From an uncultured Clostridia bacterium (GTDB lineage: Bacteria; Bacillota_I; Bacilli_A; RF39; UBA660), in contig CAMJWT010000001.1 of assembly GCA_946409545.1 (NCBI GenBank), positions 71,483 through 135,482 on the forward strand: a DNA stretch of 64,000 bases, written 5' to 3'. Position numbers and translations under genes: made by a program. The notes beneath the pieces were generated by a model. The model searched no databases. It was given only the letters and a program-made list of their open reading frames with translations, and had not been told where the DNA came from. Below are positions 1 through 64,000 of the stretch, piece after piece (position 1 is the first letter of the stretch; every line of letters begins with the position of its first letter).

Positions 1-2
1 CA

Positions 3-221
3 ATTAAAGTTTTATCAGAATTTGCTAAAAATCATCCAGCTGTAGAATTAAAGGTAGGTATCGTTGATAAGGAAGTAACTGATAAGAATAAGTTAGCTGC
101 CCTTGCAACTATTCCTTCAAGAGAAGGATTACTTACAATGCTTGCTGGTGGTATGATTGGTATCGCAAGAGATTTATCAATCTGCTTAGATTTATATGCT
201 AAACAAAAAGAAGAAAATTAA
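3..221 (+). CDS. rplJ: 50S ribosomal protein L10, C-terminal part (5' end lies outside the window)
   Basis: Open frame 3 from the window edge to TAA at 219-221. Sits immediately upstream of rplL in the conserved L10-L7/L12 arrangement. The translated tail '...LAALATIPSREGLLTMLAGGMIGIARDL...' is L10-like. Confidence 0.7.
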   Translation: MKVLSEFAKNHPAVELKVGIVDKEVTDKNKLAALATIPSREGLLTMLAGGMIGIARDLSICLDLYAKQKEEN

Positions 222-239
222 TTAGAGGAGGAATTTAAA

Positions 240-617
240 ATGGCAAAATTAACAAGAGATGAATTTATTAGTTCATTAAAAGAAATGAGTTTATTAGAAA
301 TTAAAGAATTAGTTGATGCAATGAAAGAAGAATTTGGTGTAGATCCAAGTGCTGTAGCTGTTGCTGCTCCAGTTGCTGGTGGTAGTGATGCTAGTGCTGA
401 TGCTGCTCCAAGTGCAGTTACTGTAACATTAGTTAACGCTGGTGCTGCAAAAGTTAACGTTATCAAGGTTATTAAAGAAATTACTGGATTAGGATTAAAA
501 GAAAGTAAAGATATCGCTGATAACGGTGGTGCTGTTAAAGAAAATATTCCAGTTGCTGAAGCTGAAGAAATTAAAGCTAAATTAGAAGAAGCTGGCGCTG
601 AAGTAGAAGTAAAATAA
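240..617 (+). CDS. rplL: 50S ribosomal protein L7/L12
   Basis: 125 aa. Has the Ala/Val-rich flexible hinge and the conserved C-terminal domain 'KVIKEITGLGLKESKD...'. GGAGG RBS lies 7 nt upstream. Confidence 0.95.
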   Translation: MAKLTRDEFISSLKEMSLLEIKELVDAMKEEFGVDPSAVAVAAPVAGGSDASADAAPSAVTVTLVNAGAAKVNVIKVIKEITGLGLKESKDIADNGGAVKENIPVAEAEEIKAKLEEAGAEVEVK

Positions 618-633
618 TTGATAATAAACTTTT

Positions 634-663
634 AGATATAGAGAAATCTATATCTTTTTTTTT
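634..663 (+). terminator. rho-independent terminator after rplL
   Basis: Hairpin agatatag-(agaaat)-ctatatct followed by a T8 run. Confidence 0.5.
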
Positions 664-695
664 AGACATTTGTTATAATTACAATAGGTGATAAT

Positions 696-1247
696 ATGGA
701 TAATAAAAGAATAACAGAAGCAGAATTACAAGCGATAGATCCTACGTTTGTAGAAAGTAGTTTTATATCAAAAGTTGATAATATTTTTATAATGTTACAT
801 TCTTCTGTAATGTTAGGAAATTTAGAAAGAATTAAACATAAATTAAGTGATGAATTAATTAAAAGATATCAAAATTTAATTGATAATTTTAATGCAAATA
901 ATATAAGACAAATGTATGATGAATTAAATGTTAAATCAACAATGATAACTGGTATGTATGAAACAGAGAACGAATATATTATTGAGGTATTGTTAGTATC
1001 TAGATATATGGATTATTTAGTTAGAAAAGACAATAATCAATTTATTAGTGGTAATAATTCATATCGTACGGAAAAGAATAATTATCTAACTTTCTCTAAA
1101 AAGAAAAATGCAAAAGTAGAAGGTATGACAAGAAAATGTCCTGGTTGTAATGCAAATATTGATTCTAATAGCTCTGGTAAATGTCCATATTGTGGTACTT
1201 TCTATGATACTGTTAATTATGATTGGATTTTAAAGGATATAAGATGA
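696..1247 (+). CDS. Hypothetical protein with a putative Tim44/NTF2-like domain and a C-terminal CxxC...CxxC zinc ribbon. Paralog of 3997..4440.
   Basis: 183 aa. Ends 'CPGCNANIDSNSSGKCPYCGTFYD'. Shares 'MLxSxVMLGNLxRxKxKxSDxxxxxYQ..IDxFNxNNxRQMY...NYLTF' with the 3997 ORF. Confidence 0.4.
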   Translation: MDNKRITEAELQAIDPTFVESSFISKVDNIFIMLHSSVMLGNLERIKHKLSDELIKRYQNLIDNFNANNIRQMYDELNVKSTMITGMYETENEYIIEVLLVSRYMDYLVRKDNNQFISGNNSYRTEKNNYLTFSKKKNAKVEGMTRKCPGCNANIDSNSSGKCPYCGTFYDTVNYDWILKDIR

Positions 1248-2065
1248 AAAAAGATAATAAGAAAAGAATATTACTATTATCATTAATCTTAGGCTTATTT
1301 TTATTGTTTATTAATGTAAGAGCTGATTCAGGATATGATGTAGACTGGGGTGGAGGTGGCTCCGGCGGAGGCGGAGACATCAGTGGAATCTTTGATTTAA
1401 TCCTATTACTATTTAGAAATCCTATATTATTTATTATTGTTGTAATAATAATTGTTATTTTAGTGATTTATATGAATAAAAAAGATAAGACTTTACATAA
1501 TACAACTTCTATGGGATTAACTTTATTCACACATCGTCAAATTCCTTATGAACAAGTTAGTGCAATTCTAGGAAATATTGATATGAATGCCTTTATTAAT
1601 GATCGATTCAATGATTTTGTAGCGATTCAAAATGGATGGATGAATTTTAATCATGATTTGTTAAGAACTAAACTTACAGATGAATTATATAATCAATATG
1701 CTATTCAATTAGATACAATGCAAATTAAGAATCAACAAAATGTTATGAGTGACTTTAACTTATTCCAAGGTATGATTACAGGAATTATTCAAGAAGGAAA
1801 TAAAGTAACTTTAACAATGGAAATAATAACAGGATTCTTTGATTATTTAACCGAAAATGGACAAGTCGTAAGAGGAAAAAATGATCGAAAAGTAGTTGTT
1901 CATTATGAATTAACATTTGTATGCAATTTAGGAAGTAATGGCTTATGTCCAAACTGTGGAGCTAAGTTACCTGAAACGAATGTATGTGACTTCTGTCATT
2001 CTGTTGTTCCTAATGTTGGTACAGATTGGGTTATGTCTAAAAAAGAGACTTTAAAACAAAAATAA
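1244..2065 (+). CDS. Membrane protein with N-terminal TM helix, Gly-rich linker, Tim44-like domain and C-terminal zinc ribbon
   Basis: Start chosen at the ATG overlapping the upstream stop (ATGA), with AAGGA 8 nt upstream. Hydrophobic N-terminus, 'DWGGGGSGGGGD' linker, second TM, then 'CPNCGAKLPETNVCDFCHS'. The Gly-rich linker plus TM arrangement recalls bacterial Tim44-like (COG4395) proteins. Confidence 0.4.
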   Translation: MKKDNKKRILLLSLILGLFLLFINVRADSGYDVDWGGGGSGGGGDISGIFDLILLLFRNPILFIIVVIIIVILVIYMNKKDKTLHNTTSMGLTLFTHRQIPYEQVSAILGNIDMNAFINDRFNDFVAIQNGWMNFNHDLLRTKLTDELYNQYAIQLDTMQIKNQQNVMSDFNLFQGMITGIIQEGNKVTLTMEIITGFFDYLTENGQVVRGKNDRKVVVHYELTFVCNLGSNGLCPNCGAKLPETNVCDFCHSVVPNVGTDWVMSKKETLKQK

Positions 2066-2091
2066 CATTTACAATTCAGTTTTCTTCTAGT

Positions 2092-2757
2092 ATGATATTT
2101 CATATGAAGAAGAGACTGTTTTTTTTATTTATTTTTATAATAATATTAGTGTTTTTCCTTAATGGAATTATTGTAGGAACATCAAAAAATAGAATAATAA
2201 CTATTAATGAATTAAAGGATATCAAAGATATTGATGCTATTTTAGTATTAGGATGTAAAGTTAATCCAGGTGGTAATCCTTCTATGATGTTAGATAGAAG
2301 ATTAGAGAAGGGTATTGAAGTATATAAGACGATTGGCACAAAACTATTATTATCTGGTGATCACGGCCAGAAAGAATATGACGAAGTTAATACTATGAAA
2401 GAATATGTATTAAGTACGGATATCAATATTGATGATGTTTTCTTAGACCATGCTGGTTTTTCAACTTATGATAGTTTATATCGCGCTAAATATGTATTTG
2501 GTGTTAAAAAGATGGTTATTGTCACCCAAAGATATCACTTATTTAGGGCTCTTTATATTGCTAAATCCTTAGGAATAGAAGCTTATGGTATACCAGCCGA
2601 TAATATTCCTTATAGGTTTATAAATATTAAAAATGAAATAAGAGAAGTATTAGCAAGAGATAAAGATTTTTTCAAAGTAATAATTAAGCCAAAAAGCAAA
2701 TATTTAGGCGATAAAATTGATATTAAAGGAAGTGGAAGACTAACTTTTGATAAGTAG
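2092..2757 (+). CDS. SanA/YdcF (DUF218) family membrane protein
   Basis: N-terminal TM helix. Has 'DAILVLGCKV...PSMMLDRRLEKGIEVYK...LLLSGDHG...EYDEVNTMKEY', which fits DUF218/SanA. Start could also be the ATG at 2104; there is no clear SD for either. Confidence 0.5.
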   Translation: MIFHMKKRLFFLFIFIIILVFFLNGIIVGTSKNRIITINELKDIKDIDAILVLGCKVNPGGNPSMMLDRRLEKGIEVYKTIGTKLLLSGDHGQKEYDEVNTMKEYVLSTDINIDDVFLDHAGFSTYDSLYRAKYVFGVKKMVIVTQRYHLFRALYIAKSLGIEAYGIPADNIPYRFINIKNEIREVLARDKDFFKVIIKPKSKYLGDKIDIKGSGRLTFDK

Positions 2758-2816
2758 TCTTTTTTTTTATTTTTTTTTATGTTATAATAATTTTGATTTA
2801 AGATAGGAGGAAAAAA

Positions 2817-3941
2817 ATGGGATTAATTAAATCAGCAATTCAATCTATCAGTGGTGAACTTAGTGACCAATGGAAAGATTATATTACATGTGATGACATG
2901 GATATGAATACTTTAATGATTAAGAAGACAACTAAATCAGGTATCATATCTAAGAGTAGTGCAATTATGGTTGCGCCTGGCCAAATTGCCGTAATTTTTG
3001 ATTCAGGTAAAATTTTGGATGCAACAGCAGAAGAAGGAACTTATACTTTTGATGCTTCAACATCTCCATCATTCTTTGCAGGACAATTTGGAGCTGTATT
3101 TAAAGATTTATGGGCTCGTTTCACTTATAATGGAACAGTACCAAAACAACAAGCAGTATTCTATATTAATGCTAAAGAAATTTTGGATAATAAGTTTGGA
3201 ACACCTGCACCAGTTCCATTCCAAGATTATTCACATCCAATTCCAAATGAAATGACAGGAACTATTACACCTCTTCGTGTACAAGTTAAATGTTTCGGTA
3301 AATATACATATAAAATTACTGATCCAGCTGTATTCATGAGAGAATATGCAGGAACAGGTGATGTAGTTACTAAAGATGTTCTAAATGAACAAATGAGAAG
3401 TGAAGTTATTGCTTCATTCCAAAACGTATTAAATGAACTAGGAACAGAAGCTCATAAAGTTCCAGTTCTAGAACTTCCAAGTAGAACTGATGAAATCAAG
3501 ACTACAATGGATGAAAAAGTTTATGATGAACCAATTCGTAAACGTGGAATTCAAATTACAGGATTCGCTATTGAATCAGTAACATTAGATGATGAATCTA
3601 ATAAGAAGATTGATGAATACGAACACAATTCTAACGCTAGAATGCAACAAGGTCGTGTTCTTAACGTTATGGAAACTGCAGCAGGTAATGCTAATGGCGC
3701 AGGAGCAGGCTTTATGGGTCTAGGTATGATGAATATGGCTACTGGTGGAATGAACACTGCAGTTATGCAAAATGCTTTCACTCCACAACAACCAGCTGCT
3801 CAACCAGCAGCACCAGCTCCAGCAGCAGCACCAGGTGAAGCACCTGCAGCTCAAGGAGAAGTTGCTTTCTGTCCAAATTGTGGAACAAAATCAAGTGGCG
3901 GAAACTTCTGTACTAATTGCGGAACAAAATTACATGGTTAA
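2817..3941 (+). CDS. SPFH-like (COG4260/YdjI-type) protein with a C-terminal double zinc ribbon
   Basis: 374 aa. N-terminus 'MGLIKSAIQSISGELSDQWKDY', Ala/Pro/Gly-rich linker, then 'FCPNCGTKSSGGNFCTNCGTKLHG'. AGGAGG RBS. This architecture matches the family annotated as 'putative virion core protein'/YdjI, which is PspA-associated in B. subtilis. Confidence 0.5.
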   Translation: MGLIKSAIQSISGELSDQWKDYITCDDMDMNTLMIKKTTKSGIISKSSAIMVAPGQIAVIFDSGKILDATAEEGTYTFDASTSPSFFAGQFGAVFKDLWARFTYNGTVPKQQAVFYINAKEILDNKFGTPAPVPFQDYSHPIPNEMTGTITPLRVQVKCFGKYTYKITDPAVFMREYAGTGDVVTKDVLNEQMRSEVIASFQNVLNELGTEAHKVPVLELPSRTDEIKTTMDEKVYDEPIRKRGIQITGFAIESVTLDDESNKKIDEYEHNSNARMQQGRVLNVMETAAGNANGAGAGFMGLGMMNMATGGMNTAVMQNAFTPQQPAAQPAAPAPAAAPGEAPAAQGEVAFCPNCGTKSSGGNFCTNCGTKLHG

Positions 3942-3946
3942 TTAAT

Positions 3947-3972
3947 ATAGAAAGAGGTTTTCCTCTTTCTAT
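3947..3972 (+). terminator. rho-independent terminator
   Basis: Perfect 11-bp stem atagaaagagg/cctctttctat with a tttt loop. Confidence 0.5.
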
Positions 3973-3996
3973 ATCATTCTTTTAACGGGAGGATGT

Positions 3997-4440
3997 ATGA
4001 GCGTAGATGATTTAGTTAAAAAAGACTCTTCTTTTGGAATATCTAATTTTATTTCTGCAGCTAATAGCATGTATGTAATGTTACAATCTGCAGTCATGCT
4101 TGGCAACCTTTCACGCGTTAAAAGTAAAATTAGTGATAAAGTTTTACAAAAATATCAACATATTATTGACGAATTCAATAATAATAATCTTCGTCAAATG
4201 TATGAAGATATTAATATAAAAAAAACAGAAGTATTATCAATAACAAATAAAGATAATGATTATTACATTCAAGTATTAATCACTAGCTTAGCAAAAGATT
4301 ATGTTGTTGATAAAAAGAATTTAGAATATCGATATGGTGTTAATAATCAAAAGATTACGAAAAGTAATTATTTAACTTTTAGAAAAGATTATAATGATAT
4401 TAATAATCCATGGATTCTAGATGATATTTATACTAATTAA
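3997..4440 (+). CDS. Hypothetical protein, paralog of 696..1247 that lacks the zinc ribbon
   Basis: 147 aa. Contains 'MLQSAVMLGNLSRVKSKISDKVLQKYQHIIDEFNNNNLRQMYEDIN...NYLTFRK'. GGGAGG RBS. Confidence 0.4.
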   Translation: MSVDDLVKKDSSFGISNFISAANSMYVMLQSAVMLGNLSRVKSKISDKVLQKYQHIIDEFNNNNLRQMYEDINIKKTEVLSITNKDNDYYIQVLITSLAKDYVVDKKNLEYRYGVNNQKITKSNYLTFRKDYNDINNPWILDDIYTN

Positions 4441-4446
4441 AGAAAA

Positions 4447-4477
4447 TTATAAACATTTTTGTTTATAATTTTTTTTT
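4447..4477 (+). terminator. rho-independent terminator
   Basis: Stem ttataaaca/tgtttataa followed by a T9 run. Confidence 0.45.
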
Positions 4478-4520
4478 ATAAAAATATATGTTATAATATC
4501 TTGGATTTGTGGGTGATATT

Positions 4521-7328
4521 ATGGATAAAATAATCATTAAAGGAGCAAGAGAAAATAATTTAAAGAATATTAATCTTGAACTTCCTAAAAATAAATTAAT
4601 TGTAATGACAGGTCTATCTGGTAGTGGAAAGAGTAGTTTAGCTTTTGATACTATTTATGCTGAAGGCGAAAGACGTTATGTTGAAAGTCTTTCTAGTTAT
4701 GCTAGACAATTCTTAGGTGGAACTGAGAAACCTGATGTTGATAGTATTGAAGGGTTATCTCCAAGTATTAGTATTGATCAAAAAAGTACAAATAATAATC
4801 CAAGAAGTACTGTAGGTACAGTTACTGAAATATATGATTATTTAAGACTTTTATTTGCAAGAATTGGTGTTCCATATTGTCCTCGTCATAATAGACCTAT
4901 AACAAGTCAATCTGTTGAAGAAATTGTTAATAAAATATTAGAGTATCCAGAAGGAACTAAATTAGTTATTCTTTCACCAATTGTATATGATGAAAAAGGT
5001 ACTCATAAAGATTTATTTGATGATCTTCGTAAAGAAGGATTCATCAGGGTTAGAGTTAATGGTGAAATGTATGATTTATCAGAAGACATTAACTTAGAAA
5101 AGAATCTAAAAGATAAGATTGATATTGTTATTGATCGTATTGTTATTAAAGAGAATATTAGGACAAGATTATTTGAATCAATTGAACTAGCTACTAATAA
5201 ATCAAATGGTAAAGTAGTAGTTGATATTGTAGGTGATAAAGAAGTATTATTTTCTACTAAATATGCGTGTCCAGAATGTGATTATTCACTACCTGAACTT
5301 GAACCTCGTATCTTTAGTTTTAATAGTCCATATGGGGCTTGTCCAGAATGTAAAGGTTTAGGAACTAAATTAAAAATGGATCCTGATCTTGTTATTCCAA
5401 ATAAGGATAAAAGTTTAAATGAGAATTGTATTCAAACATTATCAGACGATAAAGAAAGTATTGATTATAAAAAGTTAGAGATTGTTTGTAAGCATTATCG
5501 TATTGATATGAATAAACCATTTAAGAAGTTATCCAAAGATAAACAAGATATTATTTTATATGGTTCTAATGAATTAATTGATTTTAAGATTACAACTAAA
5601 AGTGGTAATGTTAATAAAAGTACGACTTTCTATGAAGGTGTTATTAACAATCTAGAACGTCGTTATATGGAAACATCTTCTGAATGGATTCGTGATTGGT
5701 TATCTAACTATATGATTGAACTTGAGTGTCCCGTATGTCATGGAGCAAGACTTTCAGATGCGATTCTTAATATTTTCATTAATAAGAAAAATATTTATGA
5801 TATTACGTTAATGTCTATTTCAGAATTACTTGATTGGTTTAAAAATATAAAATTATCAGATTATCAAAAAGATATCGCTGGTTTATTAATTCAAGAGATT
5901 GTTAATCGATTAACTTTTTTAAATAATGTTGGATTATCTTATTTAACATTATCAAGACAAGCAGGTACTTTATCTGGTGGTGAAAGTCAAAGAATTAGAT
6001 TAGCTACCCAAATTGGATCAAGATTAACTGGTGTACTTTATGTACTTGATGAACCAAGTATTGGTCTTCATCAAAAAGATAATCAAAAATTAATTAATTC
6101 TCTTCTTGAGATGCGTGATTTAGGTAATACTTTAATTGTTGTTGAACATGATAGTGATACAATGCTTGCTAGTGATTACTTAGTAGATATAGGACCAGGT
6201 GCTGGTGATGATGGTGGTTACGTTGTAGCTTGTGGAACACCTTCTGAAGTTATGGCAAACCCTAATAGTATTACCGGACAGTATTTATCTGGTAAATTAA
6301 TGATTGATGTTCCTAAGAAACGTAGAAAAGGTAATGGTAAATATTTAGAAGTTTTTGGTGCTAAAGCAAATAACCTAAAAAATATTGATGTTAAATTTCC
6401 TCTTGGTAAATTTGTTTGTGTTACCGGTGTATCAGGAAGTGGTAAGAGTAGTTTAGTTAATGAAATACTTATGAAAGAAATTAGTAGTAAGTTATATAAA
6501 TCTAAAGAGAAACCGCTTGCTTTTGATAAGATTAAAGGTATTGATAATATTGATAAATTAGTCTTTATTAGTCAAAATCCTATTGGTAGAACTCCACGTA
6601 GTAATCCAGCTACCTACACTGGTGTATTTGATGATATTCGTGACTTATATGCAAGTACAAAAGAAGCGAAAGCTTTAGGCTATGGAAAGAATAGATTCTC
6701 TTTCAATGTTAAAGGTGGACGTTGTGAAGCTTGTTGGGGAGATGGTGTTAAAAGAATTGAAATGCACTTTTTGCCAGATGTTTATGTACCTTGTGAAGTA
6801 TGTCATGGAACAAGATATAATAGTGAAACACTAAGTATTAAGTATAAAGATAAAAATATTGCGGATGTTCTTGATATGAGAGTTACTGAAGCTTTGAAAT
6901 TTTTTGAAAATATACCTAAGATTAAACATAAGTTACAAACAATGGAAGACGTTGGTTTAGGTTATGTTAAACTTGGTCAATCAGCAACAACTCTATCTGG
7001 TGGTGAAGCTGGCCGTGTAAAATTATCTAAAGAACTTCAAAAAAAGCCAACAGGTAAGAGTTTATTCATTCTTGATGAACCAACAACAGGACTTCATACT
7101 GATGATATTAAGAGATTACTTGTTATCTTACAAAGAATCGTTGATAATGGGGATACGGTTATTGTTATTGAACATAACCTAGATGTTATTAAAGTATCAG
7201 ATTATATTATCGACTTAGGTCCTGATGGTGGTAATATGGGAGGAACTGTTGTAGCTTGTGGTACTCCTGAAGAAATTGCTAAAGTTAAAAATAGTTATAC
7301 AGGCGAATTTTTGTCTAAAATGTTGTAA
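4521..7328 (+). CDS. uvrA: Excinuclease ABC subunit A
   Basis: Two ABC ATPase modules ('GLSGSGKSS', 'GVSGSGKSS', 'LSGGE...') and zinc-finger Cys pairs. I prefer the ATG at 4521 over the upstream GTG at 4509. Confidence 0.95.
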   Translation: MDKIIIKGARENNLKNINLELPKNKLIVMTGLSGSGKSSLAFDTIYAEGERRYVESLSSYARQFLGGTEKPDVDSIEGLSPSISIDQKSTNNNPRSTVGTVTEIYDYLRLLFARIGVPYCPRHNRPITSQSVEEIVNKILEYPEGTKLVILSPIVYDEKGTHKDLFDDLRKEGFIRVRVNGEMYDLSEDINLEKNLKDKIDIVIDRIVIKENIRTRLFESIELATNKSNGKVVVDIVGDKEVLFSTKYACPECDYSLPELEPRIFSFNSPYGACPECKGLGTKLKMDPDLVIPNKDKSLNENCIQTLSDDKESIDYKKLEIVCKHYRIDMNKPFKKLSKDKQDIILYGSNELIDFKITTKSGNVNKSTTFYEGVINNLERRYMETSSEWIRDWLSNYMIELECPVCHGARLSDAILNIFINKKNIYDITLMSISELLDWFKNIKLSDYQKDIAGLLIQEIVNRLTFLNNVGLSYLTLSRQAGTLSGGESQRIRLATQIGSRLTGVLYVLDEPSIGLHQKDNQKLINSLLEMRDLGNTLIVVEHDSDTMLASDYLVDIGPGAGDDGGYVVACGTPSEVMANPNSITGQYLSGKLMIDVPKKRRKGNGKYLEVFGAKANNLKNIDVKFPLGKFVCVTGVSGSGKSSLVNEILMKEISSKLYKSKEKPLAFDKIKGIDNIDKLVFISQNPIGRTPRSNPATYTGVFDDIRDLYASTKEAKALGYGKNRFSFNVKGGRCEACWGDGVKRIEMHFLPDVYVPCEVCHGTRYNSETLSIKYKDKNIADVLDMRVTEALKFFENIPKIKHKLQTMEDVGLGYVKLGQSATTLSGGEAGRVKLSKELQKKPTGKSLFILDEPTTGLHTDDIKRLLVILQRIVDNGDTVIVIEHNLDVIKVSDYIIDLGPDGGNMGGTVVACGTPEEIAKVKNSYTGEFLSKML

Positions 7329-7353
7329 AGTTCTCATTTGAGAACTTTTTTTG
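7329..7353 (+). terminator. rho-independent terminator after uvrA
   Basis: agttct-(catttg)-agaact followed by T7. Confidence 0.5.
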
Positions 7354-7403
7354 TTTATTCTCTTTTATTCAATGTGATATTCTTATATTGTAGGAGAATA
7401 GAA

Positions 7404-7577
7404 ATGGATGAAAAGATTAATGAAGCTTCAGGAGAAATAAAAAAATATTTTGATAATTTACCTTTGATAGATGAAAAGGATATTAAAGACTTTAATTTTT
7501 TTGAGTCATGTTTGTATCTTGAAAAATTAAATTTATTAGATAGTTTAACAAGTAGAGAAGGTGAAGATAATGAGTGA
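7404..7577 (+). CDS. Small hypothetical protein (57 aa)
   Basis: AGGAGA RBS lies 6 nt upstream of the ATG. TGA stop overlaps the start of the next ORF. Confidence 0.3.
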   Translation: MDEKINEASGEIKKYFDNLPLIDEKDIKDFNFFESCLYLEKLNLLDSLTSREGEDNE

Positions 7578-9780
7578 AGTAGTTGCTATTAATTATCCCG
7601 CTTTTAATACAAGAGTTAAAACTAATAAAAGACAAGTTATTAAGCAGTTAGAGAAAAAAGTTGAAGAAGGAAAACTAGATATGTTAAAAGCATCATTAAG
7701 AGAGAAAAGTATTACTTTTAATGATGAAATAACTGATTATTATCAATTTGTTGATTCTCTTCAAAGTTTAACAGGACCAGATTTAATAATTGCCAATAAA
7801 TTAGTTAATAACATAAATCGTGAAGTTGATCGTATGATTTTATCATTAAAAGATGGTTCAACTAGTGCTTTTACTAAGTTTTTACAAACAGTTAATGATA
7901 AAGTATTAAGTCCTGTTGGAAATGTTGTTACGAATTCTCTTGCGATGAATACTGTTCTTAGTTTAATACCATCAATTCCTGTTAAAATGGGTGTTTCTAT
8001 TTTGTTAACAGGTATGTCTTTAACTAATATTTATAAGGTTGATAAGTATAAAATGGTTACCAATCGAACTTATGAATTAGATAAAGTATTACAAGAATTA
8101 GAAACAACAATTGATAAAGATGGTAATATTATCGATACTAGATTTAGTGAAAATGATCAAACCATTATTCGAAGTTTTTTAAAAACGAATAATGTTATAT
8201 ATGAAGATACAGGATATCTTTCTTTAAGAGAAGCGGTTTATAGTTTATCAGTTGAACAAAAAGAAGAATTATGTCGAAAACTTGATATGAATAAAGAGCA
8301 AGAGGAGCGAATTGAAAAATTAAACGATAATCTATTTACAAGAATAAGAAAAAAAGTTATAACTCCTATTGCTGTTGCTACAACCGGAGGAGTAGGTTTA
8401 GCAACGTCTATTAATTCTATTGATCCAACCCTTTTAGCAGCCCCTCTTAATGGTACACTAGTAGGAACAATTGTATCAAAATTAACCGAAAGTAAAGTAA
8501 TTGGATGGGTATCAGGAGCTATTACAGGATGCTTAAACTTTGTTGGTAAGTTTATACCTGCTATAAGTAGTTTAGTTAATAAAGTATCAGCTATAGAAAA
8601 CGTTGCAGTTCTTGCTGTAGCTGGAGCAGGTGTAGGTCTATTAGGTGTAATAGGTAAAGGCATCTATAATGCGATAAAGAATAGGAAGAATATCTTTAAT
8701 ACGCAAAAACTTCAAAAGAAATTGGCAGATAAAGATCAAGAACTATATGGAGAAAAAGATATTGAAGAAATAAGTAGAATGCGTGAGATTCTAAAAGAAA
8801 GATCTCATAAAGAAGAAACCTTTATCATTAGTATCGTATGTCAATATATGAATGAAATAGGTGTTGAATATGAAAAAGCGCCTCATAATTTACAAGAACT
8901 ACAAGAATTAATAAATGGTTTATCAAATAAAGAGAAGAGACAAATTAGAAAATTATTTGAATCATTAGAAGAATTTTTACATAGAGAACCAAATAAATTT
9001 AAAAGGTGTATGAAAAAAGCTGGTAAATTTATTAAAACGGTTGTAACTTTAGGTCTTGCTGGAATGAGTGTTACTAATATTCTTACAAGTGGTGGATTCT
9101 TTGCAATGATTAAAGAAAAGTTATTTGGTGTAGAACCGGTAGTAAAACCAGAATATTTATCGTTTGATGATTCAAAAGGAAGAGCAGCTTATGAAAGTGA
9201 ATATGGTGAGGTTATTAATGAAGTAGTAGAAACACCGATGGCAAACCCAGAACCTCAACCAGGACCTGCCCCAGTAACACCAACCCCAACGCCTACTCCA
9301 ACACCGACACCAGGTCCATCAGTAAATATGACACCAGAAACTCCAGTAACGACACCTAAACCAAAATATGTTTGTGGAAGATTACCAAAGTTAAATTATA
9401 ATTTACAGGATGTTTGCTTGGGAACAACTAACGTTGACTTATCTTCACTTCCTGATGATGAATTGTTATCATTAATTGTTAATTCACCTGATTATCGATA
9501 TACAGCACATATTTTAGAGGTAATGGATAAGGATACTTTCTTAAGATTTAAGACTTTAATTGAAAACAGTCCTAAAATAAATCGTAATGGTTGTTTAAGT
9601 TATCAATGGGTAAAAGATTGTTTGAATGCTCGAATAAATACTGAAAATCAAGTTATTAAAAATGCTATTGATGCTTATAATGCTAAAGTAAATTTAGATG
9701 ATATAACTAACAAGGTTGGTACAGGTATTGGTATAGCAGCCGCTATAACTGAAGAAGAAAAACAAGTTAAAACAAGATAA
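7570..9780 (+). CDS. Large hypothetical membrane protein with Gly-rich amphipathic/TM segments, a Pro-Thr linker and a Cys-containing C-terminal domain
   Basis: Roughly 736 aa from the ATG at 7570. Has several hydrophobic Gly-rich stretches ('AVATTGGVGLATSI', 'AVLAVAGAGVGLLGVIGKG'). Has a 'PTPTPTPTPTPGP' linker and a C-terminal domain carrying CGRLP...C...C...C. Confidence 0.5.
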   Translation: MSEVVAINYPAFNTRVKTNKRQVIKQLEKKVEEGKLDMLKASLREKSITFNDEITDYYQFVDSLQSLTGPDLIIANKLVNNINREVDRMILSLKDGSTSAFTKFLQTVNDKVLSPVGNVVTNSLAMNTVLSLIPSIPVKMGVSILLTGMSLTNIYKVDKYKMVTNRTYELDKVLQELETTIDKDGNIIDTRFSENDQTIIRSFLKTNNVIYEDTGYLSLREAVYSLSVEQKEELCRKLDMNKEQEERIEKLNDNLFTRIRKKVITPIAVATTGGVGLATSINSIDPTLLAAPLNGTLVGTIVSKLTESKVIGWVSGAITGCLNFVGKFIPAISSLVNKVSAIENVAVLAVAGAGVGLLGVIGKGIYNAIKNRKNIFNTQKLQKKLADKDQELYGEKDIEEISRMREILKERSHKEETFIISIVCQYMNEIGVEYEKAPHNLQELQELINGLSNKEKRQIRKLFESLEEFLHREPNKFKRCMKKAGKFIKTVVTLGLAGMSVTNILTSGGFFAMIKEKLFGVEPVVKPEYLSFDDSKGRAAYESEYGEVINEVVETPMANPEPQPGPAPVTPTPTPTPTPTPGPSVNMTPETPVTTPKPKYVCGRLPKLNYNLQDVCLGTTNVDLSSLPDDELLSLIVNSPDYRYTAHILEVMDKDTFLRFKTLIENSPKINRNGCLSYQWVKDCLNARINTENQVIKNAIDAYNAKVNLDDITNKVGTGIGIAAAITEEEKQVKTR

Positions 9781-9804
9781 GACTTATTTAATAAGTCTTT
9801 TTTG
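9781..9804 (+). terminator. rho-independent terminator
   Basis: gacttatt-ta-aataagtc followed by T6. Confidence 0.5.
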
Positions 9805-9855
9805 TTGGAAAAATAAAGCTTTTGTTATATAATACGAAAGTGAAGTGGTGATATT

Positions 9856-10695
9856 ATGAACAGAGTATTTTTAGATTTAGGCTTTATAAAAATATATTGG
9901 TATTCAATTATGATTTTAACAGGAGCCATTTTAGGTATTTTTCTTGTATATAAAGAATTTAAAAGATTAAAGTTTGATACTAAAGGATTAGATAATATGG
10001 CTTTTTATACCATTCTTTTTGGTCTTTTAGGAGCAAGAATTTGGTATGTATTATTTAATCTATCAGAATATAAAAATAATTTATTAGAAGTATTTGCTGT
10101 TTGGAATGGTGGACTTGCTATTCATGGAGCTATCTTTGGTGGCTTAACATTTTTATATTTTTATTGTAAGAAGAAAAATATTCATTTCTTAAAAATAGCG
10201 GATGTTGTTATGCCTGCTGTATTAATAGGACAAATCGTAGGTAGATGGGGTAATTTCTTTAATCAAGAAGCTCATGGTGGAGAAGTAACAAGAGCCTTTC
10301 TTGAGAAGTTATGTATTCCGGATTTTATAATTAAAGGTATGTTTATAAGAGGCAAATACTATCATCCAACATTTTTCTATGAATCGATTTTTAATTTGTT
10401 ATTATTACTTTTTATCGTTGTATTTAGAAGATATAAAAAAGTTAAAGAAGGTATGATTTTCTCTATATATTTAATGGGATATGGAATACTAAGATTCTTT
10501 ATTGAAAGTATGAGAACAGATAGTTTGATGCTAGGAAGTATTCGTGTTGCTCAAGTTGTATCTATTGCTTTCTTTATAAGTGGTTTAGTATTAATGATTA
10601 TATCTATTAAAAAACATGATGATTATAATAAAATAGAAGAAAAAGAAGAAACAAAGAAGAAAAACATAAAGAAAAAGAGTAAGAAGGTGAAATAA
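9856..10695 (+). CDS. lgt: Prolipoprotein diacylglyceryl transferase
   Basis: Has the Lgt signature 'GRWGNFFNQEAHGG', multiple TM helices and a Lys-rich tail. Confidence 0.9.
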   Translation: MNRVFLDLGFIKIYWYSIMILTGAILGIFLVYKEFKRLKFDTKGLDNMAFYTILFGLLGARIWYVLFNLSEYKNNLLEVFAVWNGGLAIHGAIFGGLTFLYFYCKKKNIHFLKIADVVMPAVLIGQIVGRWGNFFNQEAHGGEVTRAFLEKLCIPDFIIKGMFIRGKYYHPTFFYESIFNLLLLLFIVVFRRYKKVKEGMIFSIYLMGYGILRFFIESMRTDSLMLGSIRVAQVVSIAFFISGLVLMIISIKKHDDYNKIEEKEETKKKNIKKKSKKVK

Positions 10696-11630
10696 TGCTT
10701 TCTTTCACAATGAATGTTAAAAATGAATTATCATTACAAGATAATGAACGTAACATGGAAATGATTGAACTTTCTGCTTTTATAAGAAATAATGGCAAAT
10801 ATGAAGATAATAAAATAATTCTTAGTACCGAAAATAATAAAGTTGCTAAACATATTTATATATTAATTAAGAAAATGTTTAATGTTGTAGCTAATATTAT
10901 TGATAAAAATAATTCTTTTAATCGAAGTAGATTACTTTTAATAGAAATAAATCAAAAAGTAGAAAATATATTAAAAGATTTATATGTACTATCGGAAGAT
11001 AATAAATATTTATCAAATGTTCCTGATTTTTTTGTTGATAATGAAGATGATAAAAGAGCATATCTACGTGGAGTTTTTCTTGCAACAGGTAGTGTTAATG
11101 ATCCCAAAACAAGTCGATATCATTTAGAATTCTTTATAAATGATGAAGAGGAAGCAAAATATATATCGAGTTTATTAAATGAATTTTATTTAAACAGTAA
11201 GATTATTAAAAAAGAGAAAAAATATATGGTCTATGTTAAAGAGGCCGAAAAAATAGGTGATTTCTTACGAGTTATTAATGCCCCACAAGCTGTAATGTAT
11301 TATGAAGATATAAGAATATATCGTGATCATAAAAATATGACTAATCGTCTTAATAATATGGAACAAGCTAATATTGAGAGAATCATTAATACTTGTAATG
11401 AACAAATCGAAGATATTCACTTGATTCTTGATACTTTAGGTGAACAGTTTTTAGATGAAAAAACATTAGAAGCTGCTACTTATCGATTAAAGTATCCAGA
11501 ATCTTCTCTACAAGAGTTGAGTGATATTATGGAGTATGAGACGGATAAACCGATTACCAAATCGGGATTAAATCATCGTTTTCGTAAAATTAAAGAAATT
11601 GCTAATAGAATAAGGAGTGAGAAAAAATGA
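10695..11630 (+). CDS. whiA: DNA-binding protein WhiA
   Basis: Has 'YLRGVFLATGSVNDPKTSRYHLEF', typical of the WhiA LAGLIDADG-like domain, plus a C-terminal HTH. TAATG overlap with lgt. Confidence 0.8.
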   Translation: MLSFTMNVKNELSLQDNERNMEMIELSAFIRNNGKYEDNKIILSTENNKVAKHIYILIKKMFNVVANIIDKNNSFNRSRLLLIEINQKVENILKDLYVLSEDNKYLSNVPDFFVDNEDDKRAYLRGVFLATGSVNDPKTSRYHLEFFINDEEEAKYISSLLNEFYLNSKIIKKEKKYMVYVKEAEKIGDFLRVINAPQAVMYYEDIRIYRDHKNMTNRLNNMEQANIERIINTCNEQIEDIHLILDTLGEQFLDEKTLEAATYRLKYPESSLQELSDIMEYETDKPITKSGLNHRFRKIKEIANRIRSEKK

Positions 11631-12160
11631 AATATTTTAAAAAAATGGAAGGTGAAAAAGTATATTTATCACCAATTAATTTAGATGATTATGAAACATA
11701 TGTTAAATGGTTAAATAACCCTGTTATAACCCAATTTTTAGATTGTAATGATAGTTTAATTACTTTATCAAATGAGCAAGAATTATTACCTAAGATTGCT
11801 AATGGTGAATTTACTTATGCAATTATAAAAAAAGAAGATGATACTCTTCTTGGTAATGTAGGATTGACAAAGATCGATTATAAAAATGGTAAAGCTTCAT
11901 TAGGAATTTTTATTGGTGAAGAAGAAAATCTATCTAAAGGATATGGTAGTGAAGCTATTAAGTTAATTCTAAATTTTGCTTTTAATGAAATAAGACTTCA
12001 TAGTGTTTATTTAACAGTATTTGCTAATAATCCTCGTGCTATTAAAGCTTATACAAAATGTGGTTTTCAAGAATTTGGAAGACGTCATGAAGCTATTTAT
12101 CATGATGGAAAATATCACGATTTAGTTTATATGGAAATAATTAATAAAAACTCTTTATAG
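11627..12160 (+). CDS. GNAT family N-acetyltransferase (RimJ/L-like)
   Basis: 177 aa with a GNAT fold pattern ('...GYGSEAIKLILNFAF...'). ATGA overlap with whiA. Confidence 0.65.
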   Translation: MKYFKKMEGEKVYLSPINLDDYETYVKWLNNPVITQFLDCNDSLITLSNEQELLPKIANGEFTYAIIKKEDDTLLGNVGLTKIDYKNGKASLGIFIGEEENLSKGYGSEAIKLILNFAFNEIRLHSVYLTVFANNPRAIKAYTKCGFQEFGRRHEAIYHDGKYHDLVYMEIINKNSL

Positions 12161-12170
12161 AGTTTTTTTT
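12147..12170 (+). terminator. rho-independent terminator
   Basis: aaaactct-ttat-agagtttt followed by T8. Overlaps the GNAT stop codon. Confidence 0.45.
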
Positions 12171-12252
12171 GTAAACAAGAAAAAAACTTGGCTTAAAATA
12201 ACGTGTTTTTAAATGTTTATATGATATACTATAATAGAAGGATAGTGAGGGT

Positions 12253-13905
12253 ATGTTATCAGATAATATTTTAGTTAGTGTAAATAATATGGAAATAGAG
12301 GTTGCTAAAGGTACAACTCTTTTGGAAATAAGTAAAATGTTTAGTAACTCTGGAAGACCAAGTATAATTGCTAAAGTTAATGGTCATTATGTAGAATTAA
12401 ATGAAGTGGCTTTACCTAATAGCAATATTGAGTTTTGTGATGTAACACATTATTATGCTAATAGAGTTTATGCTAATGGTTTGATATATTTAATTAATTA
12501 TGCATTTAATGAACTATATAATGGTAAAAATACAATTGTTGTTAAACATTCTGTAGATCGTTCATTATGTATTGAAACGACTAGTAAAATTACTAAAGAA
12601 GATATAAAAAAGGTAGAAGAGAAGATGAAATCAATTGTTGATGCTAATCTTCCTATTACGAAAGTAACAGTATTAAAAAGAGAAGCAATTGATTATTTTA
12701 CAAAAACTCATGATTTATCAAAAGTTAAATTATTGAAATTTGTTTCTAAATCTTATGTTCATTTATATAAAATGGGTAATATGTATAATATGATTTATAG
12801 CAAAATGCCTGCTGAAACTTCATGTTTAAACGAATTTTCATTAACATATTTAGATGATAGTGAATTTGTATTAAGTTATCCAAATATTTATACAAATAAT
12901 AATATTCATAAATATGTTCATCATGAAAAATTCTTTGAAGTATTCCGCGATGAAAAAGATTGGGGAAAATTAATGCATATTCAAACTTGTGCTGACTTAA
13001 ATGAGATTGTATCAAATGGTAATATGAAATATTTAATAAGTATGAGTGAAAATATTCAAAATAAGAAGTTGTTACAAATAGCAGAAGATATTGTTAAGAA
13101 TCATAAACAAGTAAAAATTGTTTTAATGGCAGGACCAAGTAGTAGTGGTAAGACAACAACTTGTTCTAAACTTTCAATGGCTTTAAAGTGTTATGGTGTT
13201 ACACCAAAAATGATTTCGATGGATAATTTCTTTGTAGAAAGAGTCGATACTCCAAAGAAAGAAAATGGTGAATATGATTTTGAATGTTTAGAGGCTGTTG
13301 ATTTAAAACTATTTAGTAAGACAATGAAGTCATTACTAGATGGCAAAGAAACGGCAATGCCTACATTTGATTTCTATTCTGGTGAAAAGAAATTTAAAAC
13401 AAAAATGAAACTACAAGATGATGATATCTTATTGATTGAAGGTATTCATGCCTTAAATCCAAAAGTATTAGCGGATATTGATGCTAATAAAAAGTTCAAG
13501 ATTTATTTATCACCATTAACAGCAGTTAATATAGATAGAGATAATCGAATTTTCTTAACAGATAATAGATTGCTTCGTCGTATGATTAGAGATAATCGTA
13601 CAAGAGGATATACTCCTTCTGATACATTAAATATCTGGGATGATGTTCGTGCTGGTGAAGAGAAATATATCTTCCCATTCCAAGATGAAGCAGATGTTGT
13701 CTTTAACACATCGTTAATATATGAATTTTGTATTTTAAAAACATATGTATTACCATTATTATTCTCGGTAAAAATGGATGATCCAAATTATGATGAAGCT
13801 GTAAGACTTATGAAGGTATTAGATTTATTCTTACCAATGACAAGCGAAGCCATTCCGGCAGATTCAATATTAAGAGAATTTATAGGAAATAGTTATTTTG
13901 AATAG
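12253..13905 (+). CDS. Uridine kinase-family nucleoside kinase with an N-terminal TGS-like domain
   Basis: P-loop 'MAGPSSSGKTTT' sits in the C-terminal half. The N-terminal ~60 aa has a TGS/ubiquitin-like pattern. 550 aa. Confidence 0.65.
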   Translation: MLSDNILVSVNNMEIEVAKGTTLLEISKMFSNSGRPSIIAKVNGHYVELNEVALPNSNIEFCDVTHYYANRVYANGLIYLINYAFNELYNGKNTIVVKHSVDRSLCIETTSKITKEDIKKVEEKMKSIVDANLPITKVTVLKREAIDYFTKTHDLSKVKLLKFVSKSYVHLYKMGNMYNMIYSKMPAETSCLNEFSLTYLDDSEFVLSYPNIYTNNNIHKYVHHEKFFEVFRDEKDWGKLMHIQTCADLNEIVSNGNMKYLISMSENIQNKKLLQIAEDIVKNHKQVKIVLMAGPSSSGKTTTCSKLSMALKCYGVTPKMISMDNFFVERVDTPKKENGEYDFECLEAVDLKLFSKTMKSLLDGKETAMPTFDFYSGEKKFKTKMKLQDDDILLIEGIHALNPKVLADIDANKKFKIYLSPLTAVNIDRDNRIFLTDNRLLRRMIRDNRTRGYTPSDTLNIWDDVRAGEEKYIFPFQDEADVVFNTSLIYEFCILKTYVLPLLFSVKMDDPNYDEAVRLMKVLDLFLPMTSEAIPADSILREFIGNSYFE

Positions 13906-13914
13906 GAGGTATTT

Positions 13915-14916
13915 ATGAGAGTAGCGATAAATGGTTTTGGAAGAATAGGTAGATTAGTTTATAGATTGATGGATAATGATCCAACATTAGAGGTTGTAGC
14001 AATTAACGATTTAACGGATGCTGAACAACTTGCATATTTATTAAAATATGATACAAATCATCGTAATTATCGTATTGATGATATTAGTTTCGATGATGAA
14101 AATTTAATTGTTGGTGGTAAAAAAATAAGAGTTTATGCTGAAAAAGATCCAGCTATGTTGCCATGGGCAGAACTTGGTATTGATGTAGTATTTGAATGTA
14201 CCGGATTATTTACTGACGTAGAAAAAGCTTCTGCACATATTAATGCTGGTGCTAAAAGAGTAATCATTTCTGCACCTGCTAAAGGAGAAGCTAAAACGGT
14301 TGTATATAACGTAAATCATAATATTTTAGATGGTACTGAAAAGATTATATCAGCAGCAAGTTGTACAACAAACTGTCTTGCTCCAGTACTTAAAGTAATT
14401 GAAGATAATATTGGTATTACTAAAGGATATATGACAACAGTTCATGCTTATACCAATGATCAAGCAACTCTTGATGTTGCTCATAAAAAAGGTATTAAAG
14501 CAAGACGAGGAAGAGCATGTGGAGCAAACATTGTTCCAGCGTCTACTGGTGCTGCATCAGCGATTGGTCTTGTTATTCCATCACTTAAAGGGAAATTAGA
14601 TGGTAGTGCTATGCGTGTTCCTGTTCCAACAGGAAGTGTTATTGATTTAACTCTTGAATTAAATCGTAATACATCGGTTGAAGAAATTAATAATTTATTT
14701 ATAAATAATCAAAATGAAACGTTAAAGTTTACAATGGATCCAATTGTATCAAGTGATGTTATTGGATCACATTATGGAGCTGTCGTTGATGGATTATGTA
14801 CTAATGTTCTAGAAGTAGATGGCAAGCAATTAGTTAAAATTGTTGCTTGGTATGATAACGAAATGGGATATAGTACACAAATGGTTAGAACCGCACGTTT
14901 CTTAGTAAGTAGGTAA
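13915..14916 (+). CDS. gap: Glyceraldehyde-3-phosphate dehydrogenase
   Basis: Has 'INGFGRIGRLV' and 'ASCTTNCLAP', the GAPDH NAD-binding and active-site motifs. AGGAGG RBS lies inside the end of the upstream gene. Confidence 0.95.
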   Translation: MRVAINGFGRIGRLVYRLMDNDPTLEVVAINDLTDAEQLAYLLKYDTNHRNYRIDDISFDDENLIVGGKKIRVYAEKDPAMLPWAELGIDVVFECTGLFTDVEKASAHINAGAKRVIISAPAKGEAKTVVYNVNHNILDGTEKIISAASCTTNCLAPVLKVIEDNIGITKGYMTTVHAYTNDQATLDVAHKKGIKARRGRACGANIVPASTGAASAIGLVIPSLKGKLDGSAMRVPVPTGSVIDLTLELNRNTSVEEINNLFINNQNETLKFTMDPIVSSDVIGSHYGAVVDGLCTNVLEVDGKQLVKIVAWYDNEMGYSTQMVRTARFLVSR

Positions 14917-14920
14917 TATT

Positions 14921-15079
14921 ATGATAGAGTTTTTTAGAGATACCTTAGATGGAAGAGTCTATTTAGTTACAGCTGTAATTTGTGTCTTTCTTATCCTTGC
15001 ATGCATAGGTTATCTAGTAACTAAAAAAATTGAGGAAGATAAAAAGAAATTACTTGCTGTCCAACCTCCACAAATGTAG
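14921..15079 (+). CDS. Small single-TM protein (52 aa)
   Basis: ATG is 5 nt after the gap stop. 'VYLVTAVICVFLILACIGYLV' is a TM helix followed by a KK-rich stretch. Not in the ORF track because it is under 60 aa. Confidence 0.3.
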   Translation: MIEFFRDTLDGRVYLVTAVICVFLILACIGYLVTKKIEEDKKKLLAVQPPQM

Positions 15080-15082
15080 AAT

Positions 15083-15107
15083 AGTGATATTTTATATCAC
15101 TTTTTTA
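15083..15107 (+). terminator. rho-independent terminator
   Basis: agtgatat-ttt-atatcact followed by T6. Confidence 0.5.
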
Positions 15108-15171
15108 TTTGTAAAATTTTATTTTTTGTTATACTTATGATATAATTTCAATTAGAGAGTAAGGTGAAGAT

Positions 15172-15870
15172 ATGGGATTTATTGAATTTAATAATGTCTC
15201 TAAGCAATACAAAAATGGCGTTACAGCCTTATATGATTTAGATTTATCGATTGAAAAAGGTGACTTTGTCTTTATAATTGGTGGATCTGGAAGTGGTAAA
15301 AGTACGTTAATAAAATTGTTATATAGAGAAGAAAAACCAACTAAAGGTATCATTAAAGTTGGTGGAATAAATGTATCTAAATTAAGAAATAGAAATGTAT
15401 ATAAATTAAGAAGAAAACTTGGTATTGTTTTCCAAGATTATCGATTATTACCAAAATTAACAGTATATGAAAATGTTTCTTTTGCTTTGGAAGCTATTGG
15501 TGAAAAGAAAAGTAATATAAGACCTAAAGTTTTAAAGGCATTAGAACTTGTTGGATTAAAAAATAAAGTAAGAGAATATCCTGATAATTTAGCAGGTGGT
15601 GAGCAACAAAGGGTAGCGATTGCAAGAGCAATTGTTAATGAACCTCCATTACTAATATGTGATGAACCAACAGGTAACCTTGATCCAACAAGAAGTTTAG
15701 AAATCGTTAAATTAATTGAAGAAATTAATAAAAAAGTTGGAACAACAGTTCTTATGGTTACTCATGATGAGGTAATTGTTAATAAAATGAAGAAACATGT
15801 TATTGCCCTTAAAGATGGACATTTATACAAAGATTACAAGAAAGGGGAGTATGTAAATGAAGTTCTTTAG
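15172..15870 (+). CDS. ftsE: Cell division ATP-binding protein FtsE
   Basis: Has Walker A 'GGSGSGKST', the ABC signature 'LAGGEQQRVAIARA' and Walker B. Followed by ftsX. Confidence 0.9.
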   Translation: MGFIEFNNVSKQYKNGVTALYDLDLSIEKGDFVFIIGGSGSGKSTLIKLLYREEKPTKGIIKVGGINVSKLRNRNVYKLRRKLGIVFQDYRLLPKLTVYENVSFALEAIGEKKSNIRPKVLKALELVGLKNKVREYPDNLAGGEQQRVAIARAIVNEPPLLICDEPTGNLDPTRSLEIVKLIEEINKKVGTTVLMVTHDEVIVNKMKKHVIALKDGHLYKDYKKGEYVNEVL

Positions 15871-16765
15871 AATATTTGCTAGAAGTTTTCGTGATTCCCT
15901 TAAAAGTATAGGACGTAACTTTTCTTTGTCTATCGCATCAATTACTTGTGTAATGATAACTTTGATTATTGTAGGAGCAGCTTTATTATTAACATATAAT
16001 ATTGATAATGCTACTAATTCATTAAAAAATGATTTATCAATTGTCGTTTTTGTTAGTAATGAAGCAGACCAATTTGATATAACAACGATTGATACAAAGA
16101 TTAAAGGAATAAGTAATGTTGATACAAAAAATGTAACGTTAAAAACGAAAGCTGAAATCAAACAAGAAATGATGGAAAGTAATGATACTTTTAAAAACAT
16201 TATGGAAGATTGGGATGATGATGAGAATCCTCTTCAAAATGTATATATCGTAAAAGTTATTAATGCTGATAAAATTGAGAATACAGCTAAAGAGATCGAA
16301 AAAATAGAAAAAGTAGCTCAAGTTAAATATGGTGAAGGAACTGTAGGAACTTTATTATTGGCCTTTAATTCCATCAAAAAAGGCTCTTATATCGCTGTTG
16401 TGGCATTAATAGTAGTAACAGTCTTCCTAATTATAAATACTATTAAATTGACTATTTTCTCACGTAAGAGAGAAATATCAATTATGAGACTTGTTGGTGC
16501 AAGTAATTCATCAATAAAGATGCCATTTGTTTTTGAAGGAATGTTTTTAGGAATAATTGGTTCAATTGTACCTATAATATTAATGGTTTATACATATAAT
16601 TGGATATATGAAAACTTTAATGGTAAATTATTACTTGCTGATATCTTTAAAATAATTGAACCATCTAAAATACTATTTAATTCTTGCTTAATTATATTAG
16701 CTATTGGAACAGTTGTTGGTATGTTTGGTAGTTCAATGGCTGTAAGAAAATATTTAAAAGTATAA
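15857..16765 (+). CDS. ftsX: Cell division permease FtsX
   Basis: Four TM helices with a large extracellular loop. Directly downstream of and overlapping ftsE. Confidence 0.85.
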   Translation: MKFFRIFARSFRDSLKSIGRNFSLSIASITCVMITLIIVGAALLLTYNIDNATNSLKNDLSIVVFVSNEADQFDITTIDTKIKGISNVDTKNVTLKTKAEIKQEMMESNDTFKNIMEDWDDDENPLQNVYIVKVINADKIENTAKEIEKIEKVAQVKYGEGTVGTLLLAFNSIKKGSYIAVVALIVVTVFLIINTIKLTIFSRKREISIMRLVGASNSSIKMPFVFEGMFLGIIGSIVPIILMVYTYNWIYENFNGKLLLADIFKIIEPSKILFNSCLIILAIGTVVGMFGSSMAVRKYLKV

Positions 16766-16800
16766 TAAAAAAGATAAGTTTGAAACTTATCTTTTTTTAT
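16766..16800. terminator. bidirectional terminator between convergent ftsX (+) and the 16808 gene (-)
   Basis: A-tract, then stem aagataagt/acttatctt, then T-tract. Confidence 0.5.
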
Positions 16801-16807
16801 TTCTTAA

Positions 16808-17377
16808 TTAAAAACTAATTGATGCACTATTTGTTACATATGTTGCAAAATCAGCATCTGTTTTAATACTAAATGTTTGAGTAGATGTTGAAGGTGTATC
16901 ACCTAAATTATATCCAGTTACTCTTGTAGGATCTGCTGTATCACCATATACAGCAGTATATGTTCTAACTTCTTTTTTATAAGTTATTGTTGGATATCCT
17001 TCACCATCAACATTAGTTTCTGTTACAAAGTATTTAATTTGTTTAGTTGTATTATCATCTTCAATTTTACAAGGTGTATCAGATACTTTACTTGCTGCAT
17101 CTCTAGCCCAACCATCAAATTTTTGAGCTTTTGCAATCATATCATCATATTTTGCTTGCATTTTATCAAGTAAATCTGTTGATTTATCATTAATAGTAGT
17201 AATCATTGCAAGCCAACTATCTCTTGTTTCAGCGATAGATGAAAGATCACTATCATCGATTATTTTTTTATAAGTATCACTTATTGTTTTTATTGTTGTA
17301 TCAATATTTAATTTAGCTTCTTCAAGTGGCCTTTTAAAATTTGTTACAACTAATTCTTCATATGAAATTCTTGCCAT
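16808..17377 (-). CDS. Hypothetical protein with a helical N-terminal half and Thr/Tyr-rich C-terminal half
   Basis: 189 aa. Second gene of a minus-strand operon with 17387..18661 (10-nt spacing, GGAGG RBS). Confidence 0.45.
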   Translation of the reverse strand: MARISYEELVVTNFKRPLEEAKLNIDTTIKTISDTYKKIIDDSDLSSIAETRDSWLAMITTINDKSTDLLDKMQAKYDDMIAKAQKFDGWARDAASKVSDTPCKIEDDNTTKQIKYFVTETNVDGEGYPTITYKKEVRTYTAVYGDTADPTRVTGYNLGDTPSTSTQTFSIKTDADFATYVTNSASISF

Positions 17378-17386
17378 AACTACCTC

Positions 17387-18661
17387 CTAAAATTCTACCC
17401 ATTGTTCTTCAGGAGAACCTTCTTCAGAAATCTTAGCACTTGTAATATTTCCGTCTTCATCTGATTTATAATCATAAATATTATATTCTCCTTCAGGAAG
17501 AGCTTCTTCATCGGCTACACTATCACCGTTTTCTTGTTTTTTCTTAACGTAGATAGTTGCTCCTAAACCAACAACTAGAACACCTAGGACACCACCAAGA
17601 ATCTTATTCTTGCTGCTACTAATTGTAACTTTTGATCCGTTACCTAAGTCAACATTTTGTGGATTAGTAAATGTGTAACCATATTGTTCAAATGTTCCGC
17701 CATCAATATACTTACCATCTTTATAGATTTGAATCCATTGTTCAGGTTCGCCATCTTTACTAATTCTAATTGCTGTAACATTTGAATTAGAATCAGAAGC
17801 GATAGCGTAAACTTTATATTTACCTGGCTCTAATTGTCCAATTAAATTATTATCTTTATCATAAATAGGAATACCACCACTAGTACAATCGAATGATCCT
17901 ACTTGGTTAGTTTCATAATAAGAACCTACTGGCACACCATCTTGAACAACTCTAATCCATTGTTCAGGTTCTGTTCCATCAGGACTTACCCTAACAGCGA
18001 TAACATTTCCATTTCCATCTTTTAGTTCTTCATAAACTTTATATTGACTTGTTGTTGCTGTTCCCGTTGGATTACCGTTTTCATCAGTAATAATTGTTCC
18101 ATCTTTTGTTACTGTTAATGTTCCTAAACCATTATTTGTTGTTGGGTCAGTAGAATCTGTATTGAATTGATCAATTAAAGAATCAACTGTTGGTGTAACT
18201 GCTACAACTACTTCTTCGTCTTCAGTTGGATTTTCATCAGTTGGCTCTTCCTCGGTTGGAGTCTCATCTGTTGGTTCTTCTTCAGTAGGAGTTTCTGGAT
18301 CTGGTGTCCAATCATCTCCACCGCTCCAGTTGTTATTTCCACGTGGACGACGACTTTCTTCCTCTTCTTCTTCACCATCTTCATCGGTCATAATGATTCC
18401 TTCAAAGACTTGGGCCATTTCCATACCTATTTTGTTAATGCATCCAGCGATTGTTTGATCTGACTCATCTCCAGGTTCACCACACCATTCTTTAGCATCA
18501 AATTTATCACCAATTATTTCTTTAGGCTTAACTTCTACAATTTGTTCATCTGTATTATATTTGTTTATTCTCTCAAAAGCATCAGTTCTTTGTTTTAAAT
18601 TGGCATTTAATATTGTTAGTACATCTGTATCGATTGTTAACATTTCATCACCTATCCTCAT
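17387..18661 (-). CDS. Repeat protein lacking a signal peptide and anchored by one C-terminal TM helix, with an acidic cytoplasmic tail. Paralogous in architecture to 21684..24254.
   Basis: Has an 'EEEEEES...TEEEPTDETPTEEEPTDENPTEDEE' acidic linker. Has repeats 'NVIAVRVSPDGTEPEQWIRV' and 'NVTAIRISKDGEPEQWIQI'. Has the TM helix 'ILGGVLGVLVVGLGATIYV' followed by KKK. The tail 'EGEYNIYDYKSDEDGNITSAKISEEGSPEEQWVEF' repeats the motif. Confidence 0.5.
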   Translation of the reverse strand: MRIGDEMLTIDTDVLTILNANLKQRTDAFERINKYNTDEQIVEVKPKEIIGDKFDAKEWCGEPGDESDQTIAGCINKIGMEMAQVFEGIIMTDEDGEEEEEESRRPRGNNNWSGGDDWTPDPETPTEEEPTDETPTEEEPTDENPTEDEEVVVAVTPTVDSLIDQFNTDSTDPTTNNGLGTLTVTKDGTIITDENGNPTGTATTSQYKVYEELKDGNGNVIAVRVSPDGTEPEQWIRVVQDGVPVGSYYETNQVGSFDCTSGGIPIYDKDNNLIGQLEPGKYKVYAIASDSNSNVTAIRISKDGEPEQWIQIYKDGKYIDGGTFEQYGYTFTNPQNVDLGNGSKVTISSSKNKILGGVLGVLVVGLGATIYVKKKQENGDSVADEEALPEGEYNIYDYKSDEDGNITSAKISEEGSPEEQWVEF

Positions 18662-18775
18662 TATAATTATAAAGTATTATTTGATTGAATGCAATTTTAA
18701 AACAATTATTACAAGAGTTATTTTGTTTATTTTACATTTTTCGTCGATATATCGTGTAAATTTAAAGTATAAAGT

Positions 18776-18804
18776 TTGCATTTATAAAATCTAGATGATA
18801 GAAT
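18776..18804 (+). promoter_or_regulatory. Putative sigma-A promoter for the WXG100 pair
   Basis: TTGCAT, 17-nt spacer, then TAGAAT. Confidence 0.4.
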
Positions 18805-18827
18805 GAAAATAGAGAGGAGTGTATAAT

Positions 18828-19139
18828 ATGGGCATGATTTCAGTTAATCCTGAAAAATTAAATGAATTATCAGAATATTATAGCAATAAATTTGATACAA
18901 CATATAGAGATGTAACAGAAAGATTCGGAACAACTATTGGAAAGTTGTCAACTACTTGGGAAGGTGAGGAGGCAACTACTGCTAATGCAGCATATGAAAA
19001 AATTAAAGCTTCCCTACAAAGAATAGAAGAAAGATCTAACGATATTAAACGTATTGTTGCTGGAAAAGCAACTGGATTCCAAGAAACTGTTGATAATACT
19101 AAGAGAAGTTTCAATCAAATGGATGATGTAAAATTTTAA
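18828..19139 (+). CDS. WXG100 (ESAT-6-like) family protein
   Basis: About 103 aa from the ATG at 18828 (AGGAG 9 nt upstream). Central 'TTWEGEEATTANAAYEKI' W-x-G motif between two predicted helices. Confidence 0.55.
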   Translation: MGMISVNPEKLNELSEYYSNKFDTTYRDVTERFGTTIGKLSTTWEGEEATTANAAYEKIKASLQRIEERSNDIKRIVAGKATGFQETVDNTKRSFNQMDDVKF

Positions 19140-19160
19140 TATAAGGAGTAATTAGTAATT

Positions 19161-19433
19161 ATGGATAATAGAAAGATTAATGTAGAAGAAGCTAAACAAC
19201 AAATTACTGAATTAAAGAATGTTAGAGAAGAGTTAGAAAAAGTTGTTAGTGAACTTGAAACTCAATTCTTAGCAGAATTTTCTAATGCTTATGATAGCCA
19301 AAGAGCTCAAGAATTAAAAGCTAACATTGATGCAATGAAAGTAGAAATTGATAATATTAATAAAGAAACAAATACAATTACACAAATTAGTGAAGAATAT
19401 GTAAGAAGTTCTGAAGCTACTGATGTACAATAA
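19161..19433 (+). CDS. Small helical WXG100-like/EsxB-like partner protein
   Basis: 90 aa, coiled-coil-like. AAGGAG RBS. Lies immediately downstream of the WXG100 gene. Confidence 0.45.
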   Translation: MDNRKINVEEAKQQITELKNVREELEKVVSELETQFLAEFSNAYDSQRAQELKANIDAMKVEIDNINKETNTITQISEEYVRSSEATDVQ

Positions 19434-19458
19434 AAAAAGCTACGGCTTTTTTTATTTT

Positions 19459-19485
19459 CTCTTATTTTAGCACTCTCTATTGACA
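19459..19485 (+). promoter_or_regulatory. CIRCE (HrcA operator) inverted repeat upstream of clpB
   Basis: TTAGCACTC-N9-AAGTGCTAA versus the consensus TTAGCACTC-N9-GAGTGCTAA, one mismatch. Overlaps the -35 of the promoter. Confidence 0.6.
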
Positions 19486-19499
19486 AGTGCTAAAATAGT
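19472..19499 (+). promoter_or_regulatory. Putative sigma-A promoter of clpB
   Basis: TTGACA, 16-nt spacer, then TATAAT. Confidence 0.5.
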
Positions 19500-19527
19500 G
19501 CTATAATCTTTTTAAAGAGGTGAGATT

Positions 19528-21618
19528 ATGATGCAAAATGAAGAGAATGAAAATGTTCTTGAAAAATATGGACGTGATGTAACTAAAGCATCCAAGGATG
19601 GTAAAATTGATCCTGTAATTGGTCGTGATGATGAAATCCGTAGTATTACAAGAATATTATCAAGAAAAACAAAAAATAATCCAGTATTAATAGGAGAACC
19701 TGGTGTTGGTAAAACTGCTATTGTTGAAGGTCTTGCCAATCGTATAGTTAAAGGAGATGTTCCTAATAGTTTAAAGAATAAGACAATTTGGGAACTCGAT
19801 TTAGCAAGTTTAGTAGCAGGTGCCAAATATCGTGGTGAATTTGAGGAAAGATTAAAAAATGTATTAAATGAAATCAAGAAGAGTGAAGGTAATATTATCA
19901 TGTTTATTGATGAAATACATATGATAGTAGGTAATTCTGGCGATGGAGCTATGGATACAGGTAATATTTTAAAACCTATGCTAGCTCGTGGTGAAATTCA
20001 TGTAATTGGTGCAACAACTTTAAATGAATATCGTAAATTCATTGAAAAAGATGGAGCACTAGAACGTCGTTTTCAAAAAATTAAAGTTAGTGAACCAACT
20101 GTAGAAGATACAATAACAATTCTTCGTGGCTTAAAACAAAGATTTGAAATCCATCATGGTGTTAATATTACGGATAAAGCTCTAGTTTCGGCCGCTACTT
20201 TATCTAATCGATATATAACTGATCGTTATCTTCCTGATAAAGCCATTGATTTAATTGATGAAGCTTGTGCAACAATTCGTGTTCAAATGGATTCTGTTCC
20301 TATTGAACTTGATACTTTAACAAGAAAGATATTAAGTTTAGAAATTGAAAGACAAGCAATAAAAAAAGAAAAAGATGAGTTTAGTAAAAAGAGACTTCAA
20401 CAAATTGAAGATGAACTTTATAACTTAAAACAAGATGAAAATAAACTTAAAGAAGCTTGGGAAAAAGAAAAAGGTGTTAATGATAAAATTAAAGCCAAAA
20501 AACAAGAACTAGAAAAAGCTAAATTTACACTTGAAACAGCAGAAAACAATTATGATTTAGAAACAGCAGCTAGATACCGTCATGGGGAAATACCTAGAAT
20601 TGAAAAAGAACTTGCTGAACTAAATAATTTATCAGAAAATAGAATTCTTAGTGATACCGTTAATGAAGAAGATATTGCAGAAGTTATATCTAAGTGGACA
20701 AATATTCCTATTTCTAAATTAATGAGTGGTGAAAGAGAAAAACTTCTTCATTTATATGATAATATGAAAAAATACATTAAAGGACAAGACGAAGCTTTAA
20801 AACTAGTTAGTGAATCTATTTTAAAATCACGTGCTGGTATTAAAGATCCAAATCGTCCTATTGGTTCCTTTATTTTCTTAGGTCCAACTGGTGTTGGTAA
20901 AACAGAAGTTGCTAAAACATTAGCTCTTGAACTATTTGATGATAAAAGTCATATGGTAAGAATTGATATGTCTGAATATATGGAAAAATTTAGTGTATCA
21001 AGACTAATTGGTTCCCCTCCAGGTTATGTTGGCTATGAAGAAGGTGGACAACTTACTGAAGCGGTTAGAAGAAATCCTTATAGTATTGTTTTATTTGATG
21101 AAATTGAAAAAGCTGATACGGAAGTATTAAACTTATTACTACAAATTCTTGATGACGGTCGTATAACTGATTCTAATGGACGTACTGTAGACTTTAAAAA
21201 TACCATAATTATTATGACAAGTAATATTGGTAGTGAAGAAGCTTTATCTGGTGATAAACAAAAAGTCTTAGAAGAATTAAGACATTATTTAAGACCAGAG
21301 TTTATTAATCGTGTTGATGAAATAATTATTTTTAATCCATTATCTAAAGAAGTTATCTATGAAATTCTTGATAAAATAATTGAAGAAATTGAAGAAAGAC
21401 TAAAAGATAAGAATTTAAAAATCAAGTTAACAGAAGAAGCAAGAAACTATTTAGTCGATATTGGTTATGATGTTAATTATGGAGCTAGACCATTAAAAAG
21501 AGCAGTTTCTCGTAGTATCGAGACGATTCTTGCTGAAAAAATCATTAATGGCGAAGTTAAATATGGAGATACTGTTACTTTTGATTATAATGGAGAATTA
21601 TTTGTAAAGAACCTTTAG
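19528..21618 (+). CDS. clpB: Chaperone ClpB (short form lacking the N-terminal domain)
   Basis: Two AAA+ modules ('GEPGVGKT', 'GPTGVGKT') and a long coiled-coil M-domain between NBD1 motifs. 696 aa, which implies no N-domain, as in Mollicutes ClpB. Confidence 0.9.
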
Positions 21619-21633
21619 AAGGTTCTTTTTTTG
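21607..21633 (+). terminator. rho-independent terminator after clpB
   Basis: agaacc-(tttagaa)-ggttct followed by T7. Confidence 0.5.
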
Positions 21634-21683
21634 TGTTAAAAAAAGATATAATATGCTATACTCTATAATAGAGAGGTGTTGTA

Positions 21684-24254
21684 ATGAGTGATACTAGTAA
21701 TTCTTATGAAATAAAGGATTTGGATGTTAAATCGGTAAGTACAGCAATTAATAATTGTTTAGTTTTACTCTCTGATGAAGAATTGGACTCCATGAGTAGT
21801 TTTTTGTGTTCAGAATCTAATGATATTAAACCGGATTTTCTTAAAATTACACCTTCTGATATAGAAAGCACTTTAATTATGGGTAGAATTTTGCAAGACT
21901 CCAAAAGTTCTAGAAAAACACCAGTGGATTTTAATCAAGTTTTTTATAAAGAAGCTAAAACAACAATGAGTAATGGTTTTTCAAGTTTAAGATCAGTTAT
22001 TGAAAAAATAAATAATTCGATTATTACTTGGAATAATATTTTAAATGAGAATACAGAAATAGATAAAGAATTAGAAGAAATACAAGCTCCAAAAGATGAT
22101 TTACCACCTACTGAATCTAAAATAACTGTTGAAAATGATCTTGTAGGTGTAACTGATACTGGTTCCAAAGTTAACATACCAGCTGGTGAATATGACTATG
22201 GTGAAATAAAGACGGTTAATGGTAAAACCTATATGAAGATAGTAATTAATGGTGTTGAATATTGGGTTTTATTTAAAGATGGAGTTATTGTTTCTTATAT
22301 TGCTTCTTTAATTGATACCAATGTTTATGTTGGTGCTGCTATTGTTGGATTAACTCTTCTTGGAACAGCAATTAATATTCCACCAGGTGATTATAAAATT
22401 CATGATGCTAAAGATATAGATGGTAAAACTTATATTCAAATAGAAGTTAATGGAGAAACCGTTTGGGTATTATTCGAAGATGGTAAAATTGTTCCTTACG
22501 CTGATTCTTCAAATATAACACCTGTAGTAATTGTTACATCAACAATTGTTGGTATAACTGAAAATGGTGAAAAAGTTACAATACCATCAGGAACATACGA
22601 AATCTTAGGTACAAAAACAATTGATGGCAAAACTTATGTCAAAATTAGTATAAATGGTGTTGAATATTGGGTATTATATGAAAATGGCGTAATTGTTCCT
22701 TATAAAGAAACATCAGGTGAAGAAAGAGAGCCATATAATGGAGAATTCAATGATATTTCAATAACAATTTATGTTGATGGTAATCCTATTAATCTAAAGA
22801 GTGGTGAATATACAATCATTTCTACTTTTGAGAGTAATGGACAAACATATGCCGTTATTCTTTATAAAGGAAAATACTATATTGTTTTATTAGATGAAAA
22901 TGGAAATATTGTTGATGGTTCTGATGCTACTCTTGTTAAAGGTGTTTATACAATATTAAATACAGATATTACAATTAATATTGATGGAGAAAAAATCAAT
23001 ATCAAAGCTGGTAAGTATCAAATTATCGCTATTATGGAAATTAATGGTAAACGTTATGGACTTATCTTAATAGATGGTAAATATTATTGGGTATTAATTG
23101 ATGAAAATAATAATATAATTCCTAATAGTGAAGGAGATCCTGTAATAAAACCATCTGTCATTGTTACAGAACCAATTACGATAATAGTAAATGGTGAACC
23201 AGTTACGATTACTCCTGGATCATATGTAATATTAAATATAAAAACAATTGATGGAAAACGTTATGTTCTATTATTGATTAATGGAGTTTATTATTGGGTA
23301 TTAGTAGATGATAATAATAATATTGTTCCAAATGGTGAAGGATTTAAAGCCAATTCAATCGTAATTGTAATAGATAATGATTTAGTAATTATTGTAGATG
23401 GTGAACCAGTTAAAATTACTCCAGGAACGTATACAATCTTAGATGTTCAAATAATTAATGGTAGAAAATATGGTTTAATCTTAATTAATGGAAAATATTA
23501 CTGGGTACCATTAGATGAAAATGATAATATTGTTCCAAATGGTGAAGCAATACCATTTGAAAAAATGACATTTGATTGGGATAGAGAATTAATCTTTATC
23601 ATTAATGGTGAAAAAATTATTGTAAAACCAGGTACATATACAATTCTTCGCGTTATTCATTATGATGATGGAAGTTATGCATATTATGTATTAATAGATG
23701 GTAAATATTATTGGTTCCATTTTGATAAAGATGGTAATTTCAAATATGCATATATTGAAATACCAGGAAATGGTGTTTATACAATTGATACAGAATTAGA
23801 AATAATTGATGAATTAGGTCATGTTGTTGGTATGACTGATCAAACAACATATCATATATATTCTATTATTTATGATGCTGATGGTAATATTATTGCTATT
23901 AGAATCTCACCACCTGGAGAACCTGAAAGATGGATTTATGTAAGAAGTAAAGGAAAAACGGATGGAACATATATTCCAACAGAAGAAGATCCTAGTAAGT
24001 CTAGTGATTCTGTTAAATATTCACACTTTAAAGACCATAAATTAGTATTAGGATGTCTTTTAGGACTTGCATCAGTTATTGGTGGTGCAATAGTTTACAA
24101 AAAGAAGAAAAACTCCAAAGAAAAATTAGAAGAGTATGAGTTAGAAGATGGAGAATATCCTGTATTTGAAGAAGATTTTGATGATGATGGTTCCGTTTCT
24201 CTTCGAATAAATAATGATTCTTCTGAAGATGATTATTGGATGGAGGTTAGATAG
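21684..24254 (+). CDS. Large repeat protein without a signal peptide, with eight tandem ~57-aa beta-rich repeats, a C-terminal TM anchor and an acidic tail
   Basis: 856 aa. Repeats look like 'VNIPAGEY..GKTYMKIVINGVEYWVLFKDGVIV'. Last repeat is 'NIIAIRISPPGEPERWIYV'. The TM helix 'LVLGCLLGLASVIGGAIVY' is followed by KKKK. The tail is 'DGEYPVFEEDFDDDGSVSLRINNDSSEDDYWMEV'. Confidence 0.55.
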   Translation: MSDTSNSYEIKDLDVKSVSTAINNCLVLLSDEELDSMSSFLCSESNDIKPDFLKITPSDIESTLIMGRILQDSKSSRKTPVDFNQVFYKEAKTTMSNGFSSLRSVIEKINNSIITWNNILNENTEIDKELEEIQAPKDDLPPTESKITVENDLVGVTDTGSKVNIPAGEYDYGEIKTVNGKTYMKIVINGVEYWVLFKDGVIVSYIASLIDTNVYVGAAIVGLTLLGTAINIPPGDYKIHDAKDIDGKTYIQIEVNGETVWVLFEDGKIVPYADSSNITPVVIVTSTIVGITENGEKVTIPSGTYEILGTKTIDGKTYVKISINGVEYWVLYENGVIVPYKETSGEEREPYNGEFNDISITIYVDGNPINLKSGEYTIISTFESNGQTYAVILYKGKYYIVLLDENGNIVDGSDATLVKGVYTILNTDITINIDGEKINIKAGKYQIIAIMEINGKRYGLILIDGKYYWVLIDENNNIIPNSEGDPVIKPSVIVTEPITIIVNGEPVTITPGSYVILNIKTIDGKRYVLLLINGVYYWVLVDDNNNIVPNGEGFKANSIVIVIDNDLVIIVDGEPVKITPGTYTILDVQIINGRKYGLILINGKYYWVPLDENDNIVPNGEAIPFEKMTFDWDRELIFIINGEKIIVKPGTYTILRVIHYDDGSYAYYVLIDGKYYWFHFDKDGNFKYAYIEIPGNGVYTIDTELEIIDELGHVVGMTDQTTYHIYSIIYDADGNIIAIRISPPGEPERWIYVRSKGKTDGTYIPTEEDPSKSSDSVKYSHFKDHKLVLGCLLGLASVIGGAIVYKKKKNSKEKLEEYELEDGEYPVFEEDFDDDGSVSLRINNDSSEDDYWMEVR
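22155..23950 (+). repeat. Coding tandem repeat array (8 units of ~165-175 bp) inside 21684..24254
   Basis: Protein-level periodicity '(V/I)x(I/V)(P/K)xGxYxI...(I/N)(D/N)GKxYxxIxINGxxYWVLxDxNxNIVPN'. DNA copies are diverged. Confidence 0.45.
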
Positions 24255-24255
24255 T

Positions 24256-24930
24256 ATGAGTACAATGTCAAGATATACGAATAAAAATGGACCTTTTGCT
24301 CCACCTACAGATAGTGGTCATACTGTTCAAGGTATATTAAATAGTTCGTATTTTAAAAATTTAAGTAAAACTTATGATAAATTATTTAACATTTGTCAAA
24401 AAATTAAAGGCATTCAAAATAGTTTAATTGATGCATCAGGATCTGATATTAATAAAGTTAATGATGATTTAGAGAAAGTTTATAAAGCTTTTAGTGACTT
24501 ACAAGATAAAATTGATAGTCGTGGTAGTATTATGCTTGATAATGCTATTAGATATGATAATGTATATGAAGCTAAACGAAGTTTAATAGGTACAACGATT
24601 AATCATACCGAAACGATTATAAAAAAAGGTAGTGTATATGTTGCTCTAATGTATCGCTACTGGGATACGGTTCGTGAACAAACAGATTTTGTTGAAGGTA
24701 TTGAATATGGAACAGATGGATACATATATTTAAAAGTAAAAAGAACTGTAAGGACAGTTGATCGTCAAAACAAGAATTTATGGGTGTTTGCTAATTTTAA
24801 TGATAACTATGATATGGAAGAAACATCTGACCCTATAATAACTACTTATAATTATGGTCTTAAGGTATTCTTTGATGGAACTTATGAATCTCTTGATAAT
24901 CTAACATTTTTATCTGCAGCACCTAAATAA
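24256..24930 (+). CDS. Hypothetical protein (224 aa)
   Basis: ATG with a GGAGG RBS, overlapping the end of the upstream gene. No recognisable motif. Confidence 0.45.
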   Translation: MSTMSRYTNKNGPFAPPTDSGHTVQGILNSSYFKNLSKTYDKLFNICQKIKGIQNSLIDASGSDINKVNDDLEKVYKAFSDLQDKIDSRGSIMLDNAIRYDNVYEAKRSLIGTTINHTETIIKKGSVYVALMYRYWDTVREQTDFVEGIEYGTDGYIYLKVKRTVRTVDRQNKNLWVFANFNDNYDMEETSDPIITTYNYGLKVFFDGTYESLDNLTFLSAAPK

Positions 24931-25016
24931 AGTGTAAATATAAAAATGAATTAAAGTGATTAATTGATATAAAAAAATGATTATGATATTATAAAAATAT
25001 AAGGAGGATATAAAAC

Positions 25017-25307
25017 ATGGTTAAAATTTCTTATAATTCTAGTAATATGGATAGTGTTATAACTTCATTAAGAACTAAAAAAGCATCTTTTGATGAAAGT
25101 GTTTCTACTGTTACAACAGCTATTCAAACTATTGAAAATGGAAATAACTGGAGTGGAACTGATTATGAGTTAGCAAAGTTAGACTTTGATGCTATTCTTG
25201 CCAATATGACTAAGATTGGAAATAATATAGCAAGTATTGAAGCTGCTTTAACTACAGTACAAACTAATATGGCTGCCAATAAATATGGAGGTAACGGTAA
25301 TGGATAA
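25017..25307 (+). CDS. WXG100 family protein
   Basis: 96 aa. 'NGNNWSGTDYELAKLDFDAI' W-x-G motif between helices. AAGGAGG RBS. Confidence 0.5.
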   Translation: MVKISYNSSNMDSVITSLRTKKASFDESVSTVTTAIQTIENGNNWSGTDYELAKLDFDAILANMTKIGNNIASIEAALTTVQTNMAANKYGGNGNG

Positions 25308-25653
25308 TAATATGACTGCTGCTGCTAATGCAGCTATAAGAGATGTTACATTAGAGATAGATACTGATGCTGTATTAGAGCAACTAGCTATTATGAAAAA
25401 TGTTCTTGGTGAACAAGAAAGAGCTTTATTACAAGATTTTGGTGAAACTTTATCAACAGCTTGGAAAAGTGGTAATGCTACTTTAGTAGCTGGTAAGATT
25501 GAAGAAATCAATACTTCATTTACTACAATGGCAGGAATTATTGATAAACTTGTAGATAAAGTTAATTCATATGTTGCTAATGTTCAAAAAGCAGAAGAAG
25601 TTTCTTTCAATAATGGCGAAGAATCTAGTGCACCTGCTCAAACAGAACAATAA
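25300..25653 (+). CDS. WXG100-like partner protein
   Basis: About 117 aa from the ATG at 25300 (GGAGG 8 nt upstream). Helical, with 'TAWKSGNATL'. Confidence 0.4.
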   Translation: MDNNMTAAANAAIRDVTLEIDTDAVLEQLAIMKNVLGEQERALLQDFGETLSTAWKSGNATLVAGKIEEINTSFTTMAGIIDKLVDKVNSYVANVQKAEEVSFNNGEESSAPAQTEQ

Positions 25654-25690
25654 AAAAAACAAACGTTTATTCGTTTGTTTTTTATTTTTT
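25652..25690. terminator. bidirectional terminator
   Basis: A8, then stem aaacaaacg/cgtttgttt with a tttatt loop, then a T-run. Lies between convergent genes. Confidence 0.55.
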
Positions 25691-26368
25691 TACATATTGT
25701 CTTGGATTTGTTTCTTCAGTAAATAAAGTTGATATTTCATCGATTTCTTCTTTAGAGTAATCTTCACCTAAATTTTGTTCAATATAATTATCACGAATTT
25801 CATGTAATCTTGTTAAAAGACCTTGTAAGTTTTGAAGATGATCTTCTTTTTCATTACATTCATTTAATAAGTTTTTATTATTTTCTAAATCGTTTTCAGC
25901 TTCATGTAAATCTTTAATTGTTCTTTTAGCACTATATTGTTTATCTCCGTATAAATCATTATATGGTTTAAATCTTTCGTTTTCTTGAATCTTTTTATCA
26001 CATACCATACTTGAAGTATGATAAGCTACATAATCAGTTGCCCAAATAAGTATTGGTAAGAATGTAGTAAATGTAATATTACCTGCAATTAGAGATGCAA
26101 TGATTAATCCTATTGTTATAACGGCAACTAAGAGTGCTGGAAGAATATATAAGAATTTTTTCATCTTATTATATTTAGGATATCTCTTTTGAATAGTTTC
26201 ATCTTCCATTAATGTTTCTAATAATTTAATTAATTGTTTCTTATCATTAATTGTTTCTTGAATTTTATTTTTATCAAGTGATTTTAATTCTTCATTTAGT
26301 TTATTAATAGCTGTTTGAACTTTATTTGTTTCATTCTTTAATTTTGTCATAAAAACTCCTTTTGCCAT
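25682..26368 (-). CDS. Hypothetical membrane protein with coiled-coil flanks
   Basis: 228 aa with two central TM helices ('FLYILPALLVAVITIGLIIASLIAG', 'FTTFLPILIWATDYVAY'). Confidence 0.45.
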   Translation of the reverse strand: MAKGVFMTKLKNETNKVQTAINKLNEELKSLDKNKIQETINDKKQLIKLLETLMEDETIQKRYPKYNKMKKFLYILPALLVAVITIGLIIASLIAGNITFTTFLPILIWATDYVAYHTSSMVCDKKIQENERFKPYNDLYGDKQYSAKRTIKDLHEAENDLENNKNLLNECNEKEDHLQNLQGLLTRLHEIRDNYIEQNLGEDYSKEEIDEISTLFTEETNPRQYVKK

Positions 26369-26519
26369 TATTATAGCATGTCTTAGTTTAATATCTAGTA
26401 TTTTTGTAAAGTAATAGTAAAAAAATAATTGATTTAAATAGTTATATATGATATATTACATAACGAGTAAGAAATTACTCCTTGGCGAAAGCCCGTTTAG
26501 TCCAAAAGGAGGTGTAAGG

Positions 26520-37081: not shown

Positions 37082-37261
37082 TATTTACTTTTTATATGTT
37101 TTATGGTATAATACAAGACAACAAAAGGGAGTAATTCCGCGTTTTATATCGTCAGGACGTTTTATACCGGTATAAAAGATTATTATTGAATGAGACTTTT
37201 GCTTAGCAAAAGTTTTTCTTTTGCTATAAATAATGATATAATGATGAAAGGAGGAATATTT

Positions 37262-38017
37262 ATGATTATTGGAATCATTGTTATTGTCGTTTTTATTATT
37301 TTAGGTTCAATTAAACAAATTGATCAATTTGAAAGAGGAATTAAATTCCAAAGAGGTAAATTCAAGAAAATTATGCAACCAGGATGGAATATCGTATTAC
37401 CTATCATTCAATCATATAGAAAGGTAGATATTCGTACTAAAGCTGTTGACGTACCAGAACAAGATGCTATTACAAAAGATAATGTAAGTGTACGTATTAA
37501 TGCTGTTATTTACTATAAGATATTCGATGCTAGTAAAGCTATTCTTGAAGTTGAAAACTTCTATTATGCTGTATCACAATTAGCTCAAACAACAATGCGT
37601 AATGCTGTTGGTGAAGTATCTCTAGATGAATTATTATCAGAAAGAGAAAAAATATCTGCAAAGATTTGTGAAATTATTGATAAAGCTACTGATCCTTGGG
37701 GAATTAAAGTAGAGAATGTTGAACTTAAAGACGTATCTCTTCCAGAAGAAATGAAGAGAGTTATTGCTCGTGTTGCTGAAGCAGAACGTGAGAAGATGGC
37801 TGTTATTACTAAAGCTCATGGTGAAGTTGAAGCTGCTGAAAACTTAAATAAGGCTGCTGAAACACTTGCTCAAAATCCAGTTGCTGTTCATTTAAGAACT
37901 CTTGAAACTATCAATGATTTATCAAGTGATCAATCAAATACTATTATTTTTGCATTACCACTTGATGTTTTAAAATCATTTGATACATACAATAAAAAGA
38001 ACAGTAAAAGTGAATAG
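37262..38017 (+). CDS. SPFH/band-7 (stomatin-like) membrane protein
   Basis: N-terminal TM helix. 'RGIKFQRGKF...GWNIVLPIIQSYRKVDIRTKAVDVPEQDAITKDNVSVRINAVIYYKI' is stomatin-like. AAAGGAGG RBS. Confidence 0.75.
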   Translation: MIIGIIVIVVFIILGSIKQIDQFERGIKFQRGKFKKIMQPGWNIVLPIIQSYRKVDIRTKAVDVPEQDAITKDNVSVRINAVIYYKIFDASKAILEVENFYYAVSQLAQTTMRNAVGEVSLDELLSEREKISAKICEIIDKATDPWGIKVENVELKDVSLPEEMKRVIARVAEAEREKMAVITKAHGEVEAAENLNKAAETLAQNPVAVHLRTLETINDLSSDQSNTIIFALPLDVLKSFDTYNKKNSKSE

Positions 38018-38042
38018 TGTAAATATCGATTAAAAAGTGATG

Positions 38043-38071
38043 AATTTCATCACTTTTTTTGTTTACCTTTA
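38043..38071 (+). terminator. rho-independent terminator
   Basis: agtgatg-(aattt)-catcact followed by T7. Confidence 0.5.
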
Positions 38072-38109
38072 ATAATTTTGCGTTATATAATTAAAATAGG
38101 AGTGGTGTG

Positions 38110-38337
38110 ATGAAAAAGATAATTTTAGAAGAGAATGGTAAAGATGTTGAATATGATGTTTTGTTTACCTTTAAAGATGAAAAGAATAATAAAGAATATA
38201 TAATATATACGGATGACAGTGAATATTTATATGCAGCTTATTTTGATAATGGAGAAATAAATTATATCGATAATCCCACTGATCAAGCTTTTATCGAAAA
38301 AGTTATTGATATAGTTAAAAAGAGTGTGGAGGAATAA
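38110..38337 (+). CDS. DUF1292-like small acidic protein
   Basis: 76 aa with 'ILEENGKDVEYDVLFTFKDEKNNKEYIIYTDD...'. AGGAG RBS. Confidence 0.5.
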   Translation: MKKIILEENGKDVEYDVLFTFKDEKNNKEYIIYTDDSEYLYAAYFDNGEINYIDNPTDQAFIEKVIDIVKKSVEE

Positions 38338-38338
38338 T

Positions 38339-39448
38339 ATGGCTAAAGTTAGTAATTTTAATGGTAAAGTAGTAAAAAGTGTTGTTCAAAGTAAAAAAAT
38401 ATCATTTGGTTCTAAAATTAGAGTAGTCGTTATTTCTGATTTGCATAATTATACTACTGATAGAGAACAAGCTAGCCGTCTAGCTGAAGAAATAAAAAGA
38501 CAAAATCCCGATTTTATTTTTATAGCAGGTGATATTTTTAATCTTGGAAAACAATGGGAAGATGAAACCTCATTATCAGGATTATGGTATTTTCTTGGTA
38601 ACGTTTCTGAAGTTGCACCAGTATTTATTACATGGGGTAATCATGATATTGTAGGTACTACTGATAAAAATAGAGAAGAAAGGTTAAAGAATCTTCGTCT
38701 TCTTGAAAAAGCAAGACCTGGTGAAGTATATCCACTATATAATGAATGTGTAATCGTAAAAGGTATGGAAGTTATGGGCTTTGTACCAACATTAGGTATT
38801 TTAGGTGGATTATCTAATCAACTTCATGGTATTGCTCATGATAAATTTATAGATATGTATGAAAAGAAAGGTGCAAGATTCTCAAGTGATCCAAGTAGAA
38901 TGAAAACTTACTTAGGTCATAATCCTCATTTAATTGCGGCTTCTGAAAATGGAGTTGGTTTAGGAAGCTTAAAAGTATGTGACTTCTTTGTAACTGGTCA
39001 CTTACACAATGGATATAAATTAGTAATTGAACACTTAAGAAAAATGTTTAAAATGAAACCAAAAGAGTTATCTTCTCTAGCCTTTGATAAAGGCTGGGTT
39101 GAACAACCTATTGTTGTTAATAGAAAAGGTCTTCCGATTCTTACTAGCCTTTATCCAGTTTTTATGGGACATACAAATTTATGCCGAGGAATTGTTTATA
39201 TAGATGATGATGCACAACAAAAATATCTACAGTTACCTGATGGTAGTATGTATAAAAATTCCTCTAGTAAACCTAATGTTCAAGTTTGGGAACCAATTCT
39301 TCCTGATCTTGCAAGAAAAGAAATAATGGATGATGATTTATCATGTATGATTATTTCTGAAGGTATAAATCCAGGCTTTGTTTCTGGTGAAGAAATGGCA
39401 ACAATGAATACTGTTGATTTTGTTAATACAGTTGATAGTCAAAAATAA
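38339..39448 (+). CDS. Calcineurin-like metallophosphoesterase
   Basis: Has the motifs 'VVISDLHN', 'IAGDIFN' and 'TWGNHD'. Confidence 0.7.
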   Translation: MAKVSNFNGKVVKSVVQSKKISFGSKIRVVVISDLHNYTTDREQASRLAEEIKRQNPDFIFIAGDIFNLGKQWEDETSLSGLWYFLGNVSEVAPVFITWGNHDIVGTTDKNREERLKNLRLLEKARPGEVYPLYNECVIVKGMEVMGFVPTLGILGGLSNQLHGIAHDKFIDMYEKKGARFSSDPSRMKTYLGHNPHLIAASENGVGLGSLKVCDFFVTGHLHNGYKLVIEHLRKMFKMKPKELSSLAFDKGWVEQPIVVNRKGLPILTSLYPVFMGHTNLCRGIVYIDDDAQQKYLQLPDGSMYKNSSSKPNVQVWEPILPDLARKEIMDDDLSCMIISEGINPGFVSGEEMATMNTVDFVNTVDSQK

Positions 39449-39475
39449 GATTAGTTTAAAACTAATCTTTTTATT
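39446..39475 (+). terminator. rho-independent terminator
   Basis: Stem agattagt/actaatct followed by T5. Confidence 0.45.
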
Positions 39476-39535
39476 TCTATTGTATTTAAAAAATATTTAT
39501 GGTATCATTTATGTATAATAAGGGATGGTATAGAT

Positions 39536-40405
39536 GTGAATTATACTAGTATTTTTTTGGATTCCATTAAACCAAATTTAGAGGGTATTGATGAAATTAA
39601 AGAAAGACTTGATAATTCGATGGATGAATATAAAAATCTAGATGAATTAGTCTTTTTTATTGGAGATGATTCTAAAAAGATTATTGATTTTCCTAATCAG
39701 GATTTAGTTAATAATTATTTATCGTTAATTTCCAAAGATGAAAAAGAATATCAAGCAATAAAGTACTTAGTTTCAACAAACGATAAAAAGATGCGTTTTT
39801 TACCTCAATATGTTGATTCTGTTGTTAATCTTGAAAGTTTAGCAATAGGTATTAGAAGTATAAAAAATAACTTATCAAGAGAGATTGATGATTTAAGTTC
39901 AACATATTATGAAAAATGGTTAAATAAAAAATATTATGATATCTTCTCTTCTAATAATATTTATTTATCTGATCCAAGTGAGTTTTCTATATATTTAAAA
40001 AAGTTAGAAATTCCAGATGATTTAAAAGTTAATATATTAGGAGAAGCTGTTAAGTGTAATAATATCTATTATCAAAAATATTATGATAATACAGATGATT
40101 ATATTAAGTTTATTAATGATAATCGAATATTCTTATTAAACAAGTTTAAGAGTTTAGAAGATAGTTTAAGTAAATATGTTAATCTAGATTGTAGTTTAGA
40201 AGACATATTAAGTTATAGTAATCGATATGATTTAGAAAACTTATTACTTGCTAAAAAGATATGGATTGTTAATAAAGTTAATGATAATTATTTAAATAAT
40301 GATATGAATGGATTAAATGATTTAATAAAAGATTTTAATTTCATTAATACATTAGAGAACAAGAATAAAGAAGAAATAGAAAGAATAATAAAGGAAGGGC
40401 ATTAA
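39536..40405 (+). CDS. Hypothetical protein (first gene of a coupled three-gene operon)
   Basis: 289 aa. Putative GTG start, so the start is uncertain. No TM helix. Confidence 0.4.
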   Translation: MNYTSIFLDSIKPNLEGIDEIKERLDNSMDEYKNLDELVFFIGDDSKKIIDFPNQDLVNNYLSLISKDEKEYQAIKYLVSTNDKKMRFLPQYVDSVVNLESLAIGIRSIKNNLSREIDDLSSTYYEKWLNKKYYDIFSSNNIYLSDPSEFSIYLKKLEIPDDLKVNILGEAVKCNNIYYQKYYDNTDDYIKFINDNRIFLLNKFKSLEDSLSKYVNLDCSLEDILSYSNRYDLENLLLAKKIWIVNKVNDNYLNNDMNGLNDLIKDFNFINTLENKNKEEIERIIKEGH

Positions 40406-40406
40406 A

Positions 40407-42554
40407 ATGAAAGAAGAATTATTAAAAGTTTTAGAAACAAAGCTAGATAGTATTAATAAAAACATTGAGTCCTTAGATTTAATTAATACTAGATTAAATG
40501 GAGAAGAAGAGAATCTAAACTATGTACAACAAATTCTTGGATATTTTAAAAATGAAGAAGATGGTTATGATATTAATAGATTTTCTTTGTTAGATAAAGA
40601 GAATTTTAATAAATGTTTAGAATTAGTACCAGATTCTACAAAAGGTAAGTTTCAAACTAATAGTTGTAATTATGATGGTCTTGTTTATTTAATAAATGGT
40701 ATCAATAATGGTATTGCTCTTACTTTAACGGAAGAACAACAACAAGCTATTGAATTGATGATTAATGGCCTTAGTGATAAGAAAATTGATTATCAAGCTA
40801 GAATAGATGGTATTAAGTTAGCAAGAGATAGATTAGAAGTTAGTGATCCTAATGCCTTAGAATTATCTAAAGAAAAATATCAAAGTATTGTTAATGAACT
40901 AAATAATAATGATTATATTTCAGAAACTGATGATGTCATTAATGCTATTAACTATTCTAATGTTGAGCAAAATAAAGTTGTTGATATGTTAAGTTATTTA
41001 TTAAAATATAATGCTGACATTTATAATGAAAGAGTAGAAGTAGGACTACAAAATCCAACATATGTTGCAAATGAAGAGGTTCAACAAGTTGTTCCTACTG
41101 AAGAAGTTTATGAAGCTCCAGTTGAAACAAATATGGAAATGCCTGTAGATGTCCCAACAGAAGAAGTATATGAAAATCCTCAAGAAATGGATTTTATGCC
41201 TACTGAAGATTATGAAGAAGTTAGTGCTGAGGAAACAGAAATACCTCAAGAAGAATCTGTTCCTCTTGAAGTATATCAAGAAACTGAAGTTCCAGCAGAT
41301 GTTCCTGTTGATAATACTGAAGTAGAAACACCTATCGAAACAGCTGTTTCAGAAGAAGTACAAGAAGAAATTAATAAATTAGTTACTGAAGAAGAACCAG
41401 AAGAATATCAAAATAGTGAATTAGAAATTACACCAGCTCCTCTTGAAGTAGAAGCACATAGTGACATGATTAATAAAGATGAATTAGATTCTTTATTACA
41501 GGGTTATCATATTAAACTAGATGATGAATTTGATGATAGCTTATTATATGGTGATATTAATAATTATCGTGATATTTTAGATAATCTTCGTAATCAAGAT
41601 GTTTTATCAACAATTAGTAAAAATCAAATATTACTAAAAAATATCTTAATTTATTCTAATAATGAATTAATTGATAATGTTCTTGAAATAATTAGAAATG
41701 ATTTTTCTATCGATGATGATGATTATGTAGAAACAGCTAAGATTACAATTGATACATTACCAGCAATCTTTGTTAATGAACCAATTGGAACATATGATAA
41801 TTTTATTCGTAATGTTGAAATGTTTAAGAGATTAAACTTCGATATGATTAACTTATTTGATTTTAGTAGAGAATTATTAGTAGTTGATAATAACTTACTT
41901 GAAAGTAATTATCAATTAGTAAGTAGATATGATATTAATATTGATGAAAAGAATGCTAAGTATTTACTTGCAATTCCAAATGTTGTTGAAAGAATGGATT
42001 ATTATGTTGAATCTTTATATGATGATAAGATTACTAGAAAGACATTTGATGGTATTAATATTATTAGAATGTATCCAAGTAAACTTGATACTGTAACAGA
42101 TTTAACGATTAAGAGATTGCGTTATTCTAGTGAGAATGGTAAGAAGATGTTTGGTTCTCGTGAAAACAGTATTTCTGGTGAAGTTGCTAATTTAAAAGTA
42201 GATGTTTTGAATATCCCTGATAATTATATGGCTTCATTCTTCAATAATGAATTTGATGATATAACTGGTGAAGAAATAACTTCATTTGAACAAATGCTTC
42301 TAGCTAATAATAATTATCAATTTGTTGAAGATGAATTATTACAAAAATTAAATATGTATCGTGATGGATTAAGATATTCAATTGAAAATGTTAATGTTTC
42401 TTATAATAAAGTATTAAGAAATTACAATATTTTAATTAATAATAATATTGATCCACAAAAAGCATTAGAATTCGCAGTATGTTATAACCTTGTTATTACC
42501 AAAGATGAATACATTAAAGTAAAAAATGTTTTAAATACATTGGGAGGTAAATAA
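40407..42554 (+). CDS. Hypothetical large acidic protein with a central Glu/Pro/Val-rich low-complexity region
   Basis: 715 aa. Start is 2 nt after the upstream stop. Central region '...VPTEEVYEAPVETNMEMPVDVPTEEVYENPQEMDFMPTEDYEE...'. Confidence 0.5.
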   Translation: MKEELLKVLETKLDSINKNIESLDLINTRLNGEEENLNYVQQILGYFKNEEDGYDINRFSLLDKENFNKCLELVPDSTKGKFQTNSCNYDGLVYLINGINNGIALTLTEEQQQAIELMINGLSDKKIDYQARIDGIKLARDRLEVSDPNALELSKEKYQSIVNELNNNDYISETDDVINAINYSNVEQNKVVDMLSYLLKYNADIYNERVEVGLQNPTYVANEEVQQVVPTEEVYEAPVETNMEMPVDVPTEEVYENPQEMDFMPTEDYEEVSAEETEIPQEESVPLEVYQETEVPADVPVDNTEVETPIETAVSEEVQEEINKLVTEEEPEEYQNSELEITPAPLEVEAHSDMINKDELDSLLQGYHIKLDDEFDDSLLYGDINNYRDILDNLRNQDVLSTISKNQILLKNILIYSNNELIDNVLEIIRNDFSIDDDDYVETAKITIDTLPAIFVNEPIGTYDNFIRNVEMFKRLNFDMINLFDFSRELLVVDNNLLESNYQLVSRYDINIDEKNAKYLLAIPNVVERMDYYVESLYDDKITRKTFDGINIIRMYPSKLDTVTDLTIKRLRYSSENGKKMFGSRENSISGEVANLKVDVLNIPDNYMASFFNNEFDDITGEEITSFEQMLLANNNYQFVEDELLQKLNMYRDGLRYSIENVNVSYNKVLRNYNILINNNIDPQKALEFAVCYNLVITKDEYIKVKNVLNTLGGK

Positions 42555-42555
42555 T

Positions 42556-42855
42556 ATGGAATTCTTGATTAAATATAATTTTACAAAGAAAGATATTGAA
42601 ACAATTGAAAAAAGTATAACAGAAACAGAATTAAGAAATGTTAAAATGAATGCCAATAATATTGTTCAAGTAGTTGATTATTTAACTTCACTTGGAATAA
42701 CTAAAGATACAATGAGAGATTTATTTATCTATCAAATTGGTATCTTCCATAGAACTAAAGGTGAACTTGAACAAGTATTTGATGAATATGAAATTGAATC
42801 AATTGTTAAATCATTAAATTATGATGTTAACACAATTGATATGGTTGAATTTTAA
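42556..42855 (+). CDS. Hypothetical small protein (third gene of the operon)
   Basis: 99 aa. Start is 2 nt after the upstream stop. Confidence 0.45.
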   Translation: MEFLIKYNFTKKDIETIEKSITETELRNVKMNANNIVQVVDYLTSLGITKDTMRDLFIYQIGIFHRTKGELEQVFDEYEIESIVKSLNYDVNTIDMVEF

Positions 42856-42906
42856 AAATATCTTGCATTTATAAAATAATTAAGTTAAAATAAATAACAA
42901 TGAAAG

Positions 42907-42947
42907 GAGTAACTATATTTATTTTTAAAATAGTTACTCTTTTTTTG
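42907..42947 (+). terminator. rho-independent terminator preceding the rpoB leader
   Basis: 9-bp stem gagtaacta/tagttactc followed by T7. Confidence 0.55.
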
Positions 42948-43127
42948 TTTAAAATAATGCAAATGTCATAAATGTGTCTAGCATATTGACAAAATAAAAG
43001 AAAATTGATTATTTCCTTTCTTTTTTGTTGACTAGAAATATTATTTGTGTTATTAATATATGTTGGCGACATATTATTTTGTATAATATGTAATAGTAAA
43101 AAATAATACGTAATGGGGTGAATTTTA

Positions 43128-46100
43128 ATGGCTTATAAGCTAGTTAATTGTGGCGATTATCGTCAAAGAAGATCCTTCTCAAGGATAAAGAAAAGTTATG
43201 AATTAAAAGATTTACTTGAAATTCAAAAAAAGAGTTATCAATGGTTTGTTGATACAGGTATAAAAGAAGTATTTGATGACTTGTTCCCCGTAGAAAATTT
43301 CTCTGGAACTCTATCATTAGAATTTGGTGATTATCATTTTGATGAACCAAGATATTCAATTAAAGAAAGTAAGGATAGAGAGTCTACTTATGCAGCTCCA
43401 CTTAAGATTGATGTTAGATTATTTAATCATGAAACCGGTGAAGTAAAAGAACAAGAAATATTCTTAGGTGATATGCCAGTAATGACGGATAGTGGTACTT
43501 TCATTATCAATGGTGCAGAACGTGTAATTGTATCTCAATTAGTAAGAAGTCCAAGTGTATACTTTAATCGTGAAATTGATAAGAGTGGTAGAAGTTTAAT
43601 TACATCACAAATTATTCCAACACGTGGTACATGGTTAGAATTCGAAACTGATGCTAGAGATGTTGTATATGTTCGTATTGATAGAACAAGAAAAGTAGCT
43701 TTAACTACCCTTTTACGTGCTTTTGGTTTATCTAGTGACGAAGATATTTACAAAGTCTTTGGTAAAGATCCATATATTGAAAATACAATAGCTAAAGATA
43801 GTACAAGAAATACTGATGAAGCTTTAATTGAAATATATGAAAAATTAAGACCAGGAGAACCTAGTACACTTGATAGTTCTAAAAACCAAATTATTACAAG
43901 ATTCTTTGATGAATTCCGTTATGATTTAGCCCGTGTAGGACGTTATAAATTTAATAGAAAGTTAAATGTAACAGATAGATTATTAAATCAAACTTTAGCA
44001 GAAGATATTAAAGTTGATAATGAAGTTAAATTTGCTAAAGATACATTAATTACAAAAGATGTCTTAGAAGAAATGAAGACTATCTTTAATAGTGGTTATA
44101 ATTTAAAACCAGCTAAGATTAATGAAGAATTAGATACTTATGGAAATATTCAAACAATTAAGATTTATAATCCTAATGATAAGAAAGAAAAATTAATTGT
44201 AATCGGTAATGATTATAATATAGATGTTAAGAGATTAACTATTAGTGATGTTTATGCATCAGTAAGTTATTACTTAAACTTATTACATGGTGTTGGTAAC
44301 TTCGATGAAATTGACCATTTAGGTAATCGTCGTATTAGACAAGTAGGAGAATTATTACAAAATCAATTTAGAATTGGTGTAGCTCGTATGGAAAGAGTTA
44401 TTCGTGAACGTATGACTACTCAAGAAATGGATGAAGTAACTCCTAAAACATTAATTAATATAAGACCAGTTACAGCTGCTATGAAAGAGTTCTTTGGTTC
44501 ATCACAACTTTCACAATTCATGGATCAAACGAACCCACTTGCAGAATTAACTAATAAACGTCGTCTATCTGCTTTAGGTCCAGGTGGATTATCAAGAGAT
44601 AGAGCTGGTGTTGAAGTACGTGACGTTAACCCTTCACATTATGGACGTATTTGTCCTATTGAATCACCAGAAGGACAAAATATTGGTCTTATTACTTCAC
44701 TTGCTAGTTACGCTAAAATTGATGAATATGGATTTATTATGACTCCATATCGTAAGGTTGAAAATAAGAAATTAACTGATGAAGTTGTTTATTTAACAGC
44801 CGATGAAGAACAAGATTATGTTATTTCACAAGCTACTATTGAAGTAGATGATAAATTTAATATTGTACCTGAAAAAGTAACAGCTCGTTATAAAGGTGAA
44901 AATATTATTACTAAATCAGAAGATGTTGATTATGTCGATGTATCACCACAACAAGTAGTTGCTGTAACAACAAGTTGTATTCCATTCCTAGAACACGATG
45001 ATGCAACTCGTGCTTTGATGGGTGCAAACATGCAACGTCAATCAGTACCATTACTTAGAAGTGAAGCTCCATTTGTTGGAACAGGTGTAGAATATGCAGC
45101 TGCTCGTGACTCTGGTGCTGTAGTTCTTGCTAAAGCAGATGGTGTTGTTGATTATGTTGATGCTAAGAAGATTGTTATTAAAAATGCTAAGGGACAAGAT
45201 GTTTATTATATGTCTAACTATGAGTTATCAAACTCTGGTTCTATTTCACATCAACGTCCAATTGTTCATGTAGGTGATAAGATTAAACGTGGTCAAACAA
45301 TTGCTGATGGACCAAGTACTAATCAAGGTGAACTTGCCCTAGGTAAGAATATGGTTGTTGCCTTCATGACATTTAATGGTTATAACTATGAAGATGCCGT
45401 TGTATTAAATGAAAATTTAGTTAAAGACGATGTATTCACATCACTTTATCTAGAAGATTATCAAATGCAATGTCGTGATACCAAATTAGGTCCTGAAGAG
45501 ATTACTCGTGATATTCCAAATGTTAGTGAAGAATCTCGTAAGAACTTAGACGAAAATGGTATTGTAATGATTGGTACAGAAGTACATGAAGGTGATATCT
45601 TAGTTGGTAAAGTAACTCCAAAAGGTATGGCTGAACTTACTTCAGAAGAAAAATTATTACATGCTATCTTCGGTGAAAAAACAAGAGAAGTTCGTGATAC
45701 ATCACTTCGTGTTCCACATGGTGGCGATGGTATTGTTCACGATGTTAAGATATATAGTAGAAAAGATAATGATGAATTACCAGCTGGTGTTTCTAAAGTT
45801 ATTAGAATTTATATAATTCAAAAACGTAAGATTCAAGTTGGTGATAAGATGTCTGGTCGTCATGGTAATAAAGGTGTTATTTCACTTATTCTTCCACAAG
45901 AAGATATGCCATTCTTACCAGATGGTCGTCCAGTTGATGTAATGTTAAACCCAATGGGTGTTCCATCACGTATGAATATTGGACAAATCCTAGAACTTCA
46001 TTTAGGTATGGCTGCTAAGAAATTAGGAGTTTACTGTGCTACACCAGTATTTGATGGTGCAACAATAGATGATGTTCATGAAATGATGGCTGAAGCTCAT

Positions 46101-46727
46101 ATGGAACCAGATGGAAAGACTGTTTTATATAATGGTCGTACTGGTGAACCATTTGATAATCGTGTATCAGTTGGTGTTATGTATATGATTAAACTACACC
46201 ACATGGTAGATGATAAACTTCATGCAAGAAGTACAGGTCCTTATTCATTAGTAACTCAACAACCACTTGGAGGTAAAGCTCAATTTGGTGGTCAAAGATT
46301 TGGTGAGATGGAAGTTTGGGCTCTATATGCTTATGGAGCTGCTCATACATTACAAGAAATCTTAACTGTTAAGTCTGATGATGTAATTGGTCGTGTTAAA
46401 GTATATGAATCAATTATTAAAGGACAAGATGTTAATAGAGCTGGTGTTCCAGAATCATTTAGAGTTCTTATGAAAGAATTCCAAGCTTTAGGCTTAGACT
46501 TAAAGATTGTTAATGATGATGGTGAAATACTAGATCTTAAAGAAATTGAAGAAGATGAGGATAAAGAAGATATTAATCCAAATCTTGATGAGGTTGAATT
46601 AAATCCTGTTGTCAAAGATGTTGAACCAGATGATGACTGGGAAGAAGAATCAGAATTTGATGATGAGGATAGTTTAGATGATATCGATGATGAAGATATT
46701 GATTTAGATGAAGGAGGGGAATTCTAA
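43128..46727 (+). CDS. rpoB: DNA-directed RNA polymerase subunit beta, with a ~90-aa acidic C-terminal extension
   Basis: N-terminus '[16 protein letters not shown]...SYQWFVD'. 1199 aa. C-terminus '[22 protein letters not shown]...[12 protein letters not shown]'. Confidence 0.97.
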
Positions 46728-49700
46728 TGATAGATGTTAATAAATTTGCTGCATTAAAAATAGGAATTGCATCTCCTGAAATGATTAGATCATGGAGTTA
46801 TGGTGAGGTTAAAAAACCTGAAACTATTAACTACCGTACATTACGTCCTGAACGTGATGGATTATTCTGTGAAAAAATCTTTGGACCAACTAAAGATTTT
46901 GAATGTGCCTGTGGTAAATACAAACGTGTTCGTTATAAGAACATCGTTTGTGACCGCTGTGGCGTTGAAGTAACAAGAAGTAAAGTACGTCGTGAACGTA
47001 TGGGTCATATTGAACTTGCTACACCTGTATCACATATTTGGTACTTTAAAGGTGTTCCATCTAGAATGGGTCTAGTTCTTGATATGTCACCACGTGACTT
47101 AGAGGAAGTATTATACTTTGTTAGTTATGTTGTAATTGATAAAGGTATTGCTCCACTTGAAAATAAGCAAACATTATCTGAAAAGGAATATCGTGCATAT
47201 TATGAAAAATATGGTGATGGTTTCAAAGTAGGTATGGGTGCTGAAGCTATCAAAGAATTATTAAAACAAGTTAATATTGAAGAAGAAATTAATAAGATTA
47301 AAGAAGAGCTTGAAGGTGCTCAAGGACAAAAACGTATTCGTTTAATTAAGAGACTTGATGTACTTAATGCTTTCTATCAATCTGATAATAAACCTGAATG
47401 GATGATTCTAGATTGTATTCCAGTAATACCTCCAGAATTACGTCCTATGATTCAACTAGATGGTGGAAGATTTGCAACAAGTGACTTAAACGATTTATAT
47501 CGTCGTGTTATTAACCGTAATAACCGTTTAAAGAAGTTAATTGATTTAAATGCTCCACAAATCATTATTCAAAATGAAAAACGTATGCTTCAAGAAGCAG
47601 TTGACTCATTATTTGACAATGGTAGACGTGGAAGAAGTGTCACTGGTGCGGGAAATCGTCCATTGAAATCACTTTCTAGTATGTTAAAAGGTAAACAAGG
47701 TCGTTTCCGTCAAAACTTATTAGGTAAACGTGTTGACTATTCAGGTCGTTCAGTTATCGTCGTTGGACCAGATCTTAAGATGTATCAATGTGGTATTCCA
47801 AAAGATATGGCTCTTGAGTTATTTAAACCACATGTTATTCATGCGTTAACAACAAGAAGAAAAGATAGTGCTGAACCAATTTGTTCAAATATTAAAGCTG
47901 CTAAACGTTTAATAGAAAATAAAGATCCTCAAGTATGGGATATTGTAGAAGATGTTATTAAAGAGCATCCAGTTCTATTAAACCGTGCGCCAACTTTACA
48001 TAGATTAGGTATTCAAGCATTTGAACCTATTCTAATTGGTGGTAAAGCAATTAGACTTCATCCACTTGTTTGTACAGCATTCAATGCTGACTTCGATGGT
48101 GACCAGATGGCTGTACATGTACCTCTATCTGAAGAAGCTATTGCAGAAGCTCGTTTATTAATGTTAGGTGCTAATAATATCCTACATCCAAAAGATGGAT
48201 CTCCAATTGTTACTCCATCACAAGATATGGTATTAGGTAATTATTACATAACAATGGAAAAAGCAGGATTAGAGGGTGAAGGTAGAGTATTTAAAAACTC
48301 TAACGAAGCTATTATGGCTTACGAAAGACGTGAGATTACGCTTCATACAAGAATCGCTGTTCCTGTTCGTTCATTTAAACATAAGTTATTTATTGAAGAA
48401 CAAAAAGATAAATATTTAGTAACAACTCCAGGTAAATTAATCTTTAATGAAATTTTACCAGATTCATTTGCGTTCATTAATGAACCAACTGATGAAAATA
48501 TTACAACAATGACACCAAACAAATATTTCTTAAATATGGGAGTTAATATTAAAGAAGAAATCGCTAAGATGCCTCTAGTTAAGCCTTTTGCTAAAGGAAC
48601 TCTAGAAAGTATCATTGCGCAAACATTCAAACGTTATAGAACTACAGAAACAAGTATCATGCTTGATAGACTAAAAGATTTAGGATTCAAGTATTCAACA
48701 CTTGCAGGTATCACTGTTTCTGCTGCTGATGTTAAAACTAGTGTTAAGAAAGGTGAAATCATTGCAAGTTCTAATAAACTTGTTGATACTGTTAATAAAC
48801 AATATACTCGTGGTTTAATAACTAATGAAGAACGTTATAATAAAGTAATTGAAATATGGAATAATGCTAAAGCTGAAGTTCAAAAAGAACTAGAAGTTTA
48901 TGCAAAAGAAGATGTTGATAATCCAATCTTCATGATGATGAACTCTAAAGCTCGTGGTAATATTTCTAACTTTACGCAACTTGCTGGTATGCGTGGCTTG
49001 ATGGCTAAACCAGATGGTACCCCAGTTGAAATCCCAGTTACATCTAACTTCGTAGAAGGACTATCTGTTGATGAATTCTTCTTATCAACACATGGTGCTC
49101 GTAAAGGATCTGCCGATACTGCTCTTAAGACAGCTGACTCAGGTTACTTAACAAGACGTTTAGTTGATGTAGCTCAAGATATTATTGTTAAGGAAGATGA
49201 TTGTGGCACTGATCAAGGTGTTATGGTTCATGCCTTCATTAATGATAAGAATGGTTCTGTAATTGAAAAATTATATGACCGTATTGTTGGTCGTTATGCA
49301 AGTAAACAAGTTGTTAATCCAAAGAATGGAAAAGTACTTGTTGAACGTAATGATTTAATTACTGAAAGTATTGCTGAAAAAATAGTAGATGCTGGTATTA
49401 CTGAAGTAGAAGTTCGTTCACTTCTTACATGTAACACACCAAATGGTGTATGTTGTAAATGTTATGGACGTAACCTTGCTACTGGAAATATCGTTGAAGT
49501 TGGTGAAGCTATTGGTGTTATGGCTGCTCAATCTATCGGTGAGCCAGGTACCCAATTAACAATGCGTACCTTCCATACTGGTGGTGTTGCTGGTGAAGAA
49601 GATATTACACAAGGTCTTCCTCGTGTACAAGAATTATTCGAAGCTCGTAACCCTAAAGGTAAAGCTACTATTGCGGAAATTTCAGGAAAAGTTACAAAAA

Positions 49701-50377
49701 TCACTGAAGATCATGGTAAGTTCAAGATCGTTGTTGAAAATAAATTAGAGACAAAAGAACATGTAACTAACTATGGATCTAAACTTCGTGTAGAAAAAGG
49801 TGATATGGTTGTTCCTGGTGATAAATTAACTGAAGGTGCTATTAGCCCTAAAGAATTATTAACCGTAACTGACCCACTTACTACACAAGAATATATCTTA
49901 AAAGAAGTACAAAACGCTTATCGTAGTCAAGGTGTTGAAATTTCTGATAAACACGTTGAAGTTATCGCTAAACGTATGATTGATAAGATTAGAGTTGTTG
50001 ATGGTGGAGACACATATTTACTTCCTGGTTCTCTTGTTAACTTCCATGAATTTACTGATGGAAATAAGAAGATTATCATTGAAGGTAAACGTCCTGCTAC
50101 TGGTGTACCAGTTCTATTTGGTATTACTAAAGCATCTCTTGGAACTGATTCCTTCTTATCAGCTGCTTCTTTCCAAGAAACAACACGTATCTTAACAGAT
50201 GCAGCTATTCGTGGTAAGACTGATAATTTAGTTGGTCTTAAAGAAAATGTTATCGTTGGTAAACTTATCCCTGCAGGAACTGGTATTAAAGCTTATCAAA
50301 AAGTTGATTATGATCTAGCTAACCAATTCGCAGAAGATGAACCAATGGAAGCACTTGAAAACGAATTTATGGAATAA
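46727..50377 (+). CDS. rpoC: DNA-directed RNA polymerase subunit beta'
   Basis: Zn-finger '[23 protein letters not shown]' and catalytic '[12 protein letters not shown]'. 1216 aa. Confidence 0.97.
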
Positions 50378-50380
50378 TTA

Positions 50381-50408
50381 AAGATTGAGTTTAACTCAAT
50401 CTTTTTTT
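50381..50408 (+). terminator. rho-independent terminator after rpoC
   Basis: Stem aagattgag/ctcaatctt followed by T7. Confidence 0.55.
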
Positions 50409-50441
50409 GTGGTAAAATTAATATGAGAATAAGGAGAGTGT

Positions 50442-51611
50442 ATGAAAAATATAAAGGATTTTGATTTAAATAACAAAAAGGTAATTATAAGAGTAGACTT
50501 TAATGTACCTATGAAAGATGGTGTGATTACTGACGATAATCGTATTGTATCAAGTTTGGAAACAATTAATTATGCCATTAATAATGGAGCTAAAGTAATT
50601 CTTATGTCACACTTAGGTAGAGTTAAAGAAGAAAGTGATAAAGAAAAGAATACTTTATTACCAGTAGCTGAAAAGTTATGTAAGATATTAGATAAAAATG
50701 TTTATTTCTCTCATTATACAAGAGGAGAAAAATTAGAAAGTGCTATTAATAATTTAAAACCAGGAGAAGTTTTATTAATGGAGAATACTCGTTATGAAGA
50801 CTTAGATGGTAAAAAAGAAAGTGGTAATGACCCTGAGTTAGGTAAATATTGGGCATCTCTTGGAGATATCTTCATTAATGATGCTTTTGGAACCTGTCAT
50901 AGAGCTCATGCATCTAATGTTGGTATTGCGTCATATCTTCCAAGTGGTGTTGGTTTCTTAGTTCAAAAGGAATTAGATAATATGTTACCAGTTATTAATA
51001 ATCCTGAATATCCGTTTGTTGTTATTTTAGGTGGAGCTAAAGTAAGTGATAAGATTGGTATTATTGAAAATTTAATTGATAAAGTAGATAAAATCTTAAT
51101 TGGTGGCGGAATGGCTTATACCTTCCTAAAAGCTAAAGGATTAAATGTTGGTAATTCCTTAGTAGAAGAAGAAAAACTTGATTATTGTAAAGACTTACTT
51201 AAAAAGACGAATAAAATTGTTCTTCCAATCGATCATGTATGTTCTAAAGAAATAGGTGGAGAAGCAGTAACAAAAGGATTCCTTGATAAAGATGATATTG
51301 GCTTAGATATTGGACCTGAAACTGTTAGTATTTTTGAAGCTTATATTAAATCTGCTAAGACCATTGTATGGAATGGACCATTAGGAGTTTGTGAAAATCC
51401 ATTGTATACAAACGGAACAATTGGTGTTTGTAAGTTATTAGATAAGAATAACGCTAAGATTATTGTAGGTGGTGGTGATACAGCAGCTGCTGTTATTTCC
51501 CTAGGTTATAAAGATAATGTAACGCATATATCAACAGGTGGTGGAGCATCTCTTGAATTATTAGAAGGAAAAGAATTACCTGGAGTAGCTATTATTGGCA
51601 AGGTGCAATAA
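50442..51611 (+). CDS. pgk: Phosphoglycerate kinase
   Basis: 'RVDFNVP...' N-terminal motif and '[12 protein letters not shown]' C-terminal motif. Confidence 0.95.
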
Positions 51612-52324
51612 TGAAAATCCTTGGTTTCAATTTAAAAATGAATCTCCTTCCCCATGAAATAGATGATTATATCAAGGAAATAAAAAAGAATAAGTTAGAT
51701 AATACTATTTTCTTTCCATCCATCATTTATATTGAGAAATTTAATAATAATCAAATAACTGTTGGCTCCCAAGATATCGCTTTTAATAAAAATGGAGCTT
51801 ATACAGGGGATGTATCTATTTATCAATTAAAAGAATTAGGTATTAAATATAGTATTGTTGGCCATTCTGAAAGACGAGCTAATTATTATGATGATCGTTA
51901 CGTTAATAAAAAAATCAAACTATGTATTGATAATGATGTAACCCCATTATTATGTGTTGGTGAATCTGGTGATGAAAATAGTAAAAATGAAACATATTAC
52001 ATATGTATAGATGAAATCAATAAAGCTTTTGTTGGCAATGATAATTTAGATAAAGTTATCTTAGTTTATGAACCAATATGGGCTATTGGCAGTGGAAAAA
52101 CACCAACTAATGATTTTATTGACGAAATTGTTTCTAATATAAAAAAATACGTGTATAATAAATATGGAGTTAAGTTGAAAGTACTATATGGTGGAAGTGT
52201 AAGTGATGAAAATATTTCAAAACTTATCCAGATAGATAGTGTTGATGGTTTTTTAGTAGGTGGAAGTTCACTAAAGACAGAATCTATTAAAAAAATGATT
52301 GATATTGTAGGGGAGAATAGGTAA
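51611..52324 (+). CDS. tpiA: Triosephosphate isomerase
   Basis: Has 'VGHSERR' and 'YEPIWAIGSGKT'. ATGA overlap with pgk. Confidence 0.9.
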   Translation: MKILGFNLKMNLLPHEIDDYIKEIKKNKLDNTIFFPSIIYIEKFNNNQITVGSQDIAFNKNGAYTGDVSIYQLKELGIKYSIVGHSERRANYYDDRYVNKKIKLCIDNDVTPLLCVGESGDENSKNETYYICIDEINKAFVGNDNLDKVILVYEPIWAIGSGKTPTNDFIDEIVSNIKKYVYNKYGVKLKVLYGGSVSDENISKLIQIDSVDGFLVGGSSLKTESIKKMIDIVGENR

Positions 52325-52812
52325 TGAAGAAAAAACGTCATCAAAAAGGAATAAAAGATAGAATTACAAGATTTAAAAGAAGAAAAGACAAAGAAAAGCG
52401 TAAACAAGAACGAATTTATTCTAATGTGTTACTAAAAATGATTGATATGTATGAGCCAAATGGTGAGGATTGGATGGGCTTTAAGCTTACAGACAATAAT
52501 ACATATACTTTCCATCACATTCGCGAAAGAAGAGTTGGTGGTAAAGAAGAACTTGAGAATGGTGCTATTTTAACCCATTTTGGTCATCAATTTTTAAATC
52601 ATCTTGATTCTCATAACAAAAGAGCTTATAACGATTATCAAGCAATTTTTAGAAGAATTAATAAATCTCGTGGACCTATTGATGATGATTTAAGAGAAGA
52701 TATCTATGGTATGATGTTAGATACCTTCTACTATAATGAATATGGTTTATCTAAAGAAGTATTACAGTATTATGAACCATTTCTTGAAAAACCTAAAGTT
52801 AAAAAATTGTAA
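52324..52812 (+). CDS. HNH-like nuclease-family protein (no zinc-binding Cys pairs), translationally coupled to tpiA
   Basis: Has 'YTFHHIRERRVGGKEELENGAILTHFGHQFLNH', an H-H..GG..N..H..H pattern. Very basic N-terminus. TAATG overlap with the tpiA stop. Confidence 0.4.
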   Translation: MKKKRHQKGIKDRITRFKRRKDKEKRKQERIYSNVLLKMIDMYEPNGEDWMGFKLTDNNTYTFHHIRERRVGGKEELENGAILTHFGHQFLNHLDSHNKRAYNDYQAIFRRINKSRGPIDDDLREDIYGMMLDTFYYNEYGLSKEVLQYYEPFLEKPKVKKL

Positions 52813-52846
52813 AGAGTAATCTTTAATGTAGTTTATAAGAGGAAAA

Positions 52847-53548
52847 ATGAAAAATATTTTATTGTTATCAAATGATAGCAGTTTTATGGAATCTTTTAAA
52901 GACTATGTTAAAGATAACTCTTTTTTTAAATTTAGTTTTAATAATTCCATAAAAAAAATAGTAATTAATAATTATGATTTAATAATAATTGACTATTTTA
53001 TGAGTGAATATGATGGATATGATTATTTAAAGATAATTAATAATAAAATAAAGGTTATTATTTTACTCCCTTATTATATAGATGATGTAATTAAAATGAT
53101 TTCATCTTTTAATATTTCTTATATCTTAATAAAACCTATAATTTTTTCTAATTTATTAGATAAAATTGATATTATTTGTAATAATAAAAGAAATTATAAA
53201 GAGGTTATCGATAAAGAGATTCTTAAATTATTTAGTTTTTTAGGTTTATCTTTTAAATATCGAGGTGTTTATTTATTATATAGAACAATTTTTCTTGTTA
53301 TTAATGATAATGTCCCGATTAATATAGATTTATATAATATTTTATCTAAAGAATGTGGCGATACTAAAGAGTCAATAGAACGAAATATTAGATATTCAAT
53401 TCAAGTATCTTGCTCAAGAATGAGTCCATCCATTATAGATGAATTCTTTGGTAATATTTATAATCAATATACTGGTTTAATAGGAAATCTAGAATTTATA
53501 AATGTTATTGTTAAAAATATAATAATTATGATAAATAAAAAAGACTAA
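52847..53548 (+). CDS. Spo0A-like response regulator with a partly degenerate receiver domain
   Basis: C-terminal 'GLSFKYRGVYLLYRTIFLV.NDNV...LYNILSKECGDTKESIERNIRYSIQVSCSRMS' matches the Spo0A_C pattern G-x-P-x-x-IKGY-YL..AI....ND...TK.LY..IAK....T.SRVERAIRHAIEVAWSR. The N-terminus resembles a receiver, with 'DLIIIDYFMSEYDG' and 'ILIKP', but has N-D-S in place of the acidic D-D pair. Confidence 0.5.
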   Translation: MKNILLLSNDSSFMESFKDYVKDNSFFKFSFNNSIKKIVINNYDLIIIDYFMSEYDGYDYLKIINNKIKVIILLPYYIDDVIKMISSFNISYILIKPIIFSNLLDKIDIICNNKRNYKEVIDKEILKLFSFLGLSFKYRGVYLLYRTIFLVINDNVPINIDLYNILSKECGDTKESIERNIRYSIQVSCSRMSPSIIDEFFGNIYNQYTGLIGNLEFINVIVKNIIIMINKKD

Positions 53549-53553
53549 TATTA

Positions 53554-54822
53554 TTAGTCTTTTAATTTTATTTTTCCACTTGCAAGTTTTCTTTTATAGA
53601 ATGAATATATTAATGGATTAATAACTAAATCTAATTCACCAATATATTCAATAATTGAAGAATTATATCCACTTTTATTCTTAATTGCTCCAAAGTATTT
53701 ACTTGCCTTATTAAAGTTACCAGGAACAGATCCTAAATCAATGTATGAATACCCTTTTTTACCATAATATTTCATTATTTCATATGTTGTTAATGGTAAT
53801 GCATTTAAATTTTTATGTTCAGGTACAACATAATTAGAAACAATTGTTGCTCCTTTACCACTAGTTATAACTAGTGCTGCTCCAATAATTAAACCATCAG
53901 GATTATTTCTAATTAGATTCATAGAAATACTTAGATTACTTTTTAATTCAGCAAGTTTTTTATCAGATTCAATTTTGTCATTTATTACAAGTTGCATATT
54001 ATATTTTCTAGCATCAGACTCGGAAATAATATTAGCTAAACTATTATTTTTTTCTATTTCTGCACTATAAAGTTTATTAATATTCTCAGTATACTTTTGT
54101 GTATCTAAGAAAGTAAAAAAGATTTGTGCATTATCTGTTTCATCAAAAACATTAAATAATGTTTTAATAAACTTAACATTTTTTCCTTTTATTATTCTTT
54201 TGGTAACATCTAAGAAAAAGTTAATATCATTTTTAGAATCAGGAATTACTGTTAATGCTTTCTTTTGATCTAGAGTTATTTCTTCTTGTCTCTCTTTAGA
54301 GAATGACATAAATAATGTTTGAGGATTTGGATCTAATTTTGCATAAGAAGAAAATCTTGGTAACATATTTTCATTATATAAGTTAAATCCCATATGTTCG
54401 TAACTGTTTTTCTTAAAATTTCTAAGAATTTCTTTAGATGATTCACTATCTACTTCGTTATCTCCTAAAGAATCATATTTACGATAAATAATAGGGGGAT
54501 CTATTTTTATAAAAATAAATTTTTGTTTCTTTAATAATCTTTTTAATGCCTCTGTCAATTGTCTACAAAGTGATAGATCAGAATAATCTATTAAGAATCC
54601 TCGTGGTGCGTAAGCATATTTATAGCCCCACAAGATTTCTTTATAAACTAGCATTGAAGCTCCAACAATAACGCCATTATCTTTGAATCCTAAATAGTGT
54701 ATATCATATCCTTCTAGTTCTGCCTTTAGATTAGCATAATTAGATGTTTGACAATATGATGCATACTTATGATTAAGTGAGTACTGATCAAATTCTTCTT
54801 TAGATAAAGTAATTATTCTCAT
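53554..54822 (-). CDS. FemAB-family peptidoglycan branch aminoacyl-transferase
   Basis: 422 aa. Has the FemABX two-GNAT-lobe layout with a central coiled-coil insertion. Confidence 0.7.
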   Translation of the reverse strand: MRIITLSKEEFDQYSLNHKYASYCQTSNYANLKAELEGYDIHYLGFKDNGVIVGASMLVYKEILWGYKYAYAPRGFLIDYSDLSLCRQLTEALKRLLKKQKFIFIKIDPPIIYRKYDSLGDNEVDSESSKEILRNFKKNSYEHMGFNLYNENMLPRFSSYAKLDPNPQTLFMSFSKERQEEITLDQKKALTVIPDSKNDINFFLDVTKRIIKGKNVKFIKTLFNVFDETDNAQIFFTFLDTQKYTENINKLYSAEIEKNNSLANIISESDARKYNMQLVINDKIESDKKLAELKSNLSISMNLIRNNPDGLIIGAALVITSGKGATIVSNYVVPEHKNLNALPLTTYEIMKYYGKKGYSYIDLGSVPGNFNKASKYFGAIKNKSGYNSSIIEYIGELDLVINPLIYSFYKRKLASGKIKLKD

Positions 54823-54961
54823 CTCGACACCTCTACTATATTATACTTAAATTATTAATTTATATCAATAAAAAAAGAACTTTTATAATAGTGATAAACA
54901 CTTAATTTTTTTTTATTAATGTGGTATATTATAATAGATATTTCAAATTGAAGGTGGTTGT

Positions 54962-56182
54962 ATGAAAAAAAATAATTTTATTACAAGATTTTTCTCTAAT
55001 ATAAAGAAAAGTATTACAAAAAGTAAGAATAAGTTCACTATTATCGAAGTATTATCATTTATGGTTGTATCATTTGCTTTAGGTTTAATAGCAGGTGGTA
55101 TCATAATGTATGGAAAAGGTAAATTTAATGGTGAAATATCTTCTTCATTAGATGAATTTATTGCAACATATAATGATATTTTAAATAATTACTATGAACC
55201 TGTTGATGGTGATAAACTATTAGAAGCTGGTATTAATGGAATGGTTAATTATTTAGGTGATCCATATTCAACGTATTATACACCAGAACAATCACAAGAA
55301 TTCAATGAATATTTAGATGGTAAATTCTGTGGTATTGGATCAGAAATCCAAATTGATAATGAATCTGGTTATATTAAATTAGTTAAAGTATATGAAAATA
55401 GTCCAGCTGCTAAAGCAGGTTTAAAAGATAATGATTTATTAATTAAAGTTGATGGAGTAGATATTAAAGGAAAAGCTTTATCTGATGTTACTGCTATTGT
55501 TAAAGGAGAACAAGGAACAGTTGTTAAATTAACAGTAAGACGTGATAATAAAGATTTTGGCGTTGAAGTAACAAGAGATTTTGTTGATATAATTAGTGTT
55601 CAAGGAGAAATAATTGAACTTCAAGGTAAAAAGATAGGTTATATCGATGTTGCTATTTTTGCTGAAAATACTGATGTTCAATTTGAAAAAGAGTTAAAGA
55701 AATTAGAAGAAGAAAAGATTGATGCCTTAATTATTGATTTAAGAAGCAATACAGGTGGTCATTTAAAGACAGTTACTAATATGATTTCCTTATTTATTAA
55801 AAAAGGTGAAGTTATATATAAATTAAAAACAAAAGAAGTAGTAGAAGACTTTAAAGATCTAACAGAAGAACATCGTGAGTACCCAATAGCAATCTTAATA
55901 AATGAGATTAGTGCATCTGCAAGTGAAGTCTTTACAGCAGCCCTAAAAGAACAATATGGAGCTTTAGTAATAGGTGCAACTTCATATGGTAAAGGTAAGG
56001 TTCAAAAATCATATCAATTATCTAGTGGGGCCATGATTAAATTTACATATCAAGAATGGTTAACACCAAAAGGTGATTATATTGATGGAAAAGGTATTGA
56101 ACCTGATATTAAAATAGAATATAAACAAGAAAAGGAAAGAGATTCACAATTAAATAGAGCCCTTCAAGAATTGGTAAAGTAA
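54962..56182 (+). CDS. ctpA: S41 family C-terminal processing peptidase
   Basis: N-terminal TM helix. PDZ region 'KAGLKDNDLLIKVDGVDIKG'. Catalytic 'ILINEISASASEVF'. Confidence 0.8.
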   Translation: MKKNNFITRFFSNIKKSITKSKNKFTIIEVLSFMVVSFALGLIAGGIIMYGKGKFNGEISSSLDEFIATYNDILNNYYEPVDGDKLLEAGINGMVNYLGDPYSTYYTPEQSQEFNEYLDGKFCGIGSEIQIDNESGYIKLVKVYENSPAAKAGLKDNDLLIKVDGVDIKGKALSDVTAIVKGEQGTVVKLTVRRDNKDFGVEVTRDFVDIISVQGEIIELQGKKIGYIDVAIFAENTDVQFEKELKKLEEEKIDALIIDLRSNTGGHLKTVTNMISLFIKKGEVIYKLKTKEVVEDFKDLTEEHREYPIAILINEISASASEVFTAALKEQYGALVIGATSYGKGKVQKSYQLSSGAMIKFTYQEWLTPKGDYIDGKGIEPDIKIEYKQEKERDSQLNRALQELVK

Positions 56183-56183
56183 T

Positions 56184-56921
56184 ATGAAAGAAAGTGAAAT
56201 CCTTGAAAAGATAGGCTATAAAGGTGAATATACAAAAGAAGTTAAAAAGAAGTTAAAAGAATTGCTTAAAAAGTATCACCCTGATCATTATAAAGGAAGT
56301 GATGATACTTTTAAGACAATTAATAAAGTTAAAAAAGATCTAGAATCTGGAAAAAAATTAAATTATAATATTCCAAAGAAAGAGAGTAATACTAAGAATG
56401 TTAGTTCAGATGATTATATATGGTATTTAAATAAAATAGATGAATTAACAAGAAAAAAAGAATCGTTAATTAAATTAAAAGATGAAAAGCAAAAAACATT
56501 ATTTGCATTACAAGATAAATATCGTGTTGAATACGATATTGATATTAAAAATCGTGATGTTGAAAATGATAATTCTAATGATATGCTTTATCTTCACGAA
56601 AATAGACAATTATTATATATGATTTTAACAGTAATAATTTTAATAACAATCGCTTTTATCTTTATGAAAATATATTATCCAATAATTGTTCTAGTAGTTC
56701 TTATGATTTTATTAATAGTTAAAATAGTTGATATACATAAGAATATCAAAGAAAATATTGATGATAATAAAAAAGTATTAGATAAAAGTCGAAATAGTTT
56801 TAAAAAAATTAATGTTATCAACAAAGAAATAAATAATTTATACCGTGAAATATGGGAAATAGATTGTGAAATAGGAAGATTAACGACAAAAATTAATTTA
56901 TATTACAATCATTTAAAGTGA
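56184..56921 (+). CDS. J-domain (DnaJ-like) membrane protein
   Basis: Has 'LKELLKKYHPDHYKGSDDTFKTINKVKKDL', which contains the HPD motif. Two TM helices. Coiled-coil C-terminus. Confidence 0.55.
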   Translation: MKESEILEKIGYKGEYTKEVKKKLKELLKKYHPDHYKGSDDTFKTINKVKKDLESGKKLNYNIPKKESNTKNVSSDDYIWYLNKIDELTRKKESLIKLKDEKQKTLFALQDKYRVEYDIDIKNRDVENDNSNDMLYLHENRQLLYMILTVIILITIAFIFMKIYYPIIVLVVLMILLIVKIVDIHKNIKENIDDNKKVLDKSRNSFKKINVINKEINNLYREIWEIDCEIGRLTTKINLYYNHLK

Positions 56922-56928
56922 GGCATTT

Positions 56929-58407
56929 ATGAAAAAGATAATCGAATTTTTTAAGAAAATATTTGCATGGATATTATCTTTATTCTTAGATAGAAAACAT
57001 CTAAAAAAGAATAGAATGAATAAAAAACGTGTTTATGCACATGAAGTAAGTAGTAAAGCTGTTCCCGTAAAAGAATTTAGTCATCGTGATGAAGATATGG
57101 GAAGTGCGCATGTTATTAAGTCATATCCATATACAGAAGCTAAAGAATTAAAATCTATTGTTGAATTAGTTGAAGAGTTAAAAGAGAAGATTATTAGTGA
57201 ACCTGATATTGAAAAGAAAGTTGATAGCAAAGAATTAGCTGAAACAATAAAGAAAATTGATGAAATAAAAGAAGTAGTTAATAAAAATTTAACGGTTATG
57301 CAAACAGAGGAAATTAAAGAGATTTTGCATGAATCAATTAAAGATCCTGAAGTTAGTGTAACAAAAGAAGAAAAAATAGATAAAATAAAGAAAGATATTA
57401 ACGAAGTAGTTGATAATAAATTAGATAAACATGAAAAAGATTTAATTGAAAAAGCATGTGAAAAATATGAGAAAGTAAATTATGTTATCGCTACAACAGT
57501 TGAGATAGAAGAAATCGAAAAAGATTTAAAAGACTTAGCAGATGAAATAAAAGTTAATAATCATAAGAAAAATTATTATGTCGATAAAATTAATGAAATT
57601 AAAAAGAAGATAGAAAGACTTCAAAAAATTAATAAGATACCTTCTGTTTATGAAGAACTTGAAAGATTAAAAGAAGATTTCTATACTAAAGAACATGATA
57701 AATATGACTTATTATATAATAAAGAAGTTTTTATTAATTTAGATCAACAATGTGATGAATTATTAGAAACTATTGAAACAAGAGAAAAAGAACAAGAAGT
57801 TATTAAAGTAGAACAAAAAGAAGCAAGAGAAGAAAGAGAAAGAGAAGAACATCAAAAAAGAGTTGAACAAGAACAACAAAGAGAAGAGGAACGAGAAAGA
57901 CGCCAAGCAGAAAAAGATGAATATATTGATAACATTATCAAAAGATATCGAGATTTAAAAATCGCTGCTGATTTAATCTCTACAGGAATTATTTTTCATG
58001 CTTTAAGGAAAAAGAATAAATCAATAGTTCAAGTATTACAAGATGATTATGATGATTTCTTGCGTGGTGAAGATGCTCCTTTTGAATTTGATCGAAATAG
58101 AAGGAAAACCGAAGTTGCTGTTCTTTATAATAATCTTTTAGAAACCTTAACAGGATATCAAGGATTACCTTTTGAACCTGTTATGCATATTAATTATCCA
58201 TATCAAAACTTATTAGAGGAAACTTTAGCGGTTAAAGATACTGTTGATCGTATGACAACAGCAAAAACCGGACATGATATGGTTATGGATGAAAAGTCAG
58301 TAATGGTATCTGATAAATTAAATTCTGAATTAACGATGGAAAAAGAAAATAATAGAGCTAAAGGTAAAGTTGATAAAGTATTAATTAGAAAAGTGGGAGA
58401 ACAATAG
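56929..58407 (+). CDS. Hypothetical Glu/Lys/Arg-rich coiled-coil protein
   Basis: 492 aa. Has 'REEREREEHQKRVEQEQQREEERERRQAEKDE'. The N-terminal hydrophobic stretch is a possible anchor. Confidence 0.45.
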   Translation: MKKIIEFFKKIFAWILSLFLDRKHLKKNRMNKKRVYAHEVSSKAVPVKEFSHRDEDMGSAHVIKSYPYTEAKELKSIVELVEELKEKIISEPDIEKKVDSKELAETIKKIDEIKEVVNKNLTVMQTEEIKEILHESIKDPEVSVTKEEKIDKIKKDINEVVDNKLDKHEKDLIEKACEKYEKVNYVIATTVEIEEIEKDLKDLADEIKVNNHKKNYYVDKINEIKKKIERLQKINKIPSVYEELERLKEDFYTKEHDKYDLLYNKEVFINLDQQCDELLETIETREKEQEVIKVEQKEAREEREREEHQKRVEQEQQREEERERRQAEKDEYIDNIIKRYRDLKIAADLISTGIIFHALRKKNKSIVQVLQDDYDDFLRGEDAPFEFDRNRRKTEVAVLYNNLLETLTGYQGLPFEPVMHINYPYQNLLEETLAVKDTVDRMTTAKTGHDMVMDEKSVMVSDKLNSELTMEKENNRAKGKVDKVLIRKVGEQ

Positions 58408-58450
58408 TTTTTTCTCACTTTTTTTGTTATAATCATAATAGAGAGAGATT

Positions 58451-58915
58451 ATGAAGAGATTTGTATTTGTTTTATTAATATTATTATTCATAACAGGCTG
58501 TGGTAATAAAGAAGAAGTACCTAAAGGTGATATTCTTGATTTTGATGTTCCTGAATCATTATCTAATTACTATGAATATGATATGTTTAGATATCATTTA
58601 AATATTCGATCTAAATATGAAGGAAAACCATATAATAATACAATCTTTTCGTTTGTTTTAAATAATAGTCAAGGAATGTATTTATTTAATTATAATCAAA
58701 TAACTAAAGATGATATTAATAAAGATTTATACCAAAGTAAAATAGTATCTAATAATAAATTATTTATGTACTATATTCTAGATGATACTATTAAGATTAT
58801 CTATGATATTGATAGTAACTATTACTTACAATTATCCATAAAATCACTTAATAGTGATATAAATGATATTGAAGAATTATTTAATTATTTTGATTTTGAT
58901 ATAACCATAATATAA
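58451..58915 (+). CDS. Hypothetical small lipoprotein
   Basis: Has the lipobox 'LFITGC'. 154 aa. Confidence 0.5.
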   Translation: MKRFVFVLLILLFITGCGNKEEVPKGDILDFDVPESLSNYYEYDMFRYHLNIRSKYEGKPYNNTIFSFVLNNSQGMYLFNYNQITKDDINKDLYQSKIVSNNKLFMYYILDDTIKIIYDIDSNYYLQLSIKSLNSDINDIEELFNYFDFDITII

Positions 58916-58961
58916 AAAATTGTCTAATAAAGAATTTTTGTTCTTTTTAGATCTTTTTTTG

Positions 58962-58990
58962 TTGTTATAAAAAAGTAGTTAAGATATAAT
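58962..58990 (+). promoter_or_regulatory. Putative sigma-A promoter
   Basis: TTGTTA, 17-nt spacer, then TATAAT. Confidence 0.4.
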
Positions 58991-59019
58991 TAAATAGATA
59001 GGATTAATAATGGTGGTAT

Positions 59020-60069
59020 ATGAAACTTATAACAAAGTTTTTTTTAACAATTGATTTCTTAATAATTTCATTGTTGGTATTAATATATGTACCATCATTT
59101 AAGAATATTCAAGAAATGTTTGTTAATGATATTTCAATTGGTAAAAACATAAAATATTTATCTTATGTTTTTTATGATGAAAAGAAAGTAGATAGTTTAA
59201 TTAATGATTATTATGAAGAATCTTCTTTTGAAGAACAATCATATGGAGATTCTTATATTAAAGTTCAAGATAAAATGAAATATGATAATATTTATGATCA
59301 ATTAGTTTTATCTAGAGATCCAGGTAATGATGATTATAAAGTAATTAAAACAATAATTGGTCGTTTCCCTGCATATATTGTTGTTATATATCATCCTGAA
59401 GATGTTCAACTATTAAGATCAAGAGCTTTTAATACACCTGATCGTTATTCAGGATTATCAACAGTTAAACAAATGACTAAAAGTGCTGGCGCTGTAGTTG
59501 GAATTAATGGTGGTGGCTTTAGAAGTGATTCAAGAACCTTTGGTATTGATACCCCAACTGGTTATATTATTAAAAATGGTGAGATTATATGGAATAGTAA
59601 GGGAAAGGGAAACCTTATTTGTATGACATATGATAATCAGTTAAAACTTATTAAAACGACAGGACAAGATGCTATCGAAAATCATAATGTTCGTGATGCT
59701 ATGCAATTTGGACCATTCTTAATAGTAGATGGAGTAAGTCAAAAGGTAGGTTATCATGCTGGAGGATTCCATCGAGCTGCAAGAACGGTTATCGCTCAAA
59801 GAAAAGATGGTATTATGTTATTTGTAGTAACCGATAACTATGGTAGTTTCTATGATGGACCAAATATGAGTGAAATCATTAAAAAACTAGAGTTATATGG
59901 TGTATATAATGCTGCTAATCTAGATGGTGGTGGTAGTGCTCAATTAGTAATTAATGGTAAACTATATAATCATCCAGTTAGTACTTATAATGTCCCTGTT
60001 AATGGTGGCAATGGTAGAAGTGTTGTTAATGGATGGGGATTAATTGTTGGAAGCGGAAATAAAGATTAG
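59020..60069 (+). CDS. Phosphodiester glycosidase family protein (NAGPA-like)
   Basis: N-terminal TM helix. Has the 'NLDGGGSAQLV' signature of the phosphodiester glycosidase family. Confidence 0.5.
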   Translation: MKLITKFFLTIDFLIISLLVLIYVPSFKNIQEMFVNDISIGKNIKYLSYVFYDEKKVDSLINDYYEESSFEEQSYGDSYIKVQDKMKYDNIYDQLVLSRDPGNDDYKVIKTIIGRFPAYIVVIYHPEDVQLLRSRAFNTPDRYSGLSTVKQMTKSAGAVVGINGGGFRSDSRTFGIDTPTGYIIKNGEIIWNSKGKGNLICMTYDNQLKLIKTTGQDAIENHNVRDAMQFGPFLIVDGVSQKVGYHAGGFHRAARTVIAQRKDGIMLFVVTDNYGSFYDGPNMSEIIKKLELYGVYNAANLDGGGSAQLVINGKLYNHPVSTYNVPVNGGNGRSVVNGWGLIVGSGNKD

Positions 60070-60100
60070 ATTATTATAATCTTTTTATAACGAGGAATGT

Positions 60101-61273
60101 ATGAAAAGAATGAAGATTGGATTATTTACAGATGCCTTTTTTCCTATGACAGATGGTGTCGGCATGGTCGTTCATAATTATGCAAAAAATTTGAATAAAT
60201 TTGCTGATGTAATTGTTTTTTGTGCAAAGTATAAAAAGATGTTTGATGATTCTATATTACCATATAAAGTAGTTAGATGTTCATCAATTAAAATGCCAAT
60301 AATTGATTATTCTTTACCAACGCCAGATATCGATTACAGCTTTATTAAAGAATTGGATAAATATGAATTAGACATTGTTCATATTCATTCACCATTTACT
60401 TTAGGAAAACTTGGTTTAAAGTATGCTAAAAAACATCATTTGCCTGTAGTTGCAACAATGCATAGTCAATATAAACAAGATTTTATGCGTGCAGTTAAAT
60501 TTGAAAATATGGCTAGTGTTTTAACTAAAGTAATTGTTGATGTTTATGATAAATGTACCGAATGTTGGGCTGTAAATACTGAAGTGGCGCGAATTTATTT
60601 TGAAGAATATGGGGTAAAAAAGATGCCACGTGTTATGAATAATGCAACGGAAATGATGCCATTAGAAGATAAAGAAAAAGCTAAGAAATTAATAAATCAA
60701 AAATGTCATCTTGACGATAAAACAAAAGTCTTTCTTTTTGTAGGTCGACTAAATAATTTAAAAAATATTTTTTTCATTGTTGATGTTATGAAATTAATAA
60801 AGAAGAATAATAAAAATTTAGATTTTAAAATGATTTATGTTGGTGAAGGACAAGATGAAAAAGAATTAAATAAAAGAATAAGTGATAATAATTTAGATGA
60901 AGATATTATCGTCTATGGAAAAGTTGATGATCGTGAATTATTAGCATCGTTTTATTGTAGAGCCGATTTATTTATTTTCCCATCTATGTATGATGCTTCA
61001 AGTATTGTTCAAATAGAAGCAGCTTCTCAAGAGACCCCAGGAATATTTGCTAGTGGATCTGCCACTTCAGCTACAATTGCTGATAATGTTAACGGTTTTA
61101 TTGAAGAATTAGATAGTAACAAGTTTATGAAGCGTATATTAAATATTATAAGTGATGAAAAAAAATTAAAGATTGTTGGTAAAAGAGCTTATAAAGATTT
61201 GTATGTTAATTGGGATAATAGAATTAAAGAAGTATATCATCGTTACCAAGAATTAGTTAAAGATAACAAGTAG
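60101..61273 (+). CDS. GT4 family glycosyltransferase (possible diacylglycerol glycosyltransferase/glycolipid synthase)
   Basis: GT-B fold with a C-terminal E-x7-E-like region ('IVQIEAASQETPGIFA'). N-terminus resembles known DAG glucosyltransferases. Confidence 0.6.
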   Translation: MKRMKIGLFTDAFFPMTDGVGMVVHNYAKNLNKFADVIVFCAKYKKMFDDSILPYKVVRCSSIKMPIIDYSLPTPDIDYSFIKELDKYELDIVHIHSPFTLGKLGLKYAKKHHLPVVATMHSQYKQDFMRAVKFENMASVLTKVIVDVYDKCTECWAVNTEVARIYFEEYGVKKMPRVMNNATEMMPLEDKEKAKKLINQKCHLDDKTKVFLFVGRLNNLKNIFFIVDVMKLIKKNNKNLDFKMIYVGEGQDEKELNKRISDNNLDEDIIVYGKVDDRELLASFYCRADLFIFPSMYDASSIVQIEAASQETPGIFASGSATSATIADNVNGFIEELDSNKFMKRILNIISDEKKLKIVGKRAYKDLYVNWDNRIKEVYHRYQELVKDNK

Positions 61274-61299
61274 GTGTACATTTGTACACCTCTTTTTTT
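61272..61299 (+). terminator. rho-independent terminator
   Basis: aggtgtaca-tt-tgtacacct followed by T7. Confidence 0.55.
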
Positions 61300-61398
61300 A
61301 TTGTTATTTAACGATATATCTATAAAAAATATTATTTTCTTTTTCTTTGTTATTTTAAAAAAATAATTAGTAACTTTTGGTGTAACAAGGAGGTATAG

Positions 61399-64000
61399 AT
61401 GAAAAAGTTACAAAAATTATTTTTAATTCTTATCATTTTATTATCAATGAAAGTATCTGCAAAAGAATATAGTGAAACTTTTATTGATAAAGCTAATTGG
61501 ATAAGTGGAGATTATGTTAACAAAGAGAAAGGAGGCAGTAAAAAATATCAACAAATGTATACTATCAAAAGAAAAAGTGATGGTAAGTTTGTATATTGTA
61601 TTGAACCAGGAGTATCGATTAAAGATGGAAAGATAATTAAAGGTTATGATGAAGATTATTTAGATGTTACCAAGTTCACTACTGAAGAATGGGATCGGAT
61701 AACTAAACTTGCGTATTATGGTTATGGTTATAAAGATAATAAATATGATCATACAGGGATTCATTGGTATACGATAACGCAATTTATGATTTGGAAGACG
61801 GTACCTAATGGTTATAATATCTATTTCACAGATAAATTAAATGGTAAAAAGATTGAAAAATATAATAAAGAAATGAAAGAGATGGAAGATATTTTAAGTA
61901 CATATCATATGTTACCATCATTTCATAATAAAACATTTAAATATTTAGTTAATGATAAAAAAGAGATTATAGATAATAATAATGTTTTATCTAGTTTTAA
62001 TCTATTAACAAAAGGCAATGTATCTATTAATGATAATAAATTAGTAATTAATAATAACAATGTAGGAACATTCCAATATGAGTTATCAAAATCATATAAT
62101 CGTTATGGTAATATTCCGATTGTTTATATTGATAGTTCATCACAAAATTTAATGAGTGTAGGTGATATTGAATCAAGTAAATCAATGGTAAAAATAATAA
62201 TTAATGATACAAAAGTAGTTGGGCATAAACTAGATAGTGAAACAATGGATAATAAAGGATTAGGAGAAGCAACTCTATCTGGAGCCGTTTATGGAATATA
62301 TGATAGTAATGATAAATTAGTTGAAGAAGTAATAACAGATAATAAGGGGGAATTTATAAGTAAATCATTACCATCTTATGGTAAATATTATATTAAAGAA
62401 ATAAAAGCATCGAATGGTTATAATTTAAATTCAAATAAATACTATTTTGAAGTATCAGAAACTAATTCTTTTCCAATAATAAACTTATACGAAGATGTCA
62501 TAAGAGGTAAACTAGAAATAACAAAATATTTATCATCAATTAATAATGGTAAAACATTTGAAAAAGACGCATTATTTCAAGTATTTGATAAAAATAATAA
62601 ATTATATAAAGAAGCTAAAAGTGATAGTAATGGTTATATTTTATTTGATTTACCTTATGGAAGTTATACTATTAAGCAAAAAAGTACAACTAATAATTAT
62701 AAAATGGTTGATGATTTTAAAGTTAGTATAACGAAAAATGAAATAATTAAAAAAGAGCTTATTGATGAATTAAAAGAAGCAAAGATCAAATTAATAAAAA
62801 GGGATTTAGAAACCAAAGAAATAATAAGAAAAGAATTAACTTTTAAAATATATGATATAGATCATAAAAAATATTTATGTGAGAATGATAATTGTACTTT
62901 TAAAACAAATAAAGATGGTTATTTTATAACAAATAAGGCTTATTTATATGGTAATTATCAAATAGAAGAACAAAATGAAAATTTAGATAATTATTATTGG
63001 AATAGTGAAGCATTATTTTTTAAAATTGATGATAATGTTAAAGATAAGTTAATAATTATTGATTTTTATAATAAAGAGATTAAAGGTAGTTTAGAATTTA
63101 CCAAATTAGATTTATCTACAAGTGAACCACTTCCTAACACCCTAATGGAAATATATGATATAAATGGAAATATTGTATTTAAGGGAAGAACTGATAATAA
63201 TGGCAAAATCAAAATTTTTGATTTGCCTTTCGGCAAATACTATTTAAAAGAACTAGAAGCCCCCCAAGGTTATATGGTTAATGAAGAGGTGATGGAATTT
63301 GAAATAAAATCTGATGAAATTGTTAAAAGTATGATGAAAGATGAAAGAAAGTTAGGAAAAATAAAAATAAAGAAAATAGGCGAAGAACCTGTAATAGATA
63401 ATGGTTATACATATGTTGATAAAAAACTAGCTAATGTATCATTTTCATTATTTGCAAGAGAAGATATTATTTTAAATAACAAAATAATCTTTAAAAAGAA
63501 TGATTTAGTTTATCAAGGCATAACTAATGAAGAAGGTGAACTATTAATCAATGATTTAATAATAGGTAAATATTACTTAAAAGAAGATAAAACTTTAGAA
63601 GGTTATCTAATTGATGATAAAGAATATGATTTTGAAATAAATAGTAATGAAGAAAAAGAAATTGTTGTTAAAAACTACTTAATAAAAGGTAGTATGGAAT
63701 TTACGAAAACTAGTTTTTCAACAAGTGAACCGCTTCCTAATACTTTAATGGAATTTTATGATAATAATGATAATTTAATTCTTCGTGATAGAACTGACTC
63801 TAATGGGCAAATTTTAATAAATTCTCTTCCTTACGGAAGTTATTATTATAAAGAACTAGAAGCCTCCGAAGGTTATTATGTGAATCCTGATAAACACTAT
63901 TTTGAAATTAAAGAAAATGGGGTAGTAGTTAAAGATAATTTAACTGATGATATGATTATTGTTCCTGATACTTATAAAGATAGTAATAACAATTATTTTA
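61399..64000 (+). CDS. Surface adhesin (3' end lies outside the window) with a putative N-terminal thioester domain followed by Cna-B/prealbumin-like repeat domains
   Basis: AAGGAGG RBS. Signal peptide 'MKKLQKLFLILIILLSMKVSA'. 'FVYCIEPG' and 'TITQFMIW' resemble the Cys and Gln motifs of Gram-positive thioester domains. Repeated 'TDxNGxIxIxxLPxGxYYxKELEAxxGY' is the Cna-B pattern. The frame stays open to the window end. Confidence 0.5.
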   Translation, partial: MKKLQKLFLILIILLSMKVSAKEYSETFIDKANWISGDYVNKEKGGSKKYQQMYTIKRKSDGKFVYCIEPGVSIKDGKIIKGYDEDYLDVTKFTTEEWDRITKLAYYGYGYKDNKYDHTGIHWYTITQFMIWKTVPNGYNIYFTDKLNGKKIEKYNKEMKEMEDILSTYHMLPSFHNKTFKYLVNDKKEIIDNNNVLSSFNLLTKGNVSINDNKLVINNNNVGTFQYELSKSYNRYGNIPIVYIDSSSQNLMSVGDIESSKSMVKIIINDTKVVGHKLDSETMDNKGLGEATLSGAVYGIYDSNDKLVEEVITDNKGEFISKSLPSYGKYYIKEIKASNGYNLNSNKYYFEVSETNSFPIINLYEDVIRGKLEITKYLSSINNGKTFEKDALFQVFDKNNKLYKEAKSDSNGYILFDLPYGSYTIKQKSTTNNYKMVDDFKVSITKNEIIKKELIDELKEAKIKLIKRDLETKEIIRKELTFKIYDIDHKKYLCENDNCTFKTNKDGYFITNKAYLYGNYQIEEQNENLDNYYWNSEALFFKIDDNVKDKLIIIDFYNKEIKGSLEFTKLDLSTSEPLPNTLMEIYDINGNIVFKGRTDNNGKIKIFDLPFGKYYLKELEAPQGYMVNEEVMEFEIKSDEIVKSMMKDERKLGKIKIKKIGEEPVIDNGYTYVDKKLANVSFSLFAREDIILNNKIIFKKNDLVYQGITNEEGELLINDLIIGKYYLKEDKTLEGYLIDDKEYDFEINSNEEKEIVVKNYLIKGSMEFTKTSFSTSEPLPNTLMEFYDNNDNLILRDRTDSNGQILINSLPYGSYYYKELEASEGYYVNPDKHYFEIKENGVVVKDNLTDDMIIVPDTYKDSNNNYF
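63091..63900 (+). repeat. Tandem coding repeats (~600-bp period) for Cna-B-like modules
   Basis: Near-identical DNA 'acaagtgaacc(a/g)cttcctaa(c/t)ac' at about 63118 and 63721. Protein level: 'FTKLDLSTSEPLPNTLMEIYD' versus 'FTKTSFSTSEPLPNTLMEFYD'. Confidence 0.45.

Follow-up and report, generated by a model that had tools for sequence, protein, structure and literature searches.

The coding sequence at the 3' end of the window (the whole stretch of 64,000 nucleotides that was analysed) most likely encodes, with a probability of about 0.78, a chromosomal TIE-type surface protein (thioester, isopeptide, ester) of an uncultured low-GC gut bacterium of the Bacilli that is attached to the cell wall via a dedicated sortase. 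An apparent signal peptide, read from the sequence, precedes a Class II thioester domain (TED) and a stalk of six domains of the SpaA/CnaB type. The original prediction of a thioester-domain adhesin with a CnaB-type stalk holds in outline, but the glutamine to which it assigned the bond, the degree of identity between its repeats, the place of the anchor and the LPxTG motif have been revised. The adhesin is a typical representative of an established family of Gram-positive surface proteins that can bind covalently; it is the anchor signal and the partner enzyme that depart from the textbook pattern.

The adhesin gene (61399..64000, on the + strand, as are all of its parts located below) is open from the ATG at 61399 to the end of the window, over which the frame was correctly predicted to run, and 867 of its ~883 codons lie inside. 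A candidate ribosome-binding site, AAGGAGG (61387..61393, + strand), was read from the sequence 5 nt 5' of the ATG. The GT4 glycosyltransferase gene that precedes the adhesin ends in an intrinsic-terminator hairpin with a T-run (61272..61291, + strand; an 8-bp stem with 4 GC pairs, for which the shuffled-sequence expectation is 0.0), so the adhesin gene starts its own transcription unit. Two orthologs that are 96% (P0001) and 88% (P0002) identical to the adhesin are both 882 residues long, and thus the window lacks only ~16 residues of the protein, comprising the hydrophobic stretch and KKILL. NCBI names the 88% ortholog 'Cys-Gln thioester bond-forming surface protein'. The chromosomal block upstream has a housekeeping and cell-envelope character (rpoB, rpoC, pgk, tpi, a Spo0A-like gene and FemAB) and continues downstream with genes for an ECF transporter and a permease and with uvrB; its synteny is conserved. 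The FemAB-family gene lies within the window at 53554-54822 and is consistent with a peptidoglycan cross-bridge as the acceptor of the adhesin.

Residues 1-21 (MKKLQKLFLILIILLSMKVSA; 61399..61461) have the features of a Sec-type signal peptide, in agreement with the original prediction. These include a KK n-region, a hydrophobic core and a VSA/K cleavage site, with the predicted cut before the Lys. An N-terminal helix spans residues 2-15 of the AF2 model, where the pLDDT is lower.

The domain that follows (approximately residues 22-270; 61462..62208) is a Class II TED with an upper lobe and an inserted beta-sandwich. Residues 65-155 match the Pfam TED family (PF08341) with 33.8 bits (E=4.6e-8; gathering score 22), far outside what chance would give, and a precomputed PF08341 match is present in homologs. 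The AF2 model (pLDDT 89.4, pTM 0.78) bears out that the N-terminal domain folds as a TED, since the best structures returned for it by Foldseek are 6fx6 and 6fwy. A single-sequence search of the PDB matched the stalk alone; the SaTIE TED (6fx6) was reached only with a homolog profile, built from an alignment of 35 homologs with identities of 28-90% (alignment A2), at E=3e-20. The assignment to Class II rests on the beta-sandwich insert of ~75 residues (helix alpha3/strand P) and on the position of the bonding Gln, which is found ~170-200 residues past the Cys.

Both motifs on which the original prediction was built are present, FVYCIEPG at residues 64-71 and HWYTITQFMIW at residues 122-132, and the first of them does hold the predicted thioester Cys. 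This is Cys67 (61597..61599), the sole Cys of the TED and one of only three in the adhesin (positions 67, 494 and 499), which is invariant in 35 of 35 homologs and is aligned to SaTIE Cys296; its surroundings, YCIE, fit the bonding motif of [YFL]C followed by a hydrophobic and a hydrophilic residue. The Gln of the second motif was proposed as its partner, which does not hold. TQFMIW (residues 127-132; 61777..61794) is the TQxxΦW motif, with an invariant W132 and with Q128 conserved to at least 90%, and in solved TEDs this motif lies in helix alpha2 and adjoins the thioester as a third motif that does not supply the bond-forming Gln (PMC6194298). The predicted partner is instead Gln249 (SSSQNLM; 62143..62145), which is also invariant across the 35 homologs and whose context SQNLM fits the weak ΦQζΦΦ motif of strand Q. 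In the profile match to 6fx6, Cys67 and Gln249 fall on chain residues C47 and Q218, which are SaTIE Cys296 and Gln467, the two residues that are bonded to each other in SaTIE (PMC6194298). We predict from this alignment that the thioester of the adhesin would form between Cys67 and Gln249.

The stalk was predicted to consist of Cna-B/SdrD B-type repeats, and this was confirmed by the Pfam SpaA family (PF17802; 263.5 bits over six stretches) and by SdrD_B, which scores 36.5 bits and is over its cut-off. Six domains could be delimited: D1 (residues 271-369; 62209..62505), D2 (370-460; 62506..62778) and D3 (461-561; 62779..63081), which are SpaA/CnaB-type, D4 (562-652; 63082..63354), D5 (653-761; 63355..63681), which is a longer SpaA-type variant with insertions, and D6 (762-854; 63682..63960), which is a paralog of D4 and is matched by PDB entries 3rkp and 3kpt over residues 760-855. 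D3 carries an inserted loop with Cys494 and Cys499 (CENDNC). Compared with Lys384, Glu443 and Asp464 of BaTIE, the positions of the Lys/Glu/Asp-or-Asn triad appear to be present in D1 and in D3 to D6, with an ambiguous column for the C-terminal Asp/Asn in D1 and D6; for D1 the positions were identified from Pfam SpaA and the BaTIE alignment. In D4, Lys569 and Asp648 align with Lys384 and Asp464 of BaTIE (6fwv_A), a pair between which an isopeptide bond was seen experimentally (PMC6194298), and the Glu of YYLKE aligns with the catalytic Glu. Such bonds may form in these domains; an isopeptide bond in D2 is doubtful because Gln (YTIKQ) replaces the catalytic Glu.

The modules marked by 'RTD.NG' in the original prediction are real, but that string itself is carried only by D4 and D6. 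Two modules that are nearly identical in DNA, as had been claimed, were not recovered by repeat finders (including Tandem Repeats Finder) or by direct alignment, which gave at best 74% identity over 87 nt; the best module pair, D4 and D6, is 67% identical in DNA and 59% in protein. An NCBIfam T9SS tail-domain match (29.9 against a cut-off of 23) was disregarded as it covers 42 residues inside one stalk domain, and matches to NCBIfam NikL and SpaH/EbpB, which are far under their cut-offs, were set aside.

The best PDB sequence matches of the protein are deposited as 'Collagen adhesion protein', which would be in line with a Cna-type MSCRAMM that binds collagen non-covalently. However, these matches span the stalk only, and among them 6fwv is BaTIE, which as a full-length protein did not bind collagens I-IV or gelatin (PMC6194298). 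With no Pfam collagen-binding (CnaA-type) domain in the adhesin and a TED as its N-terminal domain, a collagen-binding MSCRAMM is extremely improbable.

The original prediction placed the anchor beyond the window and looked for an LPxTG motif, and neither point holds. The non-canonical sorting motif VPDTY (residues 855-859; 63961..63975) lies inside the window and is predicted to be cleaved after Thr858. It has Val for Leu and Tyr for Gly, and it shares only the P-x-T core with the LPXTG pentapeptide. The start of the C-terminal tail (KDSNNNYF...; 63976..64000) provides the first 8 residues past VPDTY, and the hydrophobic segment and KK follow past the end of the window. In the ortholog contigs L001 and L003 the aligned tail reads ...YFIYLIGGLYVFIKKILL, and the C-terminus of the 96% ortholog, ...VPDTYKDGNNYFIYLIGGLYVFIKKILL, contains both a hydrophobic segment, which is short (~13 residues), and a positively charged tail. 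Among 120 homologs the VPxT core is conserved at ~25-30 residues from the C-terminus, and the residue that follows it varies (G in 44, E in 27, Y in 19, D in 9, and others).

Just outside the window, a gene encoding a sortase of 169 residues overlaps the 3' end of the adhesin gene by 29 nt in the four ortholog contigs (L001-L004); its presence beside the adhesin described here is predicted from these contigs, in which adhesins with 96% and 88% identity are encoded. Nearly all of the ~70 loci with a complete sortase have a homologous sortase gene within 400 nt 3' of the gene for the TED protein, and the overlapping arrangement has been kept over dozens of species-level genomes. The protein has a Pfam PF04203 match and the eight-stranded beta-barrel fold of a sortase. 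It could be assigned to none of the NCBIfam sortase classes with a match (C, D, E and GN); the best scores are 50.4 against 160 for class C and 46.5 against 165 for class D.

His95 and Cys156 are invariant in the cassette sortases, but the position of the catalytic Arg (C+7, strand beta8) is occupied by Gln163, and a His-Cys-Arg triad is thus lacking. To our knowledge, all solved sortases possess this triad. Of 70 cassette sortases that were counted, 65 have Gln at the Arg position, at identities as low as ~27%. Among the best 120 sortase matches, 65 are of the Gln type and 55 of the Arg type. Gln163 aligns without gaps to Arg178 of CpSrtD and, in B. anthracis SrtA, to the Arg of SKRYVV. This alignment of Gln to Arg was preferred because it needs no gap relative to the TC motif (C+7) or to the 'EL' that follows. 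The Lys before the Gln was considered as an equivalent of the Arg and was rejected; it is Asn in the ortholog of this organism, and the Gln is the residue retained in most of the cassette sortases.

The activity of the cognate sortase cannot be assumed with Gln in place of the catalytic Arg. Both His and Arg are stated to be required for efficient sortase catalysis (PMC4498605). The same adhesin might not be attached to the wall at all: VPDTY, which has no Gly, would be a degenerate motif, the Arg-less sortase would be dead or have another role, and the protein would be tethered to the membrane through the hydrophobic segment at its C-terminus or be shed. TIEpLS20, a Class II TED adhesin that functions without a sortase, offers a precedent for such a protein. 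The evidence from the homologs argues otherwise. The VPxT core keeps a constant spacing to the C-terminus, the overlapping adhesin and sortase genes have stayed together from species to species, and the conservation of His, Cys and Gln argues for selection on the active site and against decay. We therefore consider an adhesin that is not wall-anchored to be unlikely.

Another reading is that the protein, instead of being attached to the wall as a monomer, serves as a subunit or tip adhesin of a pilus, with polymerisation by a sortase of the pilin type (class C-like). No other pilin gene stands beside the pair in the four ortholog contigs, where the neighbours are glycosyltransferase and ECF transporter genes. 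The adhesin is without the YPK pilin motif, the sortase is without the DP[FWY] lid, and the SpaH/EbpB score of the adhesin is 30.7 against a cut-off of 95, which does not identify it as a pilin. Assembly into a pilus is accordingly very unlikely.

We propose that the wall-anchored adhesin would be produced in the following way. After export through the Sec system, the 21-residue signal peptide would be removed and the Class II TED would fold, upon which Cys67 and Gln249 could condense autocatalytically to the internal thioester, with Gln128 and Trp132 of TQFMIW packed beside it. The six SpaA/CnaB-type Ig-like domains, five of which appear to have kept the isopeptide-type Lys/Glu/Asp-or-Asn positions, would form a rigid stalk that holds the TED off the cell. 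The signal composed of VPDTY, the short hydrophobic segment and KK would be cut after the Thr by the small dedicated sortase, and the cleaved adhesin would be linked to a peptidoglycan precursor. By analogy with SfbI and fibrinogen, a nucleophile of the target (e.g. a Lys amine) could then attack the thioester and yield an intermolecular covalent bond.

That the target belongs to the host, as the original prediction suggested, is an assumption. The targets of Class II TEDs are generally not known (PMC6194298), and TIEpLS20, which carries such a domain, is needed for conjugation in liquid (PMC8092201). The adhesin might serve in mating-pair formation or aggregation and bind other bacteria rather than host tissue. 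A gene of the TraB/PrgY/GumN family is found ~2.4 kb downstream in two of the ortholog contigs (L002 and L003). The setting of the gene, on the other hand, is a housekeeping region of the chromosome with conserved synteny, and no conjugation genes were found among the called genes of the window and of the four ortholog contigs. The adhesin is also equipped with a sorting signal and a sortase, unlike TIEpLS20, and we regard a role in cell-to-cell contact as quite unlikely.

A family-based scan recovered at least 558 related loci, mostly from gut-derived MAGs of uncultured Bacilli, and the best TED identity among the matches listed in a scan of genome contigs is 46%. Some MAG records of the lineage are labelled Tenericutes/Mollicutes, yet FemAB and a sortase are encoded. 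The adhesin itself adds little to what is known, as TIE proteins with a Class II TED have already been described and solved and are recognised by annotation pipelines. Its modest interest lies in the fact that it is probably the chief surface adhesin of a gut lineage that is uncultured and little studied. More could hang on the anchor, in which a conserved VPxT with nearly any residue after it is paired with sortases that have a conserved Gln. We tentatively propose, as a possibility short of even odds, that the adhesin is part of a two-gene cassette widespread among uncultured gut Bacilli, in which a Class II TED adhesin with a 'VPxT-anything' signal (Y in this case) is served by a small dedicated sortase that uses a His-Cys-Gln site. 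The Gln-type cassette sortase is the sole point here that is potentially novel. A literature search on Arg-less sortases and on VPDTY/VPNTx signals returned nothing relevant, which, given its incomplete coverage, is weak evidence of novelty. If the enzymes are active, they would represent a new subclass of sortases whose specificity is relaxed for the residue past the cleaved Thr. The role of the 'essential' Arg, which has long been debated, would find a natural test in them, and they could give protein engineering a ligase with a different leaving-group tolerance.

The closest characterised relatives of the adhesin are found among the TIE proteins. A study by Miller, Banfield and Schwarz-Linek (2018; PMC6194298) described SaTIE of Staphylococcus aureus (TED, PDB 6FX6), whose TED is 17-18% identical to that of the adhesin. 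The TED of SaTIE begins at residue 254 and its stalk includes ester domains, whereas here the TED comes directly after the signal peptide and is followed by six SpaA-type domains. SaTIE is reported to be sortase-anchored; the signal here is VPDTY. BaTIE (BasC, BA5258; 6FWV) of Bacillus anthracis shares the common architecture of signal peptide, Class II TED, CnaB-type isopeptide domains and sorting signal. Its stalk aligns with that of the adhesin at E=8.9e-38 with conservation of the isopeptide Lys and Asp, and for this close structural relative no target is known (PMC6194298). TIEpLS20 (p34) of the Bacillus subtilis plasmid pLS20 is likewise an adhesin that combines a Class II TED and CnaB-type domains (PMC8092201). 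It is plasmid-borne, encoded in a conjugation operon, without a sorting signal and independent of sortase, whereas the gene described here is chromosomal and paired with a sortase. The TEDs of SfbI and of Cpa, a pilus tip protein, from Streptococcus pyogenes (5A0L and 2XI9; PMC4450167) belong to Class I and do not have the ~75-residue beta-sandwich insert that is present in Class II.

For the partner enzyme, the profile of the cassette sortases finds its best sequence match in the PDB (E=2.5e-20) in SrtD of Clostridium perfringens (CpSrtD; 4D70; PMC4498605). This enzyme is also small and dedicated, and it shares an operon with its single wall-anchored substrate, which bears the non-standard signal LPQTGS. 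CpSrtD has the canonical His109, Cys171 and Arg178 and a substrate with Gly past the Thr, whereas the cassette sortases have Gln at C+7 and are paired with substrates in which the Thr is followed by Y, F, E, D, L, S or G.

The adhesin gene at the end of the window (+ strand) adds one more protein to the known family of Class II TED (thioester domain)/TIE adhesins. The original prediction of a covalent surface adhesin was correct but ordinary, and an 88% identical ortholog is already named in this way. The specialist interest lies in the anchoring only, where VPxT-X sorting signals are paired with sortases that carry Gln in place of the catalytic Arg; the putative sortase gene of this genome lies just past the window.

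The adhesin frame runs for 867 codons from an ATG at 61399 to the window end, and the signal-peptide-like N-terminus and the segments FVYCIEPG and HWYTITQFMIW are all present in its translation. The N-terminal region scores 33.8 bits against the Pfam TED family (curated threshold 22). A PDB search with the single adhesin sequence matched only the stalk and not the TED, and therefore an alignment (A2) was built from the first ~285-300 residues of 35 homologs with 28-90% identity (285 residues of the window protein). The A2 profile matched nearly the whole TED of SaTIE (6fx6, E=3e-20). When the model predicted from A2 by AlphaFold2 (pLDDT 89.4, pTM 0.78) was submitted to Foldseek, 6fx6 ranked first (E=3.8e-12), followed by 6fwy (E=2.6e-5). 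Because of the profile match, the model, the Foldseek ranking and the 182-residue spacing from Cys67 to Gln249, the domain is assigned to Class II as defined by Miller et al. 2018 (PMC6194298), in which a beta-sandwich is inserted in the TED fold.

Of the two thioester-forming residues of TEDs, the Cys belongs to a [YFL]CΦζ motif and the Gln to a weak one, ΦQζΦΦ; a third motif, TQxxΦW, lies on helix alpha2 with its Gln and Trp adjoining the thioester but dispensable for forming the bond (PMC6194298). The thioester of SaTIE is Cys296-Gln467 (PMC6194298), corresponding to C47 and Q218 of the 6fx6 chain (a four-residue tag offset), and in the A2 profile alignment these residues pair with adhesin Cys67 and Gln249 (SSSQNLM). 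Both residues are invariant in the 35 homologs and the TED has no second Cys. Cys67-Gln249 is thus the pair predicted to form the thioester, by residue-level alignment to a crystal structure in place of Cys/Gln adjacency in a model. The Cys of the original prediction and the TED signature were genuine, but the Gln it had paired with the Cys belongs to the TQxxΦW motif.

The stalk contains six SpaA-type prealbumin-fold domains (Pfam, 263.5 bits), with SdrD_B scoring weaker yet above threshold. The domain limits are residues 271-369 (D1), 370-460 (D2), 461-561 (D3), 562-652 (D4), 653-761 (D5) and 762-854 (D6). In the PDB search alignment, Lys569 and Asp648 of D4 align exactly to K353 and D433 of the 6fwv chain, which are Lys384 and Asp464 of BaTIE, an isopeptide pair visible in electron density (PMC6194298). 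When D1-D6 were aligned with two BaTIE isopeptide domains, the isopeptide Lys column was kept in all six and the catalytic Glu of the triad in five. The exception, D2 (62506-62778), has Gln (YTIKQ) where BaTIE and the other five domains have Glu, and it may be uncross-linked. D3 carries an inserted loop, CENDNC (residues 494-499, 62878-62895), whose two Cys are the only ones outside the TED; they may be disulfide-bonded or bind a metal. Two modules had been thought nearly identical in DNA, but the RTD.NG pattern occurs only in D4 and D6, which are 67% identical in nucleotides and 59% in protein, and neither of two repeat finders returned closer repeats. Stalk domains are gained and lost among the homologs listed (P0001-P0120), which range from 675 to 1371 residues, and the 675-residue homologs have no equivalents of D4-D5. 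The "collagen adhesion protein" label of the PDB relatives is historical. Full-length BaTIE does not bind collagen (PMC6194298), and a collagen adhesin was rejected.

The anchor had been placed beyond the window, yet the VPDTY motif is already present at 63961-63975 and, judged by the orthologs, only ~16 residues are missing. The 96% and 88% orthologs are 882 residues long and end in ...IIVPDTYKDGNNYFIYLIGGLYVFIKKILL. The VPxT core is conserved among the 120 homologs, and the residue that follows it is G (44), E (27), Y (19), D (9), L (4), F (3) or, in others, S, N, K or A. Given this wide variation, VPDTY is one state of a position relaxed across the family and no one-off mutation.

A ribosome-binding site (AAGGAGG) lies 5 nt 5' of the adhesin ATG, and a terminator hairpin (61272-61291; 0.0 expected in shuffles) ends the preceding GT4 glycosyltransferase gene, so that the adhesin gene opens its own transcription unit. 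The surrounding genes include rpoB, rpoC, pgk, tpi, GT4, a CtpB-like S41 protease and a NAGPA-family phosphodiester glycosidase, and GC is ~23-34% all along the window. A conjugation adhesin like TIEpLS20 is unlikely, because the gene sits in this chromosomal housekeeping region and its product carries a sorting signal. A Spo0A_C-domain gene (52847-53548, + strand; receiver domain 24.1, below the Pfam cut-off of 30.2) adjoins a FemAB-family gene on the opposite strand (53554-54822, - strand). Together with the sortase, these two genes suggest a walled organism, despite the Tenericutes/Mollicutes labels of some related MAG records. Pfam gave no match at E<=0.001 for four ORFs in the window: 40407-42554 (715 aa), 52324-52812 (162 aa), 56929-58407 (492 aa) and 58451-58915 (154 aa), the last two kept at the same position in L001, an ortholog contig.

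Upstream synteny on the four ortholog contigs (L001-L004) is as in the window, except that GT4 is missing from the 88% contigs. Each carries a 169-aa sortase gene (L001:12621-13130) whose start overlaps the last 29 nt of the adhesin gene; here its ATG is projected ~20 nt past window base 64000. A dedicated sortase with Gln at the catalytic-Arg position is also found in ~65 other loci. A TED profile scan with one genome per species returned at least 558 related loci, which among the matches listed belong mostly to gut MAGs with the labels Bacilli, Erysipelotrichaceae, Tenericutes or Mollicutes. The 84 loci examined held 72 sortase homologs, nearly all directly downstream of the TED gene and overlapping its end. 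Two related genomes carry, ~7 kb downstream of their cassette, a second, longer Gln-type homolog (230 aa; L016:18637-19326, L027:19209-19898) that has no TED adhesin directly upstream. Additionally, a TraB/PrgY/GumN-family gene is found ~2.4 kb downstream of the pair, behind three ECF-transporter genes (L002:7915-8934, L003:7924-8943), and no other conjugation-related genes were found nearby in these two contigs.

The cassette sortase matches Pfam Sortase (48.9 bits vs 26.6) and reaches none of the NCBIfam class cut-offs (class C 50.4 vs 160, class D 46.5 vs 165). Neither His95 nor the TC of TLxTC varies in 37 representatives, and the catalytic-Arg column holds Gln in 33 and Arg in four. The profile aligns this Gln gaplessly to Arg178 of C. 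perfringens SrtD (CpSrtD; C+7 position, strand beta8), whose triad is His109/Cys171/Arg178 (PMC4498605); in B. anthracis SrtA, it falls on the Arg of SKRYVV. The 72 homologs (70 complete) comprise 65 Gln, four Arg, one left unassigned by the motif pattern and two truncated sequences, and the four Arg-type sortases go with MPxT[FY] signals. The best 120 database matches to the profile divide into 65 His-Cys-Gln and 55 His-Cys-Arg, and by this count the Gln type is a large subset of a family otherwise retaining Arg. No literature on Gln-for-Arg sortases was found; as coverage was incomplete, this is a weak sign that they are undescribed. The main rival, in which the sortase is inactive and a C-terminal hydrophobic segment tethers the adhesin to the membrane, is improbable, as the Gln, His and Cys and the adhesin-sortase gene overlap are all conserved. 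A role as a pilus subunit is unlikely, since a second pilin gene, a YPK motif and a sortase lid are all absent.

The fold, key residues, signal anatomy and gene pairing are established in this analysis, and sortase-dependent anchoring is the most likely mechanism. The adhesin would be exported by Sec, Cys67 and Gln249 would form the thioester autocatalytically, and isopeptide bonds would stiffen the stalk. The dedicated sortase would then cut after Thr858 and pass the product to a wall precursor; the nearby FemAB-family gene is consistent with a cross-bridge acceptor. The anchored TED might capture a target nucleophile covalently, by analogy with SfbI and fibrinogen, the precedent for covalent capture through a TED (PMC6194298).
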